Made by a program: the position numbers and the translations under genes
From: an uncultured Bacilli bacterium
GTDB lineage: Bacteria > Bacillota_I > Bacilli_A > RF39 > UBA660
NCBI GenBank assembly: GCA_934098705.1
Contig: CAKOPC010000002.1
Coordinates: 250,681 to 314,680 of the forward strand
DNA: 64,000 nt
Direction: 5' to 3'
Notes under the pieces: model-generated
What the model was told of the DNA's origin: nothing
The model's input: the letters and a program-made list of their open reading frames with translations, nothing else
Databases searched by the model: none
Part shown: piece by piece, positions 1-64,000 of the stretch
Layout: each line of letters begins with the position of its first letter
How positions within the stretch are numbered: position 1 is the first letter of the stretch

Positions 1-380
1 TATTTAATGACAGTGTATTTTCTAAAAACTTCACTGAACACGATAAAGACTTAATCAGGATGGCAATAATTCTACATGATGGTCTAAAAAAAGGAAAACT
101 TGAAAGTACGTATACATGTTTTAATCATCCTTTATTAATGGCAAATTTTATAAAAGAACAAAGTGGCAATTTAAAATCAAGTGAAGCTGATATAGAAACA
201 GTTGCAAGACTTATAAGAAGCCATATGGGACCTTGGAATATTGATAGATTTGGCAATAGTTTACCTGTTCCAGAAAAGGAAGATGAAAAATTTGTACATT
301 TATGCGACTATTTAGCATCAAGAAACTTTTTAAATGTCAGCTTTGATAAAAATGAAATAATAGATAGTGCAAGAAGATAA
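1..380 (+). CDS. HD-domain phosphohydrolase, C-terminal part (5' end lies outside the window)
   Basis: The frame of ORF 60..380 stays open back to nt 3. The translation ...EHDKDLIRMAIILHDG... has an H...HD signature. A terminator follows. Confidence 0.55.
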   Translation, partial: FNDSVFSKNFTEHDKDLIRMAIILHDGLKKGKLESTYTCFNHPLLMANFIKEQSGNLKSSEADIETVARLIRSHMGPWNIDRFGNSLPVPEKEDEKFVHLCDYLASRNFLNVSFDKNEIIDSARR

Positions 381-381
381 A

Positions 382-408
382 AAGATATAAAAAAATTATA
401 TCTTTTTT
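382..408 (+). terminator. intrinsic terminator
   Basis: Stem AAGATATAA / TTATATCTT with an AAAAA loop, followed by a T-run. Confidence 0.6.
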
Positions 409-477
409 AAATACTATAGAAAAAAATAGTATTTTAAGGTATAATTTAGGTATACAAATGTTTGATGGAGGAATATT

Positions 478-1564
478 ATGGAAAAAAATGAACTAAAACA
501 AACTTATGAAACTTATTTAAGCAAATTGCAAGATTTATGGAGGATACTTTGACGTAGATGGCAAAGAAAATGAACTTTTAGAAGTTAATAAATCTTTACA
601 ACAAGATAATATTTGGGAGAATAAAACACTAAGTAATAATTTAGTAAAACAAAAATCATATTTAGAAAAAATAATAAACAATGTAAAAAATATAAAAAAT
701 AAAATAACAAATAATTTATCTCTTATAGATGATTTAGAAGATGAAGAAGAGTTATATGAATTACTTGAGGAAGAAAGTGCTAAAATAAATGATGATTTAT
801 CAAAACTAGAAATAGAAACCTTATTTAGTGGAAAATACGATAATAATGATTGTATATTTGAACTTCATGCAGGAGCTGGGGGAACTGAGGCTTGTGATTG
901 GACCTCTATGCTTTATAGAATGTATCAAAGATATTTTGAGCAAAAAAATTATAAAACAACTATCATAGATATTCAGTATGGTGATGAAGTTGGTATAAAA
1001 AATGTAACTATGTTAGTAGAAGGAACATATGCTTATGGCTATTTAAAGTGTGAAAAAGGGGTGCATAGACTTGTTAGATTATCTCCATTTGATGCTAATC
1101 ATAAAAGACATACATCATTTTCTGCTGTTACAGTATCACCTCTTATAGAAGATGCCAATGATATAGAAATAAATCCAAGTGATTTAAAAATTGATGTATA
1201 TCACTCAAGTGGTGCAGGAGGACAAAGCGTAAATACAACAGATAGTGCTGTTAGAATAACCCATTTACCAACTAAAATAGTTGTAACATGTCAAAATGAA
1301 AGAAGTCAGCAACAAAATAAGGCTAAAGCACTTGAAATATTAAAAAGTAAATTAAAAATGATAGAAGAAGAAAAAAAGGAGGCAGAATTAAATAATTTAA
1401 AACAAAATGATAAACATATAGAATTTGGTTCACAAATAAGAAGTTATGTTATGCATCCATATTCTATGGTAAAGGACCATCGTACAAATATTGAAACAAG
1501 TAATGTATCCGGTGTACTTGATGGCAATTTAGATATGTTTGTTTTAGGATATTTAAAGAAGTAG
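478..1564 (+). CDS. prfB: peptide chain release factor 2, with programmed +1 frameshift
   Basis: Frame 0 runs from ATG 478 (MEKNELKQTYETYLSKLQDLWRIL) to in-frame TGA 550-552. The +1 frame from GAC 551 joins ORF 908..1564. SPF and GGQ motifs are present. Confidence 0.9.
539..553 (+). promoter_or_regulatory. prfB +1 frameshift site (SD-like GGAGG, 3-nt spacer, CTT TGA C)
   Basis: The sequence GGAGG ATA CTT TGA C has the same architecture as the classical RF2 autoregulatory site. Confidence 0.85.
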
Positions 1565-1565
1565 T

Positions 1566-2423
1566 ATGGAAAGTATCATAAAGAAGATTTATAAAAAAAA
1601 TAGAATTATAAGATATATAGAATTAATTATAGGTATAACAATTATGGCTATATCATTTAACTTATTTATATCACCAAATAATATTGTATTTGGGGGATTA
1701 ACAGGACTTAGTGTTATAGCAACAAAATTTATAAATATTGATGTATCCTTATTTATCTTTATCTGTTCTGTTATATGTATTATTTTATCGATTATTTTTC
1801 TTGATAAAGAAACCACATTACATGCCATATTTGGTTCCATTTTATTACCTATTTTAATAAAGATAACAGAAAACATATCTGTAATATTAAAAATAGATAC
1901 TAGTGATAAATTACTTCTTGCTATATTTGGTGGTGTTTTATATGGATTTGGCTTAGGACTTGTATTTAAGGCAGGTTATACAGCAGGAGGAACTGATATA
2001 ATAAATAAAATAATGAGTAAATATTTTAAAATAACAATGGGTACATCAATGCTTATGGTGGATGGTCTTATTGTTTTATCAGGAGCCTTTATCTTTGGTT
2101 GGACTAAATTTATGTACGCTATAGTAGTTTTATATATAGTAAGTATAATGGCAGATAGAGTATTAATTGGAGTATCTAATGCTAAGGCTTTTTACATAAT
2201 AACAGAAAATCCAAATAAAGTAGCGGAATACGTAATAAATGAACTTAATCATAGTGTAACAGAAATAAAAGCTAAGGGTTTATATACAGAAGCCAAAACG
2301 ACTGTATTATTTACTGTTATTCCAACTAAAGAATATTATAAATTTAAAGAAGGAATAAAAGAAATAGACAAAAATGCTTTTATTACAGTAATAGATGCCT
2401 ATGAAGTTTTAGGTGGAGAATAA
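1566..2423 (+). CDS. YitT-family membrane protein (multi-TM with C-terminal DUF2179-like domain)
   Basis: 285 aa. Contains NIVFGGLTGLS and GYTAGGTD motifs and a soluble C-terminal ~80 aa. Family assigned from memory. Confidence 0.65.
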   Translation: MESIIKKIYKKNRIIRYIELIIGITIMAISFNLFISPNNIVFGGLTGLSVIATKFINIDVSLFIFICSVICIILSIIFLDKETTLHAIFGSILLPILIKITENISVILKIDTSDKLLLAIFGGVLYGFGLGLVFKAGYTAGGTDIINKIMSKYFKITMGTSMLMVDGLIVLSGAFIFGWTKFMYAIVVLYIVSIMADRVLIGVSNAKAFYIITENPNKVAEYVINELNHSVTEIKAKGLYTEAKTTVLFTVIPTKEYYKFKEGIKEIDKNAFITVIDAYEVLGGE

Positions 2424-3307
2424 TGAATAATAGTATATTAAACAAAATTTTATCAAAAGATATAATAAAGAGATATTCTCTTTTTGCTCTATCACTATTA
2501 ATATCTGCGATAAATTATAATCTTTTTATATTACCATGTAATATAGTACTTGGAGGAACAAGTGGTATAGCAACTATTTTAAATTATGCCTTTTCTCTTG
2601 ACCCTTCATTAGTTTTATTTTTGCTCTATTTCATACTACTTATCGTATCATATATATATCTTGACATTGAAGACACAAAAGCTGCCTTATTTATAACAAT
2701 AGTTTATCCATTAATGGTAAAAGTAACTGAAGGATTAGTAGATATATTTTTATTTGATAAAAGCAATATTTTATTGTTTGCTATAATTGGAGGAATACTA
2801 AATGGTGCAACAAATGGCGTTGTATATAAACTAGGATTAAATACTGGAGGAATTGGTATTTTATCAAAAGTAATTGCTAACAAGCGTAAAAAATCAGTAT
2901 CAAGAATAAGCCTTATAATGAATATAATAATAGTTTTAATAGGATGGTATTTTCTTGGTATAAATATTGTATTGTATTCATGTATTACTCTTTATATTAC
3001 AGACTATATGGGTGAAAAGGTATTAGTAGGAATAAGTAATAATAAAGCATTTTATATAATAAGTAAGCATTATGATAAAATAAATTCCTTTATAACAGAT
3101 GTTTTGCATCATGATGCAACTATTTTTAATGTTAAAGGAAAATATAATGATAACAGTTTAAAAATGGTATTTGTTGTTGTACCAACAAGTGAATATTTTA
3201 TGCTTAAGGAACAAATTAAAATGATAGATAGTAAAGCATTTGTAACTATTACAGATACTTATGAAATAAAAGGACAAGATGTAAAGATTAACACCAAAAA
3301 CTATTAA
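2423..3307 (+). CDS. YitT-family membrane protein, tandem paralogue
   Basis: 294 aa with the same layout as the upstream gene (NIVLGGTSGIA, NTGGIG). Start overlaps the upstream stop. Confidence 0.65.
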   Translation: MNNSILNKILSKDIIKRYSLFALSLLISAINYNLFILPCNIVLGGTSGIATILNYAFSLDPSLVLFLLYFILLIVSYIYLDIEDTKAALFITIVYPLMVKVTEGLVDIFLFDKSNILLFAIIGGILNGATNGVVYKLGLNTGGIGILSKVIANKRKKSVSRISLIMNIIIVLIGWYFLGINIVLYSCITLYITDYMGEKVLVGISNNKAFYIISKHYDKINSFITDVLHHDATIFNVKGKYNDNSLKMVFVVVPTSEYFMLKEQIKMIDSKAFVTITDTYEIKGQDVKINTKNY

Positions 3308-3383
3308 ATATCTTAAAAAGCATTAAAATAAATATTTAAATATGATATAATAATAAATAGTTAAGATTCTATAGGAGGTATTT

Positions 3384-4082
3384 ATGGACTTAATAACAAT
3401 GAAAAATGTTTATAAGACTTATCCAAATGGAGTAGGCGCAATATATGATTTAAGTCTTTCAATAGAAAAAGGAGAATTTGTCTTTATAATTGGAGGCTCA
3501 GGTTCTGGAAAATCAACTCTTATAAAAATGTTATATAGAGAAGAAAAGCCAACTAGAGGAGAAATAGTAATGGGAGGCGTTAGGGTTGCTAAATTAAAAA
3601 ACTCTAAAGTATATCAACTAAGAAGAAAAATAGGAGTAGTTTTCCAAGATTACAAATTATTACCAAAACTTACAGTATATGAAAATGTTGCCTTTGCACT
3701 TGAAGTAACTGGAGCAGACACATCATCAATAAGAGAAAGAGTTTTAGAAGTATTAGATAAAGTAGGATTAAAACATAAAGCTAAAAGTTATCCAGATAAA
3801 TTAAGTGGAGGGGAACAACAAAGAGTAGCTATAGCAAGAGCTATAGCAAACTCTCCTAAAATATTAATTTGTGATGAACCAACAGGTAACCTTGATCCAG
3901 AAATAAGTATGGAAATAATGGCAATATTAAAAAAGATTAACGAAGAATTAGGAACAACAATACTTATGGTTACACATGATATTGATATTGTTAAAAAAAT
4001 GAAAAAAAGAGTTCTTGTCTTAAAAGAAGGAAGATTAGTAAAAGATTATAAGGAAGGAACATTTAAACATGAAGAGTTTTAG
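3384..4082 (+). CDS. ftsE: cell-division ABC ATPase FtsE
   Basis: Walker [10 protein letters not shown], signature LSGGEQQRV, Walker [13 protein letters not shown]. Overlaps the downstream ftsX. Confidence 0.9.
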
Positions 4083-4968
4083 AATGACTATTAGAAGCTT
4101 TAGAGATGCTTTTAAAAGTGTAGTTAGAAATTTTAGTTTATCTCTAGCATCAATTACATGTATAACAATAACCCTAATAATTATAGCAGCATCCTTTTTA
4201 ATAAGTGAAAACGTTAGAAACTTTACAACATTAATAGAAAAAGATGTAACTATTGTAGCATTTTTAGATAATGATACAACTGAATTAGACAGAGAAAATT
4301 TTGAAGACAACTTAAAGAAAATGGATAACATTGATTATTACAACTATACATCAAAACAAGAAGTAAAAGATAATATGGCTAAAGACTATGAAAGTTTAAA
4401 AGATGTATTAGATAACTGGGATAATACTGAAAATCCCCTTAAAGATACATATACAATAAAGGTTATAGATGTAAATAATATAAGAAAGACGGCAGAAGAA
4501 ATAAAAGCTCTTGATAAAGTATCAAGCGTACAATATGGTGAAGGATTAGTAGAAAAAATGCTTAGTGCATTTAGAGCAGTTGAAAAAATTACTTTGATTG
4601 CAGCCCTTGCCCTTGTTGTTGTAACTATATTCTTAATTATTAATACTATAAAACTTACAATATTTTCAAGAAAACAAGAAATATATATTATGCGTCTTGT
4701 TGGAGCATCAAATATGAGAATAAAATTACCATTTGTAATTGAAGGTATTGTACTTGGAATAATAGGATCATTTATACCAATAATAGTTATAATTTATGGT
4801 TATATGGCACTTTATAATAAAATGGGTGGAGTACTTTTCTCATCACTTATAAAACTTGTAAAACCAGTACCATTTGTATTTAATTTATCAGTTGTTGTTT
4901 TATGTATTGGAGTGCTTGTTGGTATGGTAGGAAGTTCAAGAGCAGTAAGGAGGTATGTTAAAATATAA
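4069..4968 (+). CDS. ftsX: cell-division permease-like protein FtsX
   Basis: 299 aa with one TM, an extracellular domain and three C-terminal TMs. 14-nt overlap with ftsE. Confidence 0.85.
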   Translation: MKSFRMTIRSFRDAFKSVVRNFSLSLASITCITITLIIIAASFLISENVRNFTTLIEKDVTIVAFLDNDTTELDRENFEDNLKKMDNIDYYNYTSKQEVKDNMAKDYESLKDVLDNWDNTENPLKDTYTIKVIDVNNIRKTAEEIKALDKVSSVQYGEGLVEKMLSAFRAVEKITLIAALALVVVTIFLIINTIKLTIFSRKQEIYIMRLVGASNMRIKLPFVIEGIVLGIIGSFIPIIVIIYGYMALYNKMGGVLFSSLIKLVKPVPFVFNLSVVVLCIGVLVGMVGSSRAVRRYVKI

Positions 4969-6131
4969 TGAAGTATGTTAAAACACTTCTTTTGCTATTA
5001 ACAATATTTCTAACATTTAGTATATCAAATATAAATGTTAATGCTCTTACTATAAATGATTACCAAAGAGAACTTGATAAATTAAAAGAAGAAAAAAGAA
5101 AACAAGAAGAAGCTGATGAAAAAGTAAAACAAGAAATAGAGCAAAAAAAGCAAGAGATGGCACAAGTAAATGAAAAGATAAAACAAGCAACAAATGATAT
5201 TGCAGACAAAGAAAAAGAGATAAAAGATTATGAGGGTAAAATTGAAGTTAAAGAAGAACAAATAAAAGACTTAGTTTCCTTTTTACAAATATCAAATAGT
5301 GAAAACTTTTATTTAAAATATATTTTTGGAGCAGAAAGTTTTACTGACTTAATATATCGTATTTCAGTTGTAGAACAGTTAACAACAAAGAGTAATGAAC
5401 TAATTGCTGAAATGTCAAATCTTATAAAAGAAAATAAGCAAAATATTGAAGAATTAGAAAATAAAAAAGTAGAATTAAATAAACTTAATAGAGAAATACT
5501 TGATAAGATATCATCACTTGGAAAAGAAAGAGATAGTTTCTTTGATGAAGTAGAAAGTATAGACGAACAAATATCTATAGCAGAAAAACAAATAAAACAA
5601 TATCGTGATTTAGGATGTAAAGATAATGAAGAGTTAAGTACTTGTACTAGTTTAATTCCTTCATCAAGTGGTTTTATAAGACCAGTAAAGTCAGGAATAA
5701 TAACTGATGATTATGGTTGGAGAGTTGATCCATGTGCTGTTTGTAGTGATTTCCATAAAGGTATGGATATTGGTGGAAATAGTGAAGGAACCCCAGTGCT
5801 TGCATCAGCTGCCGGAAAAGTTGTAAATATTGCTAAATATAGTTGTGGTGGTAAAGTATTAACAATAGATCACAATATAAATGGTGTAAGTTATGCAACA
5901 AGATACTGGCACTTATACGAAATAGATGTAAATGTTGGAGACTTTGTCGTTCAAGGTCAACAAGTTGCTAAAGTAGGAGGAGGTAATACACTATATTACG
6001 ATCCATGTTCTACTGGAGCCCACTTACACTTTGAAGTTTTAGAGGGACATTACTTTGCTGCAACATATTTAGATCAAGTAAGAAATCCAAGAGACTATGT
6101 TAATTTCCCAGCATATGATGTGTGGTGGTAA
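4968..6131 (+). CDS. coiled-coil M23 (LytM) peptidoglycan hydrolase, likely FtsEX partner
   Basis: Signal peptide, long K/E coiled coil, and M23 motifs HKGMDIG and AHLHFEV. Start overlaps the ftsX stop. Confidence 0.8.
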   Translation: MKYVKTLLLLLTIFLTFSISNINVNALTINDYQRELDKLKEEKRKQEEADEKVKQEIEQKKQEMAQVNEKIKQATNDIADKEKEIKDYEGKIEVKEEQIKDLVSFLQISNSENFYLKYIFGAESFTDLIYRISVVEQLTTKSNELIAEMSNLIKENKQNIEELENKKVELNKLNREILDKISSLGKERDSFFDEVESIDEQISIAEKQIKQYRDLGCKDNEELSTCTSLIPSSSGFIRPVKSGIITDDYGWRVDPCAVCSDFHKGMDIGGNSEGTPVLASAAGKVVNIAKYSCGGKVLTIDHNINGVSYATRYWHLYEIDVNVGDFVVQGQQVAKVGGGNTLYYDPCSTGAHLHFEVLEGHYFAATYLDQVRNPRDYVNFPAYDVWW

Positions 6132-6133
6132 AA

Positions 6134-6157
6134 AGTTACAATTTAGTAACTTTTTTT
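6134..6157 (+). terminator. intrinsic terminator
   Basis: Stem AGTTAC / GTAACT followed by a T-run. Confidence 0.6.
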
Positions 6158-6234
6158 AATTTTTATAAAAATTATTAGTAATATTTATAAAAGTGTGTTA
6201 AAATAAGTACATAAAAAGGAAGTGTTATACAAAA

Positions 6235-7719
6235 ATGAGAGAAATAACAGAACAAGAACAAGTAAGAAGAGATAAATTAAAAGAAATAAAGAACCCTTAT
6301 CCAGAAAGGTATGAAACAAATTATTCTTTAAAAGAAGCTAGTGTTTTAGAAGATGGTACAAAGGATGTTTCAGTTGCAGGACGTATTGTATTAATGAGAA
6401 AAATGGGAAAATTATCATTTTTAACAATAGGGGATATTGAAGGCAGAATACAAATATGCATGAAACAAGATTTATTAGGAGAAGAAAAATATAAAGAATT
6501 TAAAACTAACTTTGATATAGGTGATTTTATTGGAGTTGTTGGAGAAATATTTACAACTCAAACTGGAGAAAAAACTATAAGAGCTAGTCATTTTGAGTTC
6601 TTAGGAAAAGCTTTAAAACCTCTTCCAGAAAAATTTCATGGTTTAGTAGATCAAGAAACAATATATAGAAATAGATACATAGACCTAATAATGAATGAGG
6701 ATTCACGTAAAAAGTTCTTATTTAGATCAAAATTCATTTGGGAATTAAGAAATTATCTTAATAATATTGGTTATATAGAAATAGAAACACCTATCTTAAA
6801 TAATAAACCAAGTGGTGCAACTGCAAGACCATTTATAACACATCATAATGCTTTAGATATTGACTTATATTTAAGAATTGCTCCAGAAACATATCTTAAA
6901 AGAGCTGTTGTTGGAGGATACACAAAAGTATTTGAAATAGCAAGATGTTTTAGAAATGAAGGTATGGATTCATCACACTTACAAGATTTTACAATGATAG
7001 AAGGATATGGAGCCTATTTAAATTACAAAGATAACATGAAACTATTAAAAGACATGTTACAAACAATTATCTATAACATGTTTGGCACATTAAAAGTTAT
7101 GGTAGGAGATAAAGAGGTAGATTTATCTGGAGAATGGGAAGAAGTATCATTTAGAGATTTAATATTAAGATATGTTGATATAGATATAGATGTTTATAAC
7201 ACTAAAGAAAAATTATTAGATAGAATAAAAGAATTAAAATTAGAAATAGATAGTGAAACACCACTTGAAGATTTAGGATATGGTAATTTAGTAGATCAAC
7301 TATATAAAAAAGTAGCAAGATGTCATGTTGTAAATCCAATTTTCTTAAGTAAACATCCAATAAGCTTATCACCTCTTGCAAGAGCAAATGATGACAATAA
7401 AAATATTACAGACCGTTTCCAACTTGTTATAAATGGAGCAGAGATAATAAATGCTTACTCAGAGCTTGTTGACCCAGTAGAACAAGAAAAAAGATTACTA
7501 GAACAAGCAGCATTAAAAGAACAAGGTGATGAAGAAGCAATGCCAATGGATTATGATTATATTGATGCTATGGAATATGGTATGCCTCCAATATCAGGTT
7601 GGGGTATGGGAATTGATAGAATAGTACAATTACTAACAAATAGTGAAAATATAAAAGATTGCGTTATGTTCCCACTTATGAAACCATTAAACGATCAAAA
7701 AAAATTAGAAGATGAATAA
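6235..7719 (+). CDS. lysS: lysine--tRNA ligase (class II)
   Basis: 494 aa with an OB-fold N-terminus and class II motifs (FRNEGMD, GMGIDRIV). Confidence 0.95.
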   Translation: MREITEQEQVRRDKLKEIKNPYPERYETNYSLKEASVLEDGTKDVSVAGRIVLMRKMGKLSFLTIGDIEGRIQICMKQDLLGEEKYKEFKTNFDIGDFIGVVGEIFTTQTGEKTIRASHFEFLGKALKPLPEKFHGLVDQETIYRNRYIDLIMNEDSRKKFLFRSKFIWELRNYLNNIGYIEIETPILNNKPSGATARPFITHHNALDIDLYLRIAPETYLKRAVVGGYTKVFEIARCFRNEGMDSSHLQDFTMIEGYGAYLNYKDNMKLLKDMLQTIIYNMFGTLKVMVGDKEVDLSGEWEEVSFRDLILRYVDIDIDVYNTKEKLLDRIKELKLEIDSETPLEDLGYGNLVDQLYKKVARCHVVNPIFLSKHPISLSPLARANDDNKNITDRFQLVINGAEIINAYSELVDPVEQEKRLLEQAALKEQGDEEAMPMDYDYIDAMEYGMPPISGWGMGIDRIVQLLTNSENIKDCVMFPLMKPLNDQKKLEDE

Positions 7720-7741
7720 AATATAATATTATAACCAAAAA

Positions 7742-7774
7742 ATGCATAAAATATACAAATTTATGCATTTTTTC
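7742..7774 (+). terminator. intrinsic terminator
   Basis: Stem ATGCATAAA / TTTATGCAT followed by TTTTTT. Confidence 0.7.
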
Positions 7775-7822
7775 TTTATTTTTTGTTTAAAAAGTGTGAT
7801 AATATTTAATAGGAGGTAAAAT

Positions 7823-9232
7823 ATGAAAAAACATAATTTATTTAAAGTAGTAGGAATTGTCATATTAGCTTATGTAATCTTAACTTGGTTTGTTAATGCA
7901 TCATATTTCCAAGGAACATTACAAGGCGGTGGTAAAGCTGAGGTAGGACTTGGATATTTAATTAATATACCAGTTCAAACGCTTGGATATTTTTCATACG
8001 TATTTGTATTTATCTTAGCGGTAGGAGCATTTTATGAATTATTAAATGCAACTGGTGTATATAAAAAAGCCTTAGATACTATTGTTAAACCATTAAAGAA
8101 ACATAAACAAATAACTTTAATTGTAACAACAGTACTTATAGCTTTATTATCATCATTTACAGGATTAGAACTTGGAATGTTATTTATATTCCCATTTGTA
8201 ATATCAGTAATTATTATGCTTGGATATGATAAGATAACAGCACTTCTTGCAACATTAGGAGGAGTAGTTGTTGGTATGATAGGATCAACATATTCATACA
8301 ATTCATATGGAATAATTAATAATATTTTAGGAGTATCTTATAATGACGCTATACTTTTAAAAGTAATACTTTTAGTATTATCACTAGCTTTATTAATAGT
8401 ATTTATGCTATTACGTTTAAAATCTTTAAAGAAAGCTAAAGATTTAAATAAAGAAGCAATGGAACTTTTAACAGCAGAAGATAAACAAAGAAAAAATACA
8501 TGTCAAAAAGTATGGCCTATTATAACAATGATTTGCTTAGCATTTGTTATTTTATTACTTGGTGTAACAAACCTAAAAGATGCTTTTAATATTACTTGGT
8601 TTGATGATGCACTAACAGCAATAACTGGAGTAAAAATAGGCGACTATGCTTTATTTGATAAACTTTTAGGAGGAATAACAGCCTTTGGAACTTGGAGTGG
8701 TCCTTCTAAATTTATCTACTTTACAGGAACACTTATAGTAATAAGTATAATAACTGCTATAATATATAAAGTAAGTTTCAATGATTATATAGACTCAATA
8801 TGTAAAGGTGCTAAAGAAAATCTAAAAGCAGCAGTACTTGCAGTATGTGCTTATATGGTACTTGTAATTGCAAGTTCTTTCCCAATATTCTTAACAATTA
8901 CAAAAGCCATAACAGCAGAAAAATTTAATGTTGCAACAACAGGTATTTCAGCACTTTTAGGAAGCTTACTTTATGTTGACATTTACTACTATCCACAATA
9001 TGTATTACAATATTTTGCATCATTTAAAGATGTAGATGCAAATATATTAAGTGTATTATTTGTAAGTATATATAGTTTAGCATTAATTGCTATGCCAACT
9101 AGTGTATTACTTCTTACAACATTACAAAAGACTAATACTACTTATCCAGAATGGATAAAACAAATTTGGAAGTTGTTTGTAGGACTTTTAATATTAATAC
9201 TTGTTGTACTTGCAATATTCTATGTAATATAA
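7823..9232 (+). CDS. polytopic membrane protein, possible YfcC/DcuC-like transporter
   Basis: 469 aa with about 12 hydrophobic segments. The family guess comes only from size and topology. Confidence 0.4.
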   Translation: MKKHNLFKVVGIVILAYVILTWFVNASYFQGTLQGGGKAEVGLGYLINIPVQTLGYFSYVFVFILAVGAFYELLNATGVYKKALDTIVKPLKKHKQITLIVTTVLIALLSSFTGLELGMLFIFPFVISVIIMLGYDKITALLATLGGVVVGMIGSTYSYNSYGIINNILGVSYNDAILLKVILLVLSLALLIVFMLLRLKSLKKAKDLNKEAMELLTAEDKQRKNTCQKVWPIITMICLAFVILLLGVTNLKDAFNITWFDDALTAITGVKIGDYALFDKLLGGITAFGTWSGPSKFIYFTGTLIVISIITAIIYKVSFNDYIDSICKGAKENLKAAVLAVCAYMVLVIASSFPIFLTITKAITAEKFNVATTGISALLGSLLYVDIYYYPQYVLQYFASFKDVDANILSVLFVSIYSLALIAMPTSVLLLTTLQKTNTTYPEWIKQIWKLFVGLLILILVVLAIFYVI

Positions 9233-9236
9233 CAAA

Positions 9237-9268
9237 AATTAGTGGTTTTAAAATCACTAATTTTTTTT
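9237..9268 (+). terminator. intrinsic terminator
   Basis: Stem AATTAGTG / CACTAATT followed by a T-run. Confidence 0.65.
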
Positions 9269-9325
9269 GCATAATTTTTTTATTTTTTCCTCATTACAAA
9301 CATAGAATATTAATGGAGGAAATCT

Positions 9326-11605
9326 ATGTTTAAAAAATATGATGAAGAAGCAAAAAAAGTATTAATTAATATGAGAAGTGAAATGGTAAATTTAAGACAC
9401 CCTTATATTGGAAGTGAACATTTACTTTTATCAATATTAAAATGTGCCAGTAAAGATTTAACATCAAAATTAGAAAAATATGGTTTAACATATAAATCCT
9501 TTAAAACAGAACTTATAAATATCGTAGGTTTAGGACATGAAAGTAATGATTTTTATCTTTATACACCACTTTTAAGAAATATTTTGGATAATGCAAGTAA
9601 CTTAAAAGAAAAGGATGACGTAACAGTATATGATCTTTTAACATCTCTTCTTGAAGAAGGGGATGGCATTGCTATAAGAATAATGTTAGGAATGAATATA
9701 AATGTTACTAAAATGTATGAAGATATGCAAAATAAAATAATAAAGAAGAATAAAAAAAGTAAAATGTTAATAGATAGTTTTGGAATAAATTTAAATGAAA
9801 AAGTAAAAAATGGTGATATAGTAGTAGGAAGAGATAAAGAAATAAAAAAAGTGATAGAAATATTATCAAGAAGATGTAAAAATAATCCTCTTTTAGTAGG
9901 AGATGCTGGGGTTGGTAAAACTGCTATAGTAGAAGAAATAGCAAGACTTATAGAAAATGAAAAAATACCAAGTTTAAATGGAAAAAAAATAATATCTGTA
10001 TCCATGTCAAATTTAGTTGCAGGAACTAAATATCGTGGTGAATTTGAAGAACGATTAAGTAAAATAATAAAAGAACTTGAAAAAAATGATGATGTAATTA
10101 TTTTTATAGATGAAATACATACTCTTGTAGGGGCTGGTGGTGCCGAAGGAGCAATAGATGCTTCCAATATATTAAAACCATCCCTTGCAAGAGGTAAAAT
10201 AAAGGTGATAGGAGCAACAACAACAGAAGAATATAAAAAATTTATTCAAAAAGATAAAGCCCTAGATAGAAGATTTCAAAAAGTTGTAATTGAAGAACCA
10301 AGTATAGAAGTAGTAAAAGATATTATAATGAAACTATCCCCAGTATATGAAAGTTATCACAAAGTAAAAATAGATGATAATGCTATAAATGCGATAGTAG
10401 ACCTATCCGCTAAATACATATATGATAGAAAAATGCCTGATAAAGCAATAGATGTTTTGGATGAAGTATGTTCTAAAGCTAAAACAACTAAAGAAAGATT
10501 AGAACAAGAAATTGAAGAAACTAAAGATAAAATAAAAAGTTTAAAAAATGATAAAAATAAAAGTATTATAGATAATAACTTTTCTTTAGCATTTACATAT
10601 AAACAAGAAGAAAATAAACAACTAGATAAATTAAATAAACTAGAACTTAAATATAGTAATAAAGAAAGGGTAAAAAAAGTTACTATAAAAGATGTAAAAG
10701 ATGTTATATATGAAATAAGTAAAATACCACTTGATATAGAAAATAATGAACTAAAAGTTTTTAAGCAAAAATTAAATAGCACAGTAATAGGTCAAGAAAA
10801 AGCAGTAGATAAATTATATGAAGCCTCAAAAAGAATAAAGTACAGCATAAATAAAGATAAAAGGCCAATATCCTTTCTATTTGTTGGTACAACAGGTGTT
10901 GGTAAAACATATCTAGCTAAAGAATATTCATCATTAATGTATGGCAAAAACTTAATAAGAATTGATATGAGTGAGTATAAAGAACCACATAGTATAAGTA
11001 AGTTAATAGGTTCTCCCGCAGGATATGTTGGTTACGATGATAAAAAATCAGTATTTGAAGAAATAAAAGATAAACCATACTCAGTTCTTTTACTTGATGA
11101 AGTTGAAAAATCATGCAAAGAAGTACTAAATCTATTTTTACAAATACTAGATGAAGGCTATATAAAAGATAGTAGTAAAAATACTATAAGATTTGATAAT
11201 ACTATAATTATAATGACATCAAACCTTATATCTAAAACACAGCAAATAGGATTTAATAAAACAAATGAGGATAGAGATTTTAAACAGTTACAAAACTTTT
11301 TTGGTATAGAATTTTTAAATAGAATAAATAATATTATATACTTTAACGATTTAAAAGAAGAAGATATAGAAAAAATAATAATAAATAAACTTGATTCTTT
11401 AAAAAAGAGTTATAAAATGCAAGATATAAAACTTACTATAAATAAAAAAATTATAAAAGAATTAATATCATTAACTGAATATGAAAAATTTGGAGCAAGA
11501 AGGGTAGATAAAATAATAAGTGATTATATTGAAAGTAAAGTAATAGACAATATAATAGAGGGTGAAACTCTAATAAAAATAGATAACATAGTGAAGGTAA
11601 ATTAA
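9326..11605 (+). CDS. clpC: ClpC-like AAA+ chaperone (Clp_N domain plus two AAA+ modules)
   Basis: Clp_N repeats, Walker A GDAGVGKT and GTTGVGKT, Walker B IIFIDEIH and LLLDEVEK. Confidence 0.8.
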   Translation: MFKKYDEEAKKVLINMRSEMVNLRHPYIGSEHLLLSILKCASKDLTSKLEKYGLTYKSFKTELINIVGLGHESNDFYLYTPLLRNILDNASNLKEKDDVTVYDLLTSLLEEGDGIAIRIMLGMNINVTKMYEDMQNKIIKKNKKSKMLIDSFGINLNEKVKNGDIVVGRDKEIKKVIEILSRRCKNNPLLVGDAGVGKTAIVEEIARLIENEKIPSLNGKKIISVSMSNLVAGTKYRGEFEERLSKIIKELEKNDDVIIFIDEIHTLVGAGGAEGAIDASNILKPSLARGKIKVIGATTTEEYKKFIQKDKALDRRFQKVVIEEPSIEVVKDIIMKLSPVYESYHKVKIDDNAINAIVDLSAKYIYDRKMPDKAIDVLDEVCSKAKTTKERLEQEIEETKDKIKSLKNDKNKSIIDNNFSLAFTYKQEENKQLDKLNKLELKYSNKERVKKVTIKDVKDVIYEISKIPLDIENNELKVFKQKLNSTVIGQEKAVDKLYEASKRIKYSINKDKRPISFLFVGTTGVGKTYLAKEYSSLMYGKNLIRIDMSEYKEPHSISKLIGSPAGYVGYDDKKSVFEEIKDKPYSVLLLDEVEKSCKEVLNLFLQILDEGYIKDSSKNTIRFDNTIIIMTSNLISKTQQIGFNKTNEDRDFKQLQNFFGIEFLNRINNIIYFNDLKEEDIEKIIINKLDSLKKSYKMQDIKLTINKKIIKELISLTEYEKFGARRVDKIISDYIESKVIDNIIEGETLIKIDNIVKVN

Positions 11606-11686
11606 TTTGATTTGCCTTTTTTTTAAAAACTAATTGTTTAATTTTTAATTTTCTGTTATCATAAATTATAAAGAAGGAGGACACTT

Positions 11687-13090
11687 ATGAAAATATATAA
11701 TACCTTAAGTAAAAAAGTAGAAGAGTTTATCCCAAATAATGAAAAAGAGGTAACATTATATACCTGTGGTTTAACTGTGTATAACTATGCCCATATAGGT
11801 AATTTACGAACTTATATTTTCGAAGATGTTTTAGAAAAAAGTTTAATATATTTAGGATACAATGTTAAAAGAGCAATGAATATAACAGATGTAGGTCATT
11901 TAACAAGTGATGCTGATACTGGTGATGATAAAATGACAAAAGAAGCCAAAAAAGAAGGTAAAACCCCAAAAGAAATTGCTAAATTTTATACAGAAGCATT
12001 TTTAAAAGACTTTAAAGATTTAAATATAAAAGTTCCAATTATTCTAGAAAAAGCAACAGATCATATAAATGACTATATAAAAGTAATAGAAAAACTATTA
12101 GAAAAAGGCTATGCCTATAAAGCTGGTGGCAATATTTATTTTGATATATCAAAAGTTAAAGATTACTATAAATTAAGTGGTAAACAGGAAGAAGATTTAA
12201 TGGTGGGAGTTCGTGATAGTGTCGAAGAAGATAGTAACAAAAGAAATCCATATGATTTTGTTTTATGGTTCACTAAAAGTAAATTTGAAGATCAGGAACA
12301 AAAGTGGGATTCTCCTTTTGGAGTTGGTTATCCAGGATGGCATATTGAGTGTTCTACGATTGCCTCATTATATCTTGGGGAGTATTTAGATATACACTGC
12401 GGAGGTGTTGATAATATATTCCCACATCATACAAACGAAATAGCACAAGCAGAAAGTTATTTTGGACATAAATGGTGTAATTATTTTATGCACGGCGAAC
12501 ATTTAAATGACAAAAATGGTAAGATGAGTAAATCAAAAGGAGAGTTCTTAACTTTGAAGTTATTAAAGCAAAAAGGTTATGACCCATTATGTTATAGATA
12601 TTTTTGCCTAGGTTCTCACTATAGAAATCAGCTTATATTTAGCTATGAATCATTAGATCAAGCTAAGGTAGCGTACTTAAAATTAAGAAATAAAACATCA
12701 AACCTTAAAAAAGATGGAAATCTAAATGAAGAGGCATTAACAAAGTATAAAGATAAATTTAAAGAAGCTATAAATAATGATTTGTCAACATCTGCAATGT
12801 TAACATGTGTTTATGACTGTCTAAAAGATAAAGATTTAAATGATACAACAAAAATAGAAATTATTAAATCTTATGATACTGTTCTATCACTAGATTTATT
12901 AAAAAAAGTAGAAAATGTAAGTATAAAAAATATAGATAAAGCTAAAATTGAAGAAAAGATAAAAGAAAGACTTAAAGCAAAACAAGAAAAAAATTATGCT
13001 TTAGCGGATAAAATAAGGGATGAATTATTAAATAAAGGTGTAAAGTTAATTGATACAAAAGATGAAACTACCTATGAATTTATAAATTAA
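11687..13090 (+). CDS. cysS: cysteine--tRNA ligase
   Basis: HIGN (class I HIGH) and KMSKS motifs, plus the typical CGGVDNIFPHH segment. Confidence 0.95.
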   Translation: MKIYNTLSKKVEEFIPNNEKEVTLYTCGLTVYNYAHIGNLRTYIFEDVLEKSLIYLGYNVKRAMNITDVGHLTSDADTGDDKMTKEAKKEGKTPKEIAKFYTEAFLKDFKDLNIKVPIILEKATDHINDYIKVIEKLLEKGYAYKAGGNIYFDISKVKDYYKLSGKQEEDLMVGVRDSVEEDSNKRNPYDFVLWFTKSKFEDQEQKWDSPFGVGYPGWHIECSTIASLYLGEYLDIHCGGVDNIFPHHTNEIAQAESYFGHKWCNYFMHGEHLNDKNGKMSKSKGEFLTLKLLKQKGYDPLCYRYFCLGSHYRNQLIFSYESLDQAKVAYLKLRNKTSNLKKDGNLNEEALTKYKDKFKEAINNDLSTSAMLTCVYDCLKDKDLNDTTKIEIIKSYDTVLSLDLLKKVENVSIKNIDKAKIEEKIKERLKAKQEKNYALADKIRDELLNKGVKLIDTKDETTYEFIN

Positions 13091-13147
13091 CTTTAAAAAA
13101 ATGTAACAATAATACAAAAATAAGAATCAAAAAAAGAGGTAATAATT

Positions 13148-13852
13148 ATGTTAGTATATGGAAAAAATAGTTGTTCTTTTTACTTAGAGAACAAAAAAAA
13201 TATAAAAAAATTATATTTAGATAGAAATTTTACTGATAAACACATTTTAGAAATTATAAATAAATTAAATATAAAACCATATTTTTTAACAAAAACAGAA
13301 CTTGATTTAATGATAGGTGGCAATCACCAAGGAATTATTATGGATATTGGAGAATATAGATACTACGACATAGATGATATAATAAAAGATGATGGCTTTA
13401 TAGTAATGCTAGATCATCTTGAAGATACTCATAACTTTGGTGCTATTATAAGAACATGTGAAGCTGCAGGAGTTGATGGCATTATAATACCAAAAGATAG
13501 AAGTGTAAGTGTTAATTCAACTGTCATGAAAACAAGTTCTGGAGCAGCAACTAATATGAAAATATGTATGGTTACCAATTTAGTGCAAACAATAAAATAT
13601 TTAAAAGATAAAGGTTACTATATAACAGCAACTGATATGGATGGAGAAAATTATACAGACATATCATATACTGGTAGTACATGTATTGTAATAGGAAATG
13701 AAGGAAAAGGAGTAGCCCATCTTGTTAAAAAGTCAAGTGATTACATAGCAAGTATTCCACTTCTTGGCAAAATAAATAGTCTAAATGCATCTGTTGCAGC
13801 AGGTATATTAATATATGAAGTTGTAAGACAAAGGAATATTAATGGATTATAA
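13148..13852 (+). CDS. rlmB: TrmH/SpoU-family 23S rRNA 2'-O-methyltransferase (RlmB/YacO-like)
   Basis: SpoU motifs (LDHLEDTHNFGAIIRT, VIGNEGKG, SLNASVAAGILIYE). Shares the cysS-yacO-sigH synteny known from Bacillus. Confidence 0.8.
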   Translation: MLVYGKNSCSFYLENKKNIKKLYLDRNFTDKHILEIINKLNIKPYFLTKTELDLMIGGNHQGIIMDIGEYRYYDIDDIIKDDGFIVMLDHLEDTHNFGAIIRTCEAAGVDGIIIPKDRSVSVNSTVMKTSSGAATNMKICMVTNLVQTIKYLKDKGYYITATDMDGENYTDISYTGSTCIVIGNEGKGVAHLVKKSSDYIASIPLLGKINSLNASVAAGILIYEVVRQRNINGL

Positions 13853-14438
13853 AACTATAAATGATTATGAGCTTATATATTTAGTAAATGAAAATAATGA
13901 AGATGCATTTAACATAATATTTAAAAAATATGAGAATTTAATAAATAAATATGCTAATTATTATTACAATAATTATAAACAAAAAGGAATAAATAAAGAT
14001 GAATTAAATCAAGAAGGCAAAATAGGTTTATATATGGCTTTAAAAACATTTGATACTTTAAGAAATATTAAGTTTTATACCCTAGCATTATCATTTATAA
14101 AAAAATATATGTTAAATTATATAAGGATGTCCTTATCCCATAAAAATCAAATAATATCAGGGTCCGTATCCTTAGATAATATTGATATAAAAGAAAAAAA
14201 TAATGTTGCCTTAGAAATTGAAGAAAAAGAATTAACAAAATTGTTAATAACTTTTAAAAATGATTTACCATTTCATGAAGCTAACATATTTGAACTAAAA
14301 TATAATGGTTTTAAATATGATGATATAGCCAAAATAATGGATATGACAAAAAAACAAATAGATAACAAATTACTAAAAATAAGAAAAGCCTTTAAAAATT
14401 ATTTACATGTTAAAGGTTATGAACTTGAAGCACACTAA
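13842..14438 (+). CDS. sigH: sigma-70 family sigma factor, SigH-like
   Basis: 198 aa with region 2-like and region 4-like segments. Position after cysS-rlmB matches Bacillus sigH. Confidence 0.55.
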   Translation: MDYKTINDYELIYLVNENNEDAFNIIFKKYENLINKYANYYYNNYKQKGINKDELNQEGKIGLYMALKTFDTLRNIKFYTLALSFIKKYMLNYIRMSLSHKNQIISGSVSLDNIDIKEKNNVALEIEEKELTKLLITFKNDLPFHEANIFELKYNGFKYDDIAKIMDMTKKQIDNKLLKIRKAFKNYLHVKGYELEAH

Positions 14439-14460
14439 AAAATAAATATTAGTGTGTTTT
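14431..14460 (+). terminator. intrinsic terminator
   Basis: Stem CACACTAA / TTAGTGTG followed by TTTT. Overlaps the stop codon. Confidence 0.6.
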
Positions 14461-14475
14461 ATTATATAAATATGT

Positions 14476-14504
14476 TTTACATCTTAAAATATAAGTGATA
14501 TAAT
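14476..14504 (+). promoter_or_regulatory. sigma-A-type promoter
   Basis: TTTACA, 17-nt spacer, TATAAT, just upstream of the 14532 gene. Confidence 0.5.
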
Positions 14505-14531
14505 GTATCTGTATGATAAGGTGGTGCACTT

Positions 14532-15428
14532 ATGAGTTTGGAAGATAACATTACCCTAAGAAGTTTTTTAAACGATAATGAAATAAATAAAGCAGAGTTA
14601 AAATTAACAACTTTTGGTAAACTTATGAAAGAAGTATCAAAAAAAATAGAGGGTGAGTCAAGAAACATTATACGAATAAATATTGATAGTATTCTAATTA
14701 ATAAGCAAACAGGAAAAATAATATTACCTGAAAATCTATTTAAAAACGAATCACTTGATAAAACAATGGCAGGTTTTGATACTGGAATAAGTTTAATGGC
14801 AGATAGAAAATCTACTAAAGAAAACAAAAGAGTATCATTTGCTCTAATGATTTTAGGATGGTATGCTAATGATACAAAAGATGCTGTTGTAAGTGATATG
14901 GAAGTTTTAGAAAATTTTAGAGATTATATGTCAAAAGTTCCTAGCTACTTACAGCCATATTTTGTTAACATCTTTAAAAAAATGGATTATGAAACATCAT
15001 TTGATGAATATTATACTAAAAATTTTGAAGAAAAAATAAAAAAAGAAGTAGAAAATGCTATGCATGATTACACTTTAAATGAAGAGCAATTAGAAAGAAT
15101 AACTAATCTTTGTATTAATAAAGGAATAAGAACTAAAAGTGATGTTGCTAAAGGATATGAAGAAGAATACATACTTTTAAATAAAAAAGAAATAGTGGAT
15201 AATGTAACAGACAACTTTAAAGACATAAAACAAAATGATACTTATGAAAATCAAAATAGAGTTGAAAGAGTAAGATATGATGAAACTATACCAAGAATAA
15301 AAAATAATACTGATATACTAAATCAAAATAATGGTGCATATGCTGTTGTACTATTTGTAATGGAAATAATATCACTTATCTTTTTAGTAGCCTTAGTAAC
15401 ATTTGTTATATATAAAGGACTTTCATAA
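14532..15428 (+). CDS. hypothetical protein with C-terminal TM anchor
   Basis: 298-aa ORF with SD AAGGTGG. I recognise no family. Confidence 0.55.
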   Translation: MSLEDNITLRSFLNDNEINKAELKLTTFGKLMKEVSKKIEGESRNIIRINIDSILINKQTGKIILPENLFKNESLDKTMAGFDTGISLMADRKSTKENKRVSFALMILGWYANDTKDAVVSDMEVLENFRDYMSKVPSYLQPYFVNIFKKMDYETSFDEYYTKNFEEKIKKEVENAMHDYTLNEEQLERITNLCINKGIRTKSDVAKGYEEEYILLNKKEIVDNVTDNFKDIKQNDTYENQNRVERVRYDETIPRIKNNTDILNQNNGAYAVVLFVMEIISLIFLVALVTFVIYKGLS

Positions 15429-15448
15429 AAAATAAGATAAAAATAAAA

Positions 15449-15811
15449 GAAGTAAGTACAAACCTAGTAATTAGTTTTGCTTGCTTCTTTTTAAAATTTC
15501 AAAATTCTTTCTTAATATTTCATTTTCAATTTTTAAAGCTTTTGCTTGTTTTAACAACTGCTTTTTAACCTTTTCATTATTTATATATTCAAAATCAAAA
15601 CATTTATTATTTTTATTATAAGCAGTTATCCATTTTTCTAATGTTTTAAGAGGCACTCCATATTCTTTAGCAGTTTTACAAGTTGAGTTATGATTTATAC
15701 AAACCATTTTACATAACTTTTTCTTAAATTCATAAGTATATTTCTTCATAAAATATTCCTTTCACAATATATTAATATTGTATAAAAAATTATAAATTGT
15801 CTACTTACGTT
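15449..15811 (-). mobile_element. possible decayed mini-IS (orfA only) with weak terminal inverted repeats
   Basis: GTAAGTACAAAC (15452-15463) matches the reverse complement of 15797-15808, GTAAGTAGACAA, at 9 of 12 positions. Confidence 0.25.
15471..15749 (-). CDS. IS3-family OrfA-like transposase HTH protein (solo, no OrfB)
   Basis: 92 aa. Has an N-terminal HTH (TAKEYGVPLKTLEKW) and a C-terminal leucine-zipper-like ENEILRKNFEILK, typical of IS3 OrfA. Confidence 0.6.
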   Translation of the reverse strand: MKKYTYEFKKKLCKMVCINHNSTCKTAKEYGVPLKTLEKWITAYNKNNKCFDFEYINNEKVKKQLLKQAKALKIENEILRKNFEILKRSKQN

Positions 15812-15965
15812 TCAAAATTATTGTTTTTTTATTCTTTTAAAAAGCAAAATAAGTAAAAAAGTCTAGACAAATTAAATATTTATTGTTATAATACAAAACG
15901 AGTAATTAAGTTACTCCTTGCTTCTTATAAATTAAGAAGACATAAGTCCAAGAGGAGGTGTAAAT

Positions 15966-16253
15966 ATGAATAAATACGAAATCATGTTTATAGTTAATCC
16001 AACTTTAGAAGAAGCAACTATTAACAAAGTTGCAGAAGATATGAAAAACATAATTTTAAACGCTAAAGGTGAAGTAACTGAAGAACAAGCAATGGGTCAA
16101 AGAGATTTAGCTTATGAAATTAATAAACATAAAAAAGGCTATTATTTCTTTTATAAAGTAAATGCTGATGCTGAAACAGTAAAAGAATTTAATCGTCTTG
16201 CTAACGTAAATGAGAATGTTATTCGTCATTTAATTGTAAAAGTAGAAAAGTAA
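15966..16253 (+). CDS. rpsF: 30S ribosomal protein S6
   Basis: MNKYEIMFIV... is a typical S6 sequence. Part of the rpsF-ssb-rpsR operon. Confidence 0.95.
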   Translation: MNKYEIMFIVNPTLEEATINKVAEDMKNIILNAKGEVTEEQAMGQRDLAYEINKHKKGYYFFYKVNADAETVKEFNRLANVNENVIRHLIVKVEK

Positions 16254-16262
16254 GAGGTATTT

Positions 16263-16763
16263 ATGAATAAAGTATTATTAATTGGAAGACTTACTCGAGA
16301 TCCAGAATTAAGATACACTGGAACTAACCTTCCTGTTGCATCTTTTACTGTAGCAGTAAATCGTAATTTTACTGGTGCAAATGGAGAAAGAGAAGCCGAC
16401 TTTATACCAGTAATTGTTTGGAGAAAACAAGCTGAAAACGTAAAAAATTATATAGGTCAAGGTAGCCAAGTAGCAGTTGAAGGACGTTTACAAGTTAGAA
16501 GTTATGACGATGCAAACGGACAAAAAAGATATGTTACTGAAGTTGTTGCAGACAATGTTCAATTTTTAGACACAAAAGCAAGTAGAGATCAAAGACAAAC
16601 ACAAACTCCATATGATATGCCAAATTCAAATAATGATGGCAATAGTTATGCTGATAACGTAACACCATATGATATGGATGTTAAAGGAACAGAAGTTAAA
16701 GATGATCCCTTTAAAGACTTTGGTGATGAAATAAAAATTGAAGATAACGAGCTACCATTTTAA
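16263..16763 (+). CDS. ssb: single-stranded DNA-binding protein
   Basis: OB fold (MNKVLLIGRLTRDPELRYT) and an acidic C-terminal tip DNELPF. Confidence 0.95.
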   Translation: MNKVLLIGRLTRDPELRYTGTNLPVASFTVAVNRNFTGANGEREADFIPVIVWRKQAENVKNYIGQGSQVAVEGRLQVRSYDDANGQKRYVTEVVADNVQFLDTKASRDQRQTQTPYDMPNSNNDGNSYADNVTPYDMDVKGTEVKDDPFKDFGDEIKIEDNELPF

Positions 16764-16781
16764 AAAGAAAGGAAGATTAAC

Positions 16782-16997
16782 ATGGCAGAATTTTTTAGAA
16801 AAAAGAAAAAAGTTTGTTATATGTGTGCTGGAAAAGATATTAACTATAAAAATGTTGAAATCTTAAAAAAGTACATTAATGATAAAGGTAAAATTTTACC
16901 AAGACGTGTAACTGGTGCTTGTGCAAAACATCAAAGATATATAGCAGGAGAAATCAAAAAAGCAAGAGCAATAGCACTATTACCATATACAAAATAG
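16782..16997 (+). CDS. rpsR: 30S ribosomal protein S18
   Basis: 71 aa with the typical [14 protein letters not shown] motif. Confidence 0.95.
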
Positions 16998-17002
16998 TTA
17001 TA

Positions 17003-17051
17003 AACTGTGTTTATCTAATAGATATTTACACAGTTTTTTTAATTTTTAATA
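17003..17051 (+). terminator. intrinsic terminator
   Basis: Stem AACTGTGT / ACACAGTT followed by a T-run. Confidence 0.65.
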
Positions 17052-17107
17052 AAAATATATTGATACAATTAAATACCTATGCTATAATCTTAAGGTGAAA
17101 TCTTGAG

Positions 17108-17461
17108 GTGATATTTATAAATAAATATTTAATAGATTTAAAACTAAATGATTTTAAAATAAACTGTTATGGAAATATAGATAATAATAAAATATTATTT
17201 ATACATAATAATATTAATTATACGTTTGACATAGATAAAACTATTTTAATAAAGGAAGATAATAATTACTTATTTACCTTTTTATTTAAAGATAATATAC
17301 TTATATTGCATGATAAAATACAAAATAGAGATATTAACATTAAATTGTTAATAAATAAACTTGAAATTTTTGAAAAAAAGATTATAATTAATTATCAAAT
17401 AGAAGATGATAGATTTAATTTAACATTAACTTATACGGAAGGTGGAAATTATGGATATTGA
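17108..17461 (+). CDS. small hypothetical protein (possibly YwiB/DUF1934-like, by position upstream of argS)
   Basis: 117 aa with a GTG start. The synteny argument is the only support. Confidence 0.35.
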   Translation: MIFINKYLIDLKLNDFKINCYGNIDNNKILFIHNNINYTFDIDKTILIKEDNNYLFTFLFKDNILILHDKIQNRDINIKLLINKLEIFEKKIIINYQIEDDRFNLTLTYTEGGNYGY

Positions 17462-19061
17462 AAAAGAATTAAAAACTCTTATAAAAAACAGTATAGAGTT
17501 TGATTTAAAAGAAGAAGATATTGTAATAGAACATCCCAAAAATAATGAACATGGAGATTATTCATCAAATGTTGCTTTAAAGTTTTGTAAAGTTTTAGGT
17601 AAGAATCCTATGGATGTTGCAGAAGATATAAAAAACAATATTTCTTCAAATTTAGTAGAAAAAATAGAAATTGTAAGACCTGGATTTATTAACTTTTTTG
17701 TTAAAAAAGATTATTTATTAGACAATATAATAAATATAATAGAACAAGGTTCCTCATACGGAAAATTAGAATCTAAAAATAAACGTGTAAATGTTGAGTT
17801 TGCAAGCATTAATCCAACAGGAATTATACATTTAGGACATGCAAGAGGATCTTGTTTTGGAGATAGCTTAGCTAATGTTTTAGCTTTTGCAGGTTATGAT
17901 GTAACAAGAGAATATTATGTAAATGATGCTGGTAATCAAATGAATAATATGGCTTTGTCAATTATTGAAAGATATAAAGAAATTCAAGGATTAGAAAGTC
18001 ATATGGAAGATGACTATTATCACGGTAAAGAAATAACTGATATAGCCAAAAAGTTATATGATGAATACGGTAATAAATTAGATATAAATGATGTTAAATT
18101 TTTCAAAGATTATGGTCTTAAAACATTTTTAAATAGAATAAAAGAAGATTTAGAGGCCATAAATGTTAATTTTGATGTATGGACAAGTGAACAAACTCTA
18201 AGAGATAGAGGTTTGGTTAGTGATGCTTTAAAAAAACTAAAAGAACAAGGTTATACTTATGAAAAAGACGGAGCATTATATTTAAAAACAACTCTATTTG
18301 GAGATGAAAAAGATCGTGTTTTAGTAAAAACGGACAATTCTTACACATATTTTATGCCTGATATAGCATATCATTTAGATAAATTAAATCGTGGTTTTGA
18401 CAAATTAATAGATGTTTTTGGCTCAGATCATCATGGTTATGTTGCAAGATTAAAGGCTGCTGTTACAATGTTAGGACAAGATAAAGATAAATTGGATGTT
18501 CACCTAATTCAAATGGTAAGAGCAATAAAAGATGGTAAAGAGTATAAATTATCAAAAAGAACAGGTAAGACAATTACTTTAAATGATTTGGTTGAAGAAA
18601 CAAGTGTTGATGCTGTAAGATACTTTTTTGTTGCCAGAAGTATTGATAGTATGATGGATTATGATGTTGACCTTGCTCTTCAAAAAAATAATGAGAATCC
18701 CGTATATTATATAGAATATGCTCATGCTAGAATATGTTCTATATTAAAAGATAAAGAAATAAATATAGATAAAAACTATAAATTTGAAACAATTACAAGT
18801 ATTGATGCATATAATGTTTTAGCAAAATTATTAGAATTTCCAAAAGTTGTTGCAAGAAGTGCTAATAATTATGCACCACATCTTATAGCAACATATGCCT
18901 ATGAACTAGCTAGTATGTTCCATAGTTATTATGCTAAAGAAAAAGTAATAACAGAAGATTCTAAGGCAACAAATGAAAGACTATTGATGTTACAAGCAAT
19001 TAAAATTACTATTTATAATGCTTTAAAATTAATTGGAATAGAAAGTCCAGAAAGGATGTAA
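17451..19061 (+). CDS. argS: arginine--tRNA ligase
   Basis: HLGH class I motif and a DALR-type anticodon-binding C-terminus. I prefer ATG 17451 (SD GGAAGGTGG) over GTG 17442. Confidence 0.95.
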   Translation: MDIEKELKTLIKNSIEFDLKEEDIVIEHPKNNEHGDYSSNVALKFCKVLGKNPMDVAEDIKNNISSNLVEKIEIVRPGFINFFVKKDYLLDNIINIIEQGSSYGKLESKNKRVNVEFASINPTGIIHLGHARGSCFGDSLANVLAFAGYDVTREYYVNDAGNQMNNMALSIIERYKEIQGLESHMEDDYYHGKEITDIAKKLYDEYGNKLDINDVKFFKDYGLKTFLNRIKEDLEAINVNFDVWTSEQTLRDRGLVSDALKKLKEQGYTYEKDGALYLKTTLFGDEKDRVLVKTDNSYTYFMPDIAYHLDKLNRGFDKLIDVFGSDHHGYVARLKAAVTMLGQDKDKLDVHLIQMVRAIKDGKEYKLSKRTGKTITLNDLVEETSVDAVRYFFVARSIDSMMDYDVDLALQKNNENPVYYIEYAHARICSILKDKEINIDKNYKFETITSIDAYNVLAKLLEFPKVVARSANNYAPHLIATYAYELASMFHSYYAKEKVITEDSKATNERLLMLQAIKITIYNALKLIGIESPERM

Positions 19062-19066
19062 AGTTT

Positions 19067-19528
19067 ATGAAAAGTTTAAAAAATTTAAAGTATGAAGATT
19101 TAGAAGTTATGTCATATAGTGATATAGCAGAATTAATATTAAAAGAAAATGGAAAAGAAAAATCAACAGCAGATCTTTTTAGAAAAATATGTGATTTATT
19201 AAAGTTACCAGAAAAAACTTTTGAAAATAAAATAGGGGATTTTTATACAGCATTAACAACAGACAAAAGATTTATTTTACTTGAAACAGGCAACTGGGAT
19301 TTAAAAGAAAATCATTCTGTTGCTAAGTTAAAATTAGATGATGAATTTAGTGACTTAGAAGAAGATGAAGATATTGAAGATACTCCAAATAGTGATGTAG
19401 AAGAAGAATACGAAGATGAAGATAAAGACATTTATGATGATTCAAGAGAAGAAGATGACGATGATATAACAGATGAATATAAAGATTTAGTTATAGTAGA
19501 TGAAGAAGATTTAGAAGAACAATCATAA
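19067..19528 (+). CDS. rpoE: RNA polymerase delta subunit
   Basis: N-terminal HARE-HTH-like domain followed by a long D/E tail. Confidence 0.8.
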   Translation: MKSLKNLKYEDLEVMSYSDIAELILKENGKEKSTADLFRKICDLLKLPEKTFENKIGDFYTALTTDKRFILLETGNWDLKENHSVAKLKLDDEFSDLEEDEDIEDTPNSDVEEEYEDEDKDIYDDSREEDDDDITDEYKDLVIVDEEDLEEQS

Positions 19529-19540
19529 AAGGAGGTTCAT

Positions 19541-20602
19541 ATGATAGATAGATTAGAGGAAACCTTAAAAAAATATAATGAATTACAGGAAAAGTTGCAA
19601 CAAGAAGAAGTGATGCAAAATATAAATTTATTAACAGAACTATCAAAGCAAGCAAGTTCTATGGAAGAAGTTGTAAACGTATATAAAAAATATAAGGAAA
19701 TACTAAAAAATATTGAAGATGATAAAGAATTATTAAAAGATGAAGATTTAAAAGATATAGCAAAAGATGAATTACAACAATTAGAAGATGAGAAAATATT
19801 AATAGAAAAGAAGTTAGAAATATTACTTCTTCCAAAAGATCCAAGAGATGGTAGCAATGTTATTATGGAGATAAGAGGAGCAGCTGGCGGAGATGAAGCA
19901 GATATTTTTGCAGGGGACTTATTTAGAATGTACCAAAAATATTTCGAAAAACAAGGCTTTAAAACAGAAATAATAAACGCCTCAAATAATGAAGGTGGCG
20001 GTTTTTCTCAAATTGAATTTTTGGTAAAAGGAGATAATGTTTTTTCTAAGCTAAAGTATGAAAGTGGTACACATAGAGTTCAAAGAATACCAGAAACAGA
20101 ATCGAACGGTAGAATCCATACATCAACCGCAACAGTTGCTGTGCTTGCCGAAATGAAAGATGTTGAAATAGACATAAATCCAAGTGATTTAAAAATAGAT
20201 GTTTATAGAAGTGGTGGAGCAGGAGGACAAAGTGTAAATACTGCAGATAGTGCCGTTAGAATAACCCATTTACCAACCGGAGTTGTTGTAACATGTCAAA
20301 ATGAAAGAAGTCAACAACAAAATAAAGCTAAAGCCATGGAAATATTAAAATCAAAACTATATGAAGAAGAATTAAGAAAAAGAGAAGAAGAATATGGTAA
20401 TGATAGAAAAATAAAAATAGGAACTGGCGATAGAAGTGAAAAAATAAGAACTTATAATTATCCACAAAATAGATTAACAGACCATAGAATAGGTTTTACT
20501 ATAAATAAATTAGATAGAGTTTTAGAAGGAGACCTTGATGAAGTAATTGAGGCTCTAATAAATGAAGACCAAAAAAGAAAGTTAATGCAAAATGAATATT
20601 AA
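19541..20602 (+). CDS. prfA: peptide chain release factor 1
   Basis: PxT-type motif (PET) and GGQ motif. 353 aa. Confidence 0.95.
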   Translation: MIDRLEETLKKYNELQEKLQQEEVMQNINLLTELSKQASSMEEVVNVYKKYKEILKNIEDDKELLKDEDLKDIAKDELQQLEDEKILIEKKLEILLLPKDPRDGSNVIMEIRGAAGGDEADIFAGDLFRMYQKYFEKQGFKTEIINASNNEGGGFSQIEFLVKGDNVFSKLKYESGTHRVQRIPETESNGRIHTSTATVAVLAEMKDVEIDINPSDLKIDVYRSGGAGGQSVNTADSAVRITHLPTGVVVTCQNERSQQQNKAKAMEILKSKLYEEELRKREEEYGNDRKIKIGTGDRSEKIRTYNYPQNRLTDHRIGFTINKLDRVLEGDLDEVIEALINEDQKRKLMQNEY

Positions 20603-21392
20603 TGATTTATTAAAAATAGACTCAAATTATACAATTAATGAAAAACAAATCATTATGCAAAAACTATTAAATTGTGATAGAAGTAAACTATATGAAATAG
20701 AAGTAATAAATGATAAAAAAATAATAAAAAAATATCAAAAAATGATAAAAAGTCCTCTTCCAGTATCATACCTTCTTAAAGAAGCACCATTTTTATCATG
20801 GATGTTTTATGTAAATAAAGATGTATTAATACCAAGATTTGAAACAGAAGAATTAGTATTAAAAACAGATGAACTTTTAAAAAAACATTTCAAAAAAGAT
20901 GTATCAATATGTGACATAGGGTGTGGAAGTGGTGTTATTGGTATATCTTTAAAACTATTAAATGAAAAAAGTAATATAACTTTAACAGATATATCTAAAA
21001 AAGCTTTAAAAGTTGCTAAAAAAAATTCCAAAATACATAATGCTAATGTAAAATTTATACATAGTGATATGTTATCTAAAATAACATCAAAGTATGATAT
21101 TTTAATAAGTAATCCGCCTTATCTTTATGAAAACAGTGATATTGAAGATGATGTACTAAAATATGAACCACATATAGCGTTATATGGAGGTACTAAATAT
21201 TATGAAGAAATACTAAAGGGTGCTAAGAATATTTTAAATAGTAAAAACATAATAGCTTTTGAAATAGGTCATGATGAAAAAGAAGAAGTAATAAAACTTG
21301 CAAATAAATATTTTAAAGATGCCAATATTATAAGCATGAAAGATTTAAATAATTTTGATAGATACATATTTATTTTAAATAATATTGCATAA
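20592..21392 (+). CDS. prmC: release-factor glutamine N5-methyltransferase
   Basis: SAM motif DIGCGSG and NPPY motif. Overlaps prfA by 11 nt. Confidence 0.85.
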   Translation: MNINDLLKIDSNYTINEKQIIMQKLLNCDRSKLYEIEVINDKKIIKKYQKMIKSPLPVSYLLKEAPFLSWMFYVNKDVLIPRFETEELVLKTDELLKKHFKKDVSICDIGCGSGVIGISLKLLNEKSNITLTDISKKALKVAKKNSKIHNANVKFIHSDMLSKITSKYDILISNPPYLYENSDIEDDVLKYEPHIALYGGTKYYEEILKGAKNILNSKNIIAFEIGHDEKEEVIKLANKYFKDANIISMKDLNNFDRYIFILNNIA

Positions 21393-21431
21393 AAATTAAT
21401 TGATATTACCATTATTAAATCAGGTGATAAA

Positions 21432-21962
21432 ATGAAAAAAATATTAATTTTTATAAGCATATTATTTTTTTTATACATTGCATTTGAAGTAAAAAATAAT
21501 TATTATGTAATACCAGATGAATCAATAAGATTTAGAGTAATAGCAAATAGCAATAGTACTAAAGACCAGTATATTAAAAAAAGAGTAAAAGAAGCTTTAG
21601 AAAAGGCTTTTTATGAAGAACTTAAAGTATCAAATACTATAGATGATTCAAGAAATATAATTCAAAATAATATGAATAACTATAAAAAAACTATTAAGGA
21701 AACATTAGAAAAGTTAAACGTTGATATGGATTATGAAGTTTCTTTTGGACTTAATTATTTTCCAGAAAAAGAGTATAAAGGGGTTGTATATAAAGAAGGG
21801 GAATATGAATCACTTGTTATTACGCTTGGAAATGGTGAAGGAGAAAACTTTTGGTGCGTACTATTTCCCCCAATTTGTACTTTAGAAGTAGAAGAAGATG
21901 ATGATATTTCCTATAGATTTTTAATAAAAGACTTATTTGATAAATATATTTTAAACAAATAA
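21432..21962 (+). CDS. spoIIR: stage II sporulation protein R-like
   Basis: N-terminal TM, IRFRVIANSNS... and ENFWCVLFPPIC motifs as recalled for SpoIIR. Confidence 0.7.
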   Translation: MKKILIFISILFFLYIAFEVKNNYYVIPDESIRFRVIANSNSTKDQYIKKRVKEALEKAFYEELKVSNTIDDSRNIIQNNMNNYKKTIKETLEKLNVDMDYEVSFGLNYFPEKEYKGVVYKEGEYESLVITLGNGEGENFWCVLFPPICTLEVEEDDDISYRFLIKDLFDKYILNK

Positions 21963-22011
21963 GTCTTTTTTTACTTAAATAATTGTTTTATAATAATACT
22001 TGAGGTTTTTT

Positions 22012-22368
22012 ATGAATACAGATAAAATGTTAGAAAGTTTAGCAAAATCAAAATTTAGAAGTAGTTTTAAACTTGGTAAAAAATACATAGATTATATAGA
22101 TAAAGTAGGATTAGTAAAGATAAGAAGTCATGCTAAAGACTTTATAGAAAAAAGACTAGCTGTAAAACCATTAAATGATGGGCATCAAACACCTTATAAA
22201 GGACATCCTGTTTTTATAGCACAACATGCAACTGCAACCTGTTGTAGGAAATGTCTAAACAAATGGTATAAAATAGCTGAAAATAAAACCTTGACTGAGG
22301 ATGAAATAACAAGCATTTTAAATATTATAATGAAATGGATAGAGAAACAGTATAAAAGTAAGGTTTAG
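22012..22368 (+). CDS. DUF4186-like protein
   Basis: ...HPVFIAQHATATCCRKCLNKWYKI... I prefer ATG 22012 with its SD over TTG 22000. Confidence 0.5.
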   Translation: MNTDKMLESLAKSKFRSSFKLGKKYIDYIDKVGLVKIRSHAKDFIEKRLAVKPLNDGHQTPYKGHPVFIAQHATATCCRKCLNKWYKIAENKTLTEDEITSILNIIMKWIEKQYKSKV

Positions 22369-22461
22369 AAGTTTGACAAGTCTAAAAAAAAGTGATATAA
22401 TATAAGCCGTTCTTAAAGATTATGCCGTAAGGCAAATCTATATCTAAAGGGGGAAAATGAT

Positions 22462-24222
22462 ATGAACGATAGAAATATATATAAAAACTATGATAAAAAT
22501 GATAATTTAATATCAATAAACTTTAAAAATCAAAGATATGATTTAACAAAAATGACAAAAGAAGAAGCTATAAAAGACATTGTAAAACAAGATGAAAGTA
22601 TAAAAAAAGACATTATAAGTGGTAAAGTAAAATTTATTAAAACAGTTTTAGATGATGAAATAACTATGACAGATTATGAAAAAGAGTTATTAACAAAGTT
22701 TAAACAAGAAGAAGAACCAAAAAAAATAAAAAGCGTAAGACAAACTTCAACTAATGATGATAAAATAAGAAGAGAAACAGCTTTTTCAAGATGTGCTTTA
22801 GCCATAGCTTTACTTAGTATTGTAACAGCTTATGGAATAGTTCATTATAATAAATTTGTTAAACCACAAAAATTAAGCCTAGAAAATGAAAAAGGCAAAG
22901 TGATAGAAGCAGTTACGACACTTGATTTAGAAAGTGAAGTATTAACAAATGCTAAAGAAAATGTAGAAAGTGCTATAAATAACTTTATAACATTAAAAGA
23001 TAACTATAAAATAGATAATAAAACATTTTATATAACTAGTGAAGAGTGGTTAACAGCTTACCTATACTTAAATGGTTATGATTATACTATTCAAGATTTA
23101 AAAGAAATATTAAAAGATAACCCTGATTTTTATAGCAAGATGTCAAATAATTATAGAAGTTTTTGTGAAACAGCATCATTTTATTCAAGTGTTGCAGATA
23201 TAGCTATTGTAAATAAAGATTTCTTTATAAATGAAGAAGCTTACAATATATATATGAATTACTGGAATACATTTAAAGAAGCAAGAGATAATCCAAGTAA
23301 AGAGAATAAAGCAAAACTTGAAAAAATGACAAAAGAAATGTATGGATTAGAACCAAATAAAGGTGACATAAATTATGATAATTATCCTGGTGTATTATCA
23401 TTTATAGGACATACCATTGTTCCAGCAGGTGCTAATTATTTTCATATAATAACACAAGATACTTATGATAAAGCAATGGGAATATATAAATATGATAAAA
23501 ATGGTAATTTACTTGAAACACATGGAAAAATAGAAATGATAACATGTGATACTATTGAAATTCAAAGATTTGATAAATTAAATGATTATGTAACATCAAG
23601 TGAAGTTAAATTTGATAATTTAATGACTTGGTTTAATGAAATGAATAGTAAATTAGATGAAACAAATAAAGTAACATCAAGTCTATTCTTTGAATACTTT
23701 AATAAGAAAAAAAATCAAAATAATAATAAAAATAATAATAAAAACAGCAATAAAGGTAGCAAAAGTAGTTCATCAAGTAATAGTAAACCTTCACAAGGTA
23801 ATAGTAGTATAATATCAAGAGATGAAGCAGTTAAAGATTTTGGAGAAGATGAAGTAAAAAAAGCCGAAGATGAAGCTAAAAGTGATTTTGAAAAAGATTA
23901 TCAAGATGAAATAGCCAAAGAAAATGCTAGAAAACAAGGAATTTTAGATGCTAATAGTAGAATTGAAAGCTATTTAAATACTCTTATGTATGATACAACA
24001 GCACTTCTTAATGCATCAAGTAGTGATATCACACAAATTGGAAATAGTGTTAAAGCAGGATATACCGGAAGCTATGCTAGTTATTATAACGAAGGTGTTG
24101 ATGCCGCAGTTTCATCTGGAATAGCAGAACTTAAAAGCATGCAAGAACAATATAGAAAAGCTTTAGAAGATATAAATACTAATTCATTTAATGATACAGA
24201 AAGTCTTGTTAGAACAAGATAA
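22462..24222 (+). CDS. hypothetical membrane-anchored protein with an N/K/S low-complexity tract
   Basis: 586 aa with one internal TM. Strong promoter (TTGACA-17-TATAAT) and SD upstream. Confidence 0.55.
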   Translation: MNDRNIYKNYDKNDNLISINFKNQRYDLTKMTKEEAIKDIVKQDESIKKDIISGKVKFIKTVLDDEITMTDYEKELLTKFKQEEEPKKIKSVRQTSTNDDKIRRETAFSRCALAIALLSIVTAYGIVHYNKFVKPQKLSLENEKGKVIEAVTTLDLESEVLTNAKENVESAINNFITLKDNYKIDNKTFYITSEEWLTAYLYLNGYDYTIQDLKEILKDNPDFYSKMSNNYRSFCETASFYSSVADIAIVNKDFFINEEAYNIYMNYWNTFKEARDNPSKENKAKLEKMTKEMYGLEPNKGDINYDNYPGVLSFIGHTIVPAGANYFHIITQDTYDKAMGIYKYDKNGNLLETHGKIEMITCDTIEIQRFDKLNDYVTSSEVKFDNLMTWFNEMNSKLDETNKVTSSLFFEYFNKKKNQNNNKNNNKNSNKGSKSSSSSNSKPSQGNSSIISRDEAVKDFGEDEVKKAEDEAKSDFEKDYQDEIAKENARKQGILDANSRIESYLNTLMYDTTALLNASSSDITQIGNSVKAGYTGSYASYYNEGVDAAVSSGIAELKSMQEQYRKALEDINTNSFNDTESLVRTR

Positions 24223-24241
24223 ATTAAGGGGGAAGTAAGTT

Positions 24242-26257
24242 ATGAATGAATATGATGAAATAACAGTAAAAAATGAAAATCCACTTTTAAAAATATTAAA
24301 ATGGACTTTAACAGTTATCCTAATTATATTACTTGCTATTTTAATAATATTTTTAATAAAAGGATACTCAAATAACAATAATAACAATTTAAATCCTTTA
24401 TTAAATCAAATTTTTGCAGATAATATTGAAAGGATGAAAGATGCTGCTAAAGATTATTACACAGTAGATAGAGTACCTAAAAAAGAAGGGGAAACATTTA
24501 AATTAACCTTACAAGAAATGATAGATAAAAAGTTAATATTACCATTAACAGATAAAAACGGAAAAATGTGTGATACAACAGCATCATACACAGAAATAAC
24601 AAAAGTAGGTAATGAGTGGCAATTAAAAATTAATCTTTCATGTGGAAGTGAAGAAGAATATATAATAGTTTATCTAGGATGTCATGACTATTGTAAAAAT
24701 TATATATGTGAAAGAGAAGATGAAGAAAAACCAAATAACAATAATGGGAATGGAAGCAAAGAATATGATCCATCATGTACTTTAATGGTTGTAAGTGGAA
24801 CTAAAGGAAGTAATGGTAAATATATAAGTGATGTTGTTATTGGATTTAAAAATAAATCTGCAGGAAACGATGCTACAATATCACAATCAGGTGTTGGTGT
24901 AAAAACAAATTATAAAAATAGCACATATACAGTAAAAGACAATGGTACAACAACAGTTTATGGTTACGTTAAAGATACTAATGGTAAAACAGCCGTATGT
25001 AGTATTAAAGTAATAAAAACAAAAGAAATAAAACCAGCAGTTGGCGATCCATCATGTACCTTAAAAGTTATAAGTGGAACAAAAAATGCAAATGGTACAT
25101 ATAGTGGTAATGTTGTTATAGGATTTGATAAGAAAAATGCTGGAGCAAATGCTACATTAACAGATTTTGGTGTAGGTAAAGAATTAAATTATGAAAGCTC
25201 TACATACACAGTAACAACTGAAGGAGCAACAACAATATATGGATATGTTAAAAACTCAAGTGGTAAAACAGCCGTATGTAATATTACAATAACAAAACAA
25301 GAGTTAGAACCATCATGTACCCTAAAAGTTGTAAGTGGAAGCAAAAATAGTGATGGAACATATAAAAGTAATGTTGTTATAGGATTCGATAAGACAAATG
25401 CAGGTTCTGGAACATTAATAGGTAAAGGAATTGGTCTTTCAACTAATTATGAAGATGAAACATATACTGTATCAAGAAATGGTGAACATGTAATATATGG
25501 ATATGTTAAAAATTCAAATGGTAAAACAGCTGTATGTAGTATTAAAGTAATAAAAGATACAAGATATGAATATTTATATGAAAAACATTTTGAAAAAGAA
25601 TATTCAGCTTGGAGTGATTGGTCTAGTAATAAGACTTATACAGAAAAAGATAATATAATTTTTGGTAAACAAGAATTTATCTGGAATGAGAAAAACGGTC
25701 AAAAAGAAATAAAATCTTATGAAACAGACAAAAATAGCCCAATTTGGCAAGTAAGACATGATAGAGTAGTAGGAACATATGAAGATTATGTATGTAGTGG
25801 CTACACATATTATAGAAGTGGTGATGTTACATATAGTCTTGGAGAATGGAAATTTAGCCATAGATTAACAAATGTATCAAGCATTCCGGCAGATACTGCG
25901 ACAACAAGATATGACATTGTTGATATGGATTATGCAGTATGTAAAAATACATGCACTTCAAAACCAGTTTATATAGTGGATGTTTATGTAAGAACACAAA
26001 CAGCTAAGACAGAAACAAAAGAAGAATTAAGTGCAAAATGTAACGTTGTTATAAAAGATGTACCAATATATGGAGATAGAAGAGTACTTACAGGCTTTAA
26101 TAAAAATGAAATAACTAAAGTAGAATACTACTATCACACTAAAACAAGAACACTAATAAAAGATGCTTATACCGTAAGTGTATGGTCTGATAGTGATAAC
26201 GACTTATCATTAATAAATCAAGGCTATAAATATACAGGAATAAAAAGACAAAAATAA
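24242..26257 (+). CDS. hypothetical surface protein with three tandem ~90-aa two-Cys repeats
   Basis: 671 aa with an N-terminal TM. The repeat PSCTLKV(V/I)SG.K...GKTAVC(S/N)I.. occurs three times. Confidence 0.6.
   Translation: MNEYDEITVKNENPLLKILKWTLTVILIILLAILIIFLIKGYSNNNNNNLNPLLNQIFADNIERMKDAAKDYYTVDRVPKKEGETFKLTLQEMIDKKLILPLTDKNGKMCDTTASYTEITKVGNEWQLKINLSCGSEEEYIIVYLGCHDYCKNYICEREDEEKPNNNNGNGSKEYDPSCTLMVVSGTKGSNGKYISDVVIGFKNKSAGNDATISQSGVGVKTNYKNSTYTVKDNGTTTVYGYVKDTNGKTAVCSIKVIKTKEIKPAVGDPSCTLKVISGTKNANGTYSGNVVIGFDKKNAGANATLTDFGVGKELNYESSTYTVTTEGATTIYGYVKNSSGKTAVCNITITKQELEPSCTLKVVSGSKNSDGTYKSNVVIGFDKTNAGSGTLIGKGIGLSTNYEDETYTVSRNGEHVIYGYVKNSNGKTAVCSIKVIKDTRYEYLYEKHFEKEYSAWSDWSSNKTYTEKDNIIFGKQEFIWNEKNGQKEIKSYETDKNSPIWQVRHDRVVGTYEDYVCSGYTYYRSGDVTYSLGEWKFSHRLTNVSSIPADTATTRYDIVDMDYAVCKNTCTSKPVYIVDVYVRTQTAKTETKEELSAKCNVVIKDVPIYGDRRVLTGFNKNEITKVEYYYHTKTRTLIKDAYTVSVWSDSDNDLSLINQGYKYTGIKRQK
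24767..25555 (+). repeat. three tandem coding repeats (periods 279 and 261 nt)
   Basis: Repeat starts at 24767, 25046 and 25310. Each begins (D)PSCTL and ends GKTAVC.I.(V/I).K. Confidence 0.85.
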
Positions 26258-26398
26258 TTAATATTTTATTAGTAAACAATAAAAAAATGTGGATAAACTC
26301 TACATTTTTTTATTATAATTTATCTTTATTTTACATAAAAGATGTAAAACTTTTGAAAATATAGTTAAATTAATGTATACTTTTAGTAGGGTGATGTT

Positions 26399-26893
26399 AT
26401 GAAAAACTTATATATTGATTTTGATGGAGTCATTTTAGACACTATAACCTGTTTATATAAGGATCCATCTTATATAGGTAAAGATAGACCATATGAAGAA
26501 CAAAATGCTTACTTTTCAAATTATCCTTGGGGAAAAATAATAAAAGATGAAAATATTTTATGCGATAGTATTAACGCAATAAAAGAAATAATAGATAGTA
26601 ATAAATTTAATATAGCTATTTTAACTCATGTAACAAGCATAAATGAAGCAGTTTTAAAAATAAATTATTTAAGAAAATACTTTGATGATATAACTATCAT
26701 ACCTTGTCCTAAAAGTATATCAAAAACTAATATGGTACACACTAAAGATTCTATTTTAGTAGATGATTATAGTGGCAACCTAAGAGAGTGGGAAAGTGAA
26801 GGCGGAATAGGAATTAAGTTTTCTCAAGAAGAAGAGAAAGATTGCGATTTTAAAGTAATAAAAAATTTAAGGGAACTTTTAAAAATATTTTAA
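26399..26893 (+). CDS. HAD-superfamily 5'(3')-deoxyribonucleotidase-like protein
   Basis: N-terminal DxD motif (YIDFDGVILDT). 164 aa. Confidence 0.5.
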   Translation: MKNLYIDFDGVILDTITCLYKDPSYIGKDRPYEEQNAYFSNYPWGKIIKDENILCDSINAIKEIIDSNKFNIAILTHVTSINEAVLKINYLRKYFDDITIIPCPKSISKTNMVHTKDSILVDDYSGNLREWESEGGIGIKFSQEEEKDCDFKVIKNLRELLKIF

Positions 26894-26991
26894 TTGACAT
26901 TTATAAATAGGCATAATATGATTAAGATAAGAACACAAATTTAATAATTTCATATATTAAAGTAGAAAAAGTAGGAAGGAAGTAGTACGTT

Positions 26992-28245
26992 ATGAAACGA
27001 ATAAAAATAAAGGGAGGATACCATCTTACTGGAACAATTAGAATAAGTGGAGCAAAAAATGCTGCAGTTGCACTAATACCAGCTGCTATATTAACAGATG
27101 AAGAGGTAACAATATGTAATATTCCAGAAATTTCAGACATAGATTCACTTGAAGTGATTTTAAAATACTTAAATGTTTCTGTAAAAAGAAGTACTGAATC
27201 AATGGTTATTAATACTAAAAATATGGTAAATAAAGAAATACCAGAAGAAATAGCTAAAAAATTACGTGCCTCTTATTACTTTATGGGAGCATTACTTGCT
27301 AAATATAAAAAAGTATCAATGTATTTTCCTGGAGGATGCAATATAGGAAAAAGACCAATAGATTTACATTTAAAAGGATTCGAACAAATGGGATGTAAGA
27401 TAGAATGTGAAGGCGATAAATATACAATAACAGCAGATGAACTTAAAGGATGTGTAATAGATTTACCAGTACCAAGTGTTGGAGCAACAATAAATCTTAT
27501 AATAGCAGCAGTAAAAGCAAAAGGAGTAACAACTATAAATAATGCTGCCAAAGAGCCTGAAATAATAAATGTTTGTAACATGTTAAAAAATATGGGTGCT
27601 AATATAACATTTGAAGGTACCAAAACAATTAAAATAGAAGGAGTAGACAAACTTCATCAAGGTTATATTGAAGTGATACCAGACCGTATTGAAGCAGGAA
27701 CATATGTAATAGTAGGATCCCTTATAGGAGAAAATCTAAAAATAGATAATATTATTCCAGAACATTTAAAAGCTCTAACAGAAAAATTAATAGAAAGTAA
27801 TGCCAATATAACTATAAATCAAGACAATATTGTCTGTAAAAAAGAAGAAAACCTTAAGAAAAATGATATAAAAACGTATTATTACCCAGGTTTTCCAACA
27901 GATTTACAACAACCATTTTCAGTATTTTTAACTAAGTGTGAAGGTTTATCAACAATCGAAGAAACCATATGGGAAAATAGATATATGCACGTTCCATATC
28001 TAAATGAAATGGGAGCAAATATAGAAGTAGAAGGGAAAATATGTAAAATAAAAGGCAAAACATCATTGACAGGAAAACATGTTAAAGCAACTGACTTAAG
28101 AGGCGGAGCATCCCTTGTTGTTGCAGGTCTTATAGCAGATGGCGAAACAATAATAGATGAAGCAGATCACATACTAAGAGGATATGATGAAATAATTGAA
28201 AAATTAAAAAATGTTGGTGCTAAAATAGAAATGGAAGAAATATAA
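26992..28245 (+). CDS. murA: UDP-N-acetylglucosamine 1-carboxyvinyltransferase
   Basis: 417 aa with ISGAKNAAV near the N-terminus and a GGC active-site Cys loop. Confidence 0.95.
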   Translation: MKRIKIKGGYHLTGTIRISGAKNAAVALIPAAILTDEEVTICNIPEISDIDSLEVILKYLNVSVKRSTESMVINTKNMVNKEIPEEIAKKLRASYYFMGALLAKYKKVSMYFPGGCNIGKRPIDLHLKGFEQMGCKIECEGDKYTITADELKGCVIDLPVPSVGATINLIIAAVKAKGVTTINNAAKEPEIINVCNMLKNMGANITFEGTKTIKIEGVDKLHQGYIEVIPDRIEAGTYVIVGSLIGENLKIDNIIPEHLKALTEKLIESNANITINQDNIVCKKEENLKKNDIKTYYYPGFPTDLQQPFSVFLTKCEGLSTIEETIWENRYMHVPYLNEMGANIEVEGKICKIKGKTSLTGKHVKATDLRGGASLVVAGLIADGETIIDEADHILRGYDEIIEKLKNVGAKIEMEEI

Positions 28246-28280
28246 ATAGAGTATAAGCTCTATTTTTTTGAGGTGAAAAT

Positions 28281-28847
28281 ATGAAAAAAATAATTTTTTT
28301 ATTAATTGTAACTATAACTATTTTTATAACCTATAAATCCTTTTATAAAAAAAGCATTAAAATATTATCTTTAGGAGATACTAAAATAGAAAATATAGAT
28401 ATAAAAAATGTTAAAAACTACAAAAATATAACCTATGATACTATAAAAATAACAGAGTTAACAAGTAATATATATAATAATAAACAAAGTATAAAAACAA
28501 ATCTTGCAAAAAGTAGTATCTTATTTTTAAGTGTAGGAAAAGATGATATAAAAAACATATTAAATAATAGTAATAACCATATAAATATATATAATGAAAT
28601 AGATGATATTATAAAAAACTATAAAGAATTAATAACACAGGTAAAAAAATATGCAAGAGGTAAAATAATTGTTTTAGGTGTATACGAAAAAGACATAGAT
28701 AAAAAATACCTAAAATATTTTAACAATGAATTAAAGTACATTTTAGATGACGATATCTATTACATAGACTTTAATAAATACTTAAATTATTCAAAAACTA
28801 AAAAAGAAATTATAAATATATACTTAAATAATGGTCTTATTTATTAA
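28281..28847 (+). CDS. hypothetical N-terminally anchored protein
   Basis: 188-aa ORF with SD GAGGTGA. I recognise no family. Confidence 0.45.
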   Translation: MKKIIFLLIVTITIFITYKSFYKKSIKILSLGDTKIENIDIKNVKNYKNITYDTIKITELTSNIYNNKQSIKTNLAKSSILFLSVGKDDIKNILNNSNNHINIYNEIDDIIKNYKELITQVKKYARGKIIVLGVYEKDIDKKYLKYFNNELKYILDDDIYYIDFNKYLNYSKTKKEIINIYLNNGLIY

Positions 28848-28962
28848 AAACATAAATAAAAAGTCCTAAAACACTTGCAAAATTTATAAAAATTTGATAC
28901 AATACTTAAGAAATTTATTATCTATGACAAAGTTTTGTCATGGCGGAAAGGAAGCAAGAGTA

Positions 28963-29163
28963 ATGAAAAAAGGAATACATAAGGAATATAAAGATACAAA
29001 ATTCATTTGTAACTGTGGAAATACTTTTACTGCCAAAAGTTTAAAAGAAGAAGTACATTTAGATGTTTGTTCTAAATGTCATCCATTTTATACAGGTAAA
29101 CAAAGTACAAAAAATTCTGCAGGTAATGTAGAAAAATTCAATAAGAAGTATGGTTTAAATTAA
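28963..29163 (+). CDS. rpmE: 50S ribosomal protein L31 (Zn-binding type)
   Basis: MKKGIHKEY...CNCG...CSKCHPFYTGKQ. I prefer ATG 28963 with SD GGAAAGGAAG over the track start 28894. Confidence 0.9.
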   Translation: MKKGIHKEYKDTKFICNCGNTFTAKSLKEEVHLDVCSKCHPFYTGKQSTKNSAGNVEKFNKKYGLN

Positions 29164-29232
29164 GAAACTTAAGGTTTCTTTTTTTTATTATTTGATATAT
29201 AATTATATTGTTATAAGGAGGCAAAATATAAT

Positions 29233-29682
29233 ATGAAAGTAGGACTAGTAGCAGATCATCGTGGTTATAAACTAAAAGAAGTATTAAAACTTTATTTACA
29301 AGAAAAAGGTTATGAAATAATAGATTTAGGAACCAATAACTTTGAAAGAGTAGACTACCCATTACTTGCAGAATCACTATGTAAAAAAATAACAGAAAAA
29401 GAAGTAGATTATGGTATAGCACTTTGTGGAACAGGAATTGGTATGAGTATAGCATGTAACAAAGTAAATGGTATAATATGTGGTAAGATAAGTACTATTA
29501 AAGAAGCTAAATTATGTAAAGAACATAATAACTGTAATGTTATAGCAATGAGTGGAAAAATTAATAAAATAAAAGCTAAAATAATGGTAACAAGATTCTT
29601 AAAATCAAAACCAATAGAAGAAGAACCATATATAACAAGAAATAGACAACTTAAAGAGATTGAAGAAAGAAATAGTAAATAA
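29233..29682 (+). CDS. rpiB: ribose-5-phosphate isomerase B (RpiB/LacAB family)
   Basis: MKVGLVADHRGYKLKE... and the GTGIGMSIACNK motif. Confidence 0.85.
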   Translation: MKVGLVADHRGYKLKEVLKLYLQEKGYEIIDLGTNNFERVDYPLLAESLCKKITEKEVDYGIALCGTGIGMSIACNKVNGIICGKISTIKEAKLCKEHNNCNVIAMSGKINKIKAKIMVTRFLKSKPIEEEPYITRNRQLKEIEERNSK

Positions 29683-29879
29683 TGAATCCTAAAGCATATT
29701 TATATTTTATAGTAGCAATATTTGTTATCTTTTCCCTTGACTCTATAAATATAAATAATATTTTTAAAAAAAATAAAAATTTACAAGCCAAACTATTTTA
29801 TTTTTTCTTAGCTTTTTGTATGATTTACTTAATTACTAATTTTATTTATGATTTAACAGAAACATTTAATTTATTTTAG
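29682..29879 (+). CDS. small two-TM protein
   Basis: 65-aa hydrophobic ORF coupled to the rpiB stop. Confidence 0.35.
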   Translation: MNPKAYLYFIVAIFVIFSLDSININNIFKKNKNLQAKLFYFFLAFCMIYLITNFIYDLTETFNLF

Positions 29880-29925
29880 TATAAAAACCTCATTTTAGTT
29901 AATAATTAAAATGAGGTGATTTTTT

Positions 29926-30561
29926 ATGGTTAAAAGAAGATTAAAACCATTTGTAATGCCAAGTTTATATATAATGTGTGTTGTAGCATTTTTACTATTT
30001 ACATTTTTACTTTCTAAATCTTTACTTGTTGCAGAAGAAATAGAAGCTAAAAATTATGTATATGTATCAAGTGAAATACTTATGGATGATGTAGTACCAG
30101 TTATAAAAACAATAAATAAAAATATTGTAAAACCATTTACAGATAATAATGTAAAATTAGTTAAAAGTTTTTATGACTATAAAAAAGATGCAAAAAGTCA
30201 AGAAGATTCTTTAATATATTATAATGATACATACATACAAAGTACTGGAGTATCATATAGTGCCACTAATATGTTTAACTGTATGGCAGTACTTGATGGA
30301 GAAGTTATAAAAGTAAAAGAAGATGATATCGTAGGTAAAACTGTTATAGTAAAACATAATACGGAACTTATAAGTGTTTATCAAAGTCTTGGAGAAGTAT
30401 CAGTAAAAGAAAATGATAAAATAAATCAAGGAGATATTATAGGAACAAGTGGTGTAAATGAAGCAGAAAGTGATTTAGGAAATCATTTACATTTTGAACT
30501 TATATATAAAAATGAAGCAATAAATCCAGAAGATTATTATGGCAAAACTTTAGGAGAGTAA
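29926..30561 (+). CDS. membrane-anchored M23/LytM protein, SpoIIQ-like by context
   Basis: N-terminal TM and the NHLHFEL motif. Its position between murA and mreB/mbl matches clostridial spoIIQ as I recall it. Confidence 0.5.
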   Translation: MVKRRLKPFVMPSLYIMCVVAFLLFTFLLSKSLLVAEEIEAKNYVYVSSEILMDDVVPVIKTINKNIVKPFTDNNVKLVKSFYDYKKDAKSQEDSLIYYNDTYIQSTGVSYSATNMFNCMAVLDGEVIKVKEDDIVGKTVIVKHNTELISVYQSLGEVSVKENDKINQGDIIGTSGVNEAESDLGNHLHFELIYKNEAINPEDYYGKTLGE

Positions 30562-30565
30562 CAAA

Positions 30566-31552
30566 ATGTTTAGAAAAGATATAGGAATTGATTTAGGAAC
30601 AGTTAATATCTTAGTTTATGTAAAAGGCGAAGGCGTTGTTTTAAATGAACCAAGTATGGTTGTAATAGATGAAGAAACAAAAAGACCAATAGCATATGGT
30701 ATTGAAGCAAGTGAAATGTTAGGTAGAACACCAGGTAAAATAAAAGTTGTAAAACCAATGAAAGATGGAGTTATTGCAGACTTTGAAACAACTGGTATGT
30801 TACTTGACTACTTACTTAGGAAATTAAAAATAAAAGGTTCATTTGTAAAACCAAGGATATTAATATGTTGTCCATCAAATATAACAGAAGTTGAAAAAAG
30901 TGCTATAGCAGATGCCGCAATGCGTACTGGAGCAAAAAAAGTATTCATTGAAGAAGAACCAAAAGTTGCCGCTATAGGAGCAGGACTTGATATATCAAAA
31001 CCTATTGCCAATATGGTTGTTGATATAGGAGGAGGTACAACTGATATAGCAGTATTATCCCTTGGAAATATTGTAACAAGTGCTTCAATAAAAACAGCAG
31101 GAAATACCTTTGATACAGACATAATAAATTATATAAAAGATAAATATAAATTATTAATAGGAGAAAAAACAGCAGAGAGAATAAAAATGACAATAGGAAC
31201 AGTAAAAGAAGGTAAAGAAAAAGAAAAAATGGATGTAAGAGGAAGAGATTTGGTAGGAGGTCTTCCAAAAACAATAACTATAGATAGTAATGAAGTAGCA
31301 CTTGCTTTAAAAGAAAGTATAGAAAAAATAACTGCTATGGTAAAACAAGTATTAGAACAAACTCCCCCAGAACTTTCAGCAGATATAATAGAAAAAGGAA
31401 TTGTTTTAACTGGCGGAGGAGCATTACTTAAAGGACTATGTGAGTATTTAGAAGAAAAATTAGAAGTACCAGTTTTTAAAGCAGAAGAACCATTAACTTG
31501 TGTTGCTGAAGGAACGGGAGTATTACTTGATAAACTGCATTATGTTGATTAA
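30566..31552 (+). CDS. mreB: rod-shape protein MreB/Mbl
   Basis: Actin-fold motifs (DLGTVN, DIGGGTTD). 328 aa. Confidence 0.9.
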   Translation: MFRKDIGIDLGTVNILVYVKGEGVVLNEPSMVVIDEETKRPIAYGIEASEMLGRTPGKIKVVKPMKDGVIADFETTGMLLDYLLRKLKIKGSFVKPRILICCPSNITEVEKSAIADAAMRTGAKKVFIEEEPKVAAIGAGLDISKPIANMVVDIGGGTTDIAVLSLGNIVTSASIKTAGNTFDTDIINYIKDKYKLLIGEKTAERIKMTIGTVKEGKEKEKMDVRGRDLVGGLPKTITIDSNEVALALKESIEKITAMVKQVLEQTPPELSADIIEKGIVLTGGGALLKGLCEYLEEKLEVPVFKAEEPLTCVAEGTGVLLDKLHYVD

Positions 31553-31591
31553 TAACTAAGAAAATGTTATAATTAACTAAGGTGGTTAAAA

Positions 31592-32653
31592 ATGATTCAA
31601 AATATAGACTTAAATAATATTACACACATATTACTTATAATTGTAACATGTATGATATTTACACTTATAATAACATTTTATATAAAAAAAATTGCATTTC
31701 ATATAAAAGCTTTAGATATTCCAAATGAAAGAAAGGTACATACAAAACCTATGCCTAGACTTGGCGGACTTGGAATATTTTTAGGCTTTTTATTTGGTTA
31801 TATGTTATTTGGAGTACAAAGTCTACAAATGAATTCAATTCTTATAGGAAGCTTTTTAATAGTTCTTTTAGGAGTAATGGATGATATAAAACCACTGGAT
31901 GCTAAAACAAAGTTTCTAGGACAAATACTAGCAACTTGTGTATTAATATTTTATGGAGATATATTATTAACAAAAATTAGTCTATATGGATTAACTATAA
32001 ATTTTGGTATTTTATCATACCCTATAACAATATTTTTTGTTCTTTCTTGCATAAACATTATAAATTTAATAGATGGACTTGATGGTCTATCAAGTGGCAC
32101 ATGTTCTATATTTTATGCAACTATAGGAATAATTGCCTTTATGAAAGGTAGTACTAACATATTACCAATTACCTTATCATTTATAATGTTAGGGTCAACT
32201 CTTGGATTTTTATATCACAATTTTTACCCCGCAAAAATATTTTCTGGAGATTCAGGCTCGATGTTCCAAGGTTTCATGATAGCAGTAATATCACTTTTAG
32301 GATTTAAAACAACAGCATTTATTTCATTTTTTGTACCAGTTTTAATTCTTGGTATACCAATACTAGATACACTATTTGCTATAATAAGAAGAACTATAAA
32401 ACATCAAAAAATATATTTACCAGACAAATGTCATTTACATCATCAACTGTTAAATATGGGATTATCTCATAGGAATACAGTTCTTGCCATATATGCTATG
32501 GATATGTTATTTGCATTTGCATCAATTATTTACACTACTAAAGATAAAATTTTAGGTAAATATATATACGTTGCACTATTTTTACTTGTCATATGGATAG
32601 TGTCACGAACAAGCATAATTAAGGATAAAAAAGTATCCAAAAATAAAGAATAA
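31592..32653 (+). CDS. MraY/WecA-family polyprenyl-phosphate GlcNAc-1-P transferase (TagO-like)
   Basis: Polytopic. Motifs DDIKPL, NLIDGLDGL and GDSGSM. Confidence 0.8.
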   Translation: MIQNIDLNNITHILLIIVTCMIFTLIITFYIKKIAFHIKALDIPNERKVHTKPMPRLGGLGIFLGFLFGYMLFGVQSLQMNSILIGSFLIVLLGVMDDIKPLDAKTKFLGQILATCVLIFYGDILLTKISLYGLTINFGILSYPITIFFVLSCINIINLIDGLDGLSSGTCSIFYATIGIIAFMKGSTNILPITLSFIMLGSTLGFLYHNFYPAKIFSGDSGSMFQGFMIAVISLLGFKTTAFISFFVPVLILGIPILDTLFAIIRRTIKHQKIYLPDKCHLHHQLLNMGLSHRNTVLAIYAMDMLFAFASIIYTTKDKILGKYIYVALFLLVIWIVSRTSIIKDKKVSKNKE

Positions 32654-32685
32654 AGTGAACCTAAAATTAATAGTTCACTTTTTTT
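32653..32685 (+). terminator. intrinsic terminator
   Basis: Stem AAGTGAAC / GTTCACTT followed by a T-run. Confidence 0.7.
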
Positions 32686-32793
32686 ACCATTTGTATTACA
32701 ATAAAATTGACAATTTTTTCCAATTTGCGTATTAATTTCGCAAAAGATATTAAATTTTGTCTTATAATGTATTAAGGAAGTAGGAAATAAGTT

Positions 32794-33405
32794 ATGAAAG
32801 AGTTTTGTAAATGGCTAGGAGTAGATGAAAAGATAGCCAGAGTAGTTGTTTGGATAGCAATATTTATGATGATGTTAGTTTTAACCAACGTAATGCTAGA
32901 AAGTGTAGGTTTACCATTTTACAAGTTAACTGCTGAAAATTTATCAAAAGTTAATTGTGGTAAAGTAGTAAACTTTTGCTTAGCCTGTACTATTACCATA
33001 TTAAATTTTTATACTTTTGTATTTTTAGTTTTTAGAATAAAGGAATTTAAAAAGATATTTCCATATTCAATATTATATATAGTTCTAAACGCGATTATTA
33101 ATTATACCTATGGGAAAGGTATTTTGGAAATATTTATTATTTTATTTATAATTATATTTTGTTACTTTTATTCCAATAAAAATAAAAAGTATATTTTGTA
33201 TGGCATTGGCAGTATTGTAATTAATACTATAGTACAATTTATATGTTATTTATATAAATTAAGATTTATTGATTATGATAGTCTAAATTATTACAGCAGA
33301 ATTTTAATTTCTTGTGATTATTTTTTAATTATGTTTATACTAATTTTAGTAAAAGAAATATATATAAAGAATAAGAAAGAAAAGGAGGTATTAAAAAATG
33401 CCTGA
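32794..33405 (+). CDS. polytopic membrane protein (~6 TM), unknown family
   Basis: 203-aa ORF. Its last codons overlap the small ORF at 33398. Confidence 0.5.
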   Translation: MKEFCKWLGVDEKIARVVVWIAIFMMMLVLTNVMLESVGLPFYKLTAENLSKVNCGKVVNFCLACTITILNFYTFVFLVFRIKEFKKIFPYSILYIVLNAIINYTYGKGILEIFIILFIIIFCYFYSNKNKKYILYGIGSIVINTIVQFICYLYKLRFIDYDSLNYYSRILISCDYFLIMFILILVKEIYIKNKKEKEVLKNA

Positions 33406-33487
33406 TTGTTACTTCTGGTTTCCTTCATTCAAGAAAGAGGCTGCATTTGCTAAAGCATTATCAACAAAACTTGCTAATTTGAAATAG
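33398..33487 (+). CDS. unannotated 29-aa peptide MPDCYFWFPSFKKEAAFAKALSTKLANLK (candidate AgrD-like precursor)
   Basis: Strong SD AAGGAGG lies 7-8 nt upstream of the ATG. The ATG overlaps the upstream stop (ATGCCTGA). Too short for the ORF track. Confidence 0.4.
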   Translation: MPDCYFWFPSFKKEAAFAKALSTKLANLK

Positions 33488-33536
33488 TATTAAGTTATAA
33501 GGACCCAATAACTTTTTACTAATATGGGAGGTGTTT

Positions 33537-33983
33537 ATGGAAGAAAAAGAAAAAAATAAAAAGAGAAAAAGGAAGAATGGGATATGGTTTAATGATACTA
33601 CTGCAATAGAGAATTACTCACAAGAAAAAGCTGAAAAACTTCAAGCAACCCTTGAAAACATTATATTCTATGGTATTACAATACCAATACAGCTTATTCA
33701 AACAGCGGGAGTTATTGCTATTGCTATATTTAATAATGCTTTTGCTGAACTTTCGTTTTTCTTAGTAGGTTTCTTCTTCACAAGAACTTTTCTAGGATCA
33801 ACATACCATTTGAATTCTACAATTATGTGTACTACATTTACTTGGACTGCCTTTTTTATAATAACAGCTTTAATACCAAGTATATATGTTAGTGTATTCT
33901 TATGCATAATTTTAGGATGTTTAATGTCAGCTTACATGCATTATATAGTAGTAAAGGAAGAAGAAAAATGCCAAAAAGATTAG
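33537..33983 (+). CDS. AgrB-like membrane peptidase
   Basis: R-T-F-L-G-S-T-Y-H-x6-C resembles the AgrB R..GG.H-x6-C catalytic region (His-to-Cys spacing of 7). About 4 TM. ATG 33537 follows SD GGGAGG. Confidence 0.5.
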   Translation: MEEKEKNKKRKRKNGIWFNDTTAIENYSQEKAEKLQATLENIIFYGITIPIQLIQTAGVIAIAIFNNAFAELSFFLVGFFFTRTFLGSTYHLNSTIMCTTFTWTAFFIITALIPSIYVSVFLCIILGCLMSAYMHYIVVKEEEKCQKD

Positions 33984-34213
33984 GAACATTATTTTTATCA
34001 GCAGATAAAGGCAAATTAGAACAAATGTGTAAAGAAAAAGATTTAAATGACTATGAAACAGAAATAATATTAAGAATATATTGGAAAAAGCAAAGCATTA
34101 ATTACATTTCGGATACAATGGACTTTACTAAGTTTGGTAAAGATCAAAAATTTTATTCATCAAGAAGTATTAATACTTTTCACAAACAAGCATTTTTAAA
34201 ATTAATGAAATAG
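33968..34213 (+). CDS. small sigma-region-4-like HTH protein
   Basis: 81 aa starting at MPKRLG. LNDYETEIILRIYWKKQSINYISDTM resembles a region-4 HTH. Overlaps the end of the AgrB-like gene. Confidence 0.4.
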   Translation: MPKRLGTLFLSADKGKLEQMCKEKDLNDYETEIILRIYWKKQSINYISDTMDFTKFGKDQKFYSSRSINTFHKQAFLKLMK

Positions 34214-34294
34214 TTTTCAACTTAACTATTTTTTTTAGCAGATATATAAATGTTAAAATAAATAATAAATATATAAAGAAGAAAGGAAATTGAT

Positions 34295-35011
34295 ATGCTA
34301 AATTTTATTATTTTAAGTAACGGCAGTAAAAATGAAGAAAAATACGTAAATAGTATAGAAAGGGTAATGATAAACTTAGATATAGGTTATGAAATACATA
34401 AATTTAATGACTGTAATAATAGTTTTATTAATTTTTGTAAAGATAGTTATGGTACTAATATATTTATACTAGAAAATGAAGATACTGATTATATAAATAA
34501 CACTATCTCTTTAATAAAAAATGAATATGAGTTAACAAAAGCTTTTATTATTGTCATTGATAAAGAGGGACAGGAAAGCAATATTTCATCATCATTTCTA
34601 ATAGATGTTATAAGTGAAACAAATTTTGAAGAACACTTACAAAAGGACATCAAAACAGTTTTAGAGATAACTGAAATTGATAAGAACTTTTTAAGTATAA
34701 TACAAGATAAATTATTACTTAGAATACCATATAATGATATTTATTATATAGAAAAAGAGTTAAATGGTAAAAAATGTACTATTGTATGTAAAAATAAAAA
34801 ATATTACGTTGTGAAGAGCTTAAACGAATTTCAAAGAATTTTAGATTCTAGGTTCTTTAGAAGTCATCAAAGTGCTTTAATTAATATAGAAAAAGTATCT
34901 GTAATGGACTTTGAAAATGGCATTGTGCAATTTGAAGATAATGTAAAATGTAATCTTATGTCAAGAAGTTTTAAAAAGAAAATGAGAAAAGATTATGCCA
35001 AATGTGACTAA
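34295..35011 (+). CDS. LytTR-domain transcription regulator with degenerate receiver domain
   Basis: C-terminal LytTR (IPYNDIYYIE...FFRSHQSALINI). The N-terminus lacks the acidic pair (IILSNG) and has Glu60 where the phospho-Asp is expected. Confidence 0.75.
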   Translation: MLNFIILSNGSKNEEKYVNSIERVMINLDIGYEIHKFNDCNNSFINFCKDSYGTNIFILENEDTDYINNTISLIKNEYELTKAFIIVIDKEGQESNISSSFLIDVISETNFEEHLQKDIKTVLEITEIDKNFLSIIQDKLLLRIPYNDIYYIEKELNGKKCTIVCKNKKYYVVKSLNEFQRILDSRFFRSHQSALINIEKVSVMDFENGIVQFEDNVKCNLMSRSFKKKMRKDYAKCD

Positions 35012-35127
35012 AATATAACATATTACGGCCATAAACGTAAAAAGCCTGATAATTCTGTTAATATATACTTGCGCGCTAATAAAAATAGAAAAATAAAAAA
35101 GTATAGTTTGGAAAAAGAGGTGGAATT

Positions 35128-35346
35128 ATGAAAGGCTTTGTAAAGTGGTTTAATAATGAGAAAGGATTTGGATTTATTGAATATAAACCAGGTGAAGATG
35201 TATTCGTTCACTATTCAGCAATAAAACAAGATGGTTATAAAACATTAAATGAAGGCGATTATGTTTCTTTTGAATTAATTGAAACTGCAAAAGGATTACA
35301 AGCACAAGACGTTTACGTCGTTAAACAAATGATAGCCACTAAATAG
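35128..35346 (+). CDS. cold-shock protein (CspA family)
   Basis: [18 protein letters not shown] contains the RNP1 and RNP2 motifs. Confidence 0.95.
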
Positions 35347-35395
35347 TGGCTTTTTCTATTAAATCATGTTATAATTTAATCATAGGAGGGATTAT

Positions 35396-35938
35396 ATGAA
35401 ATTAAATATTCGTGGTAAAGATATGAAAATTACAGAAGCAATGAAAAATTATGCTGACGAAAAATTCACAAAGTTAGAAAAATATTTAAAAGATGGAGAA
35501 GGTATAAAAGCCAATTTATTATTTAAAATAGATGGCATAAATCAAAAGTTAGAGGTTACAATTCCGCTTAAAAATATAACACTAAGAGTAGAAGAAAAAG
35601 GTAAAGACTTTTATGCATGCATAGATACTGCTCTTGATAAATTAGAAAGAAGTATTATAAAAAATAAAAAAAGATTAGAAAGTAAAAAGATGAAAGCTAA
35701 ATATGGCTTTGAATTTGAAAAACTTGACTTATTAACAAAAGATATAGAGGAAGATAATACAAATAAAATTGTTAAGAAAAAAAGTGTTGAGTTAAAGCCT
35801 ATGGACTTTGATGAAGCAATATTACAAATGGAATTATTAGGTCATGACTTTTATGTATTTAAAGATGAAAAAACTAATAAGACTTGTGTTTTATATAAAA
35901 GAAAAGAACAAGGTTATGGCATAATAGAAGAAGAATAG
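35396..35938 (+). CDS. hpf: ribosome hibernation promoting factor (long form)
   Basis: 180 aa with an N-terminal S30AE/YfiA domain and a C-terminal dimerisation domain (HDFYVFKD). Confidence 0.85.
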   Translation: MKLNIRGKDMKITEAMKNYADEKFTKLEKYLKDGEGIKANLLFKIDGINQKLEVTIPLKNITLRVEEKGKDFYACIDTALDKLERSIIKNKKRLESKKMKAKYGFEFEKLDLLTKDIEEDNTNKIVKKKSVELKPMDFDEAILQMELLGHDFYVFKDEKTNKTCVLYKRKEQGYGIIEEE

Positions 35939-36023
35939 GTATAAAAGCTCCTTTATGGAGTTTTTTTGTTAATGTTTTTTTATAAATATGTTATAATTAA
36001 TATATAAATTAGGGAGGATTAAA

Positions 36024-37187
36024 ATGAAAGGCAAAAATTATGTTTTAGGAATTATTGGGGGACTTATAGGAGGTTTTATAGCATCTATTCCTTGGGTACT
36101 TATGTATGTTTATGGAAATATGATATTATCATTACTTGCAATTTTAATTGCTTTAGGAGCATTAAAAGGTTACCAAATATTTAAAGGTAAAGAAGATAAA
36201 AACTTACCAATTTTTATAATAATAATATCAGTTATTGTTGTAACTATTGCAACTCTTATTATTATACCAAAACTTTTAATAATAAAAGATGGAAGTAGTA
36301 TAACACTTACTGACCTTTATAATAATAGTGAGTTTAAAACTGCTATTATAAAAGATTATATTATTTCACTTATCTTTACAGGACTTGGTATAAGTGGTGT
36401 AATATCATCTATTAAAAATAAAGTAAATAACGAAAACAAGGCAAATGAAGGTAGTAAAGTTTATAGAAGTGTTAATAAATTAACTTATAAATTGTATGAA
36501 AATGAATTTAAAAAATATAATGCAACATCAAAAAATAATTTAATAGATAAAGAAACTATTTTAAATAATATTAACTTAATAGATAAAGATGATATTTTTA
36601 AATCATTAATTTATCAAGATGCTATAAAAGAAGTTGATGGAAAGTACTATTTTGCCAAAAGAATTCATCAAAATTACACTATGTTAATAATTATAATTGT
36701 GTTAATAGTTGCCATTATGATAGGGGCAATACTATTTTTTGATAGCAGTAAAGAGTATAATAAAATTACAAAAAATCATATTTCCTATGAAATTCCAAGT
36801 AACTGGAAAGAGTATGATGATGAAACATTAAAAAATAAATTTTATTATGTACCAGATTTTGATGAAAGTGGTTATTCCGGAGTAATATCTGTAACATATT
36901 ATAAAACAACTTATACTATAAATGATTATGAGAAAATGAAAAATCAAATTTATGACATGTTAAAGCAAGATGAATATGAAGCAACAGAAACTAAAGAATT
37001 TACATTAGAAAACGGTTATAAAGTATTTGAAATAGATTATTTAGAAGATAAAGTTGAAGATAAACTATATTATGTTATTACAGATAATAATTATGCTCTT
37101 GTGTATTCTACTAATTATTTTAGTGAAAAAGTTGGTAATATAGATACTATAACAAAAAATATAATAAATAGTATATCATTTAAGTAG
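36024..37187 (+). CDS. hypothetical membrane protein
   Basis: 387 aa with multiple TMs and a soluble C-terminal domain. Confidence 0.5.
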   Translation: MKGKNYVLGIIGGLIGGFIASIPWVLMYVYGNMILSLLAILIALGALKGYQIFKGKEDKNLPIFIIIISVIVVTIATLIIIPKLLIIKDGSSITLTDLYNNSEFKTAIIKDYIISLIFTGLGISGVISSIKNKVNNENKANEGSKVYRSVNKLTYKLYENEFKKYNATSKNNLIDKETILNNINLIDKDDIFKSLIYQDAIKEVDGKYYFAKRIHQNYTMLIIIIVLIVAIMIGAILFFDSSKEYNKITKNHISYEIPSNWKEYDDETLKNKFYYVPDFDESGYSGVISVTYYKTTYTINDYEKMKNQIYDMLKQDEYEATETKEFTLENGYKVFEIDYLEDKVEDKLYYVITDNNYALVYSTNYFSEKVGNIDTITKNIINSISFK

Positions 37188-37196
37188 GAGTATTTT

Positions 37197-38174
37197 ATGA
37201 ATTTAGAAAAAATATTTAAACCAAATAAAAATATATTAATATTAATGATAGTAAGTTTAATACTAACTATTATATCATTTATAATGATGGTAAATTATGC
37301 TAATAAACAAGATGAAAGTGTTTCATATAATGGTTTAATAACAAGAAACATAGATAAAGCAAATAAATATGTAAATGTAACTATCAAAACATTACCATAT
37401 TTTTATGCCACTAGAACAACTGATAATATTACATATAAATATTATATAGGTTTTGATGAACATAACTATATGTACTTATTAAGACTTACTGATATAACAT
37501 ATAATGATATGGAAACAAAATATAATCTTGATAAAGTTAATTTTTCTTATTATTTAGAAGGTTATACTTCAAATACTGAGGATGATTTAAAGAAGATAAC
37601 AATAACAACATATAATGAAATGGTAGATAAGAAAATTATAACTGAAGATAACTTTAGCAGTTATTTTGGAAATACTTATTTTGATGAAACTAAAGATCCT
37701 AATGAAGATATGTTTATTGTATCTGTTTCAATATTTATTACTTGTATTACATTATTTATTGTATCTTTAATATTATATATTGTAAAAAAAGTAAAAATAA
37801 AGAAAGTTATAAAAGAATATGGCAAAGAAACTTTAGAAAATGAAATACTAAATAGTAAAACTAAGCATTATGAAAAACTAAAAGTATTTGTAACTTGTGA
37901 TAAAGTAATAAGTTATAATGATTATTTAATAGTCAAAAAAATAAGTGATATAATATGGCTTTATAACTTAAAAAGATATTATAATGGTGTACTTGTTAAA
38001 ATAAGTCTTTTATGTTTTGATAAAAATAAACATAAACAAGAATTGACATCATCAAAGAAAGAACAAGAATTATTAGAATTAATAGAGGAAATAGTATCAA
38101 AAAATAAAAATATTATGGAAGGATATACAAAAGAAAATAAAAAAAGTTATAAAGATTACATAAAAGAGCATTAA
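37197..38174 (+). CDS. hypothetical membrane protein
   Basis: 325 aa with two TMs. Closely follows the previous gene. Confidence 0.5.
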   Translation: MNLEKIFKPNKNILILMIVSLILTIISFIMMVNYANKQDESVSYNGLITRNIDKANKYVNVTIKTLPYFYATRTTDNITYKYYIGFDEHNYMYLLRLTDITYNDMETKYNLDKVNFSYYLEGYTSNTEDDLKKITITTYNEMVDKKIITEDNFSSYFGNTYFDETKDPNEDMFIVSVSIFITCITLFIVSLILYIVKKVKIKKVIKEYGKETLENEILNSKTKHYEKLKVFVTCDKVISYNDYLIVKKISDIIWLYNLKRYYNGVLVKISLLCFDKNKHKQELTSSKKEQELLELIEEIVSKNKNIMEGYTKENKKSYKDYIKEH

Positions 38175-38238
38175 AAAGCATTTTTTAATTCTTAAAATTG
38201 TATTATTTAAACATAAATAAGAATAAATGGAGTAGTAT

Positions 38239-38970
38239 ATGAAAAAAGGACTTAAAAAAAGTAAAATATTACCATTATTATTAATTATATTAATGGTTGT
38301 ATTTACTAATAACAAAGAAGAAATAAAAAATATATTTAATAAAAGTTTAGCAATCCCTACAATATCATATAACGTAAATGAAATTCCAGAATATAATGGT
38401 AGTCCAGTTATTGTAATTAACAATAATGTTCCATTATTTACAGATGAAGATTATAATAGTAAAACATTCGAAAGTTATAGTGAGCTTGACATATTAGGAA
38501 GGTGTGGTATTGCTTTTGCAAACATTGATAAAAGTTTAATGCCAACAACAAAAAGAGGAAGTATTGGTATGATAAAACCAAGTGGTTGGCATACTATTAA
38601 ATATGATAATGTAGATGGAAAATATTTATATAATAGATGTCATTTAATAGGATACCAGTTAACTGGAGAAAATGATAATAAAAAAAATCTTATAACATGC
38701 ACAAGATTTATGAATACTAAAAGTATGTTAGAATATGAAAATAAAGTTGCAAATTATATAAAGAAAACAGGTAACAATGTTTTATATAGAGTAACTCCAG
38801 TATTTTATGATGATAATTTGCTTGTAAGTGGTGTTTTAATAGAAGCAGCATCTGTTTATGATAAGGGAAAAGATTTATCTTTCTTTGTCTTTATCTATAA
38901 TATTCAAGATGGTATTTTAATTGATTATAAAACAGGAGATAGTAAATTAGTTAATAGTAAGGCAAATTGA
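38239..38970 (+). CDS. secreted DNA/RNA non-specific endonuclease (EndA/NucA-like)
   Basis: N-terminal signal/TM and the NRCHLIGYQLTGENDN.KNL active-site region. Confidence 0.75.
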   Translation: MKKGLKKSKILPLLLIILMVVFTNNKEEIKNIFNKSLAIPTISYNVNEIPEYNGSPVIVINNNVPLFTDEDYNSKTFESYSELDILGRCGIAFANIDKSLMPTTKRGSIGMIKPSGWHTIKYDNVDGKYLYNRCHLIGYQLTGENDNKKNLITCTRFMNTKSMLEYENKVANYIKKTGNNVLYRVTPVFYDDNLLVSGVLIEAASVYDKGKDLSFFVFIYNIQDGILIDYKTGDSKLVNSKAN

Positions 38971-39498
38971 TAAACAGTAATTATTATATCGTATAGTTTT
39001 GGTATAACAATTATTATAAGGACAATTTTTAAAATGGCCAATATGCCATCCCATCATTTTTATATAAGCTTCCTTTAAAGTATAAAATTTAAAGAATGTA
39101 TAATTTTTATTAGAACTTTTTAAAAGTTCTAATTTTTCATCATCATTAAAATAGTAGTTTACAATATTGGGATTATAATCTCTAATTTTTTCAATATCAC
39201 ACCCTATAGCATATTTAGATGTAACTAAAATAGTTATATCATCTTTATTGGATATATTAAAATTAAATTTATCATCAAAATATGGTTTTCCATTTATGTT
39301 ATATTTCATATTTTTAATATCTATATTTAATTTATTGTTTCTAATATATTTTTCTAATAGATAATAAGACATTATTTTTCTCTTATTTTTTAAAACTTTA
39401 TACTTTTGCACATCATTTAATATGTTAAAAACTTTATCAAATGTAATAGCATCAATATCATTAAAATTACAAATATCAATATAAAACAATGAAATCAC
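38947..39498 (-). CDS. Sfp-type 4'-phosphopantetheinyl transferase
   Basis: GKPYF, FNISN, GCDIE and TLKEAYIKMMG motifs. Confidence 0.7.
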   Translation of the reverse strand: MISLFYIDICNFNDIDAITFDKVFNILNDVQKYKVLKNKRKIMSYYLLEKYIRNNKLNIDIKNMKYNINGKPYFDDKFNFNISNKDDITILVTSKYAIGCDIEKIRDYNPNIVNYYFNDDEKLELLKSSNKNYTFFKFYTLKEAYIKMMGWHIGHFKNCPYNNCYTKTIRYNNYCLSICLTIN

Positions 39499-39572
39499 CT
39501 CATACTTATTATAACATTTATATTTACATAATTGTTAATAAATAGTATTATTTTATTATAGGAGTGTAGTAT

Positions 39573-40079
39573 ATGAAAAAGAAAATAACAAAAAAAGAAA
39601 TAGTAAAGTTACTTTTAAATCAAAACTTAGAAGAAGGAAATGAAGAAGAATTGATGGATTCACTTGTAAAAGAGCCAGTAGCCATAGATATTATAAAAGA
39701 GGATGAAGAAAGTAAAAGTTTTGGAGAAAGACTTTCTGATAAATTAACAAAAGTTGCAGGTAGTTGGAGCTTTTTACTTTGCTTTATATTATTTTTAATA
39801 GTATGGATAATTTTAAATTTATATGCTTTTGAAAGTATTGACCCTTATCCTTTTATTTTACTTAATCTTCTTTTATCATGTATTTCAGCAGTACAAGCCC
39901 CAATTATTATGATGAGTCAAAATAGAGCTGCTAAAAAAGATAGTATAAGAAGTAAAAATGATTATAAAACAGATTTAAAAAGTGAACTTATTTTAGAAGA
40001 TTTGTATGAAAAAATGGAAAAAATTATTGCAAATCAAAATAAAATATTAAAGAAATTAGAAGAAACTGATAATAAATAA
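39573..40079 (+). CDS. DUF1003-like membrane protein
   Basis: Two TMs and the QAPIIMMSQNR motif, as recalled for DUF1003. Confidence 0.6.
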   Translation: MKKKITKKEIVKLLLNQNLEEGNEEELMDSLVKEPVAIDIIKEDEESKSFGERLSDKLTKVAGSWSFLLCFILFLIVWIILNLYAFESIDPYPFILLNLLLSCISAVQAPIIMMSQNRAAKKDSIRSKNDYKTDLKSELILEDLYEKMEKIIANQNKILKKLEETDNK

Positions 40080-40188
40080 GTAAAAAAAGTATTTGACTGT
40101 TGTATAATTCTAGCAAATTATATTGATATAAAAAACAAGATGAAATATTAACAATTTTGTTAATTAATGTCTTTTATTAAAAAAAATT

Positions 40189-40213
40189 AGTCTTTTATAT
40201 AAGACTTTTTTTT
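40189..40213 (+). terminator. intrinsic terminator (A-run/T-run flanked)
   Basis: Stem AGTCTT / AAGACT followed by a T-run that runs into promoter-repeat copy 1. Confidence 0.65.
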
Positions 40214-40292
40214 GACAAAAAAATACAAACAAATGTATTGACTTTGAAAAATTAGTTTGTTATAGTAAGGATGTTTTTAAGGAGGAATTTAT
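40208..40292 (+). repeat. uvrB-promoter repeat, copy 1 (drives the RhuM-like gene)
   Basis: First ~61 nt are identical to 41472-41532. The remainder, up to the SD TTAAGGAGG, is similar. Offset between copies is 1,264 nt. Confidence 0.9.
40238..40266 (+). promoter_or_regulatory. sigma-A-type promoter
   Basis: TTGACT, 17-nt spacer, TATAGT. Preceded by ATACAAACAAATGTAT. Confidence 0.6.
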
Positions 40293-41318
40293 ATGAATAA
40301 CACAATAATTGGTAATGAAAAAAACATTTTATTTTATAGTGATGAAGAAGGTAATACAAAAGTAGAAGTATTATTAGAAAACGAAGATGTCTGGTTAAAT
40401 ACTGAAGCAATATCATCACTTTTTAATGTTGATAGAAGCGGAATTGTAAGACATATTAACAATATTTATAAAGATGATGAATTAAATGAAAATATCACAT
40501 GTGCAAAAATTGCACATATGGGTAATGATGGTAAACAAGTTTATAATACAAAATATTATAATCTTGACATGATTATCTCCATAGGATTTAGGGTTAACTC
40601 TAAAAAAGCAATTAAATTTAGAACCTGGGCAAATAAAATAATTAAAGACTATATGGTTCAAGGTTTTGCACTTAATGATGATAGATTTATGAAAGCAAGA
40701 AAAACAGATCAGGAATATTTTAAAAGATTACTTGAGAAAATTAAATTAATTCGTACAAGTGAGAGAATGTTTTATCAAAAAATTACTGATATATTTGCTG
40801 AATGTTCTATTGATTATGATAAAAATAGTGATACTGCATTAACTTTTTATAAAACTATTCAAAATAAATTTCATTATGCAATTACAGGCAAAACTGCTGC
40901 TGAAATAATTTATAATAGAGCAGATTCTAAAAAAGAAAATATGGGACTTGCTACTTGGGAAAATTCTCCTAATGGCAAAATATTAAAAACTGATGTTATT
41001 ATTGCAAAAAATTATTTAGATGAAAAAGAAATTAAAAATTTAAATAATTTAGTTAATTTATTTTTAGATATTGCGGAAAATAATGCTGAAAGAAATATTG
41101 TAATGTGTATGAATGATTGGAAAAATGAAGTAGAAAATGCAATTAAAGTTTTTCATTATGGAGTTTTAAATGATAAAGGTAAAATATCTCACCAAATGGC
41201 ACAAGATAAAGCATTTTTGGAATATGAAAAATATAAAGTAATACAAGATAAAAGTTTTGTTTCAGATTTTGATAAATTATTAATTGAAGCAAAAAATATA
41301 GAAAATAAAGATAATTAA
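40293..41318 (+). CDS. RhuM-family protein
   Basis: 341 aa. The N-terminus ...VWLNTEAISSLFNVDRSGIVRHINNIY and FRVNSKKAIKFRTWANKII are typical of RhuM as I recall it. Confidence 0.75.
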   Translation: MNNTIIGNEKNILFYSDEEGNTKVEVLLENEDVWLNTEAISSLFNVDRSGIVRHINNIYKDDELNENITCAKIAHMGNDGKQVYNTKYYNLDMIISIGFRVNSKKAIKFRTWANKIIKDYMVQGFALNDDRFMKARKTDQEYFKRLLEKIKLIRTSERMFYQKITDIFAECSIDYDKNSDTALTFYKTIQNKFHYAITGKTAAEIIYNRADSKKENMGLATWENSPNGKILKTDVIIAKNYLDEKEIKNLNNLVNLFLDIAENNAERNIVMCMNDWKNEVENAIKVFHYGVLNDKGKISHQMAQDKAFLEYEKYKVIQDKSFVSDFDKLLIEAKNIENKDN

Positions 41319-41471
41319 TTACAATATAAGTATAAAAAAATTATAAATTTTATTACCAAAATATTTTTTGTTTTAATATACAAAATCATTATAAAAACAA
41401 TTAAAGATGCATGTTAATTATTAATATTCTATTTAAATTATTAATAAAAAAATGTATTTTATAAAGGGAAA

Positions 41472-41557
41472 TTTTTTGACAAAAAAATACAAACAAATGT
41501 ATTGACTTTGAAAAATTAGTTTGTTATAGTAAAGGTACTTTTAAGGAGGGATACTTT
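41472..41557 (+). repeat. uvrB-promoter repeat, copy 2 (drives the truncated uvrB copy)
   Basis: See copy 1. Confidence 0.9.
41502..41530 (+). promoter_or_regulatory. sigma-A-type promoter
   Basis: TTGACT, 17-nt spacer, TATAGT, identical to 40238-40266. Confidence 0.6.
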
Positions 41558-41830
41558 ATGTTTAAATTGGAATCAAAATATCAGCCAAGTGGAGATCAAC
41601 CAGAAGCAATAGAAAAATTAGTAGATGGTATAAATAGTGGTTTAAAATATCAAGTATTAAATGGAGCAACAGGAACAGGTAAAACATTTACTATGGCAAA
41701 TGTTATAAAAAATGTTAATAAACCAACTTTAGTATTAGCTCATAATAAGACACTTGCAGGACAACTTTATAGTGAACTTAAAGAGTTATTTCCTGAAAAT
41801 AGAGTTGAGTATTTTGTGTCATATTATGAC
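41558..41830 (+). pseudogene. uvrB: truncated uvrB 5' fragment (codons 1-91)
   Basis: Colinear with 44411-44683. Nt 41664-41817 are identical to 44517-44670. Homology ends after TATTATGA, and the frame then runs into unrelated sequence until a stop at 41866. Confidence 0.9.
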
Positions 41831-41843
41831 AGTACCAAAAAAA

Positions 41844-41965
41844 TAGTGTTATTTGGTGCTATTTAATGTTATTTAATCCTGAAAAACGGACTAAATAACA
41901 CTCGATGGTACCAAATGAACAAATAAAATTTGTGGCCGAGAGTCGTGGCCATTCGTGGCGAATGA
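41844..41965 (+). repeat. boundary repeat D-L (phased TTATTTRRT units plus AAATTTGTGGCCGAGA block)
   Basis: TAGTGTTATTTGGTGCTATTTAATGTTATTTAAT and AAATTTGTGGCCGAGAG..ATTCGTG recur at 44255-44337. Internal inverted repeat: 41845-41854 pairs with 41893-41902. Confidence 0.7.
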
Positions 41966-42014
41966 TGTTTTAACCTTTAAATGGTAAATTTTTACAAAAA
42001 ATGATAAAATTCAC

Positions 42015-42043
42015 TTGATTTTACTAATATTATTTGTTATTAT
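42015..42043 (+). promoter_or_regulatory. possible promoter of the radical-SAM cassette
   Basis: TTGATT, 17-nt spacer, TATTAT. AATGGTAAATTT occurs on both sides (about 41980 and 42045). Confidence 0.35.
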
Positions 42044-42110
42044 AATGGTAAATTTATAAGAAACGATACTATCGCTACTTAATCTACAATCCGTTTAATA
42101 TTTAATACAT

Positions 42111-42141
42111 AAGGTGGCGATTACTTTTTTCGTCACCTTTT
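42111..42141 (+). promoter_or_regulatory. leader hairpin with short T-run in the 5' UTR of the peptide gene (possible attenuator)
   Basis: AAGGTGGCG pairs with CGTCACCTT (9 bp, one G-U pair) across an 11-nt loop, followed by TT. Confidence 0.4.
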
Positions 42142-42176
42142 AAATTACATAATAAAATGAAATGGAGGATTAAACT

Positions 42177-42404
42177 ATGAAAAATTCAAGAAAGATAGAA
42201 ACTTTAAAAAATATGAAGACTGCTGCTATTAGATTATATGAAATATATATGGCACAATCAAATCAAAATAAAATAGAAATGAATTGTTATCATGAAAATG
42301 AACATGATAATAGTGGTGCTCATCCAGATTATCATAATAATTCTCATGATAATACCCCAGGTAGAATGATGACTCGTACTTTAGTTAAAAATGCAACAAA
42401 TTAA
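42177..42404 (+). CDS. 75-aa candidate RiPP precursor with five H-x-(N/D) triplets
   Basis: Strong SD GGAGGA. The core region is CY-HEN-E-HDN-SGA-HPD-Y-HNN-S-HDN (nt 42291-42353). Overlaps the radical-SAM gene by 14 nt. Confidence 0.5.
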   Translation: MKNSRKIETLKNMKTAAIRLYEIYMAQSNQNKIEMNCYHENEHDNSGAHPDYHNNSHDNTPGRMMTRTLVKNATN

Positions 42405-43494
42405 TACTTTAATTAAACCTACACATGAATGTAACATGAGATGTAGGTACTGTTTTGCTGAAAAATATGGATATGAAAATTCTTTGTTAGATATTAATAA
42501 ATTAAAAAAGTATATTGAACTTTTAGCAGAGAAATATAAATATATAAATTTGGTGTGGCATGGTGGAGAACCATTGATGGCACCGTTAGATTATTATCAA
42601 GAAATATATGACTATTGTAAAAAGTTTGATTCGAAATTTATATATTCATTACAAACAAATGGTACATTATTGAATGAAGAAAATATAGATTTTTTTAAAA
42701 CAAATAATACTAGTATTGGGTTATCATTTGATGGTTTGACAAATGATAAAACTAGATCGCATACACAAAGAATTTTAGAGAATATTAAATTACTTCAATT
42801 AAATGAAATGTATCCTGGGGCGGTTTTGGTTGTTAATCAAAATAATGTAAATAATTTGATTGGAGAATATGAATACTTTAAATCATTAAATTTAGGTATG
42901 AAAATGAATCCTATGTTTAATGATGGTGCGGCAAAAGAAAATAATTTTTTCAATTTAAATCCAGATGAATATATCAAAAATTTTATAGAATTTTTTAAAT
43001 ATTGGTCGCTAGATACAAATTGTAATATAAATGTGTCTACTTGTATAGAATTAGTAAATTTAATATTAAATGAAAGAAGTGGCGTTTGTACTTTTAATTC
43101 TTGCTTAGGAAAATGGTTATGTTTTGATAGTAATGGACATTTATATCCATGCGATAGATTATGCTTAGATGAATACGACTTAGGAGATATTACAAAAATT
43201 ACATCTATAGATGAAGCATTTGAAAATGAAAATTTTATAAAACTATTACAAAAGAACATTTCAAGAAGACAAAAATGTATTGATGAATGTGAGTATTTTA
43301 AAAATTGTTATGGTGGATGCAATGCTAATGCTATTTTAAATGAAGTTAATAAAAATAATGTTTCATGTTATATTCAAAAAGGAATATTAGAAGGAATTAA
43401 AAAATTTATAATTGAACTTAGTAATCAAAAAGAATATGATAAATTAAATTATAGTTTATCAAAAATTTTAATAAGAAGGGATAGTAAAATATGA
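42391..43494 (+). CDS. radical SAM enzyme with C-terminal SPASM-type Cys clusters
   Basis: CNMRCRYC (CX3CX2C) at nt 42430-42453. C-terminal CTFNSC...LYPCD and CIDECEYFKNCYGGC. Confidence 0.85.
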   Translation: MQQINTLIKPTHECNMRCRYCFAEKYGYENSLLDINKLKKYIELLAEKYKYINLVWHGGEPLMAPLDYYQEIYDYCKKFDSKFIYSLQTNGTLLNEENIDFFKTNNTSIGLSFDGLTNDKTRSHTQRILENIKLLQLNEMYPGAVLVVNQNNVNNLIGEYEYFKSLNLGMKMNPMFNDGAAKENNFFNLNPDEYIKNFIEFFKYWSLDTNCNINVSTCIELVNLILNERSGVCTFNSCLGKWLCFDSNGHLYPCDRLCLDEYDLGDITKITSIDEAFENENFIKLLQKNISRRQKCIDECEYFKNCYGGCNANAILNEVNKNNVSCYIQKGILEGIKKFIIELSNQKEYDKLNYSLSKILIRRDSKI

Positions 43495-44045
43495 AATATG
43501 TTTATCACGGGAGTTCAATACCAAATTTAAAGATTATTAAAACAAACGAAAGTACTCATATGAAAAAATGGGTATATGCATGTGTATCAAAAGCTATATC
43601 AACAATTTTTTTGTCACCATTAGGTAATGACCTGTATTATTCATTATCTGGTGATGGAATTGACTATCCAGTAGAACTAGTTGAAAGAAAATCCGATATG
43701 TTTAAAAAAATATTTAACTGTTCTGGTTACATCTATAAACTCGATGCTTCCAATTTTAAAAGTGGACAAACTGGTTGGTCAGCGGAAGTTGTTAGTGAAA
43801 AAGATGAGGAAGTACTAGAAGTAGAATATATTGAAAATGTATATGACGAGTTAATTAAATTAAATAAAGAAGGATTAATAAGGCTATATTTATATCCTGA
43901 AAAACCAAATAGAATACCACAAGATAATAGTGATTTAATTCCAAAGGTCATTAAATGGAAAAAAAATGGTTTTGATGTAAATAAATTTTATGAATTATAT
44001 CCAGAATTAAAGGATAAATTTTTGAAAATGTTGAATGAACAATAA
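43491..44045 (+). CDS. hypothetical 184-aa protein, translationally coupled to the radical SAM gene
   Basis: ATGA start/stop overlap. No TM, and I recognise no family. Confidence 0.5.
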   Translation: MKYVYHGSSIPNLKIIKTNESTHMKKWVYACVSKAISTIFLSPLGNDLYYSLSGDGIDYPVELVERKSDMFKKIFNCSGYIYKLDASNFKSGQTGWSAEVVSEKDEEVLEVEYIENVYDELIKLNKEGLIRLYLYPEKPNRIPQDNSDLIPKVIKWKKNGFDVNKFYELYPELKDKFLKMLNEQ

Positions 44046-44091
44046 CTAAAAAATAATTTTTATAGAATATTATAGATTAAATTAATCAAAT

Positions 44092-44125
44092 AGGATTACT
44101 GTAAAAATAGAAAAGTAATCTTTTT
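44092..44125 (+). terminator. intrinsic terminator of the cassette
   Basis: Stem GATTACT / AGTAATC followed by TTTTT. Confidence 0.6.
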
Positions 44126-44254
44126 AAATATTTACCTATTTTTAATGAAAAAATATCATTTACTGAATTTAAATAAAATCTTAAAAGTAGCACTATGTAA
44201 TCTGTAATTTAATATCTTAAAATGCCATAAAATAAATGATAGAATAATATCAGT

Positions 44255-44337
44255 TAGTGATATTTAGTGCCATTTAATGTTATTTGGTATCGTTTAATAA
44301 ATTTGTGGCCGAGATGTGTATTTTATTCGTGTCGGCC
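44255..44337 (+). repeat. boundary repeat D-R
   Basis: TAGTGATATTTAGTGCCATTTAATGTTATTTGGT...AAATTTGTGGCCGAGAT..ATTCGTG. A diverged copy of D-L that lacks ~45 nt of it. Confidence 0.7.
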
Positions 44338-44410
44338 TAATTTTGGTTCATTTTAATGAAATTATATGATAAAATTTTAAATGAAATTAAGCTATAATAA
44401 GGAGGACAAA

Positions 44411-46360
44411 ATGTTTAATTTAGTATCAAAATATACTCCATCCGGAGATCAACCACAGGCAATAGAAAAATTAGTGAACGGTATAAATAGTGGTTTAAAA
44501 TATCAAGTATTAAAGGGAGCAACAGGAACAGGTAAAACATTTACTATGGCAAATGTTATAAAAAATGTTAATAAACCAACTTTAGTATTAGCTCATAATA
44601 AGACACTTGCAGGACAACTTTATAGTGAACTTAAAGAGTTATTTCCTGAAAATAGAGTTGAGTATTTTGTATCCTATTATGATTATTATCAACCAGAAGC
44701 ATATGTTCCTCAAACAGATACATATATAGATAAGACAAGTATGATAAATGATGAAATAGATGAATTAAGACACTCTGCAACAAGTGCATTAATAGAAAAT
44801 AGAGATGTTATAGTAGTAGCAAGTGTTTCATGTATTTATGGTATTGGAGAAAAAGATGAATATAAAAATAACATGTTAACATTAAATGTTGGAGTAAGTT
44901 ATAAAAGAAATAAATTACTTCAAAAACTTGTTGATATGTTATACGAAAGAAATGATATAGATATAAAACGTGGTACCTTTAGAGTACATGGAGATGTTAT
45001 AGAAGTAATACCAACTGGAGAACATCAAAAAGGATATAGAATAGAACTATTTGGTGATGAAATTGATAGAATAAGTGTCTTCGATGTTGTAACGGGTCAT
45101 ATTATAATGGATAAAAAAACTATATCAATTTTTCCAGCAAGCCACTTTGTAACAAGTAGTGAAAACTTAAAGAAAGCTTGTGTTAGTATAAAAGAAGAAC
45201 TTGATGAAAGGTTAGCAGAACTTAGAGGTGAAAATAAACTTTTAGAGGCTCAAAGATTAGAACAAAGAACAAATTATGACCTAGAAATGATAGAAGAAAC
45301 AGGTTTTTGTAGTGGTATTGAAAATTATTCAAGACATTTAGGGGGTAGAAAAAAAGGCGAAACTCCAACATGCTTAATAGACTTTTTTCCTAAGGATTAT
45401 CTTTTAATTATAGATGAATCTCATGTAACATTACCTCAAGTTAAAGCTATGTATAACGGTGATAGAGCAAGAAAACAAGTTTTAGTTGATTACGGTTTTA
45501 GATTACCAAGTGCTCTTGATAATAGACCTTTAACTTTTGAAGAGTTTGAAAAAAAATTAAATCAAGTAATATTTGTAAGTGCAACTCCAGGAGATTATGA
45601 AATAGCAAAAGAAGAACAAGAAGTAGATCAAATAATAAGACCAACAGGACTTTTAGACCCAGTAGTTGAAGTTAGAAAAACAAAAGGACAAATAGATGAT
45701 TTAGTAGGAGAGATAAATGACAGAATAGAAAAAAATGAAAGAGTTTTGATAACAACCTTAACTATACGTATGGCAGAAGAATTAACATCATACTTAAAAT
45801 CATTAAATATAAAAGTAGCTTATTTACATAGTGAAGTAAAAACATTAGAAAGATTAAAAACAATAAGAGAATTAAGACTTGGAACATATGACTGTATAGT
45901 GGGAATCAACCTTTTAAGAGAAGGACTTGATATACCTGAAGTATCATTAGTAGCTATTTTAGATGCTGATAAAGAAGGATTTTTAAGAAGTCATAGAAGT
46001 CTTATTCAAACAATAGGAAGATGTGCTAGAAATGAAAATGGACGTGTTATTATGTATGCAGATACTATAACTGATAGTATGCGTCTTGCTATAGATGAAA
46101 CCAAAAGAAGAAGAGATATACAAGAAAAATATAATAAAGAACATAATATTGTACCAAAAACAATTATTAAAGAAATAAGAGAAGTAATATCAAATAAAGA
46201 TGAAAAAACTATAATAAAAGAAAATAAAGAACATAAAAAATATGACAAAGCCTTATTACAAAACATAGAAAAAGAAATGAAAGAAGCTGCTAAAAACTTA
46301 GATTTTGAACGTGCTATGGAACTTAGAGATATCCTATTTGAGATGAAGGCTCAAAAGTAA
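44411..46360 (+). CDS. uvrB: excinuclease ABC subunit B (intact)
   Basis: Helicase motifs ([13 protein letters not shown]), the beta-hairpin region [10 protein letters not shown] and a C-terminal UVR domain. I prefer ATG 44411 with SD AAGGAGGA over 44381. Confidence 0.95.
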
Positions 46361-46427
46361 ACTAATCCAACAATTATTTACTTTTATGATAACATTGTGA
46401 TATTCTATATATAGTAGGAGGAATAAA

Positions 46428-47189
46428 GTGAGAAGAAGAAAAAAATTAAAAAAAGGATATAAAAAAGTTTTAAGATTTTTACTTATTTCTATAACATTAT
46501 GTCTTCTAGTTGAAGTAGGATACTACTATATGACTTTAAATAAAGAATTAACTCCAGTATATAATCATGAAGAGTATTTTTATGCTAGTGATTTTGGTAT
46601 TAATGTTATAAAAAGTGAAACTGATTACGATAATGATGGTATTGATGATTATAGTGATATTTTATTGGGAGCTCAAAAAGAAAGAGATAGAAATCCAATT
46701 TATGTAAGTAAATATTATGATGGTGGATACCCTCCAGATGATGAAGGAGTGTGTACTGATGTTATTTGGCGTGCTTTAAAAGAAGCAGGATATTACCTAA
46801 AAGATATGATGGTTTATGACATAACAAAGGATCAAAAAGATGGGACAGGTAGATATGACATAGATATAAGAGATGATAATATTGACTTTAGAAGAGTAGA
46901 TAATCAAGAAGCATTTTTAAAAGAATATACAGAAAGCTTAACAACTGATATTTATGATATAGAAAGCTTTATGCCTGGTGATATAGTAGTATTTGATTAT
47001 GGAGCTCATATTGCTATTATCTCTAATAAAAGAAATGAAAATGGTATTCCCTATTTAATTCAAAATAGAAGTGAAGATCAAGAAGAAAAGGAAGAAGACC
47101 GTATTGAAAAAACAGATATGTCTATTACAGGACATTATAGATTTACATATAATAGAGAACTAAAAAGATTAATAGAAAAAATATCATAG
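46428..47189 (+). CDS. DUF1287-like protein
   Basis: N-terminal TM. GGYPPDDEGVCTDVIWRALKEAGY motif recalled from DUF1287. Confidence 0.5.
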   Translation: MRRRKKLKKGYKKVLRFLLISITLCLLVEVGYYYMTLNKELTPVYNHEEYFYASDFGINVIKSETDYDNDGIDDYSDILLGAQKERDRNPIYVSKYYDGGYPPDDEGVCTDVIWRALKEAGYYLKDMMVYDITKDQKDGTGRYDIDIRDDNIDFRRVDNQEAFLKEYTESLTTDIYDIESFMPGDIVVFDYGAHIAIISNKRNENGIPYLIQNRSEDQEEKEEDRIEKTDMSITGHYRFTYNRELKRLIEKIS

Positions 47190-47197
47190 GAGGATTT

Positions 47198-47743
47198 ATG
47201 GATAAAATTTTTATAATTGGAACTATCTTTATATGTTTAGTTGGAACATTACTTCACTTTCTTTATGAAATGACATCACATAATAAAATAATTTCTCTGT
47301 TTGCAGCAGTTAACGAATCAACTTGGGAACATATAAAAATAGCCCTAACTCCCTACTTTTTATGGATGATGGTAGATGGTTTATACTACGGTACAAATGG
47401 AAATTATCCTTTAGCAAAAATGTTAGGAGCTTTAGTAATAATAATACTTATACCAACTCTTTTTTATGGGTATCAAATATTTACTAAGAAAGCTGTACTA
47501 TTTATAGACATTATAATATTTTATGTAGCTATCTTCTTAAGTGAATATGTAGGATTTAAAGTATTAAATCTAGCACCAGTTTCCTTTTATTATAATTATA
47601 TTAGCTTTATCATTTTGTTTTTAATATTTGGTTTTTACATGGTTGTAACGTTAAATCCTATAAAAAACTTTTTATTTAAAGATCCTATAACTAATAAGTA
47701 TGGAGTAAAAGGACATAGTCATCATAATCATAAAGAAAAATAA
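47198..47743 (+). CDS. hypothetical polytopic membrane protein
   Basis: 181 aa with ~5 TMs and a His-rich C-terminus. Confidence 0.5.
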   Translation: MDKIFIIGTIFICLVGTLLHFLYEMTSHNKIISLFAAVNESTWEHIKIALTPYFLWMMVDGLYYGTNGNYPLAKMLGALVIIILIPTLFYGYQIFTKKAVLFIDIIIFYVAIFLSEYVGFKVLNLAPVSFYYNYISFIILFLIFGFYMVVTLNPIKNFLFKDPITNKYGVKGHSHHNHKEK

Positions 47744-47807
47744 TAAAAGTTTTCCTTTTAAATTTTTAAATAATCATATATAATTAAACATAAAGGATGT
47801 GAATAAA

Positions 47808-49034
47808 ATGGATAAAGAATTAGAAATAGCTTTAGAAAAAGAACATGAAAGACAACAAAATAATATTGAACTTATAGCAAGTGAAAACTATGCTTCAAAG
47901 TATGTAAGAGAATTGCAAGGTAGTATTTTAACCAACAAATATGCAGAAGGTTATCCAGGACATAGATATTATGGTGGATGTCAGTATATTGATATATTTG
48001 AAGAATTAGCACGTAAATATGCTTGTGAATTATTTAATGCATCATATGCAAACGTACAACCTCACTCAGGAAGTAGTGCTAACATGGCTGTTTATAGAGC
48101 ATTACTTAATAAAGGTGATGTTGTAATGGGTATGAATCTTTCTCATGGAGGACATTTAACACATGGACATGCTTTAAGCTTTTCAGGTCAAGATTATACA
48201 ATCGTACCATATAATGTTGATGAAGAAACTGAGTGTTTAGATTATGATGAAATAAGAAGGATTGCTAAAGAAGTTCACCCTAAAATGATTATAGCAGGAT
48301 ATAGTGCTTATCCAAGAGTTATTGACTTTAAAAAATTTAGAGAAATTTGTGATGAAGTAGGAGCTTATTTAATGGTTGACATGGCTCATATTGCAGGTCT
48401 TATAGCAGCAGGACTTCATCCATCCCCAGTACCATATGCCGATGTTGTTACAACAACAACTCATAAAACATTACGTGGCCCAAGAGGGGGTATGATTCTA
48501 ACAAATAACGAAGAAATAATAAAAAAAATAGATAAAACAATATTCCCTGGTATTCAAGGTGGTCCATTAATGCATGTTATAGGAGCAAAAGCACAGTGTT
48601 TTTATGAAGCATTACAACCAACATTTAAAGAATATCAAGAGCAAGTTATAAAAAATTGCAAAGCAATGTGTGATGAATTTATAAAATTAGGATGCAAAGT
48701 TGTATCAAATGGCACTGATAATCATTTAATGCTTTTAAATGTAAAAGAAAGCTTTAATATAACAGGAAAAGAAGCAGAAAAAGTACTTGATAAAATTCAT
48801 ATAACAGTAAACAAAAATACAATTCCTTACGATAATGAAAAACCATTTACAACAAGTGGTATAAGACTTGGAAGTGCCGCTATGACAACAAGAGGGTTTA
48901 AAGAAGATGAATTTATAAAACTAACAAATATAATTTATAAAGCTTTAAAAAATAAAAATAATGAAACAGTTTTAGAAGAACTTTCTAAAGAAGTATTAAA
49001 GTTGACGAATAAATTTCCAATAGATAATATATAA
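47808..49034 (+). CDS. glyA: serine hydroxymethyltransferase
   Basis: Typical SHMT sequence ([25 protein letters not shown]-Lys region). I prefer ATG 47808 over GTG 47799. Confidence 0.95.
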
Positions 49035-49047
49035 AAAAGAAACTTAG

Positions 49048-49707
49048 TTAATCATTTTCTAAGTTTCTTTTTCTTATAAGCTCGTTATTAACATTATTGT
49101 TAATAACTCTTTTTGCCATTTTACCACAACTATATCTAAATTTATAGCCATTATCATTAATATTAACTTTAGTAATATTATCATAGGAAATATAAATGTC
49201 TTTGCCTGGAAATTTATAACAATTATCAAAAGTATCAAAAGGAGATTTTGATATATCAAGCAAATATAAATAGTCTAAATCTTTATAAACAATGTAAAAC
49301 AGTTTATGATTTTTTTCAACAATATCATTTATATCTAATCTATAATTAGGATTATAATTATGATAAAATGAGGTAGAGTTAAAGAATTTTTTAAAAATAT
49401 TACCAATATAATGCATCTTTTTACTAATATCTATGCCATCATCAAAATCAATTTCTTTAACAAAACAAAAAATATCATTTTTATCAATTAAATAAGGATC
49501 CATTTTTATAAATCTTTTTTTATTATCATCAATTTTATTATAAGGGAACATATAATCATCATAGGAAACTAATCTTTTAAAAAATGGTAATACAACATAT
49601 TTATTATGTTTATCATTTTTAGAAATAACAAGTCCAAATCTTAGTTCATTATCAATTTTACAAATTACAATATCACCTGGTATAAAACATTTATTTTCTG
49701 TATTCAT
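49048..49707 (-). CDS. hypothetical protein (orphan, opposite strand)
   Basis: 219-aa ORF with SD GGAGG on the minus strand. I recognise no family. Confidence 0.45.
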   Translation of the reverse strand: MNTENKCFIPGDIVICKIDNELRFGLVISKNDKHNKYVVLPFFKRLVSYDDYMFPYNKIDDNKKRFIKMDPYLIDKNDIFCFVKEIDFDDGIDISKKMHYIGNIFKKFFNSTSFYHNYNPNYRLDINDIVEKNHKLFYIVYKDLDYLYLLDISKSPFDTFDNCYKFPGKDIYISYDNITKVNINDNGYKFRYSCGKMAKRVINNNVNNELIRKRNLEND

Positions 49708-49923
49708 TAGAACCTCCAGCTAATATAATATTATAAAGTAAATACTTATTAAAAGCAATAAAGATTACTAATCTTTAAACAAAACAAACCTTTCCAATAA
49801 CAATTTATTAAAAAATAAAATGAATATTCATAACAAAAATCATCAAAAGTATATAAAAAAATAAATAAATACATAAAAAATCAATAAAATAAAGAAAAAA
49901 TCCTACTTTTTATTAAAAAATGT

Positions 49924-49951
49924 TTGACAAAATCATATATTATGGTATAAT
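49924..49951 (+). promoter_or_regulatory. promoter of the infC-rpmI-rplT operon
   Basis: TTGACA, 16-nt spacer, and an extended -10 TGgTATAAT. Confidence 0.65.
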
Positions 49952-50090
49952 CATACTTGTAAAAAAAGGAAAGAGATGTATATATCCACCTGATTGGCGT
50001 TATATTATTTAGCTGATGGGTAAAAGGCCAAAGTAGAAGATAAGATATTTTTTTGGTGGATAAGAGTACATTTCGTACTCTTTTTATAAT
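49952..50090 (+). ncRNA. probable L20-type ribosomal leader/attenuator
   Basis: ~140-nt 5' UTR, relatively GC-richer than its surroundings. It ends in the terminator hairpin AAGAGTAC / GTACTCTT plus T-run (50062-50085), directly before infC. Confidence 0.5.
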
Positions 50091-50107
50091 ATTTGGAGGT
50101 GTTTAAT

Positions 50108-50632
50108 ATAGCAAATAAAAATAATGATTTGTTATGCAACGAACAGATCAAAAATAGTCAAGTTTTAGTAATTGGACCAAATGGAGAACAATTAGGAGTA
50201 AAGGCAATAAAAGATGCTTTAACTATTGCAAGTTATGCTGGCTTAGATTTAGTATTAATAAATTCAAATAGTAATCCAGGTGTTTGTAAAATTATGGATT
50301 ACAATAAATATAAATACGAAAAAGCAAAAAAGCAAAAGGAAGCAACAAAGAAACAAAAAGCCTCTAATATGGAACTTAAAGAATATCGTTTAAGTCCAGT
50401 AATTGATATTGGAGATTTTAATACAAAAGTTAACAATGCATCAAAATATTTAGAAAAAGGACATAAAGTAAAACTTTGTGTACGTTTTAAAGGAAGACAA
50501 CTTGCTCATCCAGAACTAGGTAATGATGTATTAAATAAATTTACTGAAAGAGTAAAGGATATTGCCGTTATAGAACAACCAGCAAAACTTGAAGGAAAAA
50601 ATATGACTATGCTTTTAGCACCAAATAAATAA
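50108..50632 (+). CDS. infC: translation initiation factor IF-3, probable non-AUG (AUA) start
   Basis: Typical IF3 sequence. There is no ATG/GTG/TTG at a usable distance after SD GGAGG (50095-50099). ATA 50108 lies 8 nt downstream. Confidence 0.85.
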   Translation: MANKNNDLLCNEQIKNSQVLVIGPNGEQLGVKAIKDALTIASYAGLDLVLINSNSNPGVCKIMDYNKYKYEKAKKQKEATKKQKASNMELKEYRLSPVIDIGDFNTKVNNASKYLEKGHKVKLCVRFKGRQLAHPELGNDVLNKFTERVKDIAVIEQPAKLEGKNMTMLLAPNK

Positions 50633-50647
50633 ACATAAGGAGGATTT

Positions 50648-50848
50648 ATGAAAGTTAAAAAATTAAAAAAGAAAACTCATAAAGGTACAAAAAAAGTATT
50701 AAACATTAGACAAGGTGGTACAATATCTAAACAAAATGTTGGAAATAACCACAAAACAGGAAAGAAAACAGCAGCAAGAAAAATTAAGTCAAGAAGTAAA
50801 TCAGAACTTAATGCAAGTGATTTAAAAAGAATTAAAAATGTAATATAA
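50648..50848 (+). CDS. rpmI: 50S ribosomal protein L35
   Basis: 66 aa, highly basic. Lies between infC and rplT. Confidence 0.9.
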   Translation: MKVKKLKKKTHKGTKKVLNIRQGGTISKQNVGNNHKTGKKTAARKIKSRSKSELNASDLKRIKNVI

Positions 50849-50869
50849 GCATAAGGAGGAAATTTTAGT

Positions 50870-51358
50870 ATGACAAGAGTAAAAACAAGTGTAACAACAC
50901 GTGCAAAAAGAAAAAAATATCTTGATAAAGCCGAAGGATATTTTGGAAGTAAACATAGATTATTTAAAACTGCCAAAGAACAAGTTATGCGTTCTGAAAG
51001 ATATGCATATCGTGATCGTAAACAAAAGAAAAGAGAATTTAGAAAATTATGGATTATTAGAATTAATGCTGAATGTAGAAATAATGGAATCAGTTATTCT
51101 AAATTCATTAGTGGTTTAAATAAAGCTGGAGTAGAAGTAAATAGAAAAATGTTAGCAGAACTTGCTATTTACGATAAAGAAGCATTTAAAAATTTAGTTG
51201 AAATTTCTAAAAATGGTAAAGTACAAGAAGTAAAACCAAAAAAAGAAGTAAAAGCTAAAGAAGAAAAGAAAGAAACAGTTAAAAAAGAAGCAGTTAAAAA
51301 AGAAACAAAACCAAGAACTACTAAGACTGCTACTAAACCAAAAAAAGAAGAAAAATAA
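50870..51358 (+). CDS. rplT: 50S ribosomal protein L20 with Lys-rich C-terminal extension
   Basis: L20 core ([16 protein letters not shown]...) followed by ~45 aa of K/E/T-rich tail. Confidence 0.9.
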
Positions 51359-51447
51359 ACATACTAAAGAATTGTAATATCGGGTGCCTTTAAGGTGATG
51401 TTATTTAGAATTTAGTAGAAGATAAAAACAAAGGAGAGAAAAAAAAT

Positions 51448-52482
51448 ATGACAGTAGTATCAATGAATTATTTATTAGAAGCAGGAGTACATTTTGGACA
51501 TCAAAAAAGAAGATGGAATCCAAAGATGAAAGAATATATATATACATCACGTGATGATATATATATAATTGACTTACAAAAAACAGCAAATCTTATTGAA
51601 GAAGCATATGTTGCATTAAAACAAATAGCAGAAAAAGAAGGAACTGTATTATTTGTAGGTACAAAAAAACAAGCACAAGAAGCAATGCAAGAAAGTGCTC
51701 AAAGAACAGGTATGTATTATGTTACTGAAAGATGGTTAGGGGGAACTTTAACTAACTTTAGAACAATAAGAAGTAGAATTAAAAGACTTGAAGAAATAGA
51801 AAATATGGAAAAAGAAGGTAAATTTGAACTTTTACCTAAAAAAGAAGTAATTAAACTAAAAAAGGAATATGAAAAATTAAACCGTAATTTATGTGGAATA
51901 AGAGATATGAAACATCTTCCAAATGCATTAATTATTGTTGACCCAAGACAAGAAGAAACAGCAATAAAAGAAGCAAGAAAATTACATATTCCAGTATTTG
52001 GTATTGTAGATACAAATTGTGATCCAGATATGGTTGATTACGTAATTCCTGCAAATGATGATGCAGTAAGAAGTGTAAAACTTGTAATTGGTGTATTAGC
52101 AAATGCAGTTGCAGAAGCTTATGGTAAAGAAATGATTAATTACGTATCAAATGAAGATAAAGATAAAAATTCTAAAGAAAACATTATGGAAAAAGCAGTT
52201 AAAGAAGTAAAAGACATCAAAGAAGAAATGAAAACTTTAGATATAGAAAAAGATGTTAAAGAAAAAATCAAAGAAGTAAAAGAAAAAGCTCATAAAAGAG
52301 CAGAAAATATTAAAGTAAAAGCAGAAAATATTAAAAAAGAAGTAAAAGAAAAAGTACAAGAAATTAAAGAAGATGTACTAGAAGAAAAAACTTTAACAGA
52401 ATTAAAAGCTATGGCAAAAGCAAAAGATATTAAAGGCTATAGCACAATGAAAAAGCAAGAATTAATCGATGCTTTAAAATAA
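51448..52482 (+). CDS. rpsB: 30S ribosomal protein S2 with ~110-aa C-terminal extension
   Basis: S2 core ([11 protein letters not shown]). A K/E-rich repeat tail ends in [29 protein letters not shown]. Confidence 0.95.
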
Positions 52483-52496
52483 GGAGGCAAATTTTT

Positions 52497-53381
52497 ATGT
52501 TTACTGCAAACGATGTAAAAGAATTAAGAGAAAAAACTGGAGCTGGCATGATGGATTGCAAAAAAGCATTAGATGCTAGCAAAGGAAATATGGAAGAAGC
52601 AATAACATGGCTTCGTGAAAAAGGAATATCAAAGGCAGAAAAGAAAGCATCAAGAATTGCAGCAGAAGGATTAACATATGCAGAAAGTAAAGATAATACA
52701 GCTGTAATCGCAGAATTAAACTGTGAAACAGACTTTGTTGCAAGAAATGAACAATTTAAAGATTTAATAACTGATATTGTAAAATCATTATTAAATAGTG
52801 ATGCTAAAACATTAGAAGAAGCAAATGAAGTAGTTTTAGAAAATAGAAAAGAAACTATAAAAGATGCAGTAGTTGCCTTTACTGCAAAAATTGGAGAAAA
52901 AATAAGTTTTAGAAGATTTGAAAAAGTAACTAAAACAGATGATGAAGTATTTGGAATCTATAGCCACATGGGCGGAAGAATAACATCACTTGTTGTTTTA
53001 AATGGTAACTCAAATGAAACAGCAAAAGATGTTGCAATGCATGTTGCAGCAATGAAACCATTATACCTTACAAGTAATGACGTTCCAGAAGATGTCTTAA
53101 ATGCTGAAAGAGAAGTATATAAAGAACAATCAATAAACGAAGGAAAATCTCCAGAAATAGCAGAAAAAATGGTTGAAGGTAGAATTAAAAAATACTATAA
53201 AGAAGTATGCTTAAACGACCAAATATTTATAAAAGACTCAAGTTTATCAGTAAAAGATTATGCAAGTAAAAATAATTGTACTATTAAGTCTATGACAAGA
53301 TATGAAGTAGGCGAAGGTATGGAAAAAAGAAATGATAATTTTGCCGAAGAAGTAATGAGTCAAGTAAATGCTGCAAATTAA
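52497..53381 (+). CDS. tsf: elongation factor Ts
   Basis: UBA-like N-terminus (VKELREKTGAGMMDCKKAL). 294 aa. Confidence 0.95.
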   Translation: MFTANDVKELREKTGAGMMDCKKALDASKGNMEEAITWLREKGISKAEKKASRIAAEGLTYAESKDNTAVIAELNCETDFVARNEQFKDLITDIVKSLLNSDAKTLEEANEVVLENRKETIKDAVVAFTAKIGEKISFRRFEKVTKTDDEVFGIYSHMGGRITSLVVLNGNSNETAKDVAMHVAAMKPLYLTSNDVPEDVLNAEREVYKEQSINEGKSPEIAEKMVEGRIKKYYKEVCLNDQIFIKDSSLSVKDYASKNNCTIKSMTRYEVGEGMEKRNDNFAEEVMSQVNAAN

Positions 53382-53386
53382 TAATT

Positions 53387-53418
53387 AAGATTCAAAGATT
53401 AAACTTTGAATCTTTTTT
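53387..53418 (+). terminator. intrinsic terminator
   Basis: Stem AAGATTCAAAG / CTTTGAATCTT followed by a T-run. Confidence 0.8.
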
Positions 53419-53483
53419 GTTGATAAAAAATACTATAGAATAATCCTTTATAATATGTTATAATTTTTATATACAATAAAGGA

Positions 53484-54434
53484 ATGAATTATATGAGATA
53501 TAAACGTTTAAAAAAAATTAATATTAAGTTTTTAAAAAGAAAAAAATTTATAATTTTAATTTGTATCTTATTACTTGTTATAACATCTTCTCTTACATTT
53601 GGTAAATATTTTCATGATGGTTTGCAAAATTTTTATTTTCAAACTAAAAAGTTTTATTTTAATAGTGATAAATTAAAAGATAAAACTGCAACTTATAGTT
53701 TAGATAACTGGTCTGGAGCGGGAGAATATACAATAAATATTAATATGAATAGTATAAAAAATAATTTATTAAAGGCAGAAACAGATATAAGTTATAATAT
53801 TACTTATCAGTGTCCGTCAACAGTTACTTGCCAAATAACAAAAACAAGTGGTGTAATATATGGAAGTGTTAATAATGATTCATTTAATATAGTAGTAACA
53901 CCAAATACAACATTTCATGATGGTGATACAATACTTATATATGTATCTGCAACGTCAACATCACCTTATGAAAAAACAATATCCGCAAGATTCATTTTAA
54001 AGGTAGGTAAAATAGGATTATCATATGAAATAACAGATGAAGAAAAAAGTCCCTACTTAGAGTTTAGAATAACTAATACTATAGATTATTATTTAGTTGA
54101 AGAAGCTTTTGATAATTATAATATTGGTGATAGAATTGATATTGGGCCATATCTTAACCTTCCATCTTCTAAAAAAGATAAATGTTATTCAGCCTATATA
54201 ACATTAACATTTGATCCAAATGTTGTAAGACTTGATTTAACAAATCCTTCATATTTAATAAAAACAAATGAAACAACTAGCCTTATAGAGGGTAATAGTT
54301 ATATTAATGGATACACTTTTAAAATGGAGGCCATATCATCACAAATGGTTAGATTTTATAAAGTAAATCCATTAAATAACTACACATATCCCTTAGTCAA
54401 TGAAACATCAGTAATTAACTTTGAAAGTAGGTAA
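53484..54434 (+). CDS. secreted/anchored beta-rich protein with LTFGKYF post-TM motif
   Basis: 316 aa. A basic N-terminus and TM are followed by T-F-G-K-Y-F, resembling the motif shared by five neighbouring genes. Confidence 0.5.
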   Translation: MNYMRYKRLKKINIKFLKRKKFIILICILLLVITSSLTFGKYFHDGLQNFYFQTKKFYFNSDKLKDKTATYSLDNWSGAGEYTININMNSIKNNLLKAETDISYNITYQCPSTVTCQITKTSGVIYGSVNNDSFNIVVTPNTTFHDGDTILIYVSATSTSPYEKTISARFILKVGKIGLSYEITDEEKSPYLEFRITNTIDYYLVEEAFDNYNIGDRIDIGPYLNLPSSKKDKCYSAYITLTFDPNVVRLDLTNPSYLIKTNETTSLIEGNSYINGYTFKMEAISSQMVRFYKVNPLNNYTYPLVNETSVINFESR

Positions 54435-54440
54435 AGTATT

Positions 54441-55412
54441 ATGAAAGAAAATATTATAGATACATATACATCATATTTTAGAAAAATGGTACATAATAAT
54501 GCTTGTATGATTTTAGAAAAATACTATATAAAAGACATAATTGAAAGTTTTATAGATAATTACATATCATATGCTTTTTATGACTTTTATGCTCCAGATT
54601 CTAAAATAAAAAATGTAAATATTTATAAAAATTTTGAAGACTTAAAAAACCATATGAATAAAGAAACACTATATTATAAAGATGAAATAGAAGTAAATTA
54701 TAAAATGTTTTTATACGCTAAAAATTTAATAGAAATGAAGGAATATGATAGTAACTTAGTAAATGAAATTATTATGTATAAAAACAGTTTGATAAATGAA
54801 GATAAGGATAAAAATAAAAAAATACAAGAAGATATAAAATCTGCATTTGAAATAAAAGAAAAATTTTTTCTATCATTTAAAACAGATGATTTTTACTTAG
54901 AATATGAAAAAACAAATGTTAAAAAATTATATAATGTAACATTAGAATATAATATTAAGTTTCCAGAAATTTATAGTACTTTTGCCATAAATAAAGCATA
55001 TCAAAGAGACCTTGTTAACGAGCAAAAAATATTTGTTTATTACTATATGTTAACATTTAATATTTTAAATGATACGATATATTGTAATACTAATAAATAC
55101 TATTTAGTAGATTTTGATTATACTATATTTGAAAAAGAACAAAAAATAAAAAGATTATTTAAAATAATAGATAATGATTTAATAAAAGATAGGCTAATAT
55201 TTAAAATTACTTATAAAGATTATAAAAATAATGAAAAGAATATAAAAAATATGATTAAAAATGGCTATAAAATAGCTGTTATAATAGATAATGAATTTAC
55301 CATAAATGATAAAATATTATTACAATTAGATATGTTTTATTATATAATAATAAATGATGATAAGTTAAACTTTAAAGAACTAAAGAATAAGACAAACATA
55401 GTAACGTATTAG
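54441..55412 (+). CDS. cytoplasmic hypothetical protein (possibly a degenerate EAL-like fold)
   Basis: 323 aa with no TM. The C-terminal ...LIFKITYKDY...GYKIAVIIDNEF...LQLDMFYYIII loosely recalls the EAL strand pattern. Confidence 0.4.
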   Translation: MKENIIDTYTSYFRKMVHNNACMILEKYYIKDIIESFIDNYISYAFYDFYAPDSKIKNVNIYKNFEDLKNHMNKETLYYKDEIEVNYKMFLYAKNLIEMKEYDSNLVNEIIMYKNSLINEDKDKNKKIQEDIKSAFEIKEKFFLSFKTDDFYLEYEKTNVKKLYNVTLEYNIKFPEIYSTFAINKAYQRDLVNEQKIFVYYYMLTFNILNDTIYCNTNKYYLVDFDYTIFEKEQKIKRLFKIIDNDLIKDRLIFKITYKDYKNNEKNIKNMIKNGYKIAVIIDNEFTINDKILLQLDMFYYIIINDDKLNFKELKNKTNIVTY

Positions 55413-55422
55413 GAGGATTAAA

Positions 55423-56943
55423 ATGAATACATTTATAAGATTTTTATATGAATTTTTAAGGCAATTTTTCTCAGGTTTTAAAAGCTTTTTTAGTGGTCTT
55501 TTAACTGGAATAAAAGATACCTTTAGTATAGGATCATATATAAAAATACTTAACGAGTATAAAAATGATTTTAATGGTGCTGAATGGGTTTTTGTGTCTT
55601 TAACAATTATTTTACTTTTAATATTAATATCTGCACTTGGATTTATAATTTACTTTATAATAAAGAAATATTTAAGATTTAGAAAAACTTTAGTAGAGCA
55701 GGAAGAAATGTTAGAAGAAATAGCTAAACTTAATAAAGAAGTTGCTATAATGACGAAAGAAAAACAAGATATATTATCTATGAAAGTATCACAACTTGGT
55801 CTATCTCCTGATGAAGATGATGAAACAGAAGAAAATGCAAAACCAGAAGAAGAAGAAAACTTAGGAATAAGATTTGCTAAATTAAACGAAATAGACGAAG
55901 AGTTTAAAGATTATAAAATTCAAAATTATGGGAATACATTTACTCTTGAAGAATTAGTTAATTTGTTTAGAAATTTTGCTGCATCTAAACTTAAATTATA
56001 TTATTCTGTTGAAATGATAAGACTTTTTATATCTGCCATTGCTTCAACTAAACTTATTATTTTACAAGGTATATCTGGTACTGGTAAAACATCTCTTGCT
56101 TATGCATGGGGAAAGTTTTTAAAACACGATTCCTGTGTTGCTTCAGTACAACCATCATGGAGAGACCGTACAGAGCTATTTGGTTATTTTAACGAATTTA
56201 CCAAAAAGTTTAATGAAACAGAAGTATTAAAGGAAATATATATGGCAGGTTATACTGATGATATTTATACAGTAATACTGGATGAAATGAATATATCACG
56301 TGTTGAGTACTACTTTGCAGAAATGTTATCAATACTTGAAATGCCAAATAAAGATGAGTGGATAGTAGAACTTGTACCAAGTAAATGGAAAAATGACCCT
56401 AAAAAGTTAATTGGAGGAAAATTAAAAATTGCTCCAAATGTTTGGTATATAGGAACAATAAATAATGATGATTCTACATTTATGGTAACAGATAAAGTAT
56501 ACGACCGTGCTATGCCAATAGATATAAACGATAAAGGAAAAGCATTTGAACCAGTTCAAACAGATGCTCAAGATATAAATTATTCCTATCTTGATTCGTT
56601 ATTTCAAACTGCAATAAAAGAAAATGAAATAACAGAAGAATCATTAAAGAAAATTGAAGAAATGGATGACTACGTTATTAAACATTTCCGTATTGCTTTT
56701 GGTAACCGTATTGTAGCTCATATGAAAAAATTTGTACCAGTATATAAAGCAGCTGGAGGTACTGAACTTAATGGAATAGACTACTTTATGGCACGTAAAG
56801 TACTTAGAAAATTCGAGCAATTAAACATTTCTTATATAAGAGATGAAATAGATGGCTATATAAAATTTTTGGATGACAAATTTGGAGAAAATGAATTTAA
56901 AGAATGTAAAGAATATTTATTAAGATTAAAGAAATTAGCTTAA
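55423..56943 (+). CDS. membrane-anchored, coiled-coil McrB-family (AAA_5) GTPase
   Basis: TM at ~aa 55-80, then a coiled coil and acidic linker. Walker A GISGTGKTS, Walker B VILDEMN, and McrB-type GTINNDDS (NxxD). Confidence 0.75.
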   Translation: MNTFIRFLYEFLRQFFSGFKSFFSGLLTGIKDTFSIGSYIKILNEYKNDFNGAEWVFVSLTIILLLILISALGFIIYFIIKKYLRFRKTLVEQEEMLEEIAKLNKEVAIMTKEKQDILSMKVSQLGLSPDEDDETEENAKPEEEENLGIRFAKLNEIDEEFKDYKIQNYGNTFTLEELVNLFRNFAASKLKLYYSVEMIRLFISAIASTKLIILQGISGTGKTSLAYAWGKFLKHDSCVASVQPSWRDRTELFGYFNEFTKKFNETEVLKEIYMAGYTDDIYTVILDEMNISRVEYYFAEMLSILEMPNKDEWIVELVPSKWKNDPKKLIGGKLKIAPNVWYIGTINNDDSTFMVTDKVYDRAMPIDINDKGKAFEPVQTDAQDINYSYLDSLFQTAIKENEITEESLKKIEEMDDYVIKHFRIAFGNRIVAHMKKFVPVYKAAGGTELNGIDYFMARKVLRKFEQLNISYIRDEIDGYIKFLDDKFGENEFKECKEYLLRLKKLA

Positions 56944-56964
56944 TAAAAGTATTAGGAGGATAAA

Positions 56965-58074
56965 ATGGATGATTTAAAAGTATTAAATTTTTATAACGCT
57001 AATAATAAAAACCTAGTTAAATCATTTAATAATAATATTGATTCTTCATTAAATGTAAAATTAGATTATAATAAAGTTGAAACAGATACAAATTGGATAG
57101 ATAAAATGACAGAAACGATACCATACCTTGACAACATATTAAGAAATCCTAATAGATTTATTGTAAATGAAGAAGACGTTGTAAAAATAGAGCTTGCAAG
57201 AAGAATTACTGTTGAAAGCATAAAGCATTTATCACGTAATACTAATTTTATTCAAGATTATAATAAGAAAACAGGAGATGTAAGGCCTTCCAAGATTTTA
57301 AACATAAATAAAGAAGAAAGTTTTAATACTTATGAAAACAGATTTATATATAGTTTAATAAAAAATATGCAGTTTTATATTGCTAGAAAAAAATCTCTTG
57401 GAATAAAAGATCCATTTTGTAAAGATAATAAACTATTAACCTATAATGGTGTAACTAAAGTTGGCAAAGAACATGTTAATATATCATTAAATCTAAAATC
57501 TGAAAAACAAGAAACCTCAAAAGTTAAGTCATTAGAAGAACAAATAGCAGAACTTGAAATAAAAATAGCAGATTTAACAAGAGCAGATGTCTTTAAAAGC
57601 ATTGATAAGTTACATATTGCCCTTGTAACATCTCCCATAAAAAAGACAAATATGATATTAAAAAATGTTAATTTTCAATATGCACTAAGCTTGTGGAATT
57701 ATCTTCAAGAAAATATAGAAGATGATAGTGCAAACATAAAAGAAAAAAAAGATTATAACGATAATGGCGATTTAAAAAAATATATAGATGAAACTATGAT
57801 GTTAAACTATTTAGTGATGACATCTTTAAATAAAGAACAAAAAAAAGAAGAAATAAATAAAGAAGAAATAGCAGAAAAATTAATTGCAAATATGGTAGAA
57901 AAAGTACTTGATGTAAATGAAACTTTAAATGAAGAAATGTTAAAAAATATTGTAAGTAAACAATATGCTGTAATAAAATATAAAAATGTAGAAAATGATA
58001 TAGAATTACAAAGAAGATTTAAAAAATATCTTAATGAATATATAAAAAAAGTAAGTGAGGCAAAGTTAATATGA
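56965..58074 (+). CDS. partner protein, possibly McrC-N/DUF2357-like, with no nuclease motif seen
   Basis: 369 aa. The NTYENRFIYSLI motif recalls McrC-type partners. The central and C-terminal parts are coiled-coil-like. I found no PD-(D/E)xK motif. Confidence 0.4.
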   Translation: MDDLKVLNFYNANNKNLVKSFNNNIDSSLNVKLDYNKVETDTNWIDKMTETIPYLDNILRNPNRFIVNEEDVVKIELARRITVESIKHLSRNTNFIQDYNKKTGDVRPSKILNINKEESFNTYENRFIYSLIKNMQFYIARKKSLGIKDPFCKDNKLLTYNGVTKVGKEHVNISLNLKSEKQETSKVKSLEEQIAELEIKIADLTRADVFKSIDKLHIALVTSPIKKTNMILKNVNFQYALSLWNYLQENIEDDSANIKEKKDYNDNGDLKKYIDETMMLNYLVMTSLNKEQKKEEINKEEIAEKLIANMVEKVLDVNETLNEEMLKNIVSKQYAVIKYKNVENDIELQRRFKKYLNEYIKKVSEAKLI

Positions 58075-58709
58075 TAGAGAAGTTAAAAAAAACATATAAT
58101 GATATAATGGAAAAAGATATAGTAAAATTTACACTAGGTTTTATAAAGGTTGTTATAGCTATATTTATTATATTAATAATGTCCGTTATAATAATACAAA
58201 AAGTATCAAATAACAATTTATCTTTAGGTGGTTATAGATTATTTACTATAGTTACAGGTAGTATGGAACCAAAATATAAAGTTGGAGATATGGTACTTGC
58301 AAAAGAAGTAAAAGCTAAAGATATAGAAGTATTAGATGATGTTGTATATAATGGTAAAGAAGATGATTTTAATGGTAAAATTGTAGCTCATCAAGTTATA
58401 AAAAAAGAAGTTAAAAATGGAAAATACAGTTTTATAACAAAAGGAATTGCTAATCAAAGCGAAGATCCTAAAATAAGTGAAGAACAAATAATAGGTAAAA
58501 TAATATACAAAACAGTTATACTAAGTTTTATAACAAAAATTGTTAATAACTTATATGGATTCTACTTTCTTTTATTTGTACCGATAGTTGTATTAACATT
58601 TATAGAAATTATTAAAGCAATAGAGGAAAAAAAGGAAGAAAAAGAGGAGAAAAGAAAATTAAAAGAAAAAGAAGAATCTAAAAAACAAGATGATGAGGAA
58701 GAATTATAA
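58071..58709 (+). CDS. SipW-like (ER/archaeal-type) signal peptidase I
   Basis: TGSMEP (Ser), AHQV (His), TKGIANQSEDP, and both N- and C-terminal TMs. 4-nt overlap with the upstream gene. Confidence 0.8.
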   Translation: MIEKLKKTYNDIMEKDIVKFTLGFIKVVIAIFIILIMSVIIIQKVSNNNLSLGGYRLFTIVTGSMEPKYKVGDMVLAKEVKAKDIEVLDDVVYNGKEDDFNGKIVAHQVIKKEVKNGKYSFITKGIANQSEDPKISEEQIIGKIIYKTVILSFITKIVNNLYGFYFLLFVPIVVLTFIEIIKAIEEKKEEKEEKRKLKEKEESKKQDDEEEL

Positions 58710-59314
58710 TGAAAGATATTTTTGATGTAATAAAAAAAGTATTTAAAAAAGTTAAACTATCAACTATACTTCTTTTATTTTTTCTTTTATCTACTAATGT
58801 TTTTGCATGGTTTATTTATACAACTAAAGTGGATTCAAATATTACAGCTCATGTAAAGGCTTGGGATGTTTCATTTACTGTTGGAAGTACTGAACTTTCC
58901 CAAGAGATAAATTTTGATATAGCAGAAGTTTATCCTGGTATGACATCATATCTTCAAAAAATAACAGCAACAAATAATAGTGAAACAAAAGCTAAATTTA
59001 CATATGAAATAATAAGTGCTTCTATTTTAGGAGAAACATATAAAACAGGGCCAAATCTTACAAGCGAAGAACTATCACAAAAATTAGCAAATGATTACCC
59101 ATTTAAAGTTATATTTAATACAGATAATCATTTAATGGCATCACATGGTGGTAAGGGAGAATTTTCCTTGTCAGTTACATGGCCTTATGAAAGCGGAGAT
59201 GACGCTAAAGATACATATTGGGGTAATAAAGCTTATTTATTTAAGAAAAGTAATCCAAGTGTTCCAAGCATAAGTTTAGTTGTTAAAATAAATGCTATAC
59301 AAGTTGAAGAATAA
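58709..59314 (+). CDS. TasA/camelysin-like secreted protein
   Basis: A TM is followed by NVFAWF. The C-terminal part contains VTWPYESGDD. 1-nt overlap with the peptidase gene. Confidence 0.55.
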   Translation: MKDIFDVIKKVFKKVKLSTILLLFFLLSTNVFAWFIYTTKVDSNITAHVKAWDVSFTVGSTELSQEINFDIAEVYPGMTSYLQKITATNNSETKAKFTYEIISASILGETYKTGPNLTSEELSQKLANDYPFKVIFNTDNHLMASHGGKGEFSLSVTWPYESGDDAKDTYWGNKAYLFKKSNPSVPSISLVVKINAIQVEE

Positions 59315-59335
59315 TTAATAAAAAAATAATGTTGA

Positions 59336-59363
59336 AATAATGTTGTTTAAGCATTATTTTTTT
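59336..59363 (+). terminator. intrinsic terminator
   Basis: Stem AATAATG / CATTATT followed by a T-run. Confidence 0.6.
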
Positions 59364-59511
59364 ATTTATAAACTTTTGTAATTTATCAACAGAATATTAA
59401 AAACCTTTAAATCTATAAAAATAATTGTTAAAAATATTTTTATAAAAATAACTTTAAAAAAGGTTATTAAAAAGCTATACAAAAAAACAAACAAATGTAC
59501 GTAAAAAAGTA

Positions 59512-59540
59512 TTGACATACAATTTTGTGTATGCTACTAT
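59512..59540 (+). promoter_or_regulatory. promoter-like element pointing antisense into the 59585..60178 gene
   Basis: TTGACA, 17-nt spacer, TACTAT. Preceded by ACAAACAAATGTAC (59487-59500), which is shared with the uvrB promoter repeats. Confidence 0.35.
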
Positions 59541-59563
59541 ATATGCGTAAGGCGATATTATTG

Positions 59564-59587
59564 TTAAAAAAAGAGAATAATCTCTTA
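59564..59587 (-). terminator. intrinsic terminator of the minus-strand gene
   Basis: On the minus strand: AAGAGA TTAT TCTCTT followed by TTTTTTT. Confidence 0.65.
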
Positions 59588-60178
59588 TTCGCCTTTATTT
59601 TGAATAAATGATAAAGATACATTTAGTAATGCTTTGCTATTTTCATCTGTAGCAGCTAAAGTATCGGCATCATTATCCATATTACTAGAGTCCCCATCAT
59701 TCCACATTACATATACTCTAATTGTTAAAACATCAGTTGTATTATGATTTACAAGACCTGTTATATTTTCATTATAACTTTCAAAGTTAACAACTTCACC
59801 ACCATTTATAGAGTATCCTGTTGTAACAAGGTCAGTAACACTACTTTCAAGAGAAGCATTAGCAGTTATTGTATAATTAAATGAAACATCAGTATCTTTT
59901 GCATCAATTATTATATCAAAATAACCAGTTGATGTAGGAGCAATAACATCACTTTTTATATATTCATTACCACTAAAAACTGGTGTTATAACTTCTTGTG
60001 CTAAAGAACCACTTGTTATATCTTCATCATTAACAAGTATTTTCCATCTAGCAACTGTCATATTAGCTTCACCACTTACATTGTTAATATATTTAGCATA
60101 AGTATCTTGTATAAAAGTTAAACACATTAAAAGAGAAATAAAAGCAATTAATAATCTAAATTTTTTGATTTTAATCAT
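59585..60178 (-). CDS. TasA/camelysin-like secreted protein (inverted paralogue)
   Basis: A TM is followed by DTYAKYI. Contains VYVMWNDGDSS. SD GGAGGG. Confidence 0.55.
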   Translation of the reverse strand: MIKIKKFRLLIAFISLLMCLTFIQDTYAKYINNVSGEANMTVARWKILVNDEDITSGSLAQEVITPVFSGNEYIKSDVIAPTSTGYFDIIIDAKDTDVSFNYTITANASLESSVTDLVTTGYSINGGEVVNFESYNENITGLVNHNTTDVLTIRVYVMWNDGDSSNMDNDADTLAATDENSKALLNVSLSFIQNKGE

Positions 60179-60370
60179 AATTTATCCCTCCTTATATATC
60201 TTTACATTATTATTGTATAACAAATGTAAATAAAAAGACAATTATTGTGTAAAAATAAGACATTAATTTTACAAAAAATATGTAAAATTTAAAAGCATTA
60301 TAAATGTTGTTTTTTGTCATGTTTTATGATATTATTATATTGATAATGTAATGATAGGAGAGTATTACGT

Positions 60371-61069
60371 ATGGCAAAAGAAGTACTGGTAACAGCTAAA
60401 AAGTTAAAAAACAGGAAAAAGTTTTATAAACAAGCCAAATGGATTTTACTATTTATACTTATCTTTTTAATTATTGTCTACATTATCCTTGAAGTAACAT
60501 ATAATGGCGGTCATTTTACAATAAGTTTAGACAAAAATACTACTTTAAAACAAAATTTAGTACTTTATGAAGATATTAAATATAAGGAACCCCAAGTAAA
60601 GTTAAGCGCAGGAAAAATTGATTTTTTGGATAATATATCTATTGACTGGATACCAAAAGACATTGATAGTGAAAAAGACGGCTCTCATAATGGAGATAAT
60701 TATATAGCGTATACTTATTATATTGAAAATATAGGGGAAGATGTAGTAAATTACTGGACTGAACTTTATATAGATGATGTAATAAAAAATGTTGATGAAG
60801 CATTAAGAGTTATGGTTTTTGAAAATGGTGAAAAAACTGTTTATGCCAAAATAAACAGTATAACAAATCTTCCTGAAAATGGCACAACACCTTTTTATAG
60901 TAAAGACAAAGTTTTTGTAAGAGAACGTGATTTAATAAAACCAAATGAAATAGATAAATATACTATTGTTATATGGCTTGAAGGGGACGACCCAGACTGT
61001 CTTGATGATATTTTAGGTGGAGAAATCAAGATGCATGTAAAAATAAGAGATGAACATTTTGTTGATTAA
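60371..61069 (+). CDS. membrane-anchored protein of the same family
   Basis: A TM is followed by VTYNGGHF. The C-terminal IVIWLEGDDPDC..GGEIKMHVKI parallels the next gene. Confidence 0.5.
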   Translation: MAKEVLVTAKKLKNRKKFYKQAKWILLFILIFLIIVYIILEVTYNGGHFTISLDKNTTLKQNLVLYEDIKYKEPQVKLSAGKIDFLDNISIDWIPKDIDSEKDGSHNGDNYIAYTYYIENIGEDVVNYWTELYIDDVIKNVDEALRVMVFENGEKTVYAKINSITNLPENGTTPFYSKDKVFVRERDLIKPNEIDKYTIVIWLEGDDPDCLDDILGGEIKMHVKIRDEHFVD

Positions 61070-61078
61070 GAGGTATTT

Positions 61079-62089
61079 ATGAAGAAAACAAAAGAAGAGA
61101 AAAAGGAAGTAAACAGATTATTTTTATTGTTATTATTAACATTTGGAACACTTATACTTTTTTCAGTATCGTCATATGCTTGGTTTTCAGCAAATAGGAT
61201 GGTTACTATTGATTCACTTGATATAAAAGTAGCAACAGTTGGGGGAATTGATATATCAGCAGATGCCTTAAACTGGAAAGTTGCTCTTACAACAAGTGAA
61301 CTTATTGATGTTAAAGATACAACCTATCAAACAAGTATAAATCAAATTCCCCTTTATTTAGAACCAGTATCAACTGGGGGATTAATTGATGATAATGGTC
61401 TTTTAAAACTATATCATGGTATTGCAACAAATGATGATATAAATGGAAACTTTTTATTAACAACAACAAGAAGTATTGAGGAATTTGGATATGGTGTTTT
61501 AAGTAGTGGTAAGTTTATTGCTTTTGATATATTTTTAAGGACAACAGCTCCTAAAAACCTATATTTAACAACAGATTCAAAAGTAACATATAATGGTGAA
61601 AAAACTGTAGGAATTGAAAATGCTTTTAGAATCGCTTTTTTAAATGAAGGTAATGTAACCAAAGATACTAATTATTTAATAGCTCAAGCTTTAAAAGGAG
61701 CAACAAAGCCTTATATTTGGGAACCAAATTATGATACTCATACAGAAGGTGGTGTCTTTAATGCACTTAATACATATGGAATAACAACAACCATGGAAAA
61801 TAGTGAAAAAATAGATTATGATGGTGTAATAGATGAAATAACAAGGGAAGATAATATCTCATTAAGCGGTGCAAGTGAGGCTTTAAATAGTACAAAATTT
61901 AAAAGAGTAGATGTTGATTATGCTACTAAAACAAATAGAGATAGTTATGAAAGAATATTTGATATTCCAAGTGGAATAAGTAAAATAAGAATATACATAT
62001 GGATAGAAGGACAAGATGTTGACTGTGAAAATGAAGCATCAGTTGGAGATGCTAAGTTAACATTAAAACTATCAACTAATCCATCATAG
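61079..62089 (+). CDS. TasA/camelysin-like secreted protein
   Basis: A TM is followed by SSYAWFSANR. C-terminal IYIWIEGQDVDC..GDAKLTLKLS. Confidence 0.6.
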   Translation: MKKTKEEKKEVNRLFLLLLLTFGTLILFSVSSYAWFSANRMVTIDSLDIKVATVGGIDISADALNWKVALTTSELIDVKDTTYQTSINQIPLYLEPVSTGGLIDDNGLLKLYHGIATNDDINGNFLLTTTRSIEEFGYGVLSSGKFIAFDIFLRTTAPKNLYLTTDSKVTYNGEKTVGIENAFRIAFLNEGNVTKDTNYLIAQALKGATKPYIWEPNYDTHTEGGVFNALNTYGITTTMENSEKIDYDGVIDEITREDNISLSGASEALNSTKFKRVDVDYATKTNRDSYERIFDIPSGISKIRIYIWIEGQDVDCENEASVGDAKLTLKLSTNPS

Positions 62090-62129
62090 TAAAATAAACA
62101 CAAAATAAAAATAAAGAAAGGGGAAACTT

Positions 62130-64000
62130 ATGAAAAAGTTAATAAAGAAATTAAAATTTAAAAAACTTAGTTCAAATACAAAAGTTAAAATTATTTTTAT
62201 GCTTCCTGTATTTTCTTTATTAATAATTTTAATTACTACTTTCTTTAAAACATATGGGGATTATGTAACAAATCCAAATAGCAAGCAAAGTGGTGTAACC
62301 GAAGATACTGTGTATATAAATGACGATATGAGAGATTGGTATTACTACATGGGATTAAATTACACAGAAAATGATGGTACTTTGCCAACTGCTGTTGATA
62401 AAAAAATATATAGTAACAAAAATTTAGTAAGACTTAATATAACATATGATAGTTTAGATTTAATACATAATGCAACAAGCTATGTTGGAATAAGTGAAAC
62501 ACAGTCAAAGTACGTATATTACAAAGTATTAAATGTTAATGATAATGGCACAGAATCAAAACTTGATGATTATGTAATGTTAGAATTAATAGATAATCCT
62601 TTTGCTAATATTCCAGATGATTTAGCATTTAATGGCTGGATAACAAATTATGAAAATGTAAAATTAAGTTTTGACAATACATATTATGTAAGATATGCCA
62701 AAATACCAGTAACTTATAATAGCAATGACACTCCAAGTGATATAACAATTACCTTTAATGCAAGTTATGTACCAGCAAATAAAGTAATACTAGGACAAAC
62801 TTCATGGAATAATGCTCTAAATAATCTAGATAATGCTGTTATGAAAAATATTAAAGTTTTTGAACTTGAATATAAATATGATATAACAGATGATTATTAT
62901 ACTAGTGTATCAATAGCAAATGGTGAAAGTTGTGCCAATATGTATAACGAACAAGGAGTAAGGCAAAATAATAACTGTACTTGTAGAACTTGGTGGGGAA
63001 ACTGTACTTATTATGAAAAAGTAGAAAGTCAAATATATGATAGTACTAAAAATTATTACAAATTAGAATATAACTATATGCAAAGTGTTGATATAGAACA
63101 AACTTTAGAACCAATAAGTGTTGAATATATCTATTATAATTTGTTTAATGAAAATTCTAATATGGCTGGTTTCTACAGATTAAAAGAAATTGCATATAGA
63201 GAAAATATGGCAGGTTATTATGATGAAAGTGGAAATATTTTAACTGGAAACTGTAATTATAATACTTGTAATGTTTATGAACTAATAAACTATTATGATG
63301 AAAATGGTGTTGAAAATAAAGTAAGTAAAGATGATGATTACTATTACCTTGTAACTAGAGATACTAACATTTTAATTATGAATCAAAATAGGAGTGATAG
63401 TTGGGGAAATAATAGTAAACCGTTTACCTTAAAAGGAATAGATAATAACATTGATTATAACCCAACATGGAATATATCAAGAACATATGTTAAATGTTAT
63501 AATGCAACAAGAATTGAATATATAACAATATCATCAGGTCAAAACTATACATTAAATATTGAACCATCATCAAGTCCTAATTCAAGGGGTTATTTTTATG
63601 GAAATTATAAAAATGTAAAACTAGGTAGAAATATTAAAAGACAAGGAAACTATGCAACATTTAGATCAATACTTGGGGGAGATAACACAAGATATAATAT
63701 TGGAAGTAGTCAAAATCTTACAAAATATAGATTAATTATTGAAAGTGGTTATTATCAAACAATGTCTATAACAAATACTAATAATCAAAATTCTAACCAC
63801 CAAAATATATATATAAAAGCAGAAGCAATTTATGGTAATGATTATGACAGAGTAAGCGATAATAATAACAATTTAATATTATACTACTGTGCTTGTGGTT
63901 CATGGAACGACAACTATTATTCAAATAGTAATGCAGGTATTCTTTTTACTTTAACTGTTAAAAGTGGAATATATGGACAAGGTAAAAAGGATTATACATC
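62130..64000 (+). CDS. large N-terminally anchored surface protein (3' end outside the window)
   Basis: ATG 62130 follows SD AAAGGGGA. The frame stays open to the window edge (over 620 codons, so it is absent from the ORF track). A TM is followed by KTYGDYV. N/Y/Cys-rich. Confidence 0.6.
   Translation, partial: MKKLIKKLKFKKLSSNTKVKIIFMLPVFSLLIILITTFFKTYGDYVTNPNSKQSGVTEDTVYINDDMRDWYYYMGLNYTENDGTLPTAVDKKIYSNKNLVRLNITYDSLDLIHNATSYVGISETQSKYVYYKVLNVNDNGTESKLDDYVMLELIDNPFANIPDDLAFNGWITNYENVKLSFDNTYYVRYAKIPVTYNSNDTPSDITITFNASYVPANKVILGQTSWNNALNNLDNAVMKNIKVFELEYKYDITDDYYTSVSIANGESCANMYNEQGVRQNNNCTCRTWWGNCTYYEKVESQIYDSTKNYYKLEYNYMQSVDIEQTLEPISVEYIYYNLFNENSNMAGFYRLKEIAYRENMAGYYDESGNILTGNCNYNTCNVYELINYYDENGVENKVSKDDDYYYLVTRDTNILIMNQNRSDSWGNNSKPFTLKGIDNNIDYNPTWNISRTYVKCYNATRIEYITISSGQNYTLNIEPSSSPNSRGYFYGNYKNVKLGRNIKRQGNYATFRSILGGDNTRYNIGSSQNLTKYRLIIESGYYQTMSITNTNNQNSNHQNIYIKAEAIYGNDYDRVSDNNNNLILYYCACGSWNDNYYSNSNAGILFTLTVKSGIYGQGKKDYT

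Follow-up and report, generated by a model that had tools for sequence, protein, structure and literature searches.

The window, a stretch of 64,000 nucleotides from an uncultured Bacilli bacterium, contains the 5' end of the repair gene uvrB twice. The copy at 41558-41830 is colinear with that at 44411-44683, which lies 2,853 nt further on; no indels interrupt the alignment, and 255 of 273 positions are identical, so that the duplication reported in the initial annotation of this DNA is real. The features of the region are as follows.

40174-40288, + strand: first copy of the uvrB-type promoter, fused to rhuM (TTGACT-17-TATAGT, 40238-40266)
40293-41318, + strand: rhuM (Virulence_RhuM, Pfam 8.6e-98; PADLOC candidate defence family PDC-S05, 2e-130)
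41438-41557, + strand: native promoter region of uvrB with its Shine-Dalgarno sequence, no difference from the empty-site allele L039 (promoter scan, motif search)
41558-41817, + strand: left uvrB copy, host-derived, codons 1-87, the chromosomal side of attL; same as L039
41818-41830, + strand: closing 13 nt of the left uvrB copy, of element origin, with +261 G, +264 A and +273 C
41831-41965, + strand: left-end module (repeats; DNA fold z = -4.6)
42177-42404, + strand: 75-aa ORF, C-terminal half rich in His/Asn/Asp, with a 14-nt overlap into the next gene (ORF list)
42391-43494, + strand: radical SAM/SPASM peptide-maturase-like enzyme, 367 aa (Pfam Radical_SAM, 4e-17)
43491-44045, + strand: 184-aa ORF (ORF)
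44245-44337, + strand: right-end module, with iterons (44245-44298), AAATTTGTGGCCGAG (44299-44313) and hairpin GGCCGAG...TCGGCC (44307-44337)
44338-44515, + strand: upstream region carried by the element, with Shine-Dalgarno sequence (44399-44405), and the 105 initial nt of uvrB
44411-46360, + strand: intact hybrid uvrB, 649 aa (Pfam UvrB_inter, UvrB, Helicase_C, ResIII, UVR)
44516-44670, + strand: 155-nt tract with no difference from the left copy or the empty allele (sequence comparison)

Left of the insert, the host promoter (TTGACT-17-TATAGT at 41502-41530, a palindrome at 41487-41502 and AAGGAGG at 41543-41549) and the uvrB 5' end form a 102-codon stub, in which 91 UvrB codons are followed by an 11-codon foreign tail and a stop at 41866. 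The left copy thus ends at codon 91 and the right copy is complete, as had been described. The sequences that precede the two ATGs show no relationship (46 of 118 positions identical), in keeping with the differing promoter regions already noted. Within the repeat, 15 of the 18 differences fall at +1 to +105 and the other three in the last 13 nt (+261, +264 and +273), which bears out the diverged flanks of the earlier description; the identical run between them (41663-41817 and 44516-44670) is 155 nt long, one base more than the 154 originally given.

An empty site is found in the same species, in L039, where the gene order is DUF1003-rhuM-uvrB-DUF1287. Its uvrB matches the left copy over -120 to +260 and the right copy from +106 onward, and the left copy departs from it solely in 41818-41830. 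This comparison with an allele lacking the insert, which the initial annotation had called for, identifies as foreign the promoter region and first ~105 nt of the right copy and the last ~13 nt of the left. It also agrees with the proposal that precise loss is possible, the empty allele being the sum of left copy and right copy. L063 is an empty site in an L004-like species, and the site is polymorphic, occupied or empty, within the window species. Alignment of these alleles establishes that the locus has undergone an insertion for which an empty site exists in the same species.

That duplicated or collapsed contig ends produced the repeat, a possibility raised at the outset, is practically negligible. 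Short-read assemblies do break at repeats of 273 nt, and of the 113 index blocks with the radical-SAM protein, 51 have a longest carrying contig of just 2-5 kb. However, more than 20 independent contigs of 60-270 kb, which come from different studies and different assemblers, show the same succession of host flank, uvrB', cargo, uvrB and host flank, and the 18 differences between the copies mean that they are not one collapsed sequence.

Cargo and end modules of the insert

The insert carries three cargo ORFs only, none of which is related to recombination or transfer, and the Pfam search of 41831-44410 revealed no recombinase domain, consistent with the earlier statement that the segment has no integrase. 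Across its full length the 367-aa enzyme matches NCBIfam peptide-maturase families, among them DynA (5e-50) and anaerobic sulfatase maturase (1e-48), though no match reaches the curated cut-off. The 75-aa ORF, a candidate precursor peptide that matched no family in Pfam, NCBIfam or further family searches, always occurs together with the gene of this enzyme. The same searches and PADLOC returned no significant family for the 184-aa ORF, for which a single-sequence AlphaFold model was unusable (pLDDT 46). As a whole, the cargo is a candidate radical-SAM/SPASM peptide-maturase-like cluster, in which PADLOC recognised no known defence system, apart from the generic radical-SAM core.

A second repeated module, overlooked in the initial annotation, lies inside both ends of the insert. 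At each end ~10-bp iterons, AAATTTGTGGCCGAG and a GC-rich hairpin follow one another in the same order. The left-end module consists of iterons at 41844-41879, an inverted iteron copy at 41888-41916, AAATTTGTGGCCGAG at 41926-41940, and TCGTGGC repeats with a hairpin at 41943-41964. These iteron and hairpin modules are ~99.5% conserved across the hosts of the element. Homologues of the left-end module occur in 13 members of the family described below; the right-end module can be aligned with one located after the integrase gene in L067, L068 and L079, and both modules have aligned counterparts in integrase-bearing and ICE-like members. All family members, the window element among them, retain such modules on the inner side of both ends. 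The left-end module is a candidate for arm-type or accessory binding sites of an integrase.

A family of elements at the same uvrB codon

The 120 database proteins that match best include 108 UvrB stubs of ~102 aa, which are broken after VSYY, at codon 90/91, and end in 64 distinct foreign tails. One and the same tail is found with different host N termini, and one host N terminus with different tails. The junction, TA(Y)TA(Y)(GAY) followed by the element, is common to these 108 stubs and to the four hosts of the window element, and in all seven named genome matches uvrB codons 1-91 directly precede the left-end motif. The occupation of one uvrB codon by a large family in many hosts speaks against an accidental circle with chance homology. 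The family at codon 90/91 is large, distributed among many uncultured gut bacteria and apparently undescribed.

Some members encode an integrase. L068, L072 and L066 have an intact tyrosine integrase of 439-440 aa (Pfam Phage_int_SAM_3 and Phage_integrase) with an N-terminal extension of ~80 aa, whose gene stops ~135 nt short of the right module and the uvrB 5' end carried by the element. C-terminal remnants of the integrase occupy the same position in L052 and L056. In L059, L082 and L056 small cassettes stand in tandem arrays with integrase-bearing or ICE-like elements. That of L059 reads uvrB', ParA/ParB and further genes, a frameshifted int, uvrB', lysin and further genes, an integrase ORF of 300 aa whose core-binding domain lacks its N-terminal part, and uvrB; in L082 a small cassette stands in tandem with an ICE-like element. 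Alignment establishes both a junction common to many hosts and the existence of integrase-bearing relatives with the same end modules. The earlier argument that, with no integrase present, plain homologous recombination operated is correct as to the absence and too simple as to the consequence, since relatives carry the enzyme and the end modules are kept. Database relatives of the integrase are mostly 5'-truncated remnants, and active helper integrases may be uncommon.

The window element itself is present in four hosts, the window species (W), L004, L009 and L084. Its 2.58-kb interior is 99.2-99.5% identical in all four, with different flanking genes: three compared hosts show 13-14 mismatches in 2,580 nt, and L084, the fourth, differs from the window at 20 positions. 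The UvrB proteins of the three compared hosts are only ~68-70% identical. At the level of sequence, these figures demonstrate that the element has spread recently across hosts. The junction TCATATTATGAC/AGTACC is common to all four, and in seven protein clusters (P0001-6 and P0009) the right end is joined to the left end. The initial annotation had suggested a search for a 2,853-bp circle, and contig L044 (2,908 nt, with a 55-nt terminal overlap) does close to a circle or tandem unit of that length, although a tandem copy, or a loop in the de Bruijn graph arising from the flanking repeats, could look alike.

These observations bear on the idea that the insert is an inert relic of a single old integrase-driven insertion, now fixed, with the uvrB region spreading vertically and by allelic recombination among conspecifics. 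The absence of integrase and transfer genes would fit, as would the pattern within W, where left copies are all identical except that of L034, and the right-copy haplotypes suggest stepwise replacement starting at the uvrB side. Against it stand the right-end-to-left-end contigs, the polymorphism of the site within the species and the near-identity of the interior across such distant hosts, which flank-mediated allelic exchange cannot explain. We regard such a relic as very unlikely.

The position of the exchange and the route of insertion

The likely interpretation, in our judgement, is that the segment from 41818 to ~44515 represents a 2,853-bp decayed, integrase-less, non-autonomous (CIME-like) member of a tyrosine-integrase family that uses uvrB codons ~85-91. 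Integration in this family would sever uvrB from its promoter and first 91 codons, and each member would therefore carry an upstream region and uvrB codons 1-91 at its integrase-proximal (right) end. On insertion of the circular form, the element's codons 1-91 would be fused to the remainder of the gene, such that the window element would supply uvrB with a replacement start of its own. The topology is that of the Campbell model originally invoked, in which a circular molecule with a uvrB 5' fragment undergoes one reciprocal exchange. Of the features expected of a site-specific integrative element, a shared insertion point, flanking repeats and empty sites are present, and an integrase of its own is absent.

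The original crossover would have taken place in a short core by the left junction, at ~+253 to +263, around TCATA-T-TATGA. The segment 41818-41830 lies within the candidate core, TTTGT(A/G)TCATATTATGAC, which contains the palindrome (A)TCATA-T-TATGA(C). The iteron modules would be putative arm-type sites for the family integrase, and the integrase of a related element may move the window element, in trans, or in cis after tandem accretion. Such a helper is assumed rather than observed, because a tblastn search with six family integrases detected no homologue across the 64 kb of the window and the 20-kb locus of each of the four hosts.

The left copies of W, L009 and L084 are host-type to ~+252-260, and that of L004 is ambiguous. 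All three are compatible with an exchange at ~+253 to +263, but only L009 demands it. In that host, a recent recipient of the element, foreign (L004-like) sequence runs to +252 in the right copy and host-like sequence begins at +264, which confines the exchange to at most 11 nt. This interval is at the extreme end of the homology, even though longer blocks of identity exist further 5'. So short an interval makes RecA-type recombination unlikely at this position. The argument for a site-specific crossover rests mainly on L009, which is read without a recovered empty allele.

The other mosaics are more varied. Element-type sequence in the right copy ends at about +30 in L084 and at +105, +204 or +264 in W. 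In L004, compared with the empty allele L063, an LVKG/IVEG patch is explained most simply by a crossover at +40 to +59, within 20 nt of identity, a borderline length for RecA (155 nt in the window). The element-borne upstream region and uvrB nt ~1-30 are near-identical in the four hosts, and nt 31-105 of the right copy are of the element type only in some. One left copy in W carries a right-copy patch. The 155-nt core and the variable length of element-type sequence may reflect gene conversion or homologous exchange after integration, between the 273-bp repeats or with empty alleles, because conversion between repeats predicts variable end-points and patched left copies. Homologous exchange between the repeats could likewise remove the element or multiply it in tandem. 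From the alignments, 44516-44670 is better read as a tract homogenised or exchanged between the uvrB copies, and the identical core between diverged flanks is no general signature of insertion, as had been supposed, being missing in the same-species strains L005, L008 and L036.

Homologous crossovers at variable positions can equally explain the mosaics of W, L004 and L084. In a rival reading the family integrase is irrelevant: in pure RecA-type Campbell integration the conserved 273-bp uvrB copy would act as a portable homology arm, and the reverse event would excise the element. The lack of an integrase in element, window and host loci and the scattered end-points are in its favour. The 155-nt identical tract of the window would be an ample substrate, and the attP-type junction fragment has taken up a host-like middle in three host lineages, as repeated homologous excision and integration predicts. 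However, L009 is the sole host whose right copy is clearly foreign, and it is here that the exchange maps to the short identity at the end of the homology; left copies remain host-type almost to the junction in three of the four hosts. Furthermore, at 70-80% homology the junction fragment and a new host uvrB would make a poor RecA substrate, and it is not apparent why both end modules should be so well conserved, and homologous to those of integrase-bearing relatives, if they were unused. Integration by RecA only is thus unlikely, and we favour entry by the integrase of a relative.

Comparison with known systems and the neighbouring rhuM gene

Cis-mobilizable elements (CIMEs) undergo tandem accretion with ICEs or IMEs, for example in the ICESt1/ICESt3-related islands at the 3' end of fda in Streptococcus thermophilus (PMC5704250, citing Pavlovic 2004 and Bellanger 2011). 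The window element resembles them in several respects: a duplicated piece of the target gene flanks it, its three ORFs are devoid of recombination or transfer genes, integrase-bearing relatives use the same site, and decayed and intact elements lie in tandem at that site (L059, L082, L056). Its attL/attR-type end modules and uvrB repeat are also homologous, by alignment, to those of integrase-bearing members. The likeness is known here from sequence only, and cis-mobilisation is putative. Unlike the CIMEs, the target is the 5' part of uvrB (codons 1-91 and the upstream region) rather than the 3' end of a gene, the repeat, at 273 nt, is long and has clearly undergone homologous reshuffling, and the element is only 2.85 kb and near-identical in hosts with UvrB at ~68-70%.

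A second parallel is the prfC element, which, as Hochhut and Waldor are said to have described in 1999, supplies a new promoter and N terminus so that prfC stays functional. In both cases a tyrosine integrase enters the 5' end of a conserved housekeeping gene and element-borne sequence restores a functional hybrid gene. In contrast, the integrase families are unrelated, the hosts are gut Bacilli/Clostridia rather than Gammaproteobacteria, the homology carried by the uvrB element is much longer, and the window element has neither integrase nor conjugation genes.

Non-replicating plasmids are used in the laboratory for insertion-duplication of the Campbell type, and the minimal mobile elements of Neisseria are moved by flanking homology. 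Both recall the window element in the homology segment duplicated around the insert and in homologous recombination acting on the repeats, evident here from the variable end-points and the precise loss. The Neisseria elements, however, leave no duplication, and we know of no conserved end modules, fixed junction across dozens of unrelated cargoes or integrase family in either. Defence islands and integration hot spots with small integrative elements offer a further likeness, in that cargo at the uvrB site in other hosts is often defence-like, with RhuM (PDC-S05), AbiEi/AbiEii and a YhcG/DUF1016 nuclease; the peptide-maturase-like cargo of the window element differs in having no known defence match.

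RhuM also lies next to the insert in the window. Its gene is flanked by a 115-nt duplication of the uvrB promoter that the initial annotation had overlooked (40174-40288 against 41438-41552), 86% identical with ~80 nt of uninterrupted identity, and the rhuM-fused copy contains the palindrome ATACAAACAAATGTAT at 40223-40238 (motif search). From this arrangement, rhuM is probably an older, decayed cassette at the same uvrB site. In L052, uvrB codons 1-23 and a module remnant precede rhuM, and in L082 RhuM is likewise encoded upstream of uvrB'.

The duplicated uvrB 5' end and its empty-site allele

The initial annotation described the 5' end of uvrB as duplicated around an insertion, and that description holds: 41558-41830 and 44411-44683 are colinear, with an offset of 2,853 nt and no indels. 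Identity extends to 255 of 273 positions. With the A of the ATG as +1, 15 mismatches fall within +1 to +105 and three at +261, +264 and +273, and the longest unbroken identity is 155 nt (41663-41817 in the left copy). The sequences 5' of the two ATGs are unrelated, with 46 of 118 positions identical. The uvrB copies and the genes between them are as follows.

41558-41830: left copy, 91 UvrB codons continued by an 11-codon foreign tail, with the stop at 41866
first between the copies: 75-aa ORF, candidate precursor
second: 367-aa radical-SAM protein, with full-length NCBIfam matches to SPASM peptide maturases
third: 184-aa ORF, no family found
44411-44683: right copy, the start of a whole 649-aa UvrB with all UvrB domains present

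The cargo resembles a small peptide-modification cluster of the radical-SAM/SPASM kind, comprising the candidate precursor and the 184-aa protein in addition to the maturase-like enzyme. The NCBIfam matches of the latter (DynA, 5e-50; anaerobic sulfatase maturase, 1e-48) are all below the curated cut-offs, and a single-sequence structure model of the 184-aa protein (pLDDT 46) was too poor for use.

An empty-site allele is available from the window's own species. In contig L039, found via the neighbouring DUF1003 protein, an uninterrupted uvrB comes straight after rhuM; it corresponds to the left copy over -120 to +260 and to the right copy from +106 on. Thus, it is the left copy that has the native promoter and 5' end, and foreign sequence makes up the upstream region and first 105 nt of the right copy as well as the final 13 nt of the left copy.

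The exact radical-SAM protein occurs in 113 index blocks of the collection. Among the places listed for it, which lie in differing genomes with differing flanking genes, the order is always uvrB' (the broken 5' stub), 75-aa ORF, radical-SAM gene, 184-aa ORF, uvrB; a later look-up added a fourth host. Across the 2,580-nt interior, 13-14 positions differ among three compared hosts and 20 relative to the fourth, and the rest of uvrB in the three compared hosts has only ~68-72% DNA identity (proteins 68-70%). A near-identical interior beside so divergent a uvrB points to recent horizontal transfer. More than 20 long contigs, drawn from several studies, have the same arrangement, which is therefore not an artefact of assembly.

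As also stated in the initial annotation, the insert contains no detectable recombinase domain, and tblastn with six integrases of the family described below gave 0 matches across the entire 64-kb window. The window has no tRNA genes, which rules out a tRNA-targeting island. Scans of viral contigs gave 19 chance hits for the hairpin motif of the insert ends and one for the left junction, none in a related context, and thus no link of the element to known phages.

A family of elements at uvrB codon 90/91

Inside both ends of the insert, in the same orientation, lies a second related module that had been missed earlier. An Rfam search of 39000-47000 returned nothing relevant, ruling out a known RNA. 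Each module also includes a GC-rich hairpin.

41844-41879: left-end iterons of ~10 bp, type TATTTRRTGY
41888-41916: inverted copy of the left-end iterons
41926-41940: 15-mer AAATTTGTGGCCGAG, left end
44245-44298: right-end iterons
44299-44313: 15-mer, right end

Alignment of the left-end modules from 13 family members gives at least four subfamilies, all with a common architecture, and the right module of the window element aligns with those of integrase-bearing loci. The window element therefore has both ends of an integrase family without its integrase.

With the 102-aa stub as query, 108 of the 120 best-matching database proteins are UvrB N-termini broken after VSYY (codon 90/91). These stubs end in short foreign tails, 64 of them distinct, on many host N-termini. 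Because the tails are translated left-end iterons, the stub length of 102 aa is recurrent. A single tail is found with several host types and a single host type with several tails; the site thus turns over. Furthermore, a degenerate left-end pattern matched in seven GTDB genomes, labelled as uncultured Bacilli, Clostridia, an Oribacterium bin and a Bacteroidaceae bin, with uvrB codons 1-91 immediately upstream in 7/7.

Among uncultured gut Bacilli and Clostridia, codon 90/91 of uvrB is a widely used hot spot of integration. It houses ICE-like elements (with ParA/ParB, a SpaA adhesin, a sortase and TnpV), tandem arrays and a large number of tiny cassettes, of which several bring defence-type cargo. 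Some of the elements carry a YhcG/DUF1016 nuclease and some AbiEi/AbiEii, an abortive-infection toxin-antitoxin system; integrase-less cassettes with AbiEi/AbiEii or a YhcG/DUF1016 PDDEXK nuclease are found at L081 10548-12585 and L057 3352-4311. In view of these cassettes, the site behaves as a small defence-gene hot spot. The single-gene cassettes encode a 368-aa protein with no assigned function and no Pfam family, which a recurrent 1.85-kb cassette carries as its only cargo in several hosts (L049 10495-11601; also L056, L058, L069, L075 and L080). Its copies are 94-96% identical between contigs, with a relative at 62% in L073.

No paper naming uvrB as an attachment site came up in full-text literature searches. 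The mechanism belongs to a well-known class, in which an element with a tyrosine integrase restores the gene it targets, can decay to a CIME and can undergo accretion. In work of Hochhut and Waldor in 1999, SXT reportedly provides prfC with a promoter and N-terminus. Xer-dependent (IMEX-type) integration was a further candidate; the site here, however, lies within uvrB rather than at dif.

The family integrase is most often met as a remnant. In L056 (~3900-4270) and L052 (~7398-7800; both reoriented copies), the C-terminal part of a tyrosine recombinase runs directly into the element-borne uvrB upstream region. The host needs the adjoining element-borne 5' end of uvrB, and this seems to be why the 3' end of int has been kept. 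An earlier search with the C-terminal remnant gave fragments only. With a profile built from remnants of this kind, 1,709 relatives came to light, the majority of them truncated, and intact genes were reached by profile search together with a metagenome scan for the right-module motif. The relatives in the protein collection are mostly 5'-truncated ORFs of 64-317 aa, many starting near one common point in the core-binding domain.

In L059, a tandem array runs from uvrB' through ParA/ParB and a frameshifted int to a second uvrB', a lysin, a 300-aa integrase ORF without the N-terminal part of its core-binding domain, and an intact uvrB. Three loci (L066, L068 and L072) encode intact integrases of 439-440 aa with Phage_int_SAM_3 and Phage_integrase domains. 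The gene ends ~135 nt before the right module, which is followed by the uvrB 5' end. An N-terminal extension of ~80 aa, placed where heterobivalent integrases carry their arm-binding domain, is a putative domain of this kind. At L066 1023-3537 and L072 23-2348, two tyrosine recombinase genes stand in tandem, the upstream protein (343-406 aa) having only ~29% identity to the att-proximal one.

A large serine recombinase of 559 aa (Resolvase, Recombinase and Zn_ribbon_recom domains) near uvrB in L004 (4441-6739), another host of the window element, was considered as a helper and rejected, being a separate insertion that the other hosts lack. It adjoins a 130-aa penicillin-binding-protein fragment (Transpeptidase/PASTA), which suggests a separate element inserted in that gene ~3 kb upstream of uvrB.

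The exchange point and the fate of the repeats

To map the exchange, four hosts (the window's species and those of contigs L004, L009 and L084) were compared for their left and right copies, their empty alleles and their end-to-end junctions.

Extent of host and element sequence in the uvrB copies
Left copy, window: host sequence through +260
Left copy, L009: host-like through at least +252; element-specific bases begin at +264
Left copy, L084: host-like to +252 to +272
Left copy, L004: element-type patch at +60 to +67 relative to L063, an L004-like empty allele; ambiguous
Right copy, L084: element-type to ~+30
Right copy, L004: element-type to +39 to +59
Right copies, strains of the window's species: element-type to +105, +204 or +264
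Right copy, L009: element-type to +252

The right copy of L009 is still plainly foreign (L004-like), and it switches to host sequence within an 11-nt window (TTTGTATC...) beside the palindrome TCATA-T-TATGA; longer identical blocks further 5' were not used for exchange. A non-reciprocal change is seen in L034, the left copy of which has acquired a right-copy patch.

The most economical reading of these sequences has two steps. An integrase-type crossover near +253 to +263 would come first. Gene conversion or homologous exchange, between the 273-bp repeats or with incoming empty alleles, would then gradually swap the middle of the right copy for host sequence. As conversion would stop at the start of homology, an element stub of variable length would stay at the 5' end of the right copy. 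The 155-nt identical core of the window, which is missing in strains L005, L008 and L036, would be such a conversion or exchange tract.

The initial annotation had instead proposed a Campbell-type single crossover. Its insertion is borne out by L039. Purely homologous recombination, without a site-specific recombinase, also accounts for the mosaics in the window, L004 and L084, and a homologous crossover at +40 to +59 is the simplest reading of L004 against L063; however, it fits poorly with the 11-nt exchange in L009, the conserved end modules and the fixed junction, and we regard it as unlikely. uvrB is a universal gene, and codons 1-91 are among its most conserved stretches. It is rather improbable that the recombinase-free element crosses genera by using these codons as a built-in homology arm for host homologous recombination, with the arm re-tailored to each new host every cycle and the ancestral integrase dispensable. 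A near-identical, integrase-less 2.85-kb element in four hosts provides a natural test case for the mobilisation of non-autonomous elements, and could show the joint action of site-specific and homologous recombination on long att repeats.

Seven protein clusters (P0001-6 and P0009) are stubs with an element-type N-terminus and represent a right-to-left joining of the element's ends. Contig L044 (2,908 nt) overlaps itself by 55 nt at its termini and so reduces to exactly a 2,853-bp unit; L045 is a permuted unit, and L043, which like L044 comes from Hadza samples, runs from the host flank of the window's species through one element into a right-end-to-left-end junction. A junction variant with an IVEG patch does not derive from simple repeat collapse at k = 55, since only 20 nt are shared there, and so probably reflects real circles or tandem copies. 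The right-to-left junctions in general are probably one or the other, which short-read assembly does not distinguish, and less probably a graph loop.

Promoters, uvrB control and rhuM

In carriers, just the 102-codon stub is left under the native uvrB promoter, TTGACT-17-TATAGT, whose -35 hexamer directly adjoins the palindrome ATACAAACAAATGTAT. In every occupied genome, functional uvrB depends on element-borne upstream DNA and has an element-borne N-terminus. A consensus scan of that upstream region gave no clear promoter, and a perfect TATAAT at 44393-44398 was ruled out because it abuts the Shine-Dalgarno sequence. Transcription of the hybrid uvrB may start further upstream or arise by read-through from the cargo genes.

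The palindrome, which resembles a Gram-positive LexA (Cheo) box, lies at 41487-41502 and 40223-40238, with a weaker pair close together at 59485-59500 and 59517-59532, and is absent 5' of the element-borne uvrB start. Its count in the window is not above chance, so an SOS box, and with it a loss of SOS control, is offered as a hypothesis only. Carriage of the element may alter damage-inducible control of nucleotide excision repair.

The uvrB promoter is itself duplicated around rhuM, as 115 nt at 40174-40288 and 41438-41552 that are 86% identical, with an identical core of ~80 nt that includes the promoter hexamers and the palindrome. Between the two copies, in a region spanning 40174-41557, stands the candidate defence gene rhuM (PADLOC PDC-S05), joined exactly at its start codon to the first promoter copy. 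Contig L040 (9740-10817) has the same upstream genes and a rhuM that is 92.7% identical, followed by a zinc-ribbon membrane protein and a prfB-like gene, not uvrB; as either a chimeric assembly through rhuM or a different rhuM context, it was left out of the comparison. In L052, uvrB codons 1-23 and a module remnant precede rhuM. Taken with the position of rhuM between promoter copies, this arrangement makes rhuM look like a decayed cassette that is older at this site and has captured the native uvrB promoter.

What the first reader, a model, noticed from the sequence alone, without database searches (positions are those of the whole stretch)
42015..44125. Self-contained cassette: His-x-Asn/Asp repeat peptide, radical SAM/SPASM enzyme and an unknown 184-aa protein
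The inserted segment contains its own promoter-like element, a 5' leader hairpin (42111-42141), three translationally coupled genes (overlaps of 14 and 4 nt) and a terminator (44092-44125). The 75-aa first product has a ~36-aa leader-like N-terminus. Its core carries five H-x-(N/D) triplets within 21 residues: HEN-E-HDN-SGA-HPD-Y-HNN-S-HDN (nt 42291-42353). The enzyme has CNMRCRYC plus two C-terminal Cys clusters typical of SPASM domains. Repeated three-residue aromatic-x-polar motifs are the known substrates of rSAM/SPASM three-residue cyclophane-forming enzymes (triceptides), and His-Xaa-Ser repeats define the Hxs rSAM systems. An H-x-N/D repeat served by a single maturase and an uncharacterised small protein would be a variant that I cannot place. 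No protease or exporter is encoded, and the cassette is mobile (previous finding).
Basis: partly seen in the sequence, partly recalled or inferred. Interest (0 to 1): 0.75.

Follow-up and report, generated by a model that had tools for sequence, protein, structure and literature searches.

The report
Mobile His-peptide, radical SAM, ADP-ribosyltransferase operon
A 2.6-kb mobile insert in the uvrB gene of an uncultured gut bacterium carries a three-gene operon that most likely makes a small peptide whose histidines are first cross-linked and then tagged with ADP-ribose, a peptide modification first described in 2026 and, as far as I could find, only once.

Summary
The 75-aa ORF, the 367-aa radical SAM/SPASM enzyme and the 184-aa ORF sit at the stated coordinates with 14- and 4-nt overlaps. 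Five H-x-(N/D) triplets fall within 21 residues. No other six-frame stretch of the window has more than two.

It is a homologue of MicD (39% identity, E 6e-27; profile probability 99.6%). MicD is the ADP-ribosyltransferase shown in 2026 to ADP-ribosylate the ring histidine of a His cyclophane in the triceptide minviopeptin. The residues essential in MicD (His7, Glu101) are conserved here (H6, E99).

The enzyme reaches no curated family threshold (DynA 170/450 bits, anSME 166/349, HxsB 50/370). Its homologues always sit beside peptides with aromatic-x-(D/N/E) repeats in which His and Tyr alternate. That is the triceptide motif.

Best reading: a triceptide-like peptide with His-to-Asn/Asp cross-links that is then ADP-ribosylated on histidine. 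It lacks minviopeptin's oxidase and transporter. The chemistry is inferred, not shown.

The cassette is truly mobile. It is 97-100% identical in three host backgrounds whose uvrB genes are about 71% identical, and a conspecific empty site exists.

Verdict: a new variant of a known kind, of moderate interest.

The parts
41558..41829 (+). uvrB' pseudogene fragment. It holds the host's original first 272 nt of uvrB, left behind by the insertion; its last ~12 nt are element-type.
   Evidence: It is a 272-nt direct repeat of 44411-44682 at 94% identity. It differs from the uvrB 5' end of the conspecific empty site L035 only at nt 261 and 264.
41830..44410 (+). Mobile unit carrying the cassette: 2,581 bp, plus an element-borne uvrB 5' segment to its right.
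   Evidence: It is 97-100% identical in L024 and L029, where the rest of uvrB is only ~71% identical and the flanking genes differ. It is absent from the conspecific empty site L035.
41840..41925 (+). Long imperfect hairpin with 10-nt periodic repeats at the left end of the unit. Part of the motif recurs at 44245-44298, and AAATTTGTGGCCGAG recurs at 41926 and 44299.
   Evidence: Fold energy is -29.6 kcal/mol, z = -8.2. Repeat families D2/D3 and inverted repeat I2. Function unknown.
42015..42043 (+). Promoter-like site, TTGATT-17-TATTAT with an upstream TG.
   Evidence: Found, where such matches are not above chance in this DNA. It is conserved in position in L001-L003.
42111..42141 (+). Leader hairpin followed by a U-run, which gives it the form of an attenuator or terminator.
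   Evidence: 10-bp stem, -14.2 kcal/mol, z = -6.9. A G-U change keeps the stem in L001; it is not clearly kept in L002/L003.
42177..42404 (+). 75-aa precursor peptide. The leader is residues 1-~36 with conserved L20, Y24 and Q27. The core is residues 39-62 (nt 42291-42362) with five H-x-(N/D) triplets, then TPG. There is a 13-aa tail.
   Evidence: H43, D44, S46, H53, H57, N59 and P61 are invariant in 11 precursors. The core has a synonymous:non-synonymous ratio of about 1:1, against about 1:6 elsewhere in the peptide.
42391..43494 (+). Radical SAM/SPASM peptide maturase, 367 aa, with no N-terminal RRE domain. Inferred to be a three-residue cyclophane synthase.
   Evidence: Pfam Radical_SAM and Fer4_12. 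NCBIfam gives only sub-threshold hits: DynA 170 bits, anSME 166. Conserved cysteines. The AF2 model (pLDDT 88) matches anSME at TM 0.82 and the triceptide synthase ChlB at TM 0.77.
43491..44045 (+). MicD-family ADP-ribosyltransferase, 184 aa. H6, Y29, F40 and E99 correspond to MicD H7, Y30, F41 and E101.
   Evidence: BLASTP against MicD gives 39% identity over 150 aa, E 6e-27. hhalign probability is 99.6%. Residue mapping. AF2 pLDDT is 94.5. Foldseek hits ART toxin entries and Arr.
44092..44125 (+). Weak terminator-like hairpin followed by TTTTT.
   Evidence: -7.4 kcal/mol, z = -2.2. The terminator scan did not flag it.
44126..44410 (+). Right-hand part of the mobile unit. It contains the repeated motif and the promoter/RBS region now placed in front of uvrB.
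   Evidence: It is 99.3-100% identical in L024 and L029 although the host uvrB genes differ. The junction ...TATAATAAGGAGGACAAA|ATG is identical in all three hosts.
44411..46360 (+). Intact, chimeric uvrB. At least the first 105 nt are element-derived and the rest is host.
   Evidence: It differs from the empty-site allele only at nt 9-105 of the first 272. The first 30 nt are identical in the window, L024 and L029.

Best explanation
The cassette is a compact RiPP-type operon of the triceptide kind with an ADP-ribosylation step. The proposed pathway has three steps.

1. The 75-aa product is a precursor. It has an N-terminal leader (conserved L..Y..Q motif) and a core with five His-x-Asn/Asp triplets.
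2. The radical SAM/SPASM enzyme abstracts a C-beta hydrogen from the Asn/Asp at position +2. It couples that carbon to the imidazole of the His at position 0, most likely at C2. This gives up to five three-residue cyclophanes, each costing 2 Da.
3. The 184-aa MicD-family ADP-ribosyltransferase then uses NAD+ to put ADP-ribose (+541 Da) on the free ring nitrogen (N-tau) of one or more cross-linked histidines. MicD does this on the His-Ala-Ser ring of minviopeptin.

Shown here: the gene order and coupling, the conservation of the peptide next to the enzyme, the homology of the third protein to MicD with its catalytic residues intact, and the mobility of the unit.

Inferred: the cross-link chemistry and its site, that the peptide is the transferase's substrate, and how many rings and ADP-riboses form.

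No peptidase or exporter travels with the unit. The product is therefore either processed and exported by host functions or acts inside the cell. Its biological role is unknown.
For: Third gene:
- BLASTP against MicD (taken from the mic locus L019) gives 39% identity over 150 aa, E 6e-27. The profile comparison gives 99.6% probability.
- In MicD, the H7A and E101A mutants lose all activity, and Y30/F41 form the aromatic pair (PMC12912966). These residues align with H6, E99, Y29 and F40 here.
- Those four positions are 79-95% conserved in 88 distant family members.
- The AF2 model (pLDDT 94.5) finds ADP-ribosyltransferase toxin entries (probability 0.96-0.99) and rifampin ADP-ribosyltransferase Arr.
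- MicD acts only on the rSAM-cyclised peptide and modifies His N-tau of a His-C2-to-Ser-C-beta ring.

Peptide and enzyme:
- The peptide-rSAM-ART triplet is conserved in L001 and L003-L007, where rSAM identity is 61-87%.
- The peptide-rSAM pair is kept down to 41% rSAM identity, with cores such as HDNGHDNSG..HSDSHDNNPNG.
- At 39-33% identity the partner peptides read YGD..YSD.YQD.YND..YSE or HVD..YSD.YSE. The aromatic residue switches between His and Tyr while Asp/Asn/Glu at +2 stays.
- Tyr-C3-to-Asp-C-beta (YxdB), His-C2-to-C-beta (HaaB, YhhB, HtkB, MicB) and Trp/Phe-to-Asn/Asp-C-beta (OscB, XncB) links are all established triceptide chemistry.
- The core is under stronger purifying selection than the leader.
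- The enzyme has the SPASM cysteines and the compact architecture of anSME and ChlB, without an N-terminal RRE domain.
- The whole unit, and only it, moves between hosts, so its three genes function together.
Against: - No chemistry was tested.
- The rSAM reaches no curated cyclophane-synthase model. By sequence and fold it is as close to anSME as to DynA or ChlB.
- It is only 25% identical to MicB, so the two pathways share the transferase but not the cyclase clade.
- The best sub-threshold model, DynA, also makes a His-N-to-C-beta link. That would occupy the nitrogen the transferase needs.
- MicD-like proteins form a large family (723 clusters at 50% identity), some fused to P-loop kinases or GNAT domains. 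Not all of them need act on peptides.
- The more distant peptide-rSAM pairs lack the transferase.
- Foldseek E-values for the transferase fold are weak (0.02-0.1). I did not verify that the matched chain B of the TreX entries is the toxin.
- MicC and a peptidase-transporter, both present in the mic cluster, are absent here.
Confidence: 0.6

Rival explanations
1. It is still a RiPP operon, but the rSAM does different chemistry on the H-x-N/D core. Candidates are a His-N-epsilon-to-C-beta (C-N) link as DynA makes in dynobactin, epimerisation, or another C-beta modification of Asn/Asp without ring formation. The transferase then modifies whatever results.
For: DynA is the top NCBIfam model (170 bits). 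According to the review read, dynobactin contains both a C-C and a C-N cross-link made by one rSAM. That the C-N link is His-N to Tyr-C-beta is from my own knowledge. No curated cyclophane family is reached. SPASM enzymes with the same fold do thioether, epimerase and other chemistry.
Against: The aromatic-x-(D/N/E) periodicity with His/Tyr interchange is the specific signature of C-C triceptide motifs. A MicD homologue needs a free ring nitrogen, which a C2-linked His provides and an N-linked His would not.
Confidence: 0.2
2. The transferase is a toxin or effector acting on a cellular or phage target rather than on the peptide. The rSAM-modified His-rich peptide would be its regulator, antidote or decoy. 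On this reading the unit is a mobile defence or addiction module.
For: The unit is a small mobile element with no exporter. It sits next to a RhuM-type gene that matches the PADLOC candidate defence family PDC-S05. A distant peptide-rSAM pair lies between UvrD-type, HSDR_N and DUF2726 helicase genes, and another lies next to a resolvase. The nearest solved folds of the transferase are interbacterial ART toxins. The MicD-like family is broad and includes kinase and GNAT fusions.
Against: The only characterised member, MicD, modifies its cognate cyclised peptide and nothing else was reported. No PADLOC model matches the peptide or the 184-aa protein, and the rSAM hit to pVip covers only the generic rSAM core. 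There are no phage or plasmid relatives. The 4-nt overlap with the rSAM gene and strict co-occurrence in the clade fit a pathway enzyme.
Confidence: 0.12
3. The rSAM is an anaerobic sulfatase-maturing or other non-RiPP enzyme, and the small ORF is incidental.
For: anSME from C. perfringens is the closest solved sequence (91 bits) and the closest fold (TM 0.82-0.83). TIGR03942 is the second-best NCBIfam model.
Against: All three anSME models are missed by a wide margin: 166/349, 119/441 and 97/484 bits. No sulfatase gene and no Cys/Ser-x-Pro/Ala-x-Arg motif is in the unit (the motif itself is from my own knowledge). The small ORF is conserved with its motif next to every homologue examined. The three genes move together as one unit.
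Confidence: 0.03

Closest known systems
Minviopeptin (mic) pathway of Mucilaginibacter inviolabilis: MicA/MicB/MicC/MicD (PNAS 2026, PMC12912966)
   Same: Both have a small precursor with aromatic-x-x motifs that include His, an rSAM cyclophane synthase, and a small (~21-23 kDa) ADP-ribosyltransferase of the same protein family. The transferases share 39% identity and have the catalytic His and Glu conserved. In mic the transferase ADP-ribosylates N-tau of the C2-cross-linked His, and only after cyclisation.
   Different: The rSAM here belongs to another clade: 25% identity to MicB, 367 aa against 426 aa. The core has five His motifs with Asn/Asp at +2, rather than YSK/HAS/FTK. There is no MicC oxidase and no C39-peptidase ABC transporter. 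The host is an uncultured low-GC gut bacterium (MAG records titled 'uncultured Bacilli') rather than a Bacteroidota isolate. The operon rides on a 2.6-kb integrative element.
His-modifying triceptide synthases HaaB/ScaB (HAA), YhhB (HNR) and HtkB (HTK)
   Same: All are rSAM/SPASM enzymes acting on His-x-X motifs to make His-C2-to-C-beta three-residue cyclophanes. The enzyme here has the same overall architecture without an RRE.
   Different: Position X3 here is Asn or Asp. I found no report of that combination with His in the papers read. The YhhB model scores 90 bits against a cutoff of 445, so the enzyme is not a member of that family.
YxdB (Tyr-C3-to-Asp-C-beta) and OscB/XncB (Trp/Phe-to-Asn/Asp-C-beta) triceptide synthases
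   Same: Asp or Asn at position +2 is an established radical acceptor site. Distant homologues of the enzyme here pair with Y-x-D repeat peptides.
   Different: The aromatic partner here is His. GrrM/OscB scores 91.5 bits against a cutoff of 310. I could not obtain the YxdB sequence for a direct comparison.
Dynobactin maturase DynA
   Same: It is the best-scoring curated model (170 bits). It is a compact rSAM/SPASM enzyme that links i and i+2 side chains. The involvement of Asn C-beta and of a His ring is from my own knowledge.
   Different: The score is far below the cutoff of 450. The precursor here has no Trp-Asn-Ser-Asn... core. It is not from a Gram-negative producer.
Anaerobic sulfatase-maturing enzyme (anSME)
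   Same: It is the closest solved sequence and fold, and both carry SPASM auxiliary clusters.
   Different: Curated thresholds are not met. There is no sulfatase context, and a dedicated conserved peptide partner is present.
His-Xaa-Ser (HxsABCD) system
   Same: Both have a peptide with repeated His-x-polar triplets next to an rSAM/SPASM enzyme.
   Different: HxsB scores 50 bits against 370. There is one rSAM rather than a pair, no HxsD, and the repeat is H-x-N/D rather than H-x-S.

Membership tests
Triceptides (three-residue cyclophane RiPPs made by rSAM 3-CyFEs) | Precursor with repeated aromatic(1)-x-x(3) motifs downstream of a leader | tested here: met
   There are five H-x-(N/D) triplets in residues 39-59. 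Three of them are invariant across 11 precursors. The count is far above the window background.
Triceptides (three-residue cyclophane RiPPs made by rSAM 3-CyFEs) | Adjacent rSAM enzyme with CX3CX2C and a SPASM domain | tested here: met
   C14/C18/C21 plus seven to eight conserved C-terminal cysteines. The model superposes on the triceptide synthase ChlB at TM 0.77 over its full length.
Triceptides (three-residue cyclophane RiPPs made by rSAM 3-CyFEs) | Enzyme scores above the curated cutoff of a named cyclophane-synthase family (YhhB, GrrM/OscB, AmcB, DynA, DarE/DarW) | tested here: not met
   Scores against cutoffs: DynA 170/450, DarW 103/650, GrrM/OscB 91.5/310, YhhB 90/445, AmcB 85/425, DarE 78/650. 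The enzyme belongs to an uncurated clade.
Triceptides (three-residue cyclophane RiPPs made by rSAM 3-CyFEs) | Across homologous enzymes the motif keeps an aromatic at position 1 and the acceptor at position 3 | tested here: met
   His is replaced by Tyr (YGD, YSD, YQD, YND, YSE) or mixed with it (HVD, YSD, YSE) in partners of enzymes at 33-39% identity. A leader motif LLxxYxxQ is shared.
Triceptides (three-residue cyclophane RiPPs made by rSAM 3-CyFEs) | Aromatic-carbon-to-C-beta cross-link (a 2-Da loss per motif, confirmed by NMR) | not testable with these tools
   Needs co-expression, LC-MS/MS and NMR.
MicD-type RiPP ADP-ribosyltransferases | Sequence homology to MicD | tested here: met
   39% identity over 150 aa, E 6e-27. 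hhalign probability 99.6%, E 1.8e-24.
MicD-type RiPP ADP-ribosyltransferases | Catalytic His and Glu (MicD H7, E101) and the aromatic pair (Y30, F41) | tested here: met
   They align with H6, E99, Y29 and F40. All four are invariant in the close family and 79-95% conserved in 88 distant members.
MicD-type RiPP ADP-ribosyltransferases | ADP-ribosyltransferase fold | tested here: inconclusive
   The model is confident (pLDDT 94.5). The best credible Foldseek matches are ART toxin entries (probability 0.96-0.99, TM about 0.5 on the target) and Arr (probability 0.6-0.98). E-values are only 0.02-0.1, and the identity of the matched chain was not verified. No Pfam or NCBIfam model covers the family or MicD itself.
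MicD-type RiPP ADP-ribosyltransferases | Encoded beside an rSAM cyclophane synthase and a His-containing precursor | tested here: met
   It overlaps the rSAM gene by 4 nt. It lies directly after the rSAM gene in all six related loci with enough sequence.
MicD-type RiPP ADP-ribosyltransferases | Rest of the mic pathway (MicC oxidase, C39-peptidase ABC transporter) | tested here: not met
   The mobile unit contains only the three genes. The mic locus has MicC and MicT.
MicD-type RiPP ADP-ribosyltransferases | NAD+-dependent ADP-ribosylation of the cross-linked His N-tau | not testable with these tools
   Needs an in vitro assay with NAD+ and the modified peptide.
His-Xaa-Ser (Hxs) system | HxsB/HxsC paired rSAM maturases and a His-x-Ser repeat peptide | tested here: not met
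   TIGR03978 HxsB scores 50.4 bits against a cutoff of 370. There is a single rSAM, and the repeat is H-x-N/D.
Anaerobic sulfatase-maturing enzymes | Score above the curated anSME cutoff, plus a sulfatase substrate context | tested here: not met
   166/349, 119/441 and 97/484 bits. There is no sulfatase in the unit. The fold similarity (TM 0.82) is shared with ChlB and does not discriminate.

The most novel reading that the evidence does not exclude
The cassette is not an exported natural-product pathway. It would be a self-contained intracellular module spread by a recombinase-less mini-element. A peptide carrying up to five His cyclophanes is multiply ADP-ribosylated at the expense of NAD+. 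It would then act inside the cell, for example as a defence or addiction device or as a metal- or nucleotide-handling factor. Meanwhile the element rewires the promoter and first 91 codons of the DNA-repair gene uvrB. That would make it a new functional class for both RiPPs and ADP-ribosylation in gut bacteria.
Probability: 0.12. Interest if true: 0.8.

Novelty: new variant of a known kind. Interest (0 to 1): 0.55.

Why it matters
ADP-ribosylation as a step in making a ribosomal peptide was first reported in 2026, from one soil Bacteroidota isolate. Its authors found only four orthologous clusters in RefSeq.

This cassette shows the same transferase family joined to a different radical SAM clade, with a peptide carrying five candidate histidine sites. 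It occurs in uncultured low-GC bacteria of the gut; most of the contigs come from human (Hadza) gut metagenomes. The exact rSAM protein is indexed in 113 blocks of the assembly collection.

If the inferred chemistry holds, three things follow:
- His-to-Asn/Asp rings are added to the triceptide repertoire.
- Peptides with several ADP-ribosyl-histidines become possible.
- A compact three-gene system becomes available for testing what such peptides do.

Separately, the carrier element gives a clean example, with occupied and empty sites from the same species, of a tiny integrative unit that replaces the 5' end of an essential repair gene.

Tried and rejected
- Pfam, NCBIfam and PADLOC scans of the peptide and the 184-aa protein gave nothing usable. 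The only hits were weak ones to DUF6886 (E 0.056-0.0026) and chance hits.
- A PDB sequence search with the 184-aa family profile found nothing, even at E = 10.
- The names of cluster members were all 'hypothetical' or absent.
- Searches of phage, plasmid and viral-contig collections for the rSAM and the transferase found no relatives. The only plasmid hits were Enterococcus and other plasmid SPASM proteins at about 25-27% identity.
- Rfam found no RNA family anywhere in the window, so the leader hairpin is not a known riboswitch.
- MicA could not be queried directly because the minimum query is 40 aa. A tripled core sequence worked.
- I could not obtain the sequences of YxdB, HaaB, YhhB or DynA for a similarity network.
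- Rejected: Hxs membership, anSME function, and the idea that the 272-nt repeat is a simple target-site duplication. The pattern of differences shows a reciprocal crossover with an element-borne copy.
Full report
**1. What is there**

- A 75-aa ORF at 42177-42404, with GGAGG 8 nt upstream of the ATG.
- A 367-aa radical SAM protein at 42391-43494, starting 14 nt before the peptide's stop codon.
- A 184-aa ORF at 43491-44045, overlapping the enzyme gene by 4 nt (ATGA).

The peptide core HEN-E-HDN-SGA-HPD-Y-HNN-S-HDN occupies residues 39-59 (nt 42291-42353). In all six frames of the window, no other stop-free 21-residue stretch has more than two H-x-[ND] triplets; this one has five.

The enzyme has C14-x3-C18-x2-C21. 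Across 22 homologues, cysteines 233, 238, 254, 296, 300, 306 and 310 are invariant and C326 is nearly so, as expected for a SPASM domain with two auxiliary clusters.

The regulatory features hold up unevenly:
- The leader hairpin (42111-42139) is strong: -14.2 kcal/mol, z = -6.9, followed by a U-run.
- The downstream 'terminator' is weak: -7.4 kcal/mol, z = -2.2.
- Promoter-like matches occur at chance frequency in this A+T-rich DNA. The one at 42015-42043 is nevertheless conserved in position in three related loci.
- No Rfam family matches anywhere in the window.

**2. The small ORF is a real, conserved partner of the enzyme**

A scan of one genome per species found the enzyme in nine MAGs. 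Most record titles name uncultured gut 'Bacilli', 'Tenericutes' or Bacillota; two name other taxa. In every locus with enough sequence (L001, L003-L007; enzyme identity 61-87%) the order is the same: peptide, rSAM, 184-aa protein.

The pairing persists in more distant enzymes:
- At 47-41% identity, in organisms of 36-50% G+C, the upstream small ORF still reads, for example...HDNGHDNSGDWGPSHSDSHDNNPNG...HDNSHDDSGDIHSDSGYHSDAHDNNPNG or ...HDNSPGTHPNYHNNSHENYPG.
- In an alignment of 11 precursors, L20 and Y24 of the leader and H43, D44, S46, H53, H57, N59 and P61 of the core are invariant.
- Codon comparisons show about equal synonymous and non-synonymous changes in the core, against about 1:6 in the rest of the peptide. 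The core is therefore the most constrained part.
- At 39-33% enzyme identity the partner peptides become YGD..YSD.YQD.YND..YSE, or HVD..YSD.YSE followed by CCC. The aromatic residue changes from His to Tyr while Asp/Asn/Glu two residues later stays, and the leader motif LLxxYxxQ is shared.

This is the behaviour expected of the aromatic(1)-x-x(3) motif of triceptides. In triceptides an rSAM enzyme joins an aromatic carbon to C-beta of residue 3. Several such links are experimentally established: His-C2 to C-beta (HaaB, YhhB, HtkB, MicB), Tyr-C3 to Asp-C-beta (YxdB), and Trp/Phe to Asn/Asp-C-beta (OscB, XncB) (PMC11499958; PMC11002830; PMC12912966).

**3. The enzyme belongs to no curated family**

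Pfam sees only Radical_SAM and Fer4_12. The best NCBIfam models are all far below threshold:
- DynA, 170 bits (cutoff 450).
- anSME, 166 bits (cutoff 349).
- GrrM/OscB, 91.5 bits (cutoff 310).
- YhhB, 90 bits (cutoff 445).
- HxsB, 50 bits (cutoff 370).

The nearest solved sequences are anSME (91 bits), then CteB (64 bits) and the triceptide synthase ChlB (44 bits). An AlphaFold model (pLDDT 88) superposes on anSME at TM 0.82-0.83 and on ChlB at TM 0.77 over the full length. The fold is thus the compact anSME/ChlB type without an N-terminal RRE domain, and it does not discriminate between functions.

An anSME role is unlikely for four reasons. Every anSME threshold is missed. The unit has no sulfatase or sulfatase motif. 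A dedicated peptide co-varies with the enzyme. The three genes move as one unit.

**4. The 'unknown' 184-aa protein is a MicD-family ADP-ribosyltransferase**

The protein has 241 close homologues, none named and none with a Pfam domain. A model built from 27 of them is confident (pLDDT 94.5). Its best credible structural matches are:
- The interbacterial ADP-ribosyltransferase toxin entries TreX/TreTu (probability 0.96-0.99).
- Rifampin ADP-ribosyltransferase Arr (probability 0.6-0.7 in the PDB library; 0.98 for a phage protein annotated as Arr in the viral library).

The E-values are weak, however.

A literature search found the 2026 report of minviopeptin (PMC12912966). There the rSAM MicB makes YSK, HAS and FTK cyclophanes. 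The small transferase MicD then puts ADP-ribose on N-tau of the C2-cross-linked His, and only after cyclisation. H7A and E101A mutants of MicD are inactive.

I recovered MicA from its published core sequence and then fetched the mic locus (L019). The comparison of MicD with the window protein gave:
- BLASTP: 39% identity over 150 residues, E 6e-27.
- Profile comparison: 99.6% probability.
- MicD H7, Y30, F41 and E101 align with H6, Y29, F40 and E99. These are invariant in the close family and 79-95% conserved among 88 distant members.

The third gene is therefore placed with high confidence. By contrast, the enzyme is only 25% identical to MicB. The two pathways share the transferase but use different cyclase clades. 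MicC and the peptidase-transporter of the mic cluster are absent here.

**5. Most likely mechanism**

- Shown: the gene coupling, the conserved peptide-enzyme pairing, the identity of the transferase, and the co-mobility of the three genes.
- Inferred: the rSAM forms His-to-Asn/Asp-C-beta three-residue rings on up to five motifs, and the transferase then ADP-ribosylates one or more ring histidines with NAD+.
- A homologue of a His-N-tau transferase argues for C2-linked rings, which leave the nitrogen free. It argues against a DynA-like N-linked ring.
- I put this whole pathway at about 0.6.
- The main rivals are different rSAM chemistry on the same peptide (0.2), a toxin or defence role in which the transferase has another target (0.12), and a non-RiPP anSME-like role (0.03).
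- The defence idea rests only on context: a neighbouring RhuM/PDC-S05 gene, helicase- and resolvase-rich surroundings of distant relatives, the absence of an exporter, and the breadth of the MicD-like family (723 clusters at 50% identity, some fused to P-loop kinase or GNAT domains).

**6. The carrier**

The identical rSAM protein was read on 23 contigs (the index lists it in 113 blocks of the collection). In the eight places shown the arrangement is always uvrB fragment, peptide, rSAM, transferase, uvrB.

- In two other host backgrounds (L024, L029) the rest of uvrB is only about 71% identical and the flanking genes differ. Even so, window 41830-44410 is 97-100% identical, with identical junctions.
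- A conspecific contig (L035) has the empty site: DUF1003, RhuM, uvrB, DUF1287, with no fragment and no cassette.
- The empty-site uvrB 5' end differs from the left copy only at nt 261 and 264. It differs from the right copy only at nt 9-105.
- That pattern is what a single reciprocal crossover between nt 105 and 261 would leave. The partners would be the host gene and a 272-nt uvrB segment carried by a circular element of about 2,853 bp.
- The element thus supplies a new promoter, RBS and N-terminus for uvrB, and it encodes no recombinase.
- In L003 the cassette and a RhuM cassette occupy the same hotspot in the opposite order.
- No phage or plasmid relatives were found.

**7. Verdict**

It is outdated on the third gene, which can now be placed.

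This is a new variant of a known kind: an ADP-ribosylated-triceptide-type operon with a different cyclase clade, a new His-x-Asn/Asp multi-motif core, no oxidase or transporter, and a gut-bacterial mobile carrier. I score interest at 0.55. The chemistry is untested, but the three-gene system is small enough to test directly.

Noticed in passing
window 41558-44682; L024, L029, L035: The cassette rides on a recombinase-less integrative unit of about 2.85 kb that carries its own uvrB promoter, RBS and first 272 nt. Occupied and empty alleles from the same species show a single reciprocal crossover between nt 105 and 261 of uvrB. It leaves the host 5' end behind as a 102-codon pseudogene and makes a chimeric uvrB. 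The unit is 97-100% identical in hosts whose uvrB genes are about 71% identical.
   Followed up: yes
window 41840-41925, 44245-44314: A long imperfect hairpin (-29.6 kcal/mol, z = -8.2) is built from 10-nt periodic repeats (TAGTGTTATTTGGTGCTATTTAATGTTATTT) at the left end of the unit. Part of the motif, plus AAATTTGTGGCCGAG, recurs in direct orientation about 110-160 nt before the uvrB start. It may be a recombination or regulatory site; its role is unknown.
   Followed up: partly
window 40293-41318; 40174-40288 and 41438-41552; L003 8222-8750: A RhuM-family gene matching the PADLOC candidate defence family PDC-S05 (E 2e-130) lies just upstream. It is itself bracketed by an 86%-identical 115-bp repeat of the uvrB upstream region. 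In L003 a truncated copy sits on the other side of the cassette, after a uvrB fragment and the same hairpin. The uvrB 5' region therefore looks like a serial insertion hotspot.
   Followed up: partly
L014 3739-6026; L016 2291-7423; L023 1264-5612: More distant homologues of the rSAM (33-39% identity) pair with Tyr-x-Asp repeat peptides followed by a 308-aa kinase-like protein. Others pair with HxD/YxD peptides ending in CCC, together with DUF5685, DUF92 and (in L016) Rce1-like proteins. These appear to be further uncharacterised pathway variants.
   Followed up: no
P0241-P0390 (library search with the 184-aa family profile): MicD-like proteins form a large unannotated family: 723 clusters at 50% identity with E <= 0.001. 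No Pfam or NCBIfam model covers it. One member is from an archaeal MAG, and some are fused to P-loop kinase (AAA_18/SKI) or GNAT domains. This suggests roles beyond peptide modification.
   Followed up: partly
L005 5940-9015: One related locus has a local tandem duplication after the cassette: a 263-aa protein of unknown function, a second copy of the transferase (67% identical to the window protein, with an identical C-terminal half to the first copy), and a 283-aa paralogue of the 263-aa protein.
   Followed up: no
L024 1-1120 and 8977-9825: In one alternative host, a large serine recombinase gene lies about 3 kb upstream of the uvrB fragment. A second, unrelated 282-aa rSAM/SPASM gene directly follows uvrB.
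   Followed up: no

Follow-up and report, generated by a model that had tools for sequence, protein, structure and literature searches.

A CoCoPALM-type locus of an RF39-like Bacillota lineage joins a McrB/McrC-like pair to SipW peptidases and their putative substrates

What does a McrB-like GTPase do in one operon with a SipW-type signal peptidase and putative secreted proteins? The question is raised by a locus at the end of the 64,000-nucleotide stretch analyzed here (the window), which comes from an uncultured low-GC gut Bacillota lineage (RF39-like). All ten genes claimed in the preliminary description (G1 to G10; positions are those of the ORF calls) are present, and the first six are separated by gaps of 6, 10, and 21 nt or overlap by 4 and 1 nt. 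The upstream boundary of the locus is a terminator-like hairpin on the forward strand after tsf (53387..53414; an 11-bp stem, then a T-run). Since rpsB-tsf lies upstream of the locus only in the closest relative (L002), that neighborhood is outside the system. G6 is the final gene of the G1-to-G6 operon, and an AT-rich hairpin with a T-run (59314-59369) is found 3' of it. Ten genes proved to be too few: G10 encodes a protein of 2,475 aa, and the locus continues past the window with at least four further related genes. The full locus in this genome thus has at least 14 genes and exceeds 17.5 kb, the window holding its first two-thirds. Its surroundings are housekeeping genes of a small genome.

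Alignment of G3 (55423-56943, forward strand) to Escherichia coli McrB (PDB sequence) identified Walker A GISGTGKT, Walker B ILDEMN, and the signature INNDDS. AAA_5 was matched by 17 of 18 diverse G3 relatives, and N-x-D is invariant in diverse relatives and is followed by D, E, or Q. The GTPase domain covers residues ~190 to 500, whereas the N-terminal part consists of a hydrophobic/amphipathic region, a transmembrane (TM) segment at ~56-80, a coiled-coil-like stretch at ~85-125, and an acidic linker. By its sequence, G3 falls in the NxD branch of McrB-like AAA+ GTPases and is anchored in the membrane. G4 (56965-58074, forward strand) passes the Pfam threshold for DUF2357, the McrC N-domain (36.9 bits; cutoff, 23.3); its central region is helical or coiled coil, and its C-terminal part is helical and conserved. 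Hence, the "GTPase pair" first proposed is one McrB-family GTPase, G3, and a McrC-like partner, G4. No nuclease-family match, PD-(D/E)xK included, was found in G4; past position 150, its invariant columns include neither Asp nor Glu, which leaves no conserved acidic catalytic residue there. A profile search of G4 against the PDB gave no match, and Pfam and NCBIfam searches found no nuclease anywhere in the locus. The pair resembles E. coli McrBC and the CoCoNuT systems in its AAA+ GTPase fold, Walker A and B motifs, signature Asn/Asp motif, and DUF2357 partner, but G3 has a TM segment and coiled coil instead of a DNA-binding N-domain, G4 is without the PD-(D/E)xK nuclease, and no HEPN or other nuclease lies nearby. 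The signature motif is NxD rather than NxxD, and conservation is housekeeping-like.

The locus had been taken for one of undescribed composition; however, the association had already been named CoCoPALM, for McrB-FtsB-like fusions that are associated with signal-peptidase homologues (Bell et al. 2024, eLife 13:RP94800, PMC11090510). That paper gives CoCoPALM two sentences and defers the analysis, and it links this McrB clade independently to signal-peptidase "pilus assembly factors." The present locus is of the CoCoPALM type, with an NxD McrB-like GTPase bearing an N-terminal TM segment and coiled coil, an adjoining nuclease-less DUF2357 McrC homologue, and closely associated signal-peptidase genes. 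The FtsB homology claimed there was not confirmed by the searches run here, in which DivIC was matched by 1 of 18 members of the G3 family (E = 0.012). The locus also extends that description (PMC11090510) by the substrate families G1 and G6 to G10, a cleavage-type motif, and the 2,475-aa protein; likewise absent from it are a dead SipW paralogue, extreme conservation in RF39-like genomes, fusions of SipW to G2, which are new relative to the prior description of the class, and linkage to EAL and PilZ genes.

Gene neighborhoods were compared in two samples, 80 species-level genomes (GTDB species) and 80 metagenome loci that are more distantly related (25-56% GC), with counts restricted to loci with enough contig. 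The order G1-G2-G3-G4-G5-G6 is colinear in the 80 species-level genomes wherever the contig permits: G1 lies upstream of G2-G3 in 71/71 loci, G2 adjoins G3 in 75/75, G3 adjoins G4 in 76/77, SipW (G5) follows G4 in 73/75, and G6 is downstream in 70/70. Among the metagenome loci, G3 adjoins G4 in 66/66, a SipW homologue is close by in 60/70, and a G8-like gene is upstream of G3 in 30/42; these loci also carry one to five G9-like genes and a giant ORF. This synteny in both samples indicates that the GTPase pair belongs with the peptidase and the substrates, as the preliminary description had supposed. It also leaves a negligible probability for a chance juxtaposition, in which a sipW/substrate operon would have received an unrelated McrBC-like defense cassette: G3-G4 stand between G2 and SipW in every long-enough locus of the 80 species and still beside SipW homologues in loci of 25-56% GC, the spacing around them is operon tight (gaps of 10 and 21 nt, overlap of 4 nt), and the SipW-G2 fusion ties together the genes that flank them. 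Nothing was found in favor of this explanation, which the preliminary description had named as an outcome that would refute it, and we rejected it.

No protein of the locus is better conserved than G3, which has 90% identity to its closest relative versus 83% for ribosomal protein S2. When the two closest species are compared, it is more conserved than both RpsB and EF-Ts; over the 80 species it is 70-91% identical, with core blocks at least 95% invariant. These figures bear on a possible role in phage defense or abortive infection of the McrBC/CoCoNuT type, with the membrane-anchored G3 as the sensor of invading nucleic acid and the SipW-processed proteins as effectors or barriers in the envelope. 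Such a role would fit the NxD McrB branch, which holds the predicted defense systems known as CoCoNuTs, as well as the match of G3 to the PADLOC candidate-defense model PDC-M26A (E = 7.8e-32) and the many plasmid homologues of its GTPase domain. The nearest relatives of that domain (~40% identity) are TM-less, long-N-terminus or plasmid-borne proteins of predicted defense systems, an observation that, with the PADLOC match, also speaks against a fiber role. Nonetheless, no nuclease or effector of known defense type was found, a PADLOC search of G2 and G4 gave no match, and none of the plasmid homologues spans ≥80% of the query or has the TM architecture. Conservation above that of RpsB and EF-Ts, with an order fixed across 80 species, is the opposite of what patchy, fast-evolving defense islands display; moreover, the setting is one of housekeeping genes, and the partner genes encode secreted structural-type proteins and c-di-GMP signaling proteins. 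We therefore regard a defense function as quite improbable.

The ER/archaeal-type signal peptidase signature reported for G5 (58071-58709, forward strand) is genuine, as G5 scored 74 bits against NCBIfam TIGR02228 (cutoff, 51.85) and E = 2.5e-20 against the SipW model. It aligned to human SEC11C/A over the GSMEP, His, and KG...D region (E = 8.7e-5), where the catalytic Ser and His line up, and has TM segments at both termini and a K/E-rich cytoplasmic tail. A second active SipW peptidase is also within the locus, and a 188-aa SipW paralogue that has lost the catalytic Ser and His lies just past the window. SipA/LepA, a catalytically inactive signal-peptidase homologue, is required for streptococcal pilus assembly. 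By analogy, the dead paralogue may be likened to SipA/LepA of the Streptococcus pyogenes pilus (FCT) loci, an inactive homologue inside a surface-fiber locus; streptococcal pili differ in that sortases polymerize LPXTG pilins, and neither a sortase nor an LPXTG motif was seen in the present locus.

G2 (54441-55412, forward strand) is a 323-aa cytoplasmic protein without a TM segment. In five other low-GC loci, its domain forms the C-terminal part of a fusion with a two-TM SipW peptidase, the SipW part matching at E ~ 1e-20 to 1e-24 and the G2 domain at E ~ 1e-41 to 1e-45, and G2 is probably an adaptor on the cytoplasmic face of SipW. It is possibly a degenerate EAL-like domain, the similarity being weak (profile-profile E = 0.002, probability 14%; 1/39 G2 members match EAL, E = 0.035).

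A short motif after the TM segment had been noticed in six proteins. Scored in 51 to 75 orthologues per family, it was conserved in five, as [TS][FYL][GAS][RK]Y in G1, N[ST][FY]AWF[IV]Y in G6, [TS]YAKY in G7, and [ST][TS]YAWF[TS]xN in G9; the window copy of G10 has TYGDY. The sixth, G8, deviates, its conserved element being Y-x-G-G-x-F-T; lacking a small residue at -1, G8 may remain membrane anchored. The strict form [ST][FYW][AGS]x[FYW] ends the N-terminal hydrophobic segment in 4/7 locus proteins, versus 0/16 other such proteins of the window. Conservation of the C-terminal element W-x-[ED]-G-[DQ]-D held up in each of the four families for which it had been named. The idea of one paralogous family was only partly borne out: G8 and G9 are similar in their C termini (BLASTP E = 1e-4; hhalign, 83%) and G6-G7 reached 57% by hhalign over 156 columns, but the 94% of G6-G9 was confined to the signal region, and G1-G7 (51%) and G1-G9 (76%) matched over short stretches.

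From these features, G1, G6, and G9 are putative SipW substrates. G1 (53484-54434, forward strand) probably begins at the ATG of position 53493, which gives the 313 aa called on same-species contigs instead of 316; it carries the motif after its N-terminal TM segment, is confined to low-GC (RF39-like) lineages, and matched nothing in Pfam or NCBIfam. G6 (58709-59314, forward strand; 201 aa) has the C-terminal W-P-Y-E-S-G-D-D, and G9 (61079-62089, forward strand; 336 aa) has W-I-E-G-Q-D-V-D-C-E and is present in one to five copies in distant loci. G7 (59585-60178; 197 aa), the lone gene on the opposite strand, is a putative substrate and the candidate major subunit; K29, Y30, W45, and W159 are invariant in its family alignment, and it has paralogues elsewhere in the locus.

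The cleavage region of TasA reads ...GGGTWA/AFND. Signal peptides of the TapA-SipW-TasA (Bacillus subtilis), SipW-BsaABC (Clostridium perfringens; background in PMC11580942), and AbpA archaeal bundling pilus systems end in [ST]-aromatic-A followed by an aromatic residue, as does G9 (...SSYA/WFSAN), and those systems likewise place a dedicated SipW beside several secreted beta-sandwich proteins. In contrast, the known loci pair a single peptidase with two or three substrates and lack an NTPase, whereas the present locus has the McrBC-like pair, a giant protein, at least two SipW homologues (one dead), and at least seven substrate-like genes. It is also without a Peptidase_M73/TasA domain or TasA fold match. 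Kinship with TasA/CalY/camelysin, which had been suggested, found no support: Peptidase_M73/TasA was not matched by any of the ten proteins or by 36 G7 and 33 G9 family members, and profile searches of PDB sequences, TasA included, found nothing. Structure searches were run on predicted models of G7 and G9; both models are beta rich, and neither gave a TasA match. The AF2 model of G7 (pLDDT 75) has a TM helix, a disordered stretch past the putative cleavage site (residues 27-40), and then a jelly-roll beta-sandwich, for which Foldseek returned generic jelly rolls only, with TasA absent from the top 50. The confident AF2 model of G9 (pLDDT 87.4, pTM 0.83) gave no Foldseek match (best PDB E = 0.1; best BFVD E = 0.047). 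The SipW-cognate model TIGR04088 scored 16.2 bits, below its cutoff of 19, at the right position in a distant G9-like protein; likeness to that class is thus limited to the signal-peptide region and is subthreshold.

G8 (60371-61069, forward strand; 232 aa) begins with a basic N terminus and a TM segment, and the last residues of its extracellular domain are W-L-E-G-D-D-P-D-C. G8-like genes scoring ~200 bits occur in loci of 37-56% GC, and G8 is part of the core common to distant loci. G10 (62130-64000, forward strand, open at the window edge) is represented in the window by its N-terminal 623 aa; its full length of 2,475 aa was read from same-species contigs (L081-L084, 99.4% nucleotide identity). 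The protein consists of a signal anchor with TYGDY, a Cys-containing N-domain, ~1,000 aa of G/N-rich "xYGGGN" repeats that look beta-helix-like, and a conserved C-terminal region, and it matched nothing in Pfam, NCBIfam, or the PDB. ORFs of >1,600-1,800 aa occupy its position in distant loci. G10 is a candidate adhesin or fiber shaft.

The preliminary description proposed a dedicated fiber or surface-layer assembly system. A single dedicated system with the McrB/McrC-like pair as an integral part is upheld by synteny; the fiber role is the best reading, to which the fold matches lend no support. We consider it most likely, with a probability of about 0.6, that the locus assembles a surface fiber or adhesin by means of an integral McrB/McrC-like motor and does not serve phage defense. 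The beta-rich G1, G6, G7, G9, and G10 and their paralogues past the window would be inserted in the membrane by N-terminal signal anchors ending in [ST]-[YF]-[AG]-x-[YF], and one or more SipW peptidases would cleave after the small residue, as the -3/-1 rule and TasA-type precedent suggest. The released subunits would form the fiber or adhesin at the cell surface, with G7 as a candidate for the major subunit, G10 as a candidate for a giant beta-helical shaft or tip, and G8 possibly as a membrane-anchored base. G3 and the nuclease-less G4 would be integral, non-defense components forming a hexameric ring with a plug beneath the membrane, and GTP hydrolysis by G3 would power or gate the extraction, assembly, or secretion of subunits; G2 would connect SipW with this cytoplasmic module. 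The role of G3 may be likened to that of a type IV pilus ATPase in logic, not in ancestry. Type IV pili, Com pseudopili, and archaeal pili offer an analogy in their dedicated peptidase, multiple small subunits with N-terminal hydrophobic segments, hexameric NTPase at the membrane, and, in some lineages, c-di-GMP control. Yet there is no homology: the peptidase is of the SipW type, with its predicted cut after instead of before the hydrophobic segment, the NTPase belongs to the McrB rather than the PilB/GspE family, and no PilC-like platform protein is present. To our knowledge, no McrB-family AAA+ protein acts in secretion or assembly.

Alternatively, the McrB/McrC-like pair could belong to the same system as a GTP-dependent regulator, checkpoint, or quality control rather than a motor, for example, in envelope or cell-cycle sensing by the FtsB-like segment or in SipW gating, with the secreted proteins self-assembling after Sec export as TasA does. 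Synteny and conservation fit this equally well; TasA, BsaA, and archaeal bundling pili do without a dedicated NTPase, the SipW-G2 fusions fit control of the peptidase from the cytoplasm, and the EAL and PilZ neighbors point to signaling control. No sensor domain was identified, however, the hexameric McrB rings studied to date are mechanochemical translocases, and a whole GTPase core that is near-invariant over the entire order would be unusual for a regulator. A regulatory role thus seems unlikely to us. In fiber or adhesin assembly, c-di-GMP proteins would control the system in distant relatives, where an EAL gene is present in 33 of the 80 loci and a PilZ gene in L159, a linkage that is new here.

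The ten genes at the 3' end of the window (G1 to G10, 53484-64000) are best read as a surface-fibre or adhesin biogenesis system in which SipW-processed subunits are joined with a McrB/McrC-like assembly module, a reading to which we give a probability of roughly 0.6. The coordinates of the preliminary description, with its gaps of 6, 10 and 21 nt and overlaps of 4 and 1 nt, proved correct for all ten reading frames; the window DNA is ~25% GC, and TGA is a stop codon. For G1, the second ATG, at 53493 (313 aa), is a likelier start than 53484; this ATG stands 9 nt 3' of an AAAGGA ribosome-binding site, and same-species gene calls agree (window 53478-53495). Directly 3' of G6 (59314-59369) is an AT-rich hairpin whose arms measure 27 nt, with a T-run after it; it probably ends the G1-G6 operon, which would make G7 a stand-alone opposite-strand gene with intergenic regions of 270 and 192 nt. 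An invertible (phase-variable) segment around G7 was considered and rejected, as the inverted repeats were only AT-rich and of low identity. A promoter scan was uninformative in 25% GC DNA (106 sites versus 92 expected).

The signal peptidase assignment of G5 (58071-58709) was borne out: the protein passed the ER/archaeal-type model TIGR02228 at 74 bits against a cutoff of 51.85 and aligned to human SEC11C/A across the catalytic Ser and His. In a PDB alignment, Walker A, Walker B and the signature motif of G3 (55423-56943), the McrB-like GTPase, aligned with those of Escherichia coli McrB, and AAA_5 was matched by 17 of 18 G3 relatives. Across the alignment of these 18 relatives, at 29-39% identity, the N and D of the N-x-D motif were invariant and the next residue was D, E or Q; the signature in G3 itself is N347-N348-D349-D350. 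The N-terminal 190 residues of G3 comprise a hydrophobic/TM segment, a coiled-coil-like stretch and an acidic linker, with the TM segment ~150 residues before Walker A, as it is in ~40 cluster representatives. By eye, a K/E-rich heptad-like stretch is followed by ...KVSQLGL.P..., similar to the DivIC/FtsB C-terminal motif, and on this inspection an FtsB-like segment in G3 is plausible; Pfam DivIC was matched in only 1 of the 18 relatives (E = 0.012).

G4 (56965-58074), the McrC-like partner, matched Pfam DUF2357, the McrC N-terminal domain (36.9 bits; cutoff, 23.3). A search for a nuclease in G4 gave neither a family match nor a PDB profile match, and among the acidic residues of its C-terminal half none is invariant; neither G4 nor the cytoplasmic protein G2 matched any PDB profile. 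The pair differs from McrBC type IV restriction in both components: McrC has a PD-(D/E)xK endonuclease, whereas G4 matches the N-terminal DUF2357 only, and McrB has an N-terminal DNA-binding domain, in whose place G3 carries its membrane, coiled-coil-like and acidic segments. In CoCoNuT systems, a HEPN or other nuclease is tightly linked if the McrC nuclease is absent; here, in contrast, Pfam and NCBIfam searches found no nuclease of any kind, HEPN included, among the locus proteins, those beyond the window included.

The preliminary description placed the McrB/McrC-like pair within the locus, an arrangement that could also arise from chance juxtaposition of a GTPase pair and a sipW operon. 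The system is widespread. When a handful of exact peptide patterns was run against a single genome for each GTDB species, G3 relatives turned up in at least 250 species; the synteny counts rest on the best 80 of these, with the loci on long enough contigs as denominators. These 80 comprise uncultured "Bacilli/Tenericutes/Mollicutes" MAGs and "Clostridium sp. CAG:567/609/628/914." Among them, G2 lay directly 5' of G3 (75/75) with G1 upstream (71/71), G4 lay directly 3' of G3 in 76 of 77 loci, and SipW came after G4 (73/75), followed by G6 in all 70. G7 to G10 mostly come after G6 and have sometimes moved to the upstream side. Distant relatives were sought in metagenomes with an alignment of the 29-39%-identical relatives with the G3 architecture, which yielded 80 loci of 25-56% GC, human-gut contigs among them, and their gene families were identified with HMMs from RF39-type families. 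There, G4 adjoined G3 in every one of 66 loci, a SipW homologue was nearby in 60 of 70 and a G8-like gene was present in 30 of 42; the loci carried 1 to 5 G9-like genes, often with a giant ORF of >1,600 aa next. The content of these distant loci thus defines a universal core of G8, one or more G9 genes, SipW, the McrB-like gene, the McrC-like gene, SipW and a giant protein, and by HMM assignment G1, G2, G6 and G7 are limited to low-GC lineages. With the neighborhood check positive in the 80 species and the 80 metagenome loci, the pair is integral to the locus and chance juxtaposition is refuted.

No other locus protein comes near the conservation of G3, which stands at 70-91% identity versus 25-60% for the rest and has a GTPase core that is ≥95% invariant. 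A comparison of the window with its nearest relative at species level gave identities of 90% for G3, 83% for RpsB and 73% for EF-Ts. Such housekeeping-level conservation speaks against a defence function, as do the fixed synteny, the absence of a nuclease from the locus and the structural and c-di-GMP-related nature of the partners. A defence role, toward which the predicted defence systems that are the nearest relatives of the GTPase clade would point, is therefore, in our judgment, very improbable. At E ≤ 1e-30, 754 clusters (50% identity) matched G3, TM-less CoCoNuT-like GTPase-domain relatives included, and their representatives fell into three architectures: ~500 aa with one or two TM segments (G3-like), 550-730 aa with at least three, and 700-870 aa without TM (CoCoNuT-like). 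A defence-system assignment with PADLOC was not retained; it matched the G3 GTPase domain only, via a candidate model, and returned nothing for G2 or G4. A plasmid search returned GTPase-domain relatives only, never the TM architecture.

The composition of the locus had been taken as undescribed; the class has already been named CoCoPALM by Bell et al. (2024; PMC11090510), who described the NxD branch of McrB GTPases and deferred the CoCoPALM analysis to a future paper. The features given there are an NxD McrB-like GTPase, a fused N-terminal segment with an FtsB-like TM and coiled coil, an adjacent DUF2357 McrC, usually with a coiled coil and lacking an active nuclease, and associated signal-peptidase-family genes (PMC11090510). 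The locus shows three of these four, namely, the NxD motif, the nuclease-less DUF2357 partner and the signal-peptidase association, and is a member of this already named class, real and biologically interesting. CoCoPALM is not mentioned in those supplements of Bell et al. that are available as text, and the literature collection searched had no follow-up on CoCoPALM, PDC-M26 or RF39 pili.

The putative SipW substrates, G1, G6, G7, G9 and G10, and the TM protein G8 were then compared with their orthologues. The proposed motif directly after the TM segment is conserved in alignments of 51 to 75 orthologues per family for G1 ([TS][FYL][GAS][RK]Y), G6 (N[ST][FY]AWF[IV]Y), G7 ([TS]YAKY) and G9 ([ST][TS]YAWF[TS]xN). 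Among proteins with an N-terminal hydrophobic segment, the strict motif was present in 4 of the 7 encoded by the locus and in none of the 16 encoded elsewhere in the window. G8 deviates, its conserved element being Y-x-G-G-x-F-T; as this sequence has no small residue at -1, G8 may remain membrane-anchored. G6, G7, G8 and G9 all conserve the W-x-[ED]-G-[DQ]-D element at the C-terminus, as proposed. The idea of a paralogous family held for the C-termini of G8 and G9 (BLASTP E = 1e-4; hhalign, 83%) and only moderately for G6-G7 (hhalign, 57% over 156 columns) and G1-G7 (51%).

Kinship with TasA/camelysin, as suggested in the preliminary description, was not upheld, as Pfam, NCBIfam and PDB profile searches and Foldseek on the AF2 models of G7 and G9 gave no specific link. 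None of the ten locus proteins matched Peptidase_M73/TasA in Pfam at E ≤ 1, and the putative substrates, like 36 G7 and 33 G9 family members, matched neither it nor any other Pfam family; PDB-sequence profile searches were empty and did not return TasA. In the AF2 model of G7 (pLDDT 75), residues 27-40, directly after the predicted cleavage site, are disordered; a TM helix precedes them and a jelly-roll sandwich follows. Foldseek matched it to generic jelly rolls only (lambda gpJ C-terminus, phiX174 G and CBMs), all with a TM-score of ≤0.34, and TasA was absent from the top 50 matches. The model of G9 (61079-62089) is beta-rich (pLDDT 87.4; pTM 0.83) and had no significant Foldseek match in PDB or BFVD; as modeled, G9 may be a new fold or a new domain combination. 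TIGR04088, the NCBIfam model of the SipW-cognate signal peptide, had no match at E ≤ 1 in the window proteins. On the G9-like proteins of one distant locus (L159), it scored 16.2 and 11.2 bits, below the cutoff of 19, and matched where such a signal peptide should lie; we read this as resemblance, not membership. The likeness to the TasA/camelysin SipW-substrate set thus consists of a dedicated SipW-type peptidase in the same operon and the signal region. Since the signal region appears to be the sole link to TasA itself, it is reasonable to say that the locus works like a SipW-substrate set, whereas membership in the TasA family is unsupported.

A ten-gene locus turned out to be too small an estimate, as same-species contigs (99.4% nucleotide identity) carry it further. 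On these contigs, G10, open at the window edge, is full length at 2,475 aa. A signal anchor comes first, then an N-terminal domain in which Cys residues cluster, then G/N-rich "xYGGGN" repeats over ~1,000 aa, which look beta-helix-like, and last a conserved C-terminal region; G10 had no match in Pfam, NCBIfam or PDB. Farther 3' are a 42-aa ORF, a 507-aa protein (L081:18625-20145), a 188-aa SipW paralogue (L081:20201-20764, ~8 kb past the window end) and, directly after the latter, a G7 paralogue. The 507-aa protein, between G10 and the SipW paralogue, is helical, cytoplasmic and Lys/Glu/Asn-rich and has no family match; 17 of the 80 genome loci encode a homologue. The SipW paralogue is dead, with the Ser of GSMEP and the His replaced (VEDDKLGN...). 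In many relatives, the same block stands upstream of G1, with a dead SipW, a G7-like gene, an active SipW and a ~198-aa TM protein, which gives 3 to 5 SipW homologues per locus. The G1-G10 portion alone spans ~17.5 kb, and this size in an apparently small RF39-type genome, together with the constraint on G3, suggests that the locus matters for gut life.

In five loci of another low-GC lineage (L160:7907-9997, L148, L153, L138 and L106), an active two-TM SipW carries the G2 domain at its cytoplasmic C-terminus, after a linker of ~150 aa, in proteins of 631 to 696 aa, which indicates that G2 is cytoplasmic and physically linked to the peptidase. G2 shares weak similarity and the same strand order with the EAL barrel and lacks the catalytic residues; the profile-profile probability rose from 3% to 14% (E = 0.002) with a broader G2 alignment, and 1 of 39 G2 members weakly matched EAL. 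Jackhmmer from a true EAL neighbor failed to recruit G2, and an EAL assignment was kept as a lead only. Genes for EAL proteins occur in 33 of the 80 metagenome loci. In L108-type loci (42% GC in L108), a stand-alone EAL protein (L108:7776-8519; 92 bits) is encoded next to the G8-like gene, and in L159 (56% GC) a YcgR-like PilZ gene (1183-1863) immediately adjoins it.

Starting from these observed parts, their linkage and the constraint on them, we infer cleavage, polymerization and a motor role. SipW-type peptidases would process a set of N-terminally anchored beta-rich subunits, and the membrane-anchored McrB-like GTPase with its McrC-like partner would together form an integral module on the cytoplasmic side, powering or gating assembly. 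In the main rival reading, the system is the same and the GTPase acts as a regulator instead of a motor, which we consider unlikely. To our knowledge, every McrB-family AAA+ protein examined to date is a restriction motor that acts on nucleic acid. A role of G3 in envelope or fibre biogenesis, if true, would clearly exemplify the recruitment of a defence machine to the architecture of the cell surface, and would be a new route to appendages in monoderm bacteria. More tentatively, and with the odds somewhat against it, the McrBC-derived GTPase may have been repurposed as the engine of a previously unrecognized Gram-positive surface-filament pathway, with new-fold subunits, SipW-type peptidases, c-di-GMP control in many Bacillota and housekeeping-level constraint in the reduced genomes of uncultured RF39-like gut bacteria, where it may mediate attachment to host or partner cells. 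Such a pathway would take its place alongside sortase pili, type IV pili and self-assembling TasA fibres. To a class that is named and experimentally untouched, the analysis adds testable predictions and a parts list (the cleavage-type motif, the universal core, the dead peptidase, the SipW-G2 fusion and the c-di-GMP link), and this defined list makes the class directly testable.

The remainder of the window holds ordinary housekeeping and cell-wall genes (murA, mreB, ftsEX and ribosomal protein genes). An Rfam search for c-di-GMP and other riboswitches and leaders found no family at gathering score in the locus or the whole 64-kb window, despite the presence in the window of the infC-rpmI-rplT and rpsB-tsf operons, which often have leader RNAs. 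Two core ribosomal proteins carry unusual extensions: S2 (51448-52482; 344 aa) has a long K/E-rich C-terminal extension with a Rho_N (PF07498) module at its end, and L20 (50870-51358; 162 aa) has a Lys-rich tail.
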